DNA from: Fibrobacter succinogenes subsp. succinogenes S85
GTDB taxonomy: Bacteria; Fibrobacterota; Fibrobacteria; Fibrobacterales; Fibrobacteraceae
Length of the DNA stretch: 32,000 nt
Assembly (NCBI RefSeq): GCF_000146505.1
Contig: NC_017448.1
Coordinates: 2,610,001-2,642,000 of the forward strand
Direction: 5' to 3'
Both the position numbers and the translations under genes were made by a program. Below are positions 1-32,000 of the stretch, one piece after another. The notes beneath the pieces were generated by a model. It saw only the letters and a list, made by a program, of their open reading frames with translations, did no database searches and had not been told where the DNA came from. The number at the start of each line of letters is the position of its first letter. The first letter of the stretch is position 1.

Positions 1-204
1 TTGCGCGGTGCTAATTTCCGCTTGCCGACCGAAGCCGAAAATTACAGTGTCTTCGACGTGAACGGCGTGCTCGTGGGCAAGTTCCTTGCTACGACCAAGG
101 CCGATGTCCAGCGCATGACCAAGAGCGTGGTGCGTCAGAATGGCATTTACTTTGTGAAGTCTCTCAAGTCCGGCAATGCTTACCGCATTTCTGTGGCAAA
201 ATAA
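1..204 (+). CDS. 3' end of a gene that starts upstream of the window. Only the ~65-aa C-terminal paralogous tail domain (FPm-1-like, T9SS-CTD-like) of a secreted enzyme is visible.
   Basis: The open frame runs from base 1 to the stop at 202-204. The sequence ...TEAENYSVFDVNG...NGIYFVKSLKSGNAYRISVAK aligns with the C-terminal tails of seven complete proteins in this window. Confidence 0.6.
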   Translation: MRGANFRLPTEAENYSVFDVNGVLVGKFLATTKADVQRMTKSVVRQNGIYFVKSLKSGNAYRISVAK

Positions 205-222
205 TTTCATATTCCTAAAAAC

Positions 223-253
223 GGGAGCCGAGCAATTGGCTCCTGTTTTTTTT
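223..253 (+). terminator. Rho-independent terminator after the partial upstream gene
   Basis: Stem gggagcc / ggctcc around loop gagcaatt, followed by a run of 8 T. Confidence 0.75.
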
Positions 254-279
254 AAGAGTTTGTTAAAAGGGAGATAGAT

Positions 280-1899
280 ATGAGTGTGGAAATGAGCTTC
301 AAAAAGCTGATGGGCATTGCAGGTGTTGCTGCTGGCCTCTCTATGTTTGCGGTAATGGGTGCAAATGCGGCTCCGGACCCGAACTTCCATATTTACATTG
401 CTTACGGGCAGTCGAACATGGAAGGCAACGCGAGGAACTTTACGGATGTCGATAAGAAGGAACATCCTCGCGTGAAAATGTTTGCAACAACGTCTTGCCC
501 GAGTCTTGGCCGCCCTACGGTCGGTGAAATGTACCCGGCAGTGCCGCCAATGTTCAAGTGCGGTGAAGGCCTTTCTGTCGCTGACTGGTTTGGCCGCCAC
601 ATGGCAGATTCCTTGCCGAACGTGACGATTGGCATTATTCCGGTGGCTCAGGGCGGTACGAGTATCCGCTTGTTTGACCCGGACGATTACAAGAATTACC
701 TCAATTCTGCGGAAAGCTGGCTGAAGAACGGAGCCAAGGCTTACGGTGACGATGGCAATGCCATGGGCCGCATTATTGAAGTCGCCAAGAAGGCTCAGGA
801 AAAGGGCGTCATCAAGGGAATCATCTTCCACCAGGGTGAAACCGATGGCGGCATGAGCAACTGGGAGCAGATTGTCAAGAAGACTTACGAATACATGCTC
901 AAGCAGCTCGGTTTGAACGCCGAGGAGACTCCGTTTGTCGCCGGTGAAATGGTCGATGGCGGTTCGTGTGCTGGCTTTAGCAGTCGTGTGCGTGGGCTTT
1001 CCAAGTACATTGCGAATTTTGGCGTGGCAAGTTCCAAGGGTTACGGCTCTAAGGGCGATGGTCTCCACTTTACTGTGGAAGGCTACCGCGGCATGGGCCT
1101 CCGTTATGCCCAGCAAATGCTCAAGCTCATCAACGTGGCGCCTGTTGACCCTGTCCCGCAGGAACCGTTCAAGGGTGCTCCGATTGCTATTCCGGGCAAG
1201 GTCGAAGTCGAAGATTTTGACAAGCCGGGTATCGGCAAGAACGAAGACGGTACGAGTAACGCCTCTTACAGTGACGAAGATTCCGAAAACCACGGTGATA
1301 GCGATTACCGCAAGGATACGGGCGTAGACTTGTACAAGGCGGGCGATGGCGTTGCTCTTGGTTACACGCAGACTGGCGAATGGCTTGAATACACGGTAGA
1401 CGTGAAGGCTGATGGCGAATACAATATCGATGCAAGTGTCGCTGCCGGTAATTCCACCTCTGCGTTCAAGCTTTACATCGACGAAAAAGCAATAACGGAT
1501 GATGTTTCCGTGCCGCAGACTGCCGACAATTCCTGGGACACGTACAAGACGATTTCCGTGAAGGAAAAGGTCACCTTGAAGGCCGGTAAGCACGTGCTCA
1601 AGCTCGAAATCACCGCCAACTACGTGAATATCGACTGGATCCAGTTCAGCGAGCCGAAAAAGGAAGACCCGCCGAGCGCGATTGCAAAGGTCCGTTTTGA
1701 CATGACTGAAGCCGAAAGCAACTTTAGCGTGTACAGCATGCAGGGCCAAAAGCTCGGGACGTTTACCGCGAAGGGAATGGCCGACGCGATGAACCTCGTC
1801 AAGACGGATGCCAAGCTCCGCAAGCAGGCAAAGGGCGTGTTCTTTGTGCGCAAGGAAGGCGCAAAGCTCATGAGCAAGAAGGTTGTCGTTTTCGAATAA
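280..1899 (+). CDS. Secreted CE6-type acetyl xylan esterase (SGNH/SASA-like domain) + CBM6 + C-terminal paralogous tail. First of two adjacent paralogues, possibly the axe6A/axe6B pair described for F. succinogenes.
   Basis: SD gggag lies upstream of the ATG. There is a signal peptide (GIAGVAAGLSMFAVMGANA) and the CE6/SASA hallmark HIYIAYGQSNMEGN...HQGETD. The CBM6 module is IPGKVEVEDFD...GEWLEYTV...NIDWIQF. The tail is SVYSMQG...KGVFFVRKEG...VVVFE. Confidence 0.85.
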   Translation: MSVEMSFKKLMGIAGVAAGLSMFAVMGANAAPDPNFHIYIAYGQSNMEGNARNFTDVDKKEHPRVKMFATTSCPSLGRPTVGEMYPAVPPMFKCGEGLSVADWFGRHMADSLPNVTIGIIPVAQGGTSIRLFDPDDYKNYLNSAESWLKNGAKAYGDDGNAMGRIIEVAKKAQEKGVIKGIIFHQGETDGGMSNWEQIVKKTYEYMLKQLGLNAEETPFVAGEMVDGGSCAGFSSRVRGLSKYIANFGVASSKGYGSKGDGLHFTVEGYRGMGLRYAQQMLKLINVAPVDPVPQEPFKGAPIAIPGKVEVEDFDKPGIGKNEDGTSNASYSDEDSENHGDSDYRKDTGVDLYKAGDGVALGYTQTGEWLEYTVDVKADGEYNIDASVAAGNSTSAFKLYIDEKAITDDVSVPQTADNSWDTYKTISVKEKVTLKAGKHVLKLEITANYVNIDWIQFSEPKKEDPPSAIAKVRFDMTEAESNFSVYSMQGQKLGTFTAKGMADAMNLVKTDAKLRKQAKGVFFVRKEGAKLMSKKVVVFE

Positions 1900-1914
1900 T
1901 TCTAGACTCCATGA

Positions 1915-1947
1915 AGGGTCCTGGCGGATGCTAGGACTCTTTTTTTA
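1915..1947 (+). terminator. Probable intrinsic terminator after the first CE6 gene
   Basis: Imperfect stem agggtcctgg / ctaggactct (8 of 10 pairs) followed by T7. Confidence 0.5.
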
Positions 1948-2079
1948 CAAAATGCGTTTTTTGAGCGAATTTCGCAATTCATTGACAAAACGTCCATATT
2001 ATATGGAGCATACATTTGAGCTTTTTCTGCATTTTTAGGGTAGATTCTTTATAGAAATTTTGGATTAAGGGATATAAAA

Positions 2080-3738
2080 ATGAGCGTGGAAAGAAACCTC
2101 AAAAAATTCATGGCCCTTGCTGGCGTTGCCGCTGGGCTTTCTATGTTTGCGGTGGGGGCGAATGCGGCTCCGAACCCGAACTTCCATATCTACATTGCTT
2201 ATGGGCAGTCTAACATGGCGGGCAACGGCGATATCGTACCGTCTGAAGACCAGGCCGAAGCTCCTAAGAACTTTATCATGCTTGCTTCGCACAATGCAAA
2301 TGCAAGCCAACGCAGCGGCAAGACGAATCAGTCTATCAAGACGGGCGAATGGTACCCGGCAATTCCTCCGATGTTCCATCCGTTCGAAAACCTCTCCCCG
2401 GCGGACTACTTTGGCCGCGCTATGGCCGATTCCTTGCCGGGCGTGACCGTGGGCATTATCCCGGTTGCCATCGGTGCTGTGAGCATCCGCGCCTTCGACA
2501 AGGACCAGTACGAAGCTTATTTCAGGGGCGATGGCAAGGACATCATGAACTGGGGCTGGCCCAAGGATTACGACAACAACCCTCCGGGACGCATTCTGGA
2601 ACTTGCCAAGAAGGCAAAGGAAGTGGGCGTCATCAAGGGCTTCATCTTCCACCAGGGCGAAAGTGACGGTACCGATGCCAACTGGCGCAAGACCGTTTAC
2701 AAGACCTACAAGGACGTGATTGATGCGCTTGGCTTGGACGAAAACGAAGTGCCGTTTGTGGCAGGCGAACTCCTCCAGGAAGGCCAGAACTGCTGCTCTA
2801 GCAAAAACGGCGGCATTGCCCAGCTCAAGCAAAATTTCAAGAAGTTCGGACTTGCCTCTTCCAAGGGCTTGCAGGGTAACGGCAAGGATCCGTACCACTT
2901 TGGCCGTGCGGGCGTGATTGAACTTGGCAAGCGCTACTGCTCCGAAATGCTCAAGCTCATTGACAAGACGATTGACCCGGATGCTCCGCCGGTAAACCTC
3001 GTGGACCCGAGCCAGTCTACGGTTCCGGATGAACCGCCCGAGGAATATGGCCCGTACACGGACCCGATTGAAATCCCTGGCAAGGTCGAAGCTGAAAACT
3101 ACAACAAGGGCGGCGCCGACAAGGCCTATTACGATTTGAGCAAGGGCAACGAAGGCGGTAAGCTCCGCAAGAACGATGTCGATATTTACCAGCCGAACAT
3201 GGGCATTGTCGTCGGTCACTGCCAAAAGTCTGAATGGCTCAAGTACACCGTAAATGTCAAGGCCGATGGCGACTACGGAATTACGGCGAACGTAGCCGGT
3301 GATAATGCGACCGGTAGCATTGTGCTCTACATGGATGACAAGCGCATTGGCGATGAAATGGTGAACGAAGGCAAGGGCTTTGACACGTTCTCTATCGTCG
3401 ATGGTGGCAAGGTTTCCCTGAAGGCTGGCGAACACGAACTGAAGATTGAAATTGCAAACGACTGGATTGATATTGACTATATCGAATTCAAGGAAATCAG
3501 CGCTCAGCCGCCGATTGGAATCAAGAATATCCGCTTTAGTATGACTGAAGCCGAAAGTAGCTATAGCGTGTTCGATATGCAGGGCATTAAGCTGAGTTCG
3601 TTTACCGCAAAAGGCATGAACGAAGCAATGAATCTAGTGAGGGAAAACGCAAAGCTCCGCAAGCAGGCAAAGGGTGTGTTCTTTGTCCGCAAGAACGGGG
3701 AAAAATCTCTAACAAAAAAGGTGGTGATACATGAATAA
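2080..3738 (+). CDS. Secreted CE6-type acetyl xylan esterase + CBM6 + C-terminal paralogous tail (second adjacent paralogue)
   Basis: The N-terminus is almost identical to the previous gene (MSVE.N.KK.M..AGVAAGLSMFAV). It has HIYIAYGQSNMAGN and HQGESD. The CBM6 module is IPGKVEAENYN...SEWLKYTV...IDIDYIEF. The tail is SVFDMQG...KGVFFVRKNG...VVIHE. Confidence 0.85.
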   Translation: MSVERNLKKFMALAGVAAGLSMFAVGANAAPNPNFHIYIAYGQSNMAGNGDIVPSEDQAEAPKNFIMLASHNANASQRSGKTNQSIKTGEWYPAIPPMFHPFENLSPADYFGRAMADSLPGVTVGIIPVAIGAVSIRAFDKDQYEAYFRGDGKDIMNWGWPKDYDNNPPGRILELAKKAKEVGVIKGFIFHQGESDGTDANWRKTVYKTYKDVIDALGLDENEVPFVAGELLQEGQNCCSSKNGGIAQLKQNFKKFGLASSKGLQGNGKDPYHFGRAGVIELGKRYCSEMLKLIDKTIDPDAPPVNLVDPSQSTVPDEPPEEYGPYTDPIEIPGKVEAENYNKGGADKAYYDLSKGNEGGKLRKNDVDIYQPNMGIVVGHCQKSEWLKYTVNVKADGDYGITANVAGDNATGSIVLYMDDKRIGDEMVNEGKGFDTFSIVDGGKVSLKAGEHELKIEIANDWIDIDYIEFKEISAQPPIGIKNIRFSMTEAESSYSVFDMQGIKLSSFTAKGMNEAMNLVRENAKLRKQAKGVFFVRKNGEKSLTKKVVIHE

Positions 3739-3865
3739 AAACGAGTTGGTAGTTGTAAAGCAAATCGCTTTCTTCTTTGTCGTCGCTGTTGCTCTTGGCT
3801 TCATCTACGGCTAATAAAATAAAATGAGAGAATAATACACGGGAAAAATTAGTGTGACTCCTATA

Positions 3866-3894
3866 GGGCCTCGGCAACCGCCGGGGCTCTTTTC
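3866..3894 (+). terminator. Probable intrinsic terminator ~130 nt downstream of the second CE6 gene
   Basis: GC-rich hairpin cctcggc-aacc-gccgggg (extendable by flanking g/c pairs), followed by ctcttttc. Confidence 0.5.
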
Positions 3895-4159
3895 GTATGC
3901 CCCCGTCATCCTCGACCCTAGAGTGCGCGGCGCGTTATCAAGAATGCGCAATGGTCCGCATTTATAAAAAGTAATCGGTGGTTTGAATGCCTGTTGGTGT
4001 GTGAAAAAAAATGAAATTTTTAGAAAATGGTGAAATTTACGTGAAAAAGGTTTGAAAATACGTGGCTTTCACGTAATATTTAAACGTTGTCTGTAGTTTT
4101 GAATGTGGAAAAGCTGGTTTTGGGGTGTTTTTCAAAATTTCAGTAGTTGACAACTATAC

Positions 4160-4195
4160 AAGATAAAAGAATCGCCCCGGTTGCCCGGAGCGATT
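4160..4195 (-). terminator. Intrinsic terminator of the minus-strand esterase gene
   Basis: Read on the - strand: hairpin aatcgctccgg-gcaa-ccggggcgatt (10 of 11 pairs), then cttttatctt. Confidence 0.6.
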
Positions 4196-4236
4196 ATGGT
4201 GTATATAGGATGAATTATGAAATCAAATTTGATTTA

Positions 4237-5739
4237 TTACTTCACGAAGCTTGCCGGAAGCGTGAACTGCTTGAGGAACGGCCAGCCAATGCTAGCGTCA
4301 CCGTAGTCGTGACCACCGCCCTGCTTGGTGCAGAGCACGACCTTCGTGCCGTCCTTGCAGTTGGAGTATTCCTGGCAACCATTGGAGTTCTTGGTCGGAG
4401 AGCCTGTGCAGCCGTTCTTTTCGGCCCAGAACTTGAAGGTGCCTTCGGCGCCAAGGAAGTTCAAACCGTCGTTGAAGCCGCTATCGCCACCTTGGTAACG
4501 GCAGACCGGGTCATTCGTGCCGCGGAAGTTGATGACAGAAATCGGACGAGACATCTTGCATTGAGCACTGTTGGTCTTGTTCAAGTCCATAGCTGCTGGA
4601 GCAACTGCGGCGAAGACATCGGACATCATGCAAGCCACGTGGTTACTCATCCCGCCACCCATCGAGAAGCCGGTAGCGTAGATGCGCTGCGGGTCGATGC
4701 AGGCGATTTCTTTGAGCTTATCAATCATTGCGTAAGAGAACTTGACGTCATCGTCGTTGGAGCAGCAGGGGCCGACGTTCCAGCCGTTACCCATTCCACC
4801 CGGTTTGCCAGTGCCGTCCGGATAAAGCGTGATTACGCCTTCGGGGTCAGTCTTGGCCTTGTACGGAGAACTGCCAAATTCGCCTGAACCGCTACCGCCA
4901 ATCGGGTGGTAGTCAATAACGAGCGGTACGGGCTTGTCACCCTTGTAGGCGCTCGGCACGTGCATAATGAATGTACGTTTCTTGCCATCGACGGTCACGT
5001 CCATGTTCTGTCTATCTACGGGCTTTACCGTCTTGCCGGCGCAGTCAACGATGATTTGTTCAATCTTGGCGCTGCTAGAAGATTCTTCAACGCTAGAAGA
5101 AGAAACCTTTGCGGAAGAACTAGATTCAATCTTTTTGCTAGAACTGGACTGAGCACTAGCCTTGGCCATCTTGACGAAGACGCCCGTTTCAACTTCGGCC
5201 TTAGCCTGGTAGGTGGCGTTCTGGTAGCCTTCCAGTGAGAACTGCAAGAACGGCAGCGGATCACCTTCCTTCATGAGGGTGACTGTCTTGCCTATCTGGT
5301 AGGTAGCGCGGTTTCCGTCGGCGTTAATGCGGAGGAACTTGGCGCCCTTAGCCATAGTCTTGTTCAAGTCGACCTGCATAAAGCCGTCGATGTTATGTTC
5401 CGTCTTGGAGGCGCAAACTTTGCCGAGTGCATCCATCACGGACATGGTAATCGTTTGGGCCTTTACGCCGGAAATGGTAATGATGTTGTTGCTGAAACCG
5501 ATGAAAGCCTTGGCTACCATAGCGGAGTGCAAACCTGCATTCTCGTTAGAGATTGTAAATGTACCATCTGCACCTGATGTGGATTCTACACCCGCATAGT
5601 TGAACGATGTAATCTTGACGCCGGAAAGTGCTCGGCCCGAACCTTCTGAGGTGATTGTGCCACTGATGCTCCAAGCGAAGGAAAGTGAGCTAAGCAAAGC
5701 TACTGTTCCTGTGAATGCCATGAATTTAGACATGGTCAT
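4237..5739 (-). CDS. Secreted esterase of the PHB-depolymerase / LpqC (CE1-like, feruloyl or acetyl-xylan esterase) family. It has an N-terminal CarboxypepD_reg-like beta-sandwich and a Ser-rich linker, and lacks both CBM6 and the paralogous tail.
   Basis: SD aaggag lies 5 nt before the ATG at 5739 (MTMSKFMAF... signal peptide). I prefer this start to the ORF-track start at 5769. The linker is SSSSKKIESSSSAKVSSSSVEESSSSAK. The esterase core is VIDYHPIGGSG...IYATGFSMGGGMSNHVAC...GGGHDY. Confidence 0.8.
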   Translation of the reverse strand: MTMSKFMAFTGTVALLSSLSFAWSISGTITSEGSGRALSGVKITSFNYAGVESTSGADGTFTISNENAGLHSAMVAKAFIGFSNNIITISGVKAQTITMSVMDALGKVCASKTEHNIDGFMQVDLNKTMAKGAKFLRINADGNRATYQIGKTVTLMKEGDPLPFLQFSLEGYQNATYQAKAEVETGVFVKMAKASAQSSSSKKIESSSSAKVSSSSVEESSSSAKIEQIIVDCAGKTVKPVDRQNMDVTVDGKKRTFIMHVPSAYKGDKPVPLVIDYHPIGGSGSGEFGSSPYKAKTDPEGVITLYPDGTGKPGGMGNGWNVGPCCSNDDDVKFSYAMIDKLKEIACIDPQRIYATGFSMGGGMSNHVACMMSDVFAAVAPAAMDLNKTNSAQCKMSRPISVINFRGTNDPVCRYQGGDSGFNDGLNFLGAEGTFKFWAEKNGCTGSPTKNSNGCQEYSNCKDGTKVVLCTKQGGGHDYGDASIGWPFLKQFTLPASFVK

Positions 5740-6068
5740 AACGACTCCTTTTAAGTTAAAAGTTTCCAACCCTTTTAATACACTCGGCCTGGCCTTATCC
5801 AGAGACTCTTGCCAGGCCTACCCAAAATATAGATGGATGTTTCTTAGGTGTTGCGAAATGGTGTTGTGAAAAATTATAAAGCGTTGTGAAAATTGCGAAA
5901 AGGATTTTTTACAAAAGAGGCGCGGTTTTCGACACGTTTTCGGGGCCGTAATGGGGTGTTATTGATAAAAAATCCATAAAAAGGGCGTGCGATTGCGGGT
6001 TAAAACCATGTAAATGGGATAAATTATGATTGTTAATCTTATCTAGCCTTGGTTGGAAAGGAGTGATT

Positions 6069-8405
6069 ATGGGATTGTTTAGTAAGATGGCGAAGTCGGC
6101 TGTGGTTTTGGCTGCTTTTGCTGTAGTGAATAGTGCAGCCGTTAAGGTCAATAACCCGATCATGTATGTCGATAGCCCGGACCCTTCCATTGTCCGTGTT
6201 GACGATGCTTATTACATGGTCACGACGACCATGCACTTTGCGCCTGGCGTGCCTGTTTTCAAGAGCACGGATTTGGCCCAGTGGCGCACGGTGGGTTATG
6301 CCTACCAGACGCTCACCAACAACGACCAGCAGAACCTGAATGGCGGCAAGGACGCCTACGGTAAGGGCTCCTGGGCATCGAGCATCCGCTACCACAAGGG
6401 GTTTTTCTACGTGCTGACTCCGTCTTACACGACGGGCAAAACTCATTTGTACAAGACCGCCGACGTGGAAAGCGGCCAGTGGTCCGAAGTGCAGCTCCCG
6501 TTCTACCATGACCCTTCTTTGTTCTTTGATGACGATGGCACCGTGTGGGTGTTCTACGGCAGCGGCGACCAGATTAGCTATGTGCAGTTGAATGACGATG
6601 CTAGCGGTGTAAAGGCTGGCGGCAAGAGCGGTAAGCTCGGTGGCGTGAGTGTAAACCAGGTAACCGGTACCAGCAACTACTACGTGCAGCAGGAAGGCTC
6701 GCACATGGAAAAGGTGAACGGCGAATACTACCTGTTTACGATTTCCTGGCCGGCTGGCAAGAGCCGTAGCGAAATCGTTTACCGTTCCAAGAGCCTGCTC
6801 TCCGGATTCAGCGGAAGGTATTTCCTCTCTGATAACGGTGTTGCGCAGGGCGGCATTTTTGATACTCCCGATGGCAAGTGGTATGCCCTCCTGTTCCGCG
6901 ATTCCGGTCCGGTTGGCCGTATGTCGCACTTGGTCCCGATGGAATGGAAGGATGGTTGGCCGGTTCCGACGAGCGGATCCAAGGCTCCCTCGACGATTGA
7001 CTTGCCGGAATCTCCGCTCCCGGGCTACGGCATGGTCACGAGTGACGATTTTGAATCTGGCGAACTTGCTCTCGAATGGCAGTTCAACCATAACCCTGAT
7101 AACAAAAACTGGAGCTTGTCTGCAAATCCGGGATTTTTCCGCATTACCACGGGCCGCACGGATAGCCGTGTCGTGAATGCAAAGAACACTTTGACACAGC
7201 GTTCCTTTGGCCCTAAGAGTTCTGGCCGTACGCTTGTTGACGGCAAGGGCATGAAGGATGGAGACATGGCGGGCCTCGTTGCTTTGCAGGATGACAAGGG
7301 CTTTGTCGCGCTTGCTAAAGATGGCGGTAACTACAAGGTTGTGATGTACAGCGGAAACAAGGATGGCGAAAGACTTGTAACAAGTGAAAATCTTTCGGAC
7401 TCCAAGGTTTATCTGCGAATCGATTTTGACTTGCCGATTGACCGTGGTACTGCATATTTCTATTACAGCACCGATGGTAGCTCTTGGAAAAAGATTGGCA
7501 ACGATGTGAAGCTCAATTATGACCTCCACATGTTCGTGGGCGTGCGCTGGGGCCTCTTCAACTTTGCGACCAAGCAGGCGGGCGGCTATGCAGACTTCGA
7601 CTGGTTCAAGGTCGGTACCGATGTGAACGATGAAATTTATCTCGACGGCGCTGGTTCTGAACCTGTTCCGCAGACTCCGTTCTGTGCCGCTGGCGAAAAC
7701 TGCCCTGCAAATGCAATCCCGGGCAAGATTGAAGCCGAAGACTTTGACGTGCCGGGCAAGGGCAAGGATGGCTCATCTTACTATGACAGCGATTCCGAAA
7801 ACCACGGCGATAGCGACTATCGCAAGGGTACCGGCGTTGACCTTTACAAGAAGGCAACTGGCGTCATTGTGGGCTACAACAGCGAAGGCGACTGGCTCGA
7901 ATATACCGTGAACGTAAAGGAAGCGGGAGATTACACCATGTTTGCTGCGGTTGCTGCTGCGGGTTCCACCTCAAGCTTCAAGCTCTCTTTGGATGGCAAG
8001 GACATTACTGAAGAACTCTCTGTTCCGGCGGCAAGTTCTGGCGAAGAAAATTATGACGATTATAACAAGGTAAAAGCAAACGTAAAACTCCCGGAAGGCG
8101 AACATGTACTCCGCTTCACGGTTGTTGGCTCTTGGCTTGATATCGACTACTTTACGTTCGTGAAGGGCGCAAACGCTACGGATCCGGATCCCATTGTTGG
8201 CTTGGCAAAGGGCGTTCGCTATAATGTGCAGGGCGTGCAGACTTATGGCGTCTATGGCTTGAACGGTAAGTTCATCGGTCGCGTTGATGCATCCAACAAC
8301 TTCGATGTGCGTAGCAAGGTGAACAGCCTCGTGAAGGAAAGCGGCGTGTACATCGTCAAGTCTCTCACCACCGGCAACACCCACCGCCTATCCGTAACAA
8401 AGTAA
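6069..8405 (+). CDS. Secreted GH43 beta-xylosidase/alpha-L-arabinofuranosidase with a concanavalin-like GH43 C-terminal domain + CBM6 + paralogous tail
   Basis: SD ggaaaggag precedes the ATG at 6069 (MGLFSKMAKS...), which I prefer to 6030. The GH43 N-terminus is NPIMYVDSPDPSIVRVDDAYYMVTTTMHF..., followed by the EWQFNHNPDNKNWSL...GFFRITTG domain. The CBM6 module is IPGKIEAEDFD...GDWLEYTV...LDIDYFTF. The tail is GVYGLNG...SGVYIVKSLTTGNTHRLSVTK. Confidence 0.85.
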   Translation: MGLFSKMAKSAVVLAAFAVVNSAAVKVNNPIMYVDSPDPSIVRVDDAYYMVTTTMHFAPGVPVFKSTDLAQWRTVGYAYQTLTNNDQQNLNGGKDAYGKGSWASSIRYHKGFFYVLTPSYTTGKTHLYKTADVESGQWSEVQLPFYHDPSLFFDDDGTVWVFYGSGDQISYVQLNDDASGVKAGGKSGKLGGVSVNQVTGTSNYYVQQEGSHMEKVNGEYYLFTISWPAGKSRSEIVYRSKSLLSGFSGRYFLSDNGVAQGGIFDTPDGKWYALLFRDSGPVGRMSHLVPMEWKDGWPVPTSGSKAPSTIDLPESPLPGYGMVTSDDFESGELALEWQFNHNPDNKNWSLSANPGFFRITTGRTDSRVVNAKNTLTQRSFGPKSSGRTLVDGKGMKDGDMAGLVALQDDKGFVALAKDGGNYKVVMYSGNKDGERLVTSENLSDSKVYLRIDFDLPIDRGTAYFYYSTDGSSWKKIGNDVKLNYDLHMFVGVRWGLFNFATKQAGGYADFDWFKVGTDVNDEIYLDGAGSEPVPQTPFCAAGENCPANAIPGKIEAEDFDVPGKGKDGSSYYDSDSENHGDSDYRKGTGVDLYKKATGVIVGYNSEGDWLEYTVNVKEAGDYTMFAAVAAAGSTSSFKLSLDGKDITEELSVPAASSGEENYDDYNKVKANVKLPEGEHVLRFTVVGSWLDIDYFTFVKGANATDPDPIVGLAKGVRYNVQGVQTYGVYGLNGKFIGRVDASNNFDVRSKVNSLVKESGVYIVKSLTTGNTHRLSVTK

Positions 8406-8430
8406 TCTCTATAGTTTATTCATAGTTCCT

Positions 8431-8830
8431 CAAACACCCCCCGAGACCAGGAAGCGGATGTCGGAAGCGAAGCTTACGGACATCCATTTCCTGGTCGTTT
8501 TTGTGTTCTGTAAACACCCCCGAGGCTCGGATGCACACGTGGAAAGCTTGCTTTCCAACGTGTATATCCGAGCCGTTTTTGGTTGTTCTTAAAACACCCC
8601 TATCACACATTTCCAGAACAACCAAGAGGCCAGAATCACATCTCGGAAAGCTTGCTTTCCTGCGGGTATATCCGAGCCGTTTTTGGTTGTTCTTAAAACA
8701 CCCCTATCACACATTTCCAGAACAACCAAGAGGCCAGAATCACATCTCGGAAAGCTTGCTTTCCTGCGGGTATATCCGAGCCGTTTTTGGTTGTTCTTAA
8801 AACACCCCTATTACACATTTTATCCCCTCA
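8431..8830 (+). repeat. Tandem array of terminator-like stem-loop units in the GH43-esterase intergenic region. It contains two identical 104-bp copies (8581-8684 and 8685-8788) plus a partial third copy.
   Basis: Every unit begins with (t)aaacacccc and ends with ccgttttt(g). Units at ~8431-8500 and ~8510-8580 each fold into a ~17-18-bp hairpin (gaccaggaagcggatgtc / gacatccatttcctggtc; ggctcggatgcacacgt / acgtgtatatccgagcc) followed by T5. The 104-bp units share only the 3' arm and the loop ggaaagcttgctttcc. Confidence 0.85.
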
Positions 8831-8942
8831 ACCCATTGTCAAAACCGCAATGGAAAATGTTTACCGCTAAGTGATAATCGCCAATCCAAAAGGTATTTTC
8901 TTCATAGGTAAAATGGGAAATAAACCTCAAGGAGTAAGAGGT

Positions 8943-10439
8943 ATGTTTGGTAAAATCTTCAAGAAGGCGCACTGCGCCTTGACGGTTGCCGCCTTGGCTG
9001 GCTTCGTGACCTTTTCTTTTGCAGACAACATTAATGTGAACGGCACGAACCGTACCATGAACGTGTATGCGCCGAGAAACATCGAAAAAAATCGCCCGCT
9101 TATTATCCAGATGCACGGTATGAATCAGGATGCCCCGTATCAGCAGAATGCCGCCAAGTGGGAGCCGATTGCCGATACCGCACGATTTGTGGTCGTGTTC
9201 CCGAACGGTCAAAACAGGGCCTGGGACATCGGTGGCGACAAGGACATCAATTTCCTCAAGGCGATTATCAACGAAATGTACAACAAGTACGGCATTGACA
9301 AAAATCGCGTGTATGTTTCGGGATTCTCGATGGGCGGCATGATGAGCTACCATGCGGCAAACAAGATGGGCGATATGATTGCTGCCATTGCCCCGGTTTC
9401 TGGTGGCGGTGGCGTGAACTCGCCCAAGCGCGCCATGCCGATTATGCATACCCACGGCACTTCCGATGACGTGGTGAATTACAACAGCACCGTGAATACC
9501 CTCAAGGGCTGGGTCTCTGCGCAAAAATGCTCTTCAAGTTCCAAGGTCACAAAGCCGTATCCATCAAGCAAGCCGGGTTCTGCCGCCTCTCTCGAAGTCT
9601 GGAGCGGCTGCAAGGATAACGTCGAAGTCCGCTTGCTCACCATTGCAGGCAAGGGCCACTGGTATTCCATGGACGAGGCGGTCAGTGTCAACACGAGCGT
9701 TGAAATCTGGAATTTTGTCAAGAATTATTCGCTGGACGGCTCTTCGCTTCCGCCGCCAATTCAGGTGCCGACCGACCGCGACAGCATTTTTAACGGTGGC
9801 TTCGATTCGACCGACGTGGCCTGGACTTTGCAGACTCACGGCAGTGCCGCTGCTACAGGTGACGTGAAAAATGGCAAGTATCAGCTTGACATTTCTGCCA
9901 TCGGCACGGAAAATTACCAGGTGCAGGTGATTCAGCATGACTTGCATCTCGAAAAAGGCCAGTGGTACGAAGTGAGTTTTGAAGCTAGCGCTGGCGCCTC
10001 TCGCACGCTCGAAGTGAACGTGGAACAGCACACGGATCCGTGGGCAAGTTACCTCACTGAAAAGAAGAATTTTGAAATCGGCAAGGAATCCAAGAAGTAT
10101 TCCTTCCAATTCCAGATGACTGCCGCAACGGATAAAGATTCTCGTTTAAGTTTCAATGCGGGCGCCTCTACAGGCACGCTTACGCTCGATAACGTCACGC
10201 TCAAGAAAATTGCGGAACCTGCTCCGGGAACGATTTCGCTCGCTCCTTCTCTCCGTCTCAAAACGACCGCTGGAGTGTACAATGTTTATAGCCTCACGGG
10301 CAAGCGCCTCGGATTTGTCGAAATCATCGAAAACGACGTGCCGAACATGCAAAAAACGATGAAAAATGCTGGCTTTGGCAAGGGCGTTTACATCTTGCGC
10401 AACAAAACACGCTCGTTCATGTTGCCTGTTGACCGTTAA
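8943..10439 (+). CDS. Secreted esterase of the PHB-depolymerase family (CE1-like) + CBM4_9/CBM22-like sugar-binding module + paralogous tail
   Basis: SD aaggag/agagg precedes the ATG at 8943 (MFGKIFKKAHCALTVAALAGF), which I prefer to 8871. The esterase core is LIIQMHGMNQD...VYVSGFSMGGMMSYHAA...HTHGTSDDVV. The CBM-like segment is FNGGFDS...WTLQTHG...YQVQVIQ...LDNVTLKK. The tail is GVYNVYSLTG...KGVYILRNKTRSFMLPVDR. Confidence 0.8.
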   Translation: MFGKIFKKAHCALTVAALAGFVTFSFADNINVNGTNRTMNVYAPRNIEKNRPLIIQMHGMNQDAPYQQNAAKWEPIADTARFVVVFPNGQNRAWDIGGDKDINFLKAIINEMYNKYGIDKNRVYVSGFSMGGMMSYHAANKMGDMIAAIAPVSGGGGVNSPKRAMPIMHTHGTSDDVVNYNSTVNTLKGWVSAQKCSSSSKVTKPYPSSKPGSAASLEVWSGCKDNVEVRLLTIAGKGHWYSMDEAVSVNTSVEIWNFVKNYSLDGSSLPPPIQVPTDRDSIFNGGFDSTDVAWTLQTHGSAAATGDVKNGKYQLDISAIGTENYQVQVIQHDLHLEKGQWYEVSFEASAGASRTLEVNVEQHTDPWASYLTEKKNFEIGKESKKYSFQFQMTAATDKDSRLSFNAGASTGTLTLDNVTLKKIAEPAPGTISLAPSLRLKTTAGVYNVYSLTGKRLGFVEIIENDVPNMQKTMKNAGFGKGVYILRNKTRSFMLPVDR

Positions 10440-10466
10440 AAGGCAAAAATTTTCGTTCTCTCTCCA

Positions 10467-10501
10467 AGAGCGGTTCCCCAAATGGGGCCGCTCTTTTTTT
10501 T
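10467..10501 (+). terminator. Rho-independent terminator after the esterase gene
   Basis: Hairpin agagcgg-ttcccc-aaat-gggg-ccgctct followed by T8. Confidence 0.8.
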
Positions 10502-10504
10502 GAA

Positions 10505-10972
10505 TTATAGAGAATTGACGACTAATTTCACATCCTCAATAAAATATTGTAGTGAAGAATATTTGAATACGGGCAACTTGCTAAAATTGCTGTTTTCTAG
10601 TGATGCTGCAAATTTTTTGAGGTATTCGGTGAAGTTGGTGACGATTGTCATCAAATTTTTGTTGAGTTCAACCCATTCCCTCTTGTCAATGGTGCATTGA
10701 CACTCAATGTCTAATTGTTGAACGACTACTGCCTTGGTAAAATCAATACCGGGCAATCCTTTCTTTTCGTCTGTGAGTCTGCCTGAAGTTTTGAAAGTGA
10801 ATGCGTATGGGTGTTTGATATTTGTTCGAAATGGGATGGCAAAAATTGTTCCATTACATTCGATTATGAAGGACAGGTAAGGTCTGCCCTCTTTGTTGGT
10901 GAGAATTTCCTTGTGGTCTTTATGTCGGTCAAAGAATGATTGCTTCAGAAATACGGTTTGTGCCAGTTTCAT
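10505..10972 (-). CDS. Candidate type III toxin-antitoxin toxin (ToxN/AbiQ-like endoribonuclease), 155 aa
   Basis: The call rests on architecture (see the next three features). SD GAGGG lies 4 nt before the ATG at 10972 (MKLAQTVF...). The ORF-track start at 11026 would run through the terminator hairpin, so I reject it. The size and a by-memory resemblance to ToxN fit: RPYLSFIIECNGTIFAIPFRTNIKH versus ToxN AFIGIVLEIQGHKYLAPLTSPK, and GIDFTKAVVV versus GLINLKFMIP. Family membership is not verified. Confidence 0.65.
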   Translation of the reverse strand: MKLAQTVFLKQSFFDRHKDHKEILTNKEGRPYLSFIIECNGTIFAIPFRTNIKHPYAFTFKTSGRLTDEKKGLPGIDFTKAVVVQQLDIECQCTIDKREWVELNKNLMTIVTNFTEYLKKFAASLENSNFSKLPVFKYSSLQYFIEDVKLVVNSL

Positions 10973-10980
10973 TTTTCCCT

Positions 10981-11022
10981 CAAAATAAAAAAGGCCGTAT
11001 TTCATATATAACGAAATACGGC
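10981..11022 (-). terminator. Intrinsic terminator between the repeat RNA and the toxin ORF. In ToxIN-type loci this is the element that sets the antitoxin:toxin ratio.
   Basis: The - strand reads GCCGTATTTC-gttatatat-GAAATACGGC (10-bp perfect stem), followed by CTTTTTTATTTTG. Confidence 0.8.
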
Positions 11023-11030
11023 TCATCTTA

Positions 11031-11132
11031 GACCTTTCTTTTTTATCTTAGGTGGACTGGTCTGCCACCCTGTCATTGGTTGACCTTTCTTTTTTATCTT
11101 AGGTGGATTGGTCTGCCACCCTGTCATCTATA
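11031..11132 (-). ncRNA. Candidate type III antitoxin RNA: two tandem direct repeats with a 51-nt period
   Basis: 11031-11076 and 11082-11127 are identical at 45 of 46 positions. The RNA-sense unit is AUGACAGGGUGGCAGACCA(G/A)UCCACCUAAGAUAAAAAAGAAAGGUC. It contains a GGUGG/CCACC hairpin and an A-rich tract. ToxN-family enzymes are known to cut in A-rich sites. Confidence 0.7.
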
Positions 11133-11135
11133 AAT

Positions 11136-11164
11136 AATATACAAAAAATTTGCGGGAAAGTCAA
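11136..11164 (-). promoter_or_regulatory. Sigma70-type promoter driving the repeat-toxin unit
   Basis: The - strand reads TTGACT-N17-TATATT. The -10 box ends about 8 nt before the first repeat. Confidence 0.65.
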
Positions 11165-11303
11165 TATGTCGGCATTGCTATCCATCTTCTTATCCATCGT
11201 GGATAAAATGTCAAAGGAACATGTGTAAATCCTTTAATTTTTTTGTTTTTTAGGGGGTATTTTTAGTTTGGGGATGATTAATACTTAGGATATAGGAGTG
11301 CTT

Positions 11304-13196
11304 ATGTTTGGTTTGAACAAGAAAAACGGTTGCAAGCTTGGAGTGTTAGCAACTTTGACTTTGGTGGGATTGGCATCGCAGGCTTTTGCTAGTGCCGACA
11401 CTTTGGTGCTTACGCCACCGCTGGGTTGGAACAGCTGGAACGTTTTCCACGAAAACATCAACGAAAAGCAGATTCAGGAAATTGCCGACGCGATGGTCGA
11501 ATCCGGTTTGAGAGACGCTGGCTATGTGTTCCTTAATCTGGACGATAACTGGATGGACACCAAGCGCGATGCCCAGGGCAACCTCCAGAACAACCCGAAG
11601 ACTTTCCCCAGTGGCATGAAGGCCATCGCTGATTACGTGCATAAGAAGGGCCTGAAGTTCGGCCTTTACGGCGACCGTGGCAAACGCACCTGCCACCATT
11701 ACAATAGCAACTGGCAAAGCGAAAGTGGTTCCAACGGCCACGAAGTTCAGGACGCCAAGAAGCTCGCTGAATGGGGCGTTGACTACTGGAAGTACGATAA
11801 CTGCGACTCGGATCCGAGAACGCAGGAAAAAGATTACACTGCAATGTCCAATGCTCTCCGCAATTCCGGACGCGACATCGTGTTCAGCATTTGCATGTGG
11901 GAATACAAGGACTGGATGCCGAAAATTGCTAACCTCTGGCGCACCACTTTCGACATTGGTCCCGAATGGATTTCGACTTCGTGGTACCGCGGCGTCTACG
12001 AAATTATCGATGCGAACAACAAGTATTGGCAGATTGCAAAGCCCGGTCACTGGAATGACCCGGACATGCTCGAAGTAGGTAACAGAGGCCTCTCTTACGA
12101 GGAACAGCGCTCCCAGATGACGATGTGGTCCATCATGGCTGCTCCCATCATGATCAGTTCCGATGTGCGCAACATGAGCAACGAGACTAAGGAACTCTAC
12201 CTGAACAAGGACATGATTGCCATTAACCAGGACTCCTTGGGCGTTCAGGGCCACCGCATTTCTGACAAGAATGGCAAGCAGGTTTGGACCAAGCCTTTGA
12301 AAAATGGCGATATCGCCGTGGCGCTTCTCAATAACAACAATTCTACCCAGACCGTCGAATGCAACTTTAAAGACATTGGCGTAGAAGGCGAAGTAGAAGT
12401 CCGCGATGCCTGGAAAAAGAAGGATTTGGGACCGGTCTCTAGTGTTTCTATTGAACTCCCGGCTCATGGTTCTGCACTGCTCCGCTTGGTTTTAAAGCCG
12501 GTTCCGCGCGAACCGTTCAAGGGCAAGCCTCTTGACATTCCGGGTAAGATCGAAGTGGAAGATTTCGATGTGAACGGCGTGGGTCAGGGCAACACCACTT
12601 ACAACGAAAGCGATACAGAAAACCACGGCGATTCCGATTACCGCCCGGGTACTGGCGTGGACCTTTACAAGAAGGCTACCGGTGTCATTGTTGGCTACAA
12701 CCAGGCAGGCGAATGGCTTGAATACACCGTGAACGTTGCCAAGACGGGTACTTACACAATGAGCGCTTCTGTGGCTTCTGCTAATAGCACCTCGAGCTTC
12801 AAGCTCTCCATGGATGGCAAGGACATTACCGAAGAAATCGCCGTGCCTGCAGCAACCGCCGGAGAAGACAACTATGACGAATACAATACAGTCGAAGCCA
12901 AGGTGAGCCTGACCGAAGGCGAACACATTCTCCGCTTTACGGTAACCGGTGACTGGATGGACATTGACTGGATTGAGTTTACCGATGGAACGGTGGGGCT
13001 GAATAAGGTTCGTCTCACGTCGTTTGAATCCGAGAATTCCTACAACGTGTTTAGCGCAACGGGTAAGCACCTCGGCCGCGTGGACTTGAATGGCGCTAGC
13101 ATGCCGCAGGCGCTCAAGAACGCTGGGTATGCACGTGGCACGTACATGGTGCGCTCTGTCAAGGGTAACCAAATCCAGCGTGTGAACGTTCGCTAA
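11304..13196 (+). CDS. Secreted GH27 alpha-galactosidase + CBM6 + paralogous tail
   Basis: SD aggag lies 5 nt before the ATG at 11304, which I prefer to the GTG at 11298. GH27 motifs are PPLGWNSWN, LDDNW, YWKYDNC, WRTTFDI and DMLEVGN. The CBM6 module is IPGKIEVEDFD...GEWLEYTV...MDIDWIEF. The tail is YNVFSATG...RGTYMVRSVKGNQIQRVNVR. Confidence 0.9.
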   Translation: MFGLNKKNGCKLGVLATLTLVGLASQAFASADTLVLTPPLGWNSWNVFHENINEKQIQEIADAMVESGLRDAGYVFLNLDDNWMDTKRDAQGNLQNNPKTFPSGMKAIADYVHKKGLKFGLYGDRGKRTCHHYNSNWQSESGSNGHEVQDAKKLAEWGVDYWKYDNCDSDPRTQEKDYTAMSNALRNSGRDIVFSICMWEYKDWMPKIANLWRTTFDIGPEWISTSWYRGVYEIIDANNKYWQIAKPGHWNDPDMLEVGNRGLSYEEQRSQMTMWSIMAAPIMISSDVRNMSNETKELYLNKDMIAINQDSLGVQGHRISDKNGKQVWTKPLKNGDIAVALLNNNNSTQTVECNFKDIGVEGEVEVRDAWKKKDLGPVSSVSIELPAHGSALLRLVLKPVPREPFKGKPLDIPGKIEVEDFDVNGVGQGNTTYNESDTENHGDSDYRPGTGVDLYKKATGVIVGYNQAGEWLEYTVNVAKTGTYTMSASVASANSTSSFKLSMDGKDITEEIAVPAATAGEDNYDEYNTVEAKVSLTEGEHILRFTVTGDWMDIDWIEFTDGTVGLNKVRLTSFESENSYNVFSATGKHLGRVDLNGASMPQALKNAGYARGTYMVRSVKGNQIQRVNVR

Positions 13197-13267
13197 ATAG
13201 CACTTTGCGTTGTCTCCCCGGCCTTTGTGCCGGGGCAGCATTGAGATTTCTCCTCACAAACACATTC

Positions 13268-13300
13268 AAAATGCCCCGCACTCCCGCGGGGCATTTTGTG
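13268..13300 (+). terminator. Probable intrinsic terminator after the GH27 gene
   Basis: 9-bp stem atgccccgc / gcggggcat with flanking aaa/ttt. An earlier GC hairpin ccccggc-ctttgt-gccgggg at ~13216-13235 has no T tract. Confidence 0.55.
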
Positions 13301-13459
13301 TAATTCCTAACTCTAAAAAAGAATATTCCACACTCCCATAGCTATGGATAAACAGTCCACAATATCTCGCCTTAAAACATGAAAAAAACGCATTTTCGAG
13401 AATAATTTTAAAGTGTTGTTAGGGCAAACTATGTTTGGTTTTTAAACGTGAGGTTAGGT

Positions 13460-16057
13460 ATGAGCTTCCAAAAAATTGGCCATCTTATCGCAGTCTCAGC
13501 ACTCTTCCTTGGTGCAACTGTTGCTACAGCCGCTGATCAGGCTACATTCTATGTCGCTCCCAATGGTAGCGATTCCAACAAGGGTACCGAAGAGGCCCCG
13601 TTCAAGACGATTACGCAGGCCCAAAAGGCTGTGCGCGCCATCAACGGCACCATGACGGGCGATATTTCGGTCATTCTCCGTGGCGGTACCTACCAGCTTT
13701 CGTCTACGGTCAATTTTACTGAGGCTGATGGCGGTAAGGATGGTTTCTACGTCCGCTATAAAGCCTATCCGAACGAAACTCCGCTTATTACGGGCGGTAT
13801 CCCGATGTCTGGCTGGACGATTCACGATGAAAAGAACAACATCTGGAAGGTCGAAGGTGTCGATGCCCGTTTCCGCCAAATGTACGTGAACGGCAAAAAG
13901 GCAATTCGCGCGCGTATGCCGAACTTGCTCGATAACGGCGACCATAACTTCTTCCGCTTGAACAAAGTGGACTCTGCCGGCAGCGCCTTCCTCGTCAACA
14001 ACAGCGATATTGGCGAAGCCAACTGGAAGAATTTGAACAAAGTTGAAATCCACTTGATGATTGCCTGGGCCGAAAGCATTTTGCGCCTTGAATCGGCTAC
14101 AAAGAATGGCAATGTCACAAAGCTTGAACCGCGCGACCCTGAAAGAACAAAGCTCTTTAAGCGCAAATACCCGATGCTTGGCACGGCTTTCATGAGCAAT
14201 CCGCCGAAGCAGCAGGTTTACTACCTTGAAAATGCTTACGAATTTATCGACCAGCCGGGCGAATGGTACTTGGACGAATCGACCGGTACGCTTTATTACA
14301 AGGCCCGCGCAGGCGAAAACATGGCGACCGCAAATGTTGTCGTTCCGCGCGTCAATACGCTATTCAGCATCCTCGGTAAGGATACTAAGAACAAAGTTGG
14401 TTACATGTCTTTTGAAGGCATAACCTTTGCAAACTCCAATTTCTTGCGTCCGAGCGAAGAAGGCTTCCTGGATTTGCAGGCAAGTATGTTCAACATTGAC
14501 GTGCTCCCGGAAAATGGCCGCCTCGGCAGCAATAAGTTCCTCCTCTGGCGTCCGGATGCTGGTTTCCGCGTCGAAAATGCGCACCATTTCAAAATCAAGA
14601 ATTGCACGTTCACGCAGATGGCTGCAACTGGTCTTGACTTTGTCTCTGGTACAAATGATGACGTGATTGAAGGCAACGTATTCTATGAAATCGGCGGCTG
14701 CGGCATTATGCTCGGCAAGTTCTCTCAAGACTCCACGACCGAAATTCACATCCCGTACAATCCGAAGGACAAGGACGAAATCAGTACCCGCGATACAATC
14801 CGTTACAACCTCGTGACAAACGTGACGAATGAACATCAGGGCGCTGTGGGCATTGCCGCCGGGTATCCGCGTTATGTCGTCATCGAAAATAACGAAGTGT
14901 CCTATACAAACTATTCCGGTATCTCTGTAGGTTATGGCTGGACCAAGAGCGAAACAGCCATGACGAACAACAAAATTAATAAGAACAACATCCACCACAT
15001 TGCCCGTTTGCTTTGCGACTCCGGTCCGATTTATACATTGAGCAACCAGGGCACGGGTAGCGAAATCAAGGAAAACTACATCCATGATATGTCCCAGTCC
15101 AAGTGGTCGGATTACTGGATTTTGCCGATTTATCTTGACGAAGGCTCTAGTGGCTTTGCTGTTGAAAACAACTCTTACAAGAACGCTCCGAGCGGCGTTG
15201 GCCGTAACGCTCCGGGTCAGTTTACCGAAAAGAACAACAATGGCTACATCGCTTCTGTTGCCGAAGCAGCAGGCCTCCAGGGCGAATTCAAAAACATCGG
15301 GGATCGCATCAACACTATCCCGCTTCCGGATTTCTCCAACGTGGTTCCGCAGGCTCCGTTTGTCGAAAACATGACAATCCCGGGTACCATCGAAATGGAA
15401 AACTACGATGAAGGTGGCCAGAGCATTTCTTTCAACGATAAGGACTTTGTGAACGAAGGCGGCGTCTACCGCGAAGATGGCGTGGACATCACTCAGATTG
15501 ATTCTACCGACAAGACTAAGGGCTACGCTGTGGGTTACACGCAAGCTGGTGAATGGATGGAATACACCGTGAATGTCACAGCTGGTGAATACGTGTTCCT
15601 TGCAAACGTGGCTTCTGGTCTCGAAGGCTCTAGCTTCCAGCTCTTCATGGATGGCAAGGCGATTAGCGATACGATTGTTGCCCCGAAGGGCGAAGACTGG
15701 AATACTTATGGCACTGTCGAAGGCAAGACGACCGCTCTTGAAGCTGGTGAACATGTGCTTCGCGTGGCCATCACGGGTGCTTACCTGAACATTGACTGGA
15801 TCAAGTTTGGTAAGTCCGCAGATGAAATCATCTCCATCAAGCCGAGCGTCCGTTACGGTTTGAACATGGATATCTCCCGCAGCTCTACGCTGAACGTGTT
15901 TGATATCCGTGGCCAGCACATGGGCGTCATCCGCGTGATGGGCATGCCGACAACGAGCTCTGTAATGCAGGCTATGCATGCAAAGAACTTCAAGTCTGGT
16001 GTCTACTTTGTCCAGAGCGTGAACAAGGCATTTGGCAAAATGATTCAGGTGAAGTAG
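13460..16057 (+). CDS. Secreted right-handed parallel beta-helix (pectin-lyase fold) carbohydrate-active enzyme of undetermined family + CBM6 + paralogous tail
   Basis: The ATG at 13460 follows aggttagg (MSFQKIGHLIAVSALFLGATVATA signal). The beta-helix entry motif is FYVAPNGSDSNKGTEEAPFKTI...ILRGGTYQL. Repeated coils include NCTFTQMAATGLDF, VIEGNVFYEIGGCGIMLG, VIENNEVSYTNYSGISVGYGW and INKNNIHHI. The CBM6 module is IPGTIEMENYD...GEWMEYTV...LNIDWIKF. The tail is LNVFDIRG...SGVYFVQSVNKAFGKMIQVK. Confidence 0.75.
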   Translation: MSFQKIGHLIAVSALFLGATVATAADQATFYVAPNGSDSNKGTEEAPFKTITQAQKAVRAINGTMTGDISVILRGGTYQLSSTVNFTEADGGKDGFYVRYKAYPNETPLITGGIPMSGWTIHDEKNNIWKVEGVDARFRQMYVNGKKAIRARMPNLLDNGDHNFFRLNKVDSAGSAFLVNNSDIGEANWKNLNKVEIHLMIAWAESILRLESATKNGNVTKLEPRDPERTKLFKRKYPMLGTAFMSNPPKQQVYYLENAYEFIDQPGEWYLDESTGTLYYKARAGENMATANVVVPRVNTLFSILGKDTKNKVGYMSFEGITFANSNFLRPSEEGFLDLQASMFNIDVLPENGRLGSNKFLLWRPDAGFRVENAHHFKIKNCTFTQMAATGLDFVSGTNDDVIEGNVFYEIGGCGIMLGKFSQDSTTEIHIPYNPKDKDEISTRDTIRYNLVTNVTNEHQGAVGIAAGYPRYVVIENNEVSYTNYSGISVGYGWTKSETAMTNNKINKNNIHHIARLLCDSGPIYTLSNQGTGSEIKENYIHDMSQSKWSDYWILPIYLDEGSSGFAVENNSYKNAPSGVGRNAPGQFTEKNNNGYIASVAEAAGLQGEFKNIGDRINTIPLPDFSNVVPQAPFVENMTIPGTIEMENYDEGGQSISFNDKDFVNEGGVYREDGVDITQIDSTDKTKGYAVGYTQAGEWMEYTVNVTAGEYVFLANVASGLEGSSFQLFMDGKAISDTIVAPKGEDWNTYGTVEGKTTALEAGEHVLRVAITGAYLNIDWIKFGKSADEIISIKPSVRYGLNMDISRSSTLNVFDIRGQHMGVIRVMGMPTTSSVMQAMHAKNFKSGVYFVQSVNKAFGKMIQVK

Positions 16058-16078
16058 TTTAGGGAAATGGGGTGCAAC

Positions 16079-18145
16079 ATGAAAAAAACAAGTAAAATAC
16101 TTCTCGCGTTTGGACTTGGTTTTGCGTCCAATGCGCTTGCTGAAAATCCGATTATCCAGACGTACTATTCGCCGGACCCGGCACCGGTCGTGTTTGGCGA
16201 TACCGTTTGCGTGTACACGGGAAACGACGAAGGCGGTTCCTTCTTTACCATGCACGGTTGGCGCGTCTCTTGCACCACCGATATGGTGAACTGGACCGAT
16301 ATGGGCGAACTCATTCTCACGAATGAAAGCTTTGGTGGCAATGCCAAGAAAAACGGTGACTGGGCTGCTCAAGTTGTTCGTCGCAATGGCAAGTATTACT
16401 ACTACGTGACTGTAGAATCGACTCGCGGTGGCCGCGCTATCAACGTTGCCGTGGCCGACAAGCCGGAAGGTCCGTTCAAGGATGCTCGTAATGGTCAGCA
16501 TCTCGCAGGCCCGAACTGGGATTACATTGACCCGACCGTTTGGATTGACGATGATGGCCAGGCTTGGCTCTACTGGGGTAACCCGAAGCTCTATTATGCT
16601 AAGCTCAAAGAAAACATGATTGAGTTCGATGGCGATATCAAGGTGACGGACATGAGTCGCGGATTCTCTCCGAGCGGCAACTCTGTTTACACTGAAGGTC
16701 CGTGGATTCACAAGCGCGACAAAAAATATTACATGATTTACGCTTCCCATGGCGTGCCTGAAAAGATTTCTTACTCCACCAGTGATTCTCCGACGGGTCC
16801 GTGGAAGTGGGGCGGCGTCATCATGGATCAGGGCAACGGGACTGCGTTCACAAACCATTCCGGTCTCATTGACTTCAAGGGCCGTAGCTTCTTCTTCTAT
16901 CACAACCAGAAGAACGTGAGCGGCGGTGGCTATAGCCGTTCTACCGCCGTCGAAGAATTTACCTGGAATGCTGACGGCACGATTCCGACCATCAAGTCTA
17001 CGAATGATGGCGTCAAGAAGCCGATTAAGAACCTTGACCCGTTCACGCGCGTTGAAGCCGAAACGAAGTCTTGGGTCGGTGGCATCAACGTCGACAAGAG
17101 CGGTGGATATACCATCATCAAGCACGTGGCAAAGCAGGGCGATAACGTCTACCTCACCAACATGGGTTCGAACTTCTATACAAAGGTTCGCTCTGTGGAC
17201 ATGGGTGATGGCGCAGACCGCATCATCGTTTGCACGAGAGGTAATGGCGGTAAGATTGAACTCCACGCCAAGTCCGAAACAGGTGCAACACTTGCAACAA
17301 TGAATATTCCGGCAAGTTCTAGCTGGCAAGAAAACACCTTCGACTTGAAGGATGCTGCAGGCGTTGAAGACTTGTTCTTCGTTGTCAAGCAGGGTGGTTT
17401 CGATTTCGACTATTGGTATATGGAAAGCGAAAAGACTGCTGTTCCGCAGACCCCGTTCAAGGAAGTCGCATCTGCAATCCCGGGCAAGATCGAAGCTGAA
17501 GATTACGATGTCGGTGGTCACAACAAGGCCTTCTACGATAACGACCGCGAAAACAAGGGCGGCGCCTATCGCGAAGATGAAGTGGACATCGTGCAAATTG
17601 ACTCTGCGGACAAGTCTAAGGGCTTCGCTCTCGGTTACACCGAAGATGGCGAATGGGTGGAATACACTATCGATAACCAGATTGCGTCTGAATACACGGT
17701 TCGTTTGAACATGGCTACGGCATCTGATGATGTCGGTGTCCAGTTCTTCATTGACGACAAGGAAATTACCGATGTCATCAAGGCCGAAAAGGGCGAAGAT
17801 TGGGATCATTATTCTACGGTTGAAGCAAAGACCAAGGAAATCCCGAAGGGCGAACATGTACTCAGAATGCAGATTGTCGGGAACTTCGTGAACGTAGACT
17901 GGTTCAAGTTCTGCATGGGCTTTGACTGCGAAGAAAGCTCTATTGCACTCCCGAAATCTCGCGTGGAACTCCAGATTCCTGAAAAGATTTACGCAGTCTT
18001 TGGCATGACCGGCAAGTTCCTCGGCAACGTCGAAGTCAACGGTCAGAGCGTTGCTAAGTCCATCCGCGCTGCAGGCTTTACGCCGGGTGTATACATGGTC
18101 CGCAGCGTTGGCCAGTCCAAGACCTTCCGCGTCCTCGTGAAGTAA
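16079..18145 (+). CDS. Secreted GH43 arabinofuranosidase/xylosidase + internal CBM6-like module + second CBM6 + paralogous tail. It is probably co-transcribed with the beta-helix gene, since the gap is ~20 nt.
   Basis: MKKTSKILLAFGLGFASNALA is a signal peptide; the alternative ATG at 16067 is possible. GH43 motifs are NPIIQTYYSPDPAPVVFGD, WAAQVVRRNGKYYYYV, YIDPTVWIDDDGQAWLYWG and TEGPWIHKRDKKYYMIYA. The CBM6 module is IPGKIEAEDYD...GEWVEYTI...VNVDWFKF. The tail is IYAVFGMTG...PGVYMVRSVGQSKTFRVLVK. Confidence 0.85.
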   Translation: MKKTSKILLAFGLGFASNALAENPIIQTYYSPDPAPVVFGDTVCVYTGNDEGGSFFTMHGWRVSCTTDMVNWTDMGELILTNESFGGNAKKNGDWAAQVVRRNGKYYYYVTVESTRGGRAINVAVADKPEGPFKDARNGQHLAGPNWDYIDPTVWIDDDGQAWLYWGNPKLYYAKLKENMIEFDGDIKVTDMSRGFSPSGNSVYTEGPWIHKRDKKYYMIYASHGVPEKISYSTSDSPTGPWKWGGVIMDQGNGTAFTNHSGLIDFKGRSFFFYHNQKNVSGGGYSRSTAVEEFTWNADGTIPTIKSTNDGVKKPIKNLDPFTRVEAETKSWVGGINVDKSGGYTIIKHVAKQGDNVYLTNMGSNFYTKVRSVDMGDGADRIIVCTRGNGGKIELHAKSETGATLATMNIPASSSWQENTFDLKDAAGVEDLFFVVKQGGFDFDYWYMESEKTAVPQTPFKEVASAIPGKIEAEDYDVGGHNKAFYDNDRENKGGAYREDEVDIVQIDSADKSKGFALGYTEDGEWVEYTIDNQIASEYTVRLNMATASDDVGVQFFIDDKEITDVIKAEKGEDWDHYSTVEAKTKEIPKGEHVLRMQIVGNFVNVDWFKFCMGFDCEESSIALPKSRVELQIPEKIYAVFGMTGKFLGNVEVNGQSVAKSIRAAGFTPGVYMVRSVGQSKTFRVLVK

Positions 18146-18167
18146 AACGGAACTAGTAAAATTTCAG

Positions 18168-18195
18168 AATGGCGACCTCCGGGCCGCCATTTTTG
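18168..18195 (+). terminator. Intrinsic terminator closing the hemicellulase cluster
   Basis: Stem aatggcg...cgccatt with inner cc/gg pairs, followed by a T run (ccatttttg). Confidence 0.65.
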
Positions 18196-18261
18196 TATTA
18201 TGACACTATTTGTCATTCGTTTTTATTATATTACTCTTGTGAAAAAAGCGAAAGGGAGCCG

Positions 18262-18735
18262 ATGAAAGTTACTCATGAAGAATGGACCGCACGCCTCGAA
18301 GCTGCTGGATTGACGGTAACGCACAACGGGAATGTCGTGAATCCGCGAGATGGATACACGATAGGTTTTGTCTCGTTTAAACAGTGGAGCTTTAAAGAAC
18401 CGTATATTTATGAAATTACCGAATTGGAGTGCTCCGATATTCATTACCAATATACGGATTTAGGGACCGGTTTTGCAAACCAGATGGTGAATGACGCAAA
18501 TCAATATCATGTGCGCCGCGTGGCTAAAGACGATGTAGACGGCTTTATTAAAGTTTGTAAGGAATTTATTGAATGGGTCAATGCCACGTACCCCAGGGAG
18601 AAAGTTCTCGAAAAGCAAAAACGCGATGATGAACGCCGTGAAGAATCTTTCAAAAGATTGCACGAGTGGAATAAGAAAATGAAAGATCGTCGCGACAAGT
18701 GGCAAAAAGATTTATCCGATCCTTCTACAAAATAA
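18262..18735 (+). CDS. Hypothetical protein (157 aa) with a charged K/R/E/D-rich C-terminus and no recognisable motif
   Basis: SD aaagggag precedes the ATG at 18262 (MKVTHEEW...). The upstream part of the ORF-track ORF overlaps the terminator. The 3' end overlaps the convergent hipA stop by 11 nt. Confidence 0.5.
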   Translation: MKVTHEEWTARLEAAGLTVTHNGNVVNPRDGYTIGFVSFKQWSFKEPYIYEITELECSDIHYQYTDLGTGFANQMVNDANQYHVRRVAKDDVDGFIKVCKEFIEWVNATYPREKVLEKQKRDDERREESFKRLHEWNKKMKDRRDKWQKDLSDPSTK

Positions 18736-20020
18736 ATTCATGTACTCCGGCAATCGCCCGAGCGATCCTTATCGGCACTCCGTTTTGCTTGGCGAGCTTT
18801 TTCCATTGCATTACGGCGTCTTCAACTTCAGCAAGAATTTTCTTGTAACGTCCTTGCTTCAATCCCGCAAACTTGGCTACAGCTTTGAAGTCGTCTAGCT
18901 TAAACCCGCTACGCTTTCCGTTGAACGTCATCTGGTGCGTCCCAGTCCATGTCCCTTGTGGATTGTAGGCGTACGTCATGTCAAATGCGGGCGCTAAAGT
19001 CCACACACCGCGCTTGTCCATCAAGAAACCGATATTTTTGGCGTGGTCGTCTTGGTTGCGTGCGCAGATATTGAATGCAGCTCGGCGATACATTTCTTCA
19101 AGCGCGTCATAACCGAGTTCAAGTCGCTTGATTACATTTAGCGCCTGTTCGTAACTGTATGCTCCCGGCATGTTGAAATCGTAATGGGCGATGCCGCAAA
19201 GCGACTGGTAATGCAATTTCTTTCCGCCCGCTAGACGGTCAAAACGTCTCGTCATAAAATGCCTATGGCCCGCACATTCGTAGAGTCGGCATTCTGTCAT
19301 TTCAATACCCGCAAGTTTTGCCATTTGCGAATAAGAATATTCAATAGCTCCGTAGCCGAACAAGTCTGCACTTTCTTTGTCGCGGTTGTTTGTAACGTCG
19401 TCAAGTTTCAAAAGCCAATAGCCAAATCTCGGATCGGTCGCCACTTGCCCTGAATGCATTTCACCACTTTCCTCATCGTAGGCCACAAGGATTTTTGCAC
19501 GAGCGCCGCCCGCAGACGTGCCGACCCTGAGTATTTCTTCAAACGATTTGTTTCCTTTTTTGCTGAGAGCTTTTGTTGAAAATCGTTTGCGCTGATTCAA
19601 GACTTCCGCTGCTAAAATTCTCAAGTTTTCAACGTTTAAAGAATCGTCCGTTGTAGAATCTGGTCCCTGTAATGGAAAAAACTCCAGTGCGCCCATGCCC
19701 CGGTTGCCCGTATAACACAAGCGTTCGAGTGCTGTGAAACTTTCTGGTGAACGCCCTTGCCGTAAAAGCCATGTGTCAATAATGCTATTGCCGAACTTGT
19801 CCGGGAGGCTATCTGCAAAAAGCCCAGGCAGTCCATGAAATGTCTTTGATAACATCGGGAACGAATAAATCTGCCGAGAGACCGGCATGGCGATGGGTGA
19901 GGGCTCAATGCCCGCCCCGATAAAGTTCGGCGCGTATTCAAAACGCGCAACGCTTTCGCCTTCCATCATTGAAAGCGCCCCGATTGTCGTTCCCCAAAGT
20001 TTTACTTCCACCGCAATCAT
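18725..20020 (-). CDS. hipA: Type II toxin HipA-family serine/threonine kinase
   Basis: The N-terminal HipA coupling domain is LWGTTIGALS...ARFEYAP. The catalytic loop is NQDDHAKNIGFLM. The protein is 431 aa and lies 9 nt downstream of an XRE-HTH gene. Confidence 0.85.
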   Translation of the reverse strand: MIAVEVKLWGTTIGALSMMEGESVARFEYAPNFIGAGIEPSPIAMPVSRQIYSFPMLSKTFHGLPGLFADSLPDKFGNSIIDTWLLRQGRSPESFTALERLCYTGNRGMGALEFFPLQGPDSTTDDSLNVENLRILAAEVLNQRKRFSTKALSKKGNKSFEEILRVGTSAGGARAKILVAYDEESGEMHSGQVATDPRFGYWLLKLDDVTNNRDKESADLFGYGAIEYSYSQMAKLAGIEMTECRLYECAGHRHFMTRRFDRLAGGKKLHYQSLCGIAHYDFNMPGAYSYEQALNVIKRLELGYDALEEMYRRAAFNICARNQDDHAKNIGFLMDKRGVWTLAPAFDMTYAYNPQGTWTGTHQMTFNGKRSGFKLDDFKAVAKFAGLKQGRYKKILAEVEDAVMQWKKLAKQNGVPIRIARAIAGVHEFIL

Positions 20021-20029
20021 GTTGTACCG

Positions 20030-20446
20030 TTACTTGTCTTCGTTCCAAACCCAGGGTGTTTTGGAAGCATCGTTGGCTGGTTTGTCTGCGTTGTATTCGG
20101 CGGCGTTGTCCGCTAAAATGTTTGCTGTGTTTGTGTTTTTATGCGGGCTGCGGACTCGTTGGCGGCTCTTGATTTTTCCCATATATAAAAGCTGCATGGG
20201 GGAGGGCGAATCGTCGGGGAAAATGCTTAAAAAGCTTTCAAGCATCCCGCATGCACGTAGTACCTTGATGAAATTTACAACCTGTACAGAATCGCCACGC
20301 TCGATGCGCTCAACGGTTCCCTTGCTCACTCCCGACTGTTCGGCAAGTTGCGCTTGTGTCCAGTTGTTCCGAATGCGGAATGCTGCCAAACGTTTCCCGA
20401 GTAGCGTGAGTGCAGATTCATCAGTCTGTGCGGAGTATGCGTTCAT
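20030..20446 (-). CDS. hipB: HipB-like XRE-family HTH antitoxin/repressor with a long C-terminal extension
   Basis: The HTH is LGKRLAAFRIRNNWTQAQLAEQSGVSKGTVERIERGD. SD aaaggaggga lies upstream of the ATG at 20446. It forms an operon with hipA. Confidence 0.8.
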   Translation of the reverse strand: MNAYSAQTDESALTLLGKRLAAFRIRNNWTQAQLAEQSGVSKGTVERIERGDSVQVVNFIKVLRACGMLESFLSIFPDDSPSPMQLLYMGKIKSRQRVRSPHKNTNTANILADNAAEYNADKPANDASKTPWVWNEDK

Positions 20447-20512
20447 GTTCCCTCCTTTTTCCTAAAAATAATATACTAAAAGCCACTGAAAAAGTCAAAT
20501 GTTATCTATTTA

Positions 20513-20557
20513 AATTTAATGAATAAATGCCTAAAATAGTGCTTAATTCATTAAATT
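20513..20557. promoter_or_regulatory. Candidate HipB operator: a 12-bp perfect inverted repeat in the divergent intergenic region
   Basis: aatttaatgaat (20513-20524) and attcattaaatt (20546-20557) are separated by 21 bp, 67-111 bp upstream of the hipB start. Confidence 0.35.
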
Positions 20558-20730
20558 AAAAGAATTAAGCAATAAAGGAGGGAGTGATTGACGTCTTGGT
20601 GTGGTTTTTGAAAGATTGCCTTTTGTTCGCTCTAAATGGTATTTCTGAAAAAAGTAAGCTTTTTGAAGCGTTTTTGGCGTACATAGTGTTTTTTAGAGTA
20701 TATTTAATTTCAAAAAAAAGGCTGGTAAAT

Positions 20731-21663
20731 ATGACCGAAAAGGCAAAAGCAAAGAAAGCTGTCTCCAAAAAAGCTGCAGAATCATCAAAGACAACTACTG
20801 CTAAAAAGGCTACGGTAGCTAAGAAGGCTGTGGCGTCTCCAAAGTCTCCTGTAACCAAGAAACCCGCTGCTGCCAAGAAGCCCGCAGCAACTAAAAAATC
20901 CTCTGAACAAAAAGTTGTCGTCGCGAAAGACAAAAATGACTTAATAAAGCTGATAAAAGCCGCCATAAAAAAGGATGGCGAAAATTGCGATTTGAATTTC
21001 ATTGACGTATCTAAAGTTACGGAAATGAACGAACTGTTCATGGAAAGCAAATTTAATGGCGACATCAGCAAGTGGGATGTGTCCAATGTGACTGATATGA
21101 GATTTATGTTTGAAGGGTCCCGATTTAACGGCGATATCAGTAAGTGGAATGTGTCAAATGTGACGACTATGGACTCTATGTTCAAGCATACTCCGTTCTG
21201 TGGCGATATCAGCAAATGGAACGTATCAAATGTGACGAGTATGAACTTTATGTTCTGCGGATCGGCTTTCAACGGTGACATCAGCAAGTGGGATGTATCC
21301 AATGTGACCGACATGAGTTTTATGTTTGCTGATTCGCAATTTGATGGTGATATCAGTCAGTGGAATGTGTCGAAGGTGACGAGCATGGACTTTATGTTCA
21401 AAGAATCTCCGTTCGATGGCGACATCAGCAAATGGAACGTATCGAATGTGACTAGCATGAATTCTATGTTTGATCGGTCCCGGTTCAATGGCGACATCAG
21501 CAAGTGGAACGTGTCCAAAGTAACTACAATGGAAGCCATGTTTGCAGATTCTGAATTCAGCGGTAACATCAGTAAATGGAAGGTCTCAAAAGACGCAAAT
21601 ATGTTTGAATTGTTTGTTGGATCTCCTTTGGAATGTGATCCTCCAAAGTGGTACAAGGAATAA
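20731..21663 (+). CDS. Protein with an N-terminal Lys/Ala-rich histone-H1-like tail fused to ~8.5 tandem 24-aa DUF285 / BspA-type leucine-rich repeats
   Basis: The N-terminus is MTEKAKAKKAVSKKAAESSKTTTAKKATVAKKAVASPKSPVTKKPAAAKKPAATKK. It is followed by repeats of F(N/D)GDISKW(N/D)VS(N/K)VT.M..MF with a 72-nt period. No signal peptide is evident. A GTG at 20584 with SD aaggagg is an alternative start. Confidence 0.7.
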   Translation: MTEKAKAKKAVSKKAAESSKTTTAKKATVAKKAVASPKSPVTKKPAAAKKPAATKKSSEQKVVVAKDKNDLIKLIKAAIKKDGENCDLNFIDVSKVTEMNELFMESKFNGDISKWDVSNVTDMRFMFEGSRFNGDISKWNVSNVTTMDSMFKHTPFCGDISKWNVSNVTSMNFMFCGSAFNGDISKWDVSNVTDMSFMFADSQFDGDISQWNVSKVTSMDFMFKESPFDGDISKWNVSNVTSMNSMFDRSRFNGDISKWNVSKVTTMEAMFADSEFSGNISKWKVSKDANMFELFVGSPLECDPPKWYKE

Positions 21664-21711
21664 ATAACTGCGAAAGTTGATGCGGGCTAGTTTCCCGAAC
21701 GCATCTATTGA

Positions 21712-22635
21712 ATGGATTGGAATTGTATGAATAACCCCCCAAAAAAAAGTGAAGCATATCTAATGCCAAAGCCAAAATTCGTGAACAAAATCAAATTCCA
21801 ACAAGAGCCAGGCACGTCAGAGACGGTTATGCCGTCAGACGATATGCTTATGTATTTTGAAAAGCACATTATAGCTCCTGCTGAAGAAGAGTGCGGTTAC
21901 GGCATCTACAGCAAGGCCCTCGAAATCCCTATTTTTTTTGTCAGTGAAAAGACCATCAACCAAAAGGGCCTAGCGATTGATTGTGGCGTTTCCGATGATT
22001 TACGTAAACTCCATGATATCGTGGATGAAGATCGGTTTTGGAAACTAGAAACGGCTCTAGTAGATAGGGCTGATCCCATCGGCCTCTACCTCCCTAAGGG
22101 CGAGTTTCAGGACCAGGGACCAGAAATTTGGGTCTCATACGAAAAAATCCGCAACCAGCATCAGAAATGGCAGGATTCAAAATACACTACGGCTCTGACC
22201 TTGGTTCACGAGCTGGGGCATGCTATTATGGATGCTCCAACGTCGGGCCTTTATTGTCTGAAAACATGGGTTGAGGAGCCTTTGGCTAACATGATTGCCC
22301 TCTATTACCTAGATTCTGTCGGCCCGTCAACGACCAATGGATTTGACCGGATGGAATATGTCACGGATTTCGTAAAAACACAGCCGGAGAAATATGCGCT
22401 GGGTTTGAATCTGTTCCGTTCCAGTCGGAAATTTGACTGGGAAGCATGGAAAAATGCCAAGTGGCTTTTGTGCTTCAAGATTGACGCCCTCTTGGACTGG
22501 GTGGAATACATCAAGGGGAACTTGGGCAATGTTGATGATCTGCGTCTTGAGGCTTTGTTCCGCGAGATTGTCCGCCAGCCGATAGAGTTTAACCAGACTC
22601 TTTTGCAGCAGGCGGAAAAGCTTTATGAGAAATAA
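21712..22635 (+). CDS. Hypothetical protein with an HExxH zinc-metallopeptidase motif (ImmA/IrrE-like LVHELGHAIM)
   Basis: A single long ORF containing TLVHELGHAIMD, followed ~20 aa later by VEEPLAN (a possible third ligand). The start is uncertain; in-frame ATGs also occur at 21727 and 21763. Confidence 0.5.
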   Translation: MDWNCMNNPPKKSEAYLMPKPKFVNKIKFQQEPGTSETVMPSDDMLMYFEKHIIAPAEEECGYGIYSKALEIPIFFVSEKTINQKGLAIDCGVSDDLRKLHDIVDEDRFWKLETALVDRADPIGLYLPKGEFQDQGPEIWVSYEKIRNQHQKWQDSKYTTALTLVHELGHAIMDAPTSGLYCLKTWVEEPLANMIALYYLDSVGPSTTNGFDRMEYVTDFVKTQPEKYALGLNLFRSSRKFDWEAWKNAKWLLCFKIDALLDWVEYIKGNLGNVDDLRLEALFREIVRQPIEFNQTLLQQAEKLYEK

Positions 22636-22646
22636 AAAGTAATCTT

Positions 22647-23015
22647 TTATTGCACAACTTCAATCGGGACGACCTCGTAAATGAAAGGAGGCGTGTCCGA
22701 CGCCATAAGCTCTTCTGGAGTGGTTTCGTGCTTTGCTGCGGTCTCGTAATCGAGATAGTATTCTCCAGTGTCGCTAGGATATTGTTCGTATTCGGGCATT
22801 ATCCTGATATTGACACTGTAGAATTTATCGATTCCAGAGATGTCGAAGCCGAAATTCTTTTCTTCAATGGAGCCCAACTCGGGGGAGTTGTCCAGAATTT
22901 TTTGCAAGGGTTCCCTGCGAGGCGATGCGTAAACAATGAATCTGCCGCCGGGCGGGTATTTTCCCATGATTGCATATGCCATGCTATCATTCTGTTTCAT
23001 GCTCAATTTGTCCAT
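22647..23015 (-). CDS. Hypothetical acidic protein (122 aa)
   Basis: The ORF is convergent with the HExxH gene, with an 11-nt gap. Codon usage is plausible and no motif was recognised. Confidence 0.4.
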   Translation of the reverse strand: MDKLSMKQNDSMAYAIMGKYPPGGRFIVYASPRREPLQKILDNSPELGSIEEKNFGFDISGIDKFYSVNIRIMPEYEQYPSDTGEYYLDYETAAKHETTPEELMASDTPPFIYEVVPIEVVQ

Positions 23016-23216
23016 GCGTTTAATATAGATTTTTCTCGAAAATCATATGTCGGAAAAATCTGCTGCTGAAGTTCGTTGTCGCCTTGTTCGCATCTCTAGC
23101 GAAATAGTCTCCGTGACGCCTGAAAAGGCTCTGCTGTGGCTTTCTTGACTCGTGCTTTGTATGCTTTGTGATTTTTAGTGTATATTTGAACAAAAATGAT
23201 AAAAAAGGATTTCAAT

Positions 23217-25904
23217 ATGAAGGTGTATTACAATCCGGCGTACAATGGGTTTGTCTATACGGGTTTGACAGAAGGTCAGGTCTTTTTTAATTCAACAGTT
23301 TGCAATACGAATTCGCTAGTTGACTTGATTGCTCTTCATGCGGGAGTAGATTTCCCGGTGGCATCCAATATCGACCGAGTTCTAGATTATTACAAGGCTA
23401 TGTTGGAATACAATAAGGCGAATCCAGATAACCTCTTTGCGAAATCCTTCGCATTGGATGAAATCAATACGGCAAAGGAATGCTTAAAGTGGCGTGACGC
23501 GATGATTCTTGCTGGGTGGCAACCTGGTAAAAATGATGCTTCGGAAAGAATGAAGGTCCTTGCAGGGATTGACGAAAACTTCCACTCCATTTCTAATGGA
23601 GAAAAATTACTGCGCATAACGGAAGCTGTAAAGAACGGCTGTAATCTACCGGAAAATCTTGAAATCATTACGCCGTTTGATTATGCGTGCTTTATACCTG
23701 CTGAACGGAATTTGTTGGATGCTATTGCAAAGCGGATTGGCGCGGAAAAGGTGCATGCCAATGATGACCTTCCGAAAAATTCCAACAATCTCCGCAAAGT
23801 CGCCAATATCTTAGTTGAAAACAAGCCTGATGCTATCACGCTTGACGGCGACGAATCCTTGGAACTTCTTTGTTTTGCTGAAAAGAAAGAGGCGCTTCAA
23901 TATCTGAGTCAACTTAAAGCGGATGATTATTCCGTTTGGATAAACAGGGATAACCGCGCTTTTGACAACTATTTGATACAAGTTCAGAAACCGACATGTG
24001 GCTCTAGCGATAAAGGTGTCAGCCAAATTTCGGAATTGCCAATCGTTGGGCTTGCGCTTTTTACTCGACCTCTGAACTTGAACGCCCTTATCAACTGGTT
24101 AACGGTTCCTAAGAGTCCTCTTAGTACAATGTTTAGGAATAAACTTGTGGATGCAATCGTCAGTAGTGGCGGATATTTCAATGACAAATGCCGTGATTGC
24201 CTCAGTAATGCTGAGGATAAGGATAAAGAACGGATCAAGTATTTCCTTCCTGATATTTCGAAACCGGAAGAAGCTATTGGTAACGAACCGATTAAGAAGT
24301 CGGTAATTCTCGATTATGTGAAACAACTTTCTCAATGGATTAATGCTAATCTCCACATGGAGATGAATGATTTTGAAAAGAATCATTTGATGGGTGCGTT
24401 GTCGATATGTTCTGCAATGGCGCGAATGTTGGAACTGATTGATGCCGCTGAAGTCTCTTATGATGATTTGATTTTGAATTTTGACTCCATTTCGACAGAA
24501 ATAGAATCCGAAATTTCTGAAAGCATGGTTGGTTGCCAGAATCTCATTTCTTTGAGCTCCAATATTGCTTCAATTGCCGATTCTACGATTTGGTGCGATT
24601 TTTACAATCCTGATGAACAGGCTCTGTCATATGACTTCCTTTTACCCCAAGAAAAAGAAATTTTGAAGGGAAATGTGTGGACTGGCGAAAACGAACAGAA
24701 ATTTAATCGTTTGAACAAGTTATTGCCGTTCATGCTTACCCAAAATAAGCTGACCTTGGTTACTGTGAAAAAAGATGGAACGAAGGATGTTGTTAAAGAT
24801 CCAATTCTGATACGTCTTGAAAAGAACATGGACAAGGAATTGACAAAAGAACCGCTGTCATTAAAACAGACTCTTGATGTTTCAACGGAAACAATTGAAC
24901 AATTTAATAACCGTCATCAGGATGAAGATGGAACGATTCATTTTGAACGAAAAGATTTGGTGTCGTTCCCGCAAAAGGAAAGCTTTAGTTCCATTTCAAC
25001 TTTGATTGACAATCCGTTTGATTATGTCTTTAATAAAATCATAAAATTGCGAAAGTCGGGAAGTGCAGCGATGTCAGCCGTATTCACAACAAAGGGAACG
25101 GTTGCTCATGCTATTATTGAAAAATTATTTGCTCCAGAAAAAGGTGGTTCTCCCGCTGCAATAAGGAATCGTATTGATTCTGATTTTGACACGGTCTTTG
25201 ATGAGACGATTCTTGAATGTGGTGGCATACTTTTGCAACCTGAGAATCTTTCTGAAAAAAATGTTTTTAAGAAAGATATGAAGAAATGTGTAACAAGGCT
25301 ATGTAATCTTATCGACAAGAACAACTTGAATGTGGTCGCTTGCGAAAAGAACTATGAGAATGTAGAATTGCCTGAATTTTCTAAACAGAAAATTTCGTTT
25401 AATGGTAGCATTGATATGGTCTTGGAAAACAATGCCGCAGAAATCGTCATTTTTGACTTTAAGTATTCTCCCAAGAAAGAAAAATACGAAAAATGGATAA
25501 AAAATAATCGATCCTTGCAATTAGCTCTTTATAAAGGTTTGGTTGAGAAAACGTCTGATAAAAAAGTGAATGCCAAAGCTTATATCCTTTTGCCGGAAGT
25601 CAAGGTTATTACAGCGGATGAATTGAAGGGGTATATCTTTGATACCAAAATTGATCGAGATGGAATTGTACTTGATGAAATGAGTAATTCCTATGTGTAT
25701 AGGTGTAATCAAATTTTGAATGGTGCTATTGAAGATGGAGAAGGGATTAAATTCCCAATCGACGCTGTGAAGATTGCTTATAATCTCGACACCACTAAAA
25801 ATAATCTTGTTCCGTTGGACGCTGATATAAAACCTAGGAACAAAACATGGGAAAAAACTCCGAACAAATACAGCGATTACGCATTTTTTAAGGCAGGTAA
25901 ATAA
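23217..25904 (+). CDS. AddB-like subunit: a large protein with a C-terminal RecB-family PD-(D/E)xK nuclease domain and no Walker A motif
   Basis: aagga precedes the ATG at 23217; the ATG at 23196 is also possible. Nuclease motifs in order are KGTVAHAIIEKLF, GSIDMVLEN, VIFDFKYS and LQLALYKG (QxxxY). The stop TAA overlaps the downstream ATG by 1 nt (taATG). Confidence 0.7.
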   Translation: MKVYYNPAYNGFVYTGLTEGQVFFNSTVCNTNSLVDLIALHAGVDFPVASNIDRVLDYYKAMLEYNKANPDNLFAKSFALDEINTAKECLKWRDAMILAGWQPGKNDASERMKVLAGIDENFHSISNGEKLLRITEAVKNGCNLPENLEIITPFDYACFIPAERNLLDAIAKRIGAEKVHANDDLPKNSNNLRKVANILVENKPDAITLDGDESLELLCFAEKKEALQYLSQLKADDYSVWINRDNRAFDNYLIQVQKPTCGSSDKGVSQISELPIVGLALFTRPLNLNALINWLTVPKSPLSTMFRNKLVDAIVSSGGYFNDKCRDCLSNAEDKDKERIKYFLPDISKPEEAIGNEPIKKSVILDYVKQLSQWINANLHMEMNDFEKNHLMGALSICSAMARMLELIDAAEVSYDDLILNFDSISTEIESEISESMVGCQNLISLSSNIASIADSTIWCDFYNPDEQALSYDFLLPQEKEILKGNVWTGENEQKFNRLNKLLPFMLTQNKLTLVTVKKDGTKDVVKDPILIRLEKNMDKELTKEPLSLKQTLDVSTETIEQFNNRHQDEDGTIHFERKDLVSFPQKESFSSISTLIDNPFDYVFNKIIKLRKSGSAAMSAVFTTKGTVAHAIIEKLFAPEKGGSPAAIRNRIDSDFDTVFDETILECGGILLQPENLSEKNVFKKDMKKCVTRLCNLIDKNNLNVVACEKNYENVELPEFSKQKISFNGSIDMVLENNAAEIVIFDFKYSPKKEKYEKWIKNNRSLQLALYKGLVEKTSDKKVNAKAYILLPEVKVITADELKGYIFDTKIDRDGIVLDEMSNSYVYRCNQILNGAIEDGEGIKFPIDAVKIAYNLDTTKNNLVPLDADIKPRNKTWEKTPNKYSDYAFFKAGK

Positions 25905-28900
25905 TGAATCACGTTACGTATATTAGTGCAGGTGCAGGTAGTGGAAAAACATTCACTTTGACATCTATTCTTGCCGACTTAATTGTAAAAGAAAAGGCTA
26001 CTCCGGATCAGTTTATCCTGACGACGTTTACCGAGGCTGCAGCGAGTGAATTTAGGGAAAAAGCTAAAGCTAAAATTTATGAGCATACGGAGTATGCCAA
26101 ATATGCCGAAGCCGCAGAAAAACTTGACCAATCCATGATTGGAACGGTAGATAGTATTGCCAATAGTTTTGTGCAAAAGTATTGGTTCTTGTTAGGAGTA
26201 AGTCCTAATCAAAAAATAATTGATGATGAACAGAAAAAGTTTTTTATAAGTCAAGTTTTTTCTAAAATAGCAACACCGCAAGATATTCTTTTTTTAGATG
26301 ACTTTTGCGAACAGTTTAACATTGCAAATGATATAAATAGTAAAAATTTCGGTCTTAATTATGATTTTTGGAAAGAGTATGTTTTAGAAATTTTTGAAAA
26401 AATTCAGAGCTATAATATAGCCGATGTAAATATTTGTAGGGAAAAATCACTAGCCTTTGCTACTAGTATTACAGGTGAAGGAAATTTAAATTATAGTAAA
26501 GAAGATGTCTTAAAACTTCTCAATGAAATACAATGCTTGGCTAGTGATACGTTAGTTTCTAAAGTCAAAGATCTAAAAATAGTCTTTTCGAATGAACAGA
26601 AAATTTCTGATGTAGTAAAAATTATAAAAATACTTGATGAAGAAATAAATCAAAAAACTGCAACGGGCAGGGACAAAAAGTTAAAAACAAATCTGTTTAA
26701 AAAAGATGGCAATGAGGCTTTATTCAATTCGGTGTATGATTCACTCGGTCGAGTTTATTCATCGAAAAAAGTCCGTGATCTGGTCCTTAAGTACATCAAT
26801 TTGATTTTTGGCTATGTAGAAAAAGCTCGGGAAGAATTTAAAAAATTTAAGGAAGAACATCACCTTATTGACTTTGTTGATATGGAAACGCGATTCCTAG
26901 AGCTTTTAGATAAAGATGAAGTTCAGCAGGATATCTGCAATACCTACAAGTATGTATTCGTTGACGAATTCCAGGACAGTAGCCCTCTCCAGGTTAAAAT
27001 TTTTGACAAGCTTTCTGAAATAGTTGGCCGTGATGAATGTGACGATTTCGTTGTTACCATAGGTACTGGCAAAGATACCAATGAATTCCATATTCACAAT
27101 AGCATTTGGGTTGGCGACTTTAAACAGGCTATTTACGGATTCCGTGGTGCCGATACCGACTTGACAAAAGCTGTTGCCGACATTATCGCACAAAAGCAAA
27201 TATCGTTACCAAAACAGTTTAAAATTCACACGTTGAAAAAGAGCTTCCGCTCTTTAGAAAACATTGTGGATTTCACGAATGAACTTTTTGTTCCCGCTTT
27301 TGAAGGAATTTTAAAGAAAGAAGAAGTTGAGCTTATAGCTCACCGTCCACAAGACAATGCGGTGAAAAGCCTTAAGTGCTGGAAAGTTGATGGCAAAAAA
27401 GAGGAAGAACGGTTAAAGAATTTAGCTTTACAAATTGCAAAGCGTCTAAAAAACGGAGAAAAACCATCTGATTATGCAGTCCTAGCTCGAAGAGGTGCTC
27501 CGCTAAACAAACTTTCCGATGCCTTGAAAACTCTTAATGTTCCTGTATGCAGAACTCTTGAATTTGATGAAAAACGCGATGAACTTGCTTTGATTTCTGC
27601 ATTGATGAATCTTGTTACGAATGATTTTGATAATTATTCTAGAGCTGTTGTTGCCTTTTTGACTCAAAAGGGATTTGATGCAGGAAGAATAATTGATGCA
27701 AAACTTGAGTTTGATAAGTCCTATCAGGATAATAAGAACTGTCCTAAGTATTTGTCGGACAACTCAATTCTAGCAAAGTTTGCAGAACGTCGAGATTTCT
27801 ACAGAATGCAGACTATTCATAATTTGGTGGAAAGCTTAATAGTTGATCTTGATTTATATTCTGTTGGTCGTGGTTGGGAAAATGCTGTTGGTACTGATGA
27901 ATGTTTTGCTGCTTTGATTGAAGCTTCGTACGATTACGAGGAACGCTGTTCCCAAATTGGTATTTCGCCGACCATTAGTGGCTATGTTGATTACTGTAAA
28001 GATAATGCAAAATCGGCAGGTTCTAAGGACGGCGTGGTTCTTTCTACCTTCCATCATTCAAAAGGACTTGAATGGAAAAAAGTGATTCTTTTGGACCTTG
28101 ATGAAGATGTCTTTGATGAAAATAAAAGGATTAAGTATGGAGTTCTAGGTGTCCATAATTACCATGATGTAGCCCCATCTGAAAGCAACCTTTATCCTCC
28201 GATGATTATTAATTTGATGCCAAATTTGTTTGCGGGTAATACGAATGTCGCTGAAGATATGGCTGAAAAGATTAAGAATTCGGGATTCTTTAAATCGACA
28301 TGCCAAAGCTTTATTTCTGAAACTATTCGACTGCTTTATGTGGCAATCACTCGTGCAAAGGACGAGCTAATTTTGACGTTGGACGAAGAAAATCCGTTGC
28401 AGGTATTCTCTTGCTTAAAATGTCATATTCAAACAGGTGCAGATTATGAAAATGGGAAAGAGGTAAGTCTATTTAGTTTTAATAATCAGGATACAAATGA
28501 AAGATTAAAATTCTTGTTTGAAAACGATAAATTGTCCGAGGGTGATTCTTATCAGGTTGAAAAACCTGAAAAATTAGTTTTCAAGAAAAACGAAAAAATC
28601 GAAACAGCCAATCGTGACCAGCAACCGAGTAAGGTAAAGCCGAGCCGAAAGGTAACCGCAAACATCGTATTTGATTCTGGTAGCCGTATTAAAGCGAATC
28701 CGGATGAAATGGACAAGTTTGGTACGTGTATCCATAATATTTTCTGCGTGCTAGAAAAATCGCCAACCGTGGAAATGGTTGAAAAAATTATCAAGAATCA
28801 TCAGATGGAAACTGCACTTCCGCAACCGGAAGATGTCCTGAAAGCTTGGCAAAATCTTGAAAAGTTCTTGACGGAAAAATATGGTGCTAAGGTTGCGACC

Positions 28901-29083
28901 TATCATGAACTCCCGTTCAGGCATATGCTCGATGGTCAAATTTTTAATGGAGAAATGGACCTCGTGTGGGAAACGGATAAAGGTGTAGTTCTTGTGGACT
29001 TTAAGTCGTATCCTGGCAATAATAATGATGTTGTTGCTGTTGACAATGACCACTATGCTGGCAAGTATGCAGGGCAGTTTTGA
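25904..29083 (+). CDS. AddA/UvrD-like SF1 helicase with a C-terminal PD-(D/E)xK nuclease. The frame terminates inside the last nuclease motif.
   Basis: Helicase motifs are SAGAGSGKTFTL (I), TFTEAAASEF (Ia), VFVDEFQDSSPLQ (II), VGDFKQAIYGFRGAD (III), LKKSFRS (IV), STFHHSKGLEWKKVILLD (V) and LLYVAITRAKDELIL (VI). Nuclease motifs are GTCIHNIFCVLE and GEMDLVWETDKGVVLVDFKSY. The ORF ends ...YAGQF-TGA at 29081-29083. Confidence 0.8.
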   Translation: MNHVTYISAGAGSGKTFTLTSILADLIVKEKATPDQFILTTFTEAAASEFREKAKAKIYEHTEYAKYAEAAEKLDQSMIGTVDSIANSFVQKYWFLLGVSPNQKIIDDEQKKFFISQVFSKIATPQDILFLDDFCEQFNIANDINSKNFGLNYDFWKEYVLEIFEKIQSYNIADVNICREKSLAFATSITGEGNLNYSKEDVLKLLNEIQCLASDTLVSKVKDLKIVFSNEQKISDVVKIIKILDEEINQKTATGRDKKLKTNLFKKDGNEALFNSVYDSLGRVYSSKKVRDLVLKYINLIFGYVEKAREEFKKFKEEHHLIDFVDMETRFLELLDKDEVQQDICNTYKYVFVDEFQDSSPLQVKIFDKLSEIVGRDECDDFVVTIGTGKDTNEFHIHNSIWVGDFKQAIYGFRGADTDLTKAVADIIAQKQISLPKQFKIHTLKKSFRSLENIVDFTNELFVPAFEGILKKEEVELIAHRPQDNAVKSLKCWKVDGKKEEERLKNLALQIAKRLKNGEKPSDYAVLARRGAPLNKLSDALKTLNVPVCRTLEFDEKRDELALISALMNLVTNDFDNYSRAVVAFLTQKGFDAGRIIDAKLEFDKSYQDNKNCPKYLSDNSILAKFAERRDFYRMQTIHNLVESLIVDLDLYSVGRGWENAVGTDECFAALIEASYDYEERCSQIGISPTISGYVDYCKDNAKSAGSKDGVVLSTFHHSKGLEWKKVILLDLDEDVFDENKRIKYGVLGVHNYHDVAPSESNLYPPMIINLMPNLFAGNTNVAEDMAEKIKNSGFFKSTCQSFISETIRLLYVAITRAKDELILTLDEENPLQVFSCLKCHIQTGADYENGKEVSLFSFNNQDTNERLKFLFENDKLSEGDSYQVEKPEKLVFKKNEKIETANRDQQPSKVKPSRKVTANIVFDSGSRIKANPDEMDKFGTCIHNIFCVLEKSPTVEMVEKIIKNHQMETALPQPEDVLKAWQNLEKFLTEKYGAKVATYHELPFRHMLDGQIFNGEMDLVWETDKGVVLVDFKSYPGNNNDVVAVDNDHYAGKYAGQF

Positions 29084-29191
29084 ATGCTATTGATTGTGCG
29101 CTAAAGGCTGCAGGCAAGAAACGTCCTTGCAAGACTGGTTTATTACCATGTCCTTGGCGTGGTAGTGGAATTGAAATTTGATAAGGAATAA
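29081..29191 (+). pseudogene. Out-of-frame remnant encoding the missing C-terminal ~36 residues of the AddA-like nuclease domain
   Basis: The same frame re-opens after the TAA at 29102-29104 and reads ...VLARLVYYHVLGVVVELKFDKE, with a stop at 29189-29191. The other two frames read ECY (29082-29090) and DCALKAAGKK (29092-29121). Joined together they restore Q-x3-Y-x2-AL. Confidence 0.6.
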
Positions 29192-29228
29192 TGCGAGATT
29201 GGCTAATTAGGCCTAATTGGGAATATAA

Positions 29229-29262
29229 GAAAACGGGTTCATGTTTAATGAACCCGTTTTTT
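29229..29262. terminator. Bidirectional intrinsic terminator between the convergent AddA-like and GmrSD-like genes
   Basis: Perfect 13-bp stem aaaacgggttcat / atgaacccgtttt around loop gttta, with A-run and T-run flanks serving both strands. Confidence 0.8.
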
Positions 29263-29289
29263 AATGACGTTAGTGATTCCTGATAATCA

Positions 29290-31245
29290 TTATACTTGAG
29301 GATTACCCCAAAGGGCTATAACTTCAGAAATCAATTTCTTTTCACGAAGATAAATGTCTCGTTCGTCCCACTCAGTTCTTTCAACAAAGGATCCTTCCGT
29401 TTCTCCAATTTTTTTCAGAATGTCTTCTGTCGTAATGGAAAGTTTGGAGTAATCTTTGTACCCTTTTTTTATTTTGCCTTTTTTGTCTGTCCAACCGTTA
29501 ACCTTTTCTGTAAAAGGACGATTGCTTAATGATGAATTAAAACTTTGTGTGACAAGAGTCATGTTGCCTATAGAATATATTTTTGATTTTTTCTTATCAT
29601 CTCGTTCTTTGTTCTCAATGGCTTCACTAGCTTCGTTGTAGCATGGAACATTTTCCCAACATTCATGCCATTTTTGAGGCATCACATGCTCCAAAGTGAA
29701 ATTGTACTCAAGTTCTGTTTTTTCATAATCACTCTTTGAATCTTGATTTTTGAAAGCGCGATATAATTCTATCCAAAAAAGTATAAGTGTTCCAGAACTA
29801 TTTGATACATTGTTTTTTAGGCCATTTTCTATATCGGTATTCGATATTTCATTAGACATTTTAACAACTTTTGATTCATCGCTAATGAAGCTAACTACGT
29901 CACGATTGAAGTTTTTTGTACTATGTTGGGATGTTACATTGCGCATGACGAAAACTTCAAGTTCATGAAATTTTTCCTTTAGTTTGTTTTCGTCATTTGC
30001 GTAGGTTATATATAAATGCAATAAGTAAGGAATAAACACGTTTTCGCTTATTCTTTCAAGCATATTTAACAATCGTTTTTCCCAATCTTCATAAGATATG
30101 GATTGCTCTGATCCAATAGGTTTCAAACGCTCTGTATAAATATCGGCATAGGAACATAGTTCTTCAATCAAAACCTTTATGGAGTCAACACTTGAACATT
30201 TTTCCTGAACAAATTTTCTATACAATTCGGGTAAATCAGCTCGTGTTTGCCCGTCTTGGTTGGGATTGAAAATGCCCTTGTTTATTGCATAGGCGCTAAC
30301 GATAATCTCAGAATTGGTACTTGTATATACTCCATGTCCACGAGTGTTGTCCCAAAATTTAATGCATTTGTTATCGCGTTCAAAAGTTTTCTTCCAGGTT
30401 TCATCATAAAAAGACATTACGTCTTTCTCTGCACGAGAACGGTCTTTCTCTTTCAGATAAAAATCCATCAATTGTGAGAATAAATTATTTTTGATTAAGT
30501 CGTACGATGTTAGCTTAACGCCAGCGCTGTTAATAGTATCAAAGATATCTTGTTCATTGCGGTCATCTGCTTCTAAAGTAATTCTTACTAATAAGTTTTG
30601 GCATCTATATAATTGTTCAAAGTAATCCCAGCGTGAATCTTCCTCAATAGCGTCTAATTTTTCTTTGAAAAATAAATAACATGCCAAAATGTTTCTATGG
30701 TCACGCAGATATTCTTCTTTTTTTTCTTGATTAAGAATTTTGTCTGAACCATCCTTTCTATTTATACTGTTATTCCCTTCCGCATCCTCTTTGACGAATC
30801 CAATTACTAAATCGTAATCATTACGATCTATATATGAATGCTTTATTTTTGTTTCGTACGAACTTTTATTTTTGTCTTCATAAAAAAGCATGCCTATTAA
30901 TTCTTTTTTCCATTTGAATCTGGTATGACCGTTTTTATCTGGTTTTTCTGGAATGCTGTCAAAAATTGCTCTAAAGACAATGGAAAGAGTGGTTAAACGT
31001 TGTTGCCCATCAATAATTTGAGATTTGTCAATCTCATGCATCTCGTCTGATTTTGGCTTTTCTTTAAAAATGATTGATCCTAAATATGGATTTTGTTTCT
31101 TCTTAACAATCGTTTCAATAGATTCCCAAAGCCGCAGCCAATTATCTTCATCCCAAACATAACGACGTTGAAAAAAAGGAATTTCCAGTTGATGAGGATT
31201 GTTCAAATGGAATGCAGAAGGTAAGTCCACACCTTTAATTCTCAT
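29290..31245 (-). CDS. GmrSD-family type IV (modification-dependent) restriction-like enzyme: N-terminal DUF262 (ParB-like NTPase) + C-terminal DUF1524 (His-Me/HNH nuclease)
   Basis: SD aaaggaga precedes the ATG at 31245. DUF262 motifs are FFQRRYVWDEDNW and IIDGQQRLTTLSI. DUF1524 motifs are FTLEHVMPQKW and IGNMTLVTQSFNSSLSNRPF. Confidence 0.8.
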   Translation of the reverse strand: MRIKGVDLPSAFHLNNPHQLEIPFFQRRYVWDEDNWLRLWESIETIVKKKQNPYLGSIIFKEKPKSDEMHEIDKSQIIDGQQRLTTLSIVFRAIFDSIPEKPDKNGHTRFKWKKELIGMLFYEDKNKSSYETKIKHSYIDRNDYDLVIGFVKEDAEGNNSINRKDGSDKILNQEKKEEYLRDHRNILACYLFFKEKLDAIEEDSRWDYFEQLYRCQNLLVRITLEADDRNEQDIFDTINSAGVKLTSYDLIKNNLFSQLMDFYLKEKDRSRAEKDVMSFYDETWKKTFERDNKCIKFWDNTRGHGVYTSTNSEIIVSAYAINKGIFNPNQDGQTRADLPELYRKFVQEKCSSVDSIKVLIEELCSYADIYTERLKPIGSEQSISYEDWEKRLLNMLERISENVFIPYLLHLYITYANDENKLKEKFHELEVFVMRNVTSQHSTKNFNRDVVSFISDESKVVKMSNEISNTDIENGLKNNVSNSSGTLILFWIELYRAFKNQDSKSDYEKTELEYNFTLEHVMPQKWHECWENVPCYNEASEAIENKERDDKKKSKIYSIGNMTLVTQSFNSSLSNRPFTEKVNGWTDKKGKIKKGYKDYSKLSITTEDILKKIGETEGSFVERTEWDERDIYLREKKLISEVIALWGNPQV

Positions 31246-31450
31246 ATACGTCTCCTTTTATAAATTTTAAACAGTTAAGTGAACTATCCGATTATTTGTT
31301 GCAATATATAGTTTTTTTCATATGTGCTTATTCTGAAAGGGCGTTTAAAATTTAGATGTAGAAACTGTTTCTGCAATTCATAACTTTAAACGTAGGGGCT
31401 TGGTTTGTGTTGGTATTCTTTAATTTAATGTTCTAAAAATGCAGTTGTCA

Positions 31451-31516
31451 GTCTCTATTTGTCACATTCTGAATCTATATTATAACCATTCAAATGCGAC
31501 AAAGGAGGCTTTTATG
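31451..31516 (+). promoter_or_regulatory. Promoter-leader cassette, copy A (TTGTCA-N16-TATAAC, leader, SD aaaggagg, ATG)
   Basis: 49 of the first 57 positions are identical to copy B at 31713-31779. The -35 box is at 31459-31464 and the -10 box at 31481-31486. Confidence 0.55.
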
Positions 31517-31708
31517 GCAAATTATGTTCCGTCGATGTCCAAAGAAGATTTGCTTAAACTAAGAGAAAATCTAAAGCGAAGAATTAAAGAAACGAAAGAT
31601 GAAGCTAAAGGTCTAAGTGGTAAAGATTATGCGATAGCTACAATAAGTTTGCCAAGTGATGAAGCTGAATTAGAAGATGTTGAAGAACGATTGAAGAAAC
31701 TTGTATAA
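31514..31708 (+). CDS. Small charged coiled-coil-like protein (64 aa), unknown function
   Basis: SD aaaggagg lies 5 nt before the ATG at 31514 (MANYVPSMSKEDLLKLRENLKRRIKETKDEAKG...). The ORF-track start at 31439 falls inside the promoter cassette. Confidence 0.5.
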   Translation: MANYVPSMSKEDLLKLRENLKRRIKETKDEAKGLSGKDYAIATISLPSDEAELEDVEERLKKLV

Positions 31709-31712
31709 TTCC

Positions 31713-31779
31713 GTCTCTATTTGTCGCATGCTAAATCTATATTATAATCGTTCAAAAGCAATAAAGGAGTATCAACATG
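31713..31779 (+). promoter_or_regulatory. Promoter-leader cassette, copy B (TTGTCG-N16-TATAAT, leader, SD aaaggag, ATG)
   Basis: See copy A. The -35 box is at 31721-31726 and the -10 box at 31743-31748. Confidence 0.55.
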
Positions 31780-32000
31780 TCTAGCGAAAGAGTTTATTTC
31801 TTTTCTGAAGACGTCAATGTCTCGTGTTCCGAATGCGGAAAACAAGCAACGTTCAGTGTGGATTTTGATGAAGTCGCAGGGGACTTGCGCTTGAATTTTG
31901 TAAAGGTTCGCACTTCAATTCCGCCTAGCGAAACTTGCCCGCATTGTGGAAACGAGGTCGAAGTTGATGTCTCATATTGGCGTCGTGAATTCTACTGCAA
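31777..32000 (+). CDS. Small zinc-ribbon protein (CxxC...CxxC), 5' partial: it runs off the window end
   Basis: My own translation from the ATG at 31777 is MSSERVYFFSEDVNVSCSECGKQATFSVDFDEVAGDLRLNFVKVRTSIPPSETCPHCGNEVEVDVSYWRREFYC..., with no stop before 32000. This ORF is not in the supplied track. Confidence 0.5.
   Translation, partial: MSSERVYFFSEDVNVSCSECGKQATFSVDFDEVAGDLRLNFVKVRTSIPPSETCPHCGNEVEVDVSYWRREFYC

Follow-up and report, generated by a model that had tools for sequence, protein, structure and literature searches.

[quoted passage not shown] According to Table 2 of the same study (PMC3401426), tenpIN repeats have a mean length of 50.9 nt (range 39–57) and occur in a mean of 2.2 copies (range 1.9–3.0), and the toxins have a mean size of 164 aa. 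ToxI repeats, with a mean of 38 nt and a mean of 2.8 copies (Blower et al., 2012; PMC3401426), are shorter and more numerous than the repeats described here. Table 1 of that study (PMC3401426) assigns one tenpIN locus to Fibrobacter succinogenes S85; judging from the strain listing, this is very likely the locus analysed in this work. Fibrobacteria are named again in a 2025 survey of TenpN (PMC12283969). In the literature searched, no experiment on the S85 tenpIN locus was found.

The window, a stretch of 32,000 nucleotides of the genome of F. succinogenes subsp. succinogenes S85 (NC_017448.1, positions 2,610,001 to 2,642,000), carries on its minus strand a cassette to which an original prediction, made from the sequence of the window, had assigned a type III toxin-antitoxin architecture inside a hemicellulase cluster. 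The assignment of the architecture is confirmed by the match of the encoded protein to the TenpIN family model and by the order of promoter, repeats, terminator and toxin gene, which is that of the criteria published by Blower et al. for a type III locus. The cassette is a complete and genuine type III toxin-antitoxin system, an ordinary and already known member of the described TenpIN family. The statement in the original prediction that no characterised example was known from this phylum stands as far as experiments are concerned and falls for the catalogues, with S85 in the 2012 list, fibrobacteria in the 2025 survey and a TenpIN name in the NCBI annotation.

All elements that had been predicted, namely promoter, repeats, terminator, GAGGG with ATG and a 155-aa open reading frame (ORF), were recovered at their positions on the minus strand. 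A putative sigma-70-type promoter of the tenpIN operon (11136..11164) consists of the -35 box TTGACT (11164-11159), a 17-nt spacer and the -10 box TATATT (11141-11136) and matches 10 of 12 consensus positions in a consensus scan, and the first repeat begins 8 nt past the -10 box. The tenpI antitoxin repeat 1 (11077..11127, minus strand) has 51 nt (ATGACAGGGTGGCAGACCAATCCACCTAAGATAAAAAAGAAAGGTCAACCA), and repeat 2 (11027..11076, minus strand) has 50 nt and departs from it by a single A/G in the hairpin loop; ATGA, with which a third unit begins, follows at 11026-11023. Tandem Repeats Finder reported a period of 51, 1.9 copies and 97% matches for 11031..11127, and a single A/G exchange separates the 46-nt core at 11127-11082 from that at 11076-11031. 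The predicted pair of 51-nt repeats is thus correct in its 51-nt period and has to be amended for the second unit, which is effectively 50 nt long and then runs into ATGA. Of the 39-nt repeat core, the 32-kb window contains exactly 2 copies where 0.00 would be expected by chance. Between antitoxin and toxin lies an intrinsic terminator (10981..11022, minus strand) of the form GCCGTATTTCGT-TATAT-ATGAAATACGGC and then CTTTTTTATTTT; in the terminator scan its stem (11022..10994) comprises 10 perfect pairs, or 12 if one G-T is counted, and CTTTTTTATT comes next. By direct reading of the sequence, a Shine-Dalgarno-like GAGGG (10977..10981, minus strand) is placed 4 nt 5' of the ATG of tenpN, the toxin gene (10505..10972, minus strand; ATG at 10972, stop at 10505), which encodes 155 aa plus stop and a predicted endoribonuclease. 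The longest mechanical ORF has 173 aa and begins at ATG 11026, with its start inside the terminator, and some gene callers pick this 173-aa start or 166/167-aa variants of the toxin ORF. Just past the tenpN stop, the terminator scan and the sequence reveal a G+C-rich 12-bp hairpin (10466..10495), which is a canonical terminator for the convergent esterase gene on the plus strand; the minus-strand transcript may also be stopped there, with no T-run on that side. The neighbouring genes are all on the plus strand and encode GH43 with CBM6, an esterase with CBM4_9, GH27 alpha-galactosidase with CBM6, and GH141 with CBM6, so that the predicted hemicellulase setting of the cassette, with CBM domains on the surrounding genes, holds as well.

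An exact-sequence look-up identified the 155-aa protein as ACX75365.1 / WP_015732106.1 of F. succinogenes subsp. succinogenes S85, and a 166-aa version with an alternative start, from another S85 assembly, is WP_049858423.1, which carries the NCBI name "type III toxin-antitoxin system TenpIN family toxin". The JGI automatic name of the toxin, "protein AbiQ", is a loose label. When compared with NCBIfam, the 155-aa protein matched NF047358.1 (TenpIN family toxin, equivalog) with 130.8 bits, the cutoff being 90, and with an E-value of 4.2e-38 over positions 1-140 of the 141 profile positions, and this TenpIN model was the sole NCBIfam model matched. The Pfam profile search that had been proposed for the toxin gave no family at E <= 1, the NCBIfam TenpIN model being matched instead, and a PADLOC scan gave no match either; neither collection holds a matching TenpN model, and as this silence is due to absent models it is no evidence against the type III reading. 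An exhaustive HMMER search over 1.84 billion cluster representatives returned 327 relatives at E <= 0.001, with an identity to the 155-aa protein of about 36-41% for the closest that do not belong to the Fibrobacter group. The family alignment was composed of the window protein and 29 relatives, 28 of them 27-37% identical, and NF047358 was matched by all 30 aligned sequences, window protein included. Conserved and probably functional residues of TenpN are R36, Y38, P53, R55, H60, G75, D77 and K80 (Nadig, 2025; PMC12283969), and the signature is found in the S85 protein as R30, Y32, P47, R49, H54, G75, D77 and K80, in the context R30-P-Y32, P47-F-R49, H54 and G75-I-D77-F-T-K80. Across the 30-sequence alignment no exchange occurs at R30, P47, R49, D77 or K80, and Y32 and G75 are kept in at least 90% of the sequences. 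By its sequence, the 155-aa protein can be firmly assigned to the TenpN family of toxins.

An AlphaFold2 model built from 16 Fibrobacter homologues had a pLDDT of 86 and a pTM of 0.83. When it was compared with the PDB by Foldseek, the best 50 of 183 matches at E <= 10 were all MazF-type RNases, ToxN or CptN, among them ToxN 2xd0 (TM 0.52, probability 0.99), ToxN 4ato and CptN 4rmo (TM 0.47), with weak E-values of 0.007-0.17. Neither the protein nor either of two profiles found anything significant in sequence searches of the PDB; the top match was ToxN of Bacillus thuringiensis at E = 0.41, with a weakly aligned segment (RPY...FAIPFR against RPY...YFVPLT, the motif being RPY...(F/Y)xxP), and no TenpN sequence was present among the PDB chains searched. 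The predicted MazF/ToxN-like endoribonuclease fold is consistent with these matches, if softly so. The comparison with ToxN/AbiQ structures that had been suggested accordingly yields a high-probability match to 2xd0 at weak E-values, and the loose likeness to ToxN that had been noticed by eye amounts, in sequence, to a similarity at E = 0.41. Membership in the ToxN/AbiQ sequence family was rejected (no Pfam family at E <= 1, no PADLOC model, PDB profile E = 0.41) and so was membership in the CptN sequence family, for which the TenpIN model is the only one matched in NCBIfam and 4rmo is a weak structural match only.

A total of 22 related loci was collected from genome and metagenome scans and from contig look-ups, and the search of related genomes for the repeat-plus-ORF unit, as originally proposed, was thereby answered with two contexts. 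In 12 of the 22 loci the cassette occupies the same site, between the esterase and alpha-galactosidase genes, with flanking proteins that are 77-96% identical and TenpN proteins that are 88-93% identical. In a second clade, with toxins that are 56-68% identical, it is located downstream of a UPF0020 methyltransferase gene and beside a DUF5662/ABC/PqqD/ScmC cluster. The unit of promoter, one or two repeats, terminator, ribosome-binding site and toxin gene recurs in two unrelated contexts. The repeat motif was found in the related loci only directly 5' of the toxin gene and not as a common intergenic element that does without the ORF, the latter being the distribution that the original prediction had named as speaking against itself; in viral contigs, scanned for the exact repeat pattern, there were 0 matches.

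Among the intact syntenic copies the toxin gene displays dN/dS values of 0.04-0.09 at dS 0.5-1.5, indicating that it is maintained under strong purifying selection, and the repeat cores differ at 0-2 of 46 nt while 24-41% of the toxin third-codon positions differ. In four syntenic loci (L003, L004, L013 and L015) the toxin gene is frameshifted, truncated or 5'-deleted, and what remains includes the promoter and the repeat array, or at least its beginning. One of these, L015, apparently goes back to a deletion with one end in the GGCAGACC of the repeat and the other in codons 28-31, where a stretch of sequence is near-identical to it. The loss of the toxin before the antitoxin is the order of decay expected of an addictive toxin-antitoxin pair. 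Two further loci (L001 and L005) possess an intact toxin gene with one repeat, which a simple model of excision between two identical sites does not explain. A divergent clade (L017 and P0021) is without 16 residues of the toxin, the conserved His included. These damaged toxin genes, together with the residues missing from the divergent clade, could be taken to mean that the cassette is also decaying in S85 and is an inactive relic without present function, which is very unlikely, as the S85 toxin is full length and has all signature residues, the dN/dS among intact copies is as low as just stated, and promoter, ribosome-binding site and terminator are intact.

The match of the promoter to the consensus is, on its own, not above chance in this AT-rich spacer, where 2 sites were found against 2.3 expected from shuffles. 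Yet each of the 14 related loci that are sequenced far enough has kept the promoter, 8-9 nt 5' of its first repeat, in the form TTGAC(T/A/G) or TTGGCT, N16-18 and TATATT or TATACT, across the two genomic contexts. It is this conservation in related loci, rather than the single-site match, that makes the promoter credible, and the putative promoter call is based on consensus and conservation together. The terminator hairpin and T-run are also kept across the related loci, with the stem altered on both arms in L016 (CCGCGTTTCGT...ACGCGG), and a GAGG or AGGA box, an A-run and then the ATG are similarly conserved.

Repeats and terminator might alternatively form a cis-acting attenuator of toxin translation or transcription, with no antitoxin RNA that acts in trans. 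The predicted minimum-energy fold, in which the A-rich tract of repeat 1 is bound up with the terminator's U-run by base pairing, would suit such a leader, and so would the existence of single-repeat loci. However, no leader or riboswitch of Rfam was found at threshold, the tested TenpIN system acts in trans (Blower et al., 2012; PMC3401426), and a unit that is duplicated and conserved as a unit has the property of a processed RNA; we consider a cis-acting leader to be as improbable as the relic. The Rfam searches gave no match anywhere in the window at gathering thresholds and, at E <= 10, nothing at the locus beyond chance-level leader hits that pick up terminators.

For the antitoxin unit an H-type pseudoknot is proposed, in which stem 1 would be formed by G7-G12 with C22-U27 (GGGUGG/CCACCU) and stem 2 by G15-C18 with G43-C46, the loop GACC being complementary to a downstream GGUC, with an A-rich loop (28-42) as a 15-16-nt A-rich tract between the stems. 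In 15 distinct units, all 150 pair cells of the pseudoknot are standard pairs (100% pairable), and at the pair 16-45, 12 units have A-U, 2 have G-U and 1 (L016) has G-C. The pseudoknot score is not distinguishable from that of shuffles, 109 of 500 reaching the same score, because almost nothing varies among the units. An alternative hairpin over the repeat junction (GUCA-N5-UGAC) was rejected, as it is broken by the change of U45 to C in L016. This same change is compensated in stem 2 of the pseudoknot, and the pseudoknot is therefore mildly preferred, on the basis of one event. Nested folding of a single unit gave a stability no better than that of shuffled sequence (z -0.5 to -1.8) with a folding tool that cannot predict pseudoknots, and the z-score of -5.0 obtained for the whole leader is mostly owed to the terminator. 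As to the folding of the repeats that had been suggested in search of a pseudoknot, the pairing is possible in 15 of 15 distinct units, at a score that shuffles also reach, and the H-type pseudoknot of the tenpI unit is plausible from one covarying pair.

The repeats might also be read as protein-coding, so that a small protein, rather than the RNA itself, would be the antitoxin or a leader peptide. An in-frame ORF of 34 codons (MTGWQTNPPKIKKKGQP x2) starts at the would-be 5' end of the transcript, it is uninterrupted, the period of 51 is divisible by 3, the ATG is invariant, and gene callers annotate a 42-aa product in three of the related loci (L017, L018 and L022). The substitution pattern of the repeat cores does not fit a coding sequence: of the 8 core positions that vary among distinct units, 5 occupy the first or second place of a codon, and 12 of the 15 third places are the same in every unit, whereas 24-41% of the toxin third positions differ in the same lineages, which indicates a constraint on nucleotides and RNA and not on a peptide. 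Besides, in repeat 1 of L019 the frame is lost through an insertion of 1 nt, a Shine-Dalgarno sequence is absent, and it is RNA that acts as the antitoxin of the TenpIN member that has been tested (Blower et al., 2012; PMC3401426). On this substitution pattern peptide-coding repeats were rejected, and we regard them as less probable still than a cis-acting leader.

That the cassette founds a fourth type III family, unrelated to those described, with a ToxN-like toxin and an unusually long repeat, is the least credible reading and was refuted, since the silence of Pfam (ToxN_toxin) and PADLOC and the identity of only about 36-41% to the nearest non-Fibrobacter relatives, which could speak for it, are set against a score 40 bits above the curated TenpIN equivalog cutoff, the TenpN signature residues, the match of all aligned distant relatives to the same TenpIN model, a 51-nt unit equal to the TenpIN mean and the listing of S85 as a tenpIN host. 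The suggestion in the original prediction of a divergent or new family, which is contradicted by the NF047358 equivalog match and by typical repeat length, copy number and toxin size, went together with the impression that a 51-nt unit is unusually long; the 34-45 nt given there fit ToxIN and CptIN, and the tenpIN mean is 50.9 nt. With its 51-nt unit, 1.9 copies and a 155-aa toxin close to the tenpIN means, the locus is typical and no outlier.

The architecture, family membership, conservation and selection described above are properties of the Fibrobacter cassette itself. The reading that we prefer, a tenpIN type III cassette, is given a probability of roughly 90% as regards the kind of system, and the cassette would follow the standard type III cycle. 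In this cycle, the two 51-nt tenpI repeats would be transcribed from a constitutive promoter and most transcripts would end at the intrinsic terminator, leaving the RNA antitoxin in excess, while occasional read-through would provide the mRNA of TenpN, an endoribonuclease of predicted MazF/ToxN fold. TenpN would cut the repeat transcript into unit-length RNAs, each of which may fold compactly as an H-type pseudoknot with the GGGUGG/CCACCU stem, the GACC loop paired with the downstream GGUC and the A-rich strand between them, and folded units together with TenpN would form a closed RNA-protein complex in which the active site is blocked. If transcription is shut off or RNA turnover becomes faster, for instance upon phage infection, the labile RNA would be lost, and the freed TenpN would degrade cellular and phage RNA, so that growth is arrested or the infection aborted. 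It is by homology with Photorhabdus TenpIN, ToxIN and CptIN that the Fibrobacter TenpIN is predicted to be toxic, to process its RNA, to form the complex and to defend against phage; for toxicity, neutralisation and processing, the low dN/dS and the loss of the toxin ahead of the RNA are indirect support.

An unlikely extension of this cycle is that the Fibrobacter tenpI RNA does more than the textbook model says. It is suggested by a 46-nt core that is almost frozen while the toxins diverge to 56% identity, by the survival of the RNA at the same site after deletion of the toxin, and by the retention of a single copy with an intact toxin in some lineages. If it were true, one unprocessed unit may suffice for neutralisation, which would imply a mode of assembly unlike that of ToxIN, or else the RNA may have a second role as a regulator, a leaderless 34-codon message or an addiction element, which in the latter case would stabilise the hemicellulase gene cluster where the tenpI RNA is fixed.

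As a catalogued member of a described family that the NCBI pipeline has already named, the locus has little discovery value. Its value is modest, as a clean and well-conserved TenpIN example from an under-studied phylum, with near-identical repeats, a simple candidate pseudoknot and natural two-repeat, single-repeat and toxin-deleted variants in series. This natural series of variants could help to define the TenpI processing site, the assembly and the structure of the TenpIN complex.

When compared with the known systems, the S85 locus resembles CptIN (Eubacterium rectale, 4RMO), which has about 2 repeats of 40-48 nt, in its type III architecture and in a weak structural match of the predicted toxin fold (TM 0.47), whereas it differs in the sequence family of the toxin, only the TenpIN model having been matched in NCBIfam. 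The CptIN complex is a heterotetramer. With ToxIN (Pectobacterium atrosepticum pECA1039 and B. thuringiensis pAW63) and AbiQ (Lactococcus), the locus has the type III logic of promoter, tandem RNA repeats, leaky terminator and endoribonuclease toxin in common, and its predicted fold matches that of ToxN (2xd0, TM 0.52, and 4ato); in contrast, no significant sequence similarity to this family was detected (no Pfam match; PDB E = 0.41). ToxI of P. atrosepticum consists of 36-nt units in 5.5 copies. From the Photorhabdus TenpIN, the S85 locus differs in the host phylum, which is Fibrobacterota, and its toxin has an identity of only about 30-40% with TenpN proteins from outside Fibrobacter; the repeats of S85 are nearly identical, whereas tenpI repeats are in many cases imperfect (2025 survey, PMC12283969). 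Toxicity, antitoxicity and abortive infection have been shown for the Photorhabdus system only and would apply to the Fibrobacter locus by homology. Like the Photorhabdus TenpIN, the S85 locus encodes a toxin of the family delimited by the NF047358 cutoff, which the S85 protein passes, and has the same operon layout, with repeat length, copy number and toxin size in the family range, and it shares with tenpI RNAs the A-rich tract and a potential H-type pseudoknot (PMC12283969).

Among the loci related to the tenpIN cassette of S85, four (L003, L004, L013, and L015) retain the promoter and the tenpI repeats in front of a broken toxin gene. The toxin gene of L003 carries a frameshift or an internal deletion, those of L004 and L013 have lost codons 1–74, with codon 75 or 76 joined to the terminator, and in L015 a deletion extends from repeat position 12 into codon 27, at a GGCAGACC-like stretch common to both. 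The number of repeats also varies, as L001 (4895–4945) and L005 (1395–1445) possess one tenpI repeat versus two, located ahead of an intact gene for TenpN (92–93% identical). A single repeat is present in L004 too, but there it is accompanied by the truncated toxin.

The tenpIN locus (10972–11127 in the window) and its related loci are mis-annotated by gene callers. Wrong toxin starts were placed within the terminator, giving products of 173, 167, or 166 amino acids, and in L017, L018, and L022 a 42-amino-acid "gene" was called over the tenpI repeats. In the protein P0018 (207 amino acids) the repeats were merged with the toxin, and P0021, the L017 protein, lacks 16 residues, the conserved His54 among them.

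The divergent stretch that separates the alpha-galactosidase gene from the tenpIN promoter holds a perfect palindrome, TTATCCA-N3-TGGATAA, at 11190–11206 (chance expectation 0.02), adjoined by a TTGACA box. Similar sequences occur in L001–L004, and the palindrome is a candidate operator at which a regulator of either the glycosidase gene or tenpIN might act. In the intergenic spacer between the GH43 and esterase genes, a 104-bp unit is repeated three times in tandem (8513–8824; 2.7 copies, 97%, spanning 8541–8820 according to TRF). Its first copy harbors an imperfect inverted repeat, the 22-nt arms of which (8524–8545 and 8553–8574) are 82% complementary. The 104-bp unit had no match in Rfam, and a search for exact matches to a 25-nt motif of it was negative in all 22 related loci, even where their sequence extends over this spacer. 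Elsewhere in the window, at 21051–21590, a large ORF includes coding repeats arranged in tandem, whose periods are 72, 144, and 216 nt (71–82% matches) and which correspond to protein repeats of about 24 residues.

Loci L016–L022 together with L011 form a second Fibrobacter TenpIN clade, in which the toxin is 56–68% identical and the repeat core is almost unchanged. A UPF0020 (RlmL-like) methyltransferase gene is located upstream of these cassettes, and they are adjoined by a DUF5662/ABC transporter/PqqD/ScmC-like cluster resembling a locus for peptide maturation.
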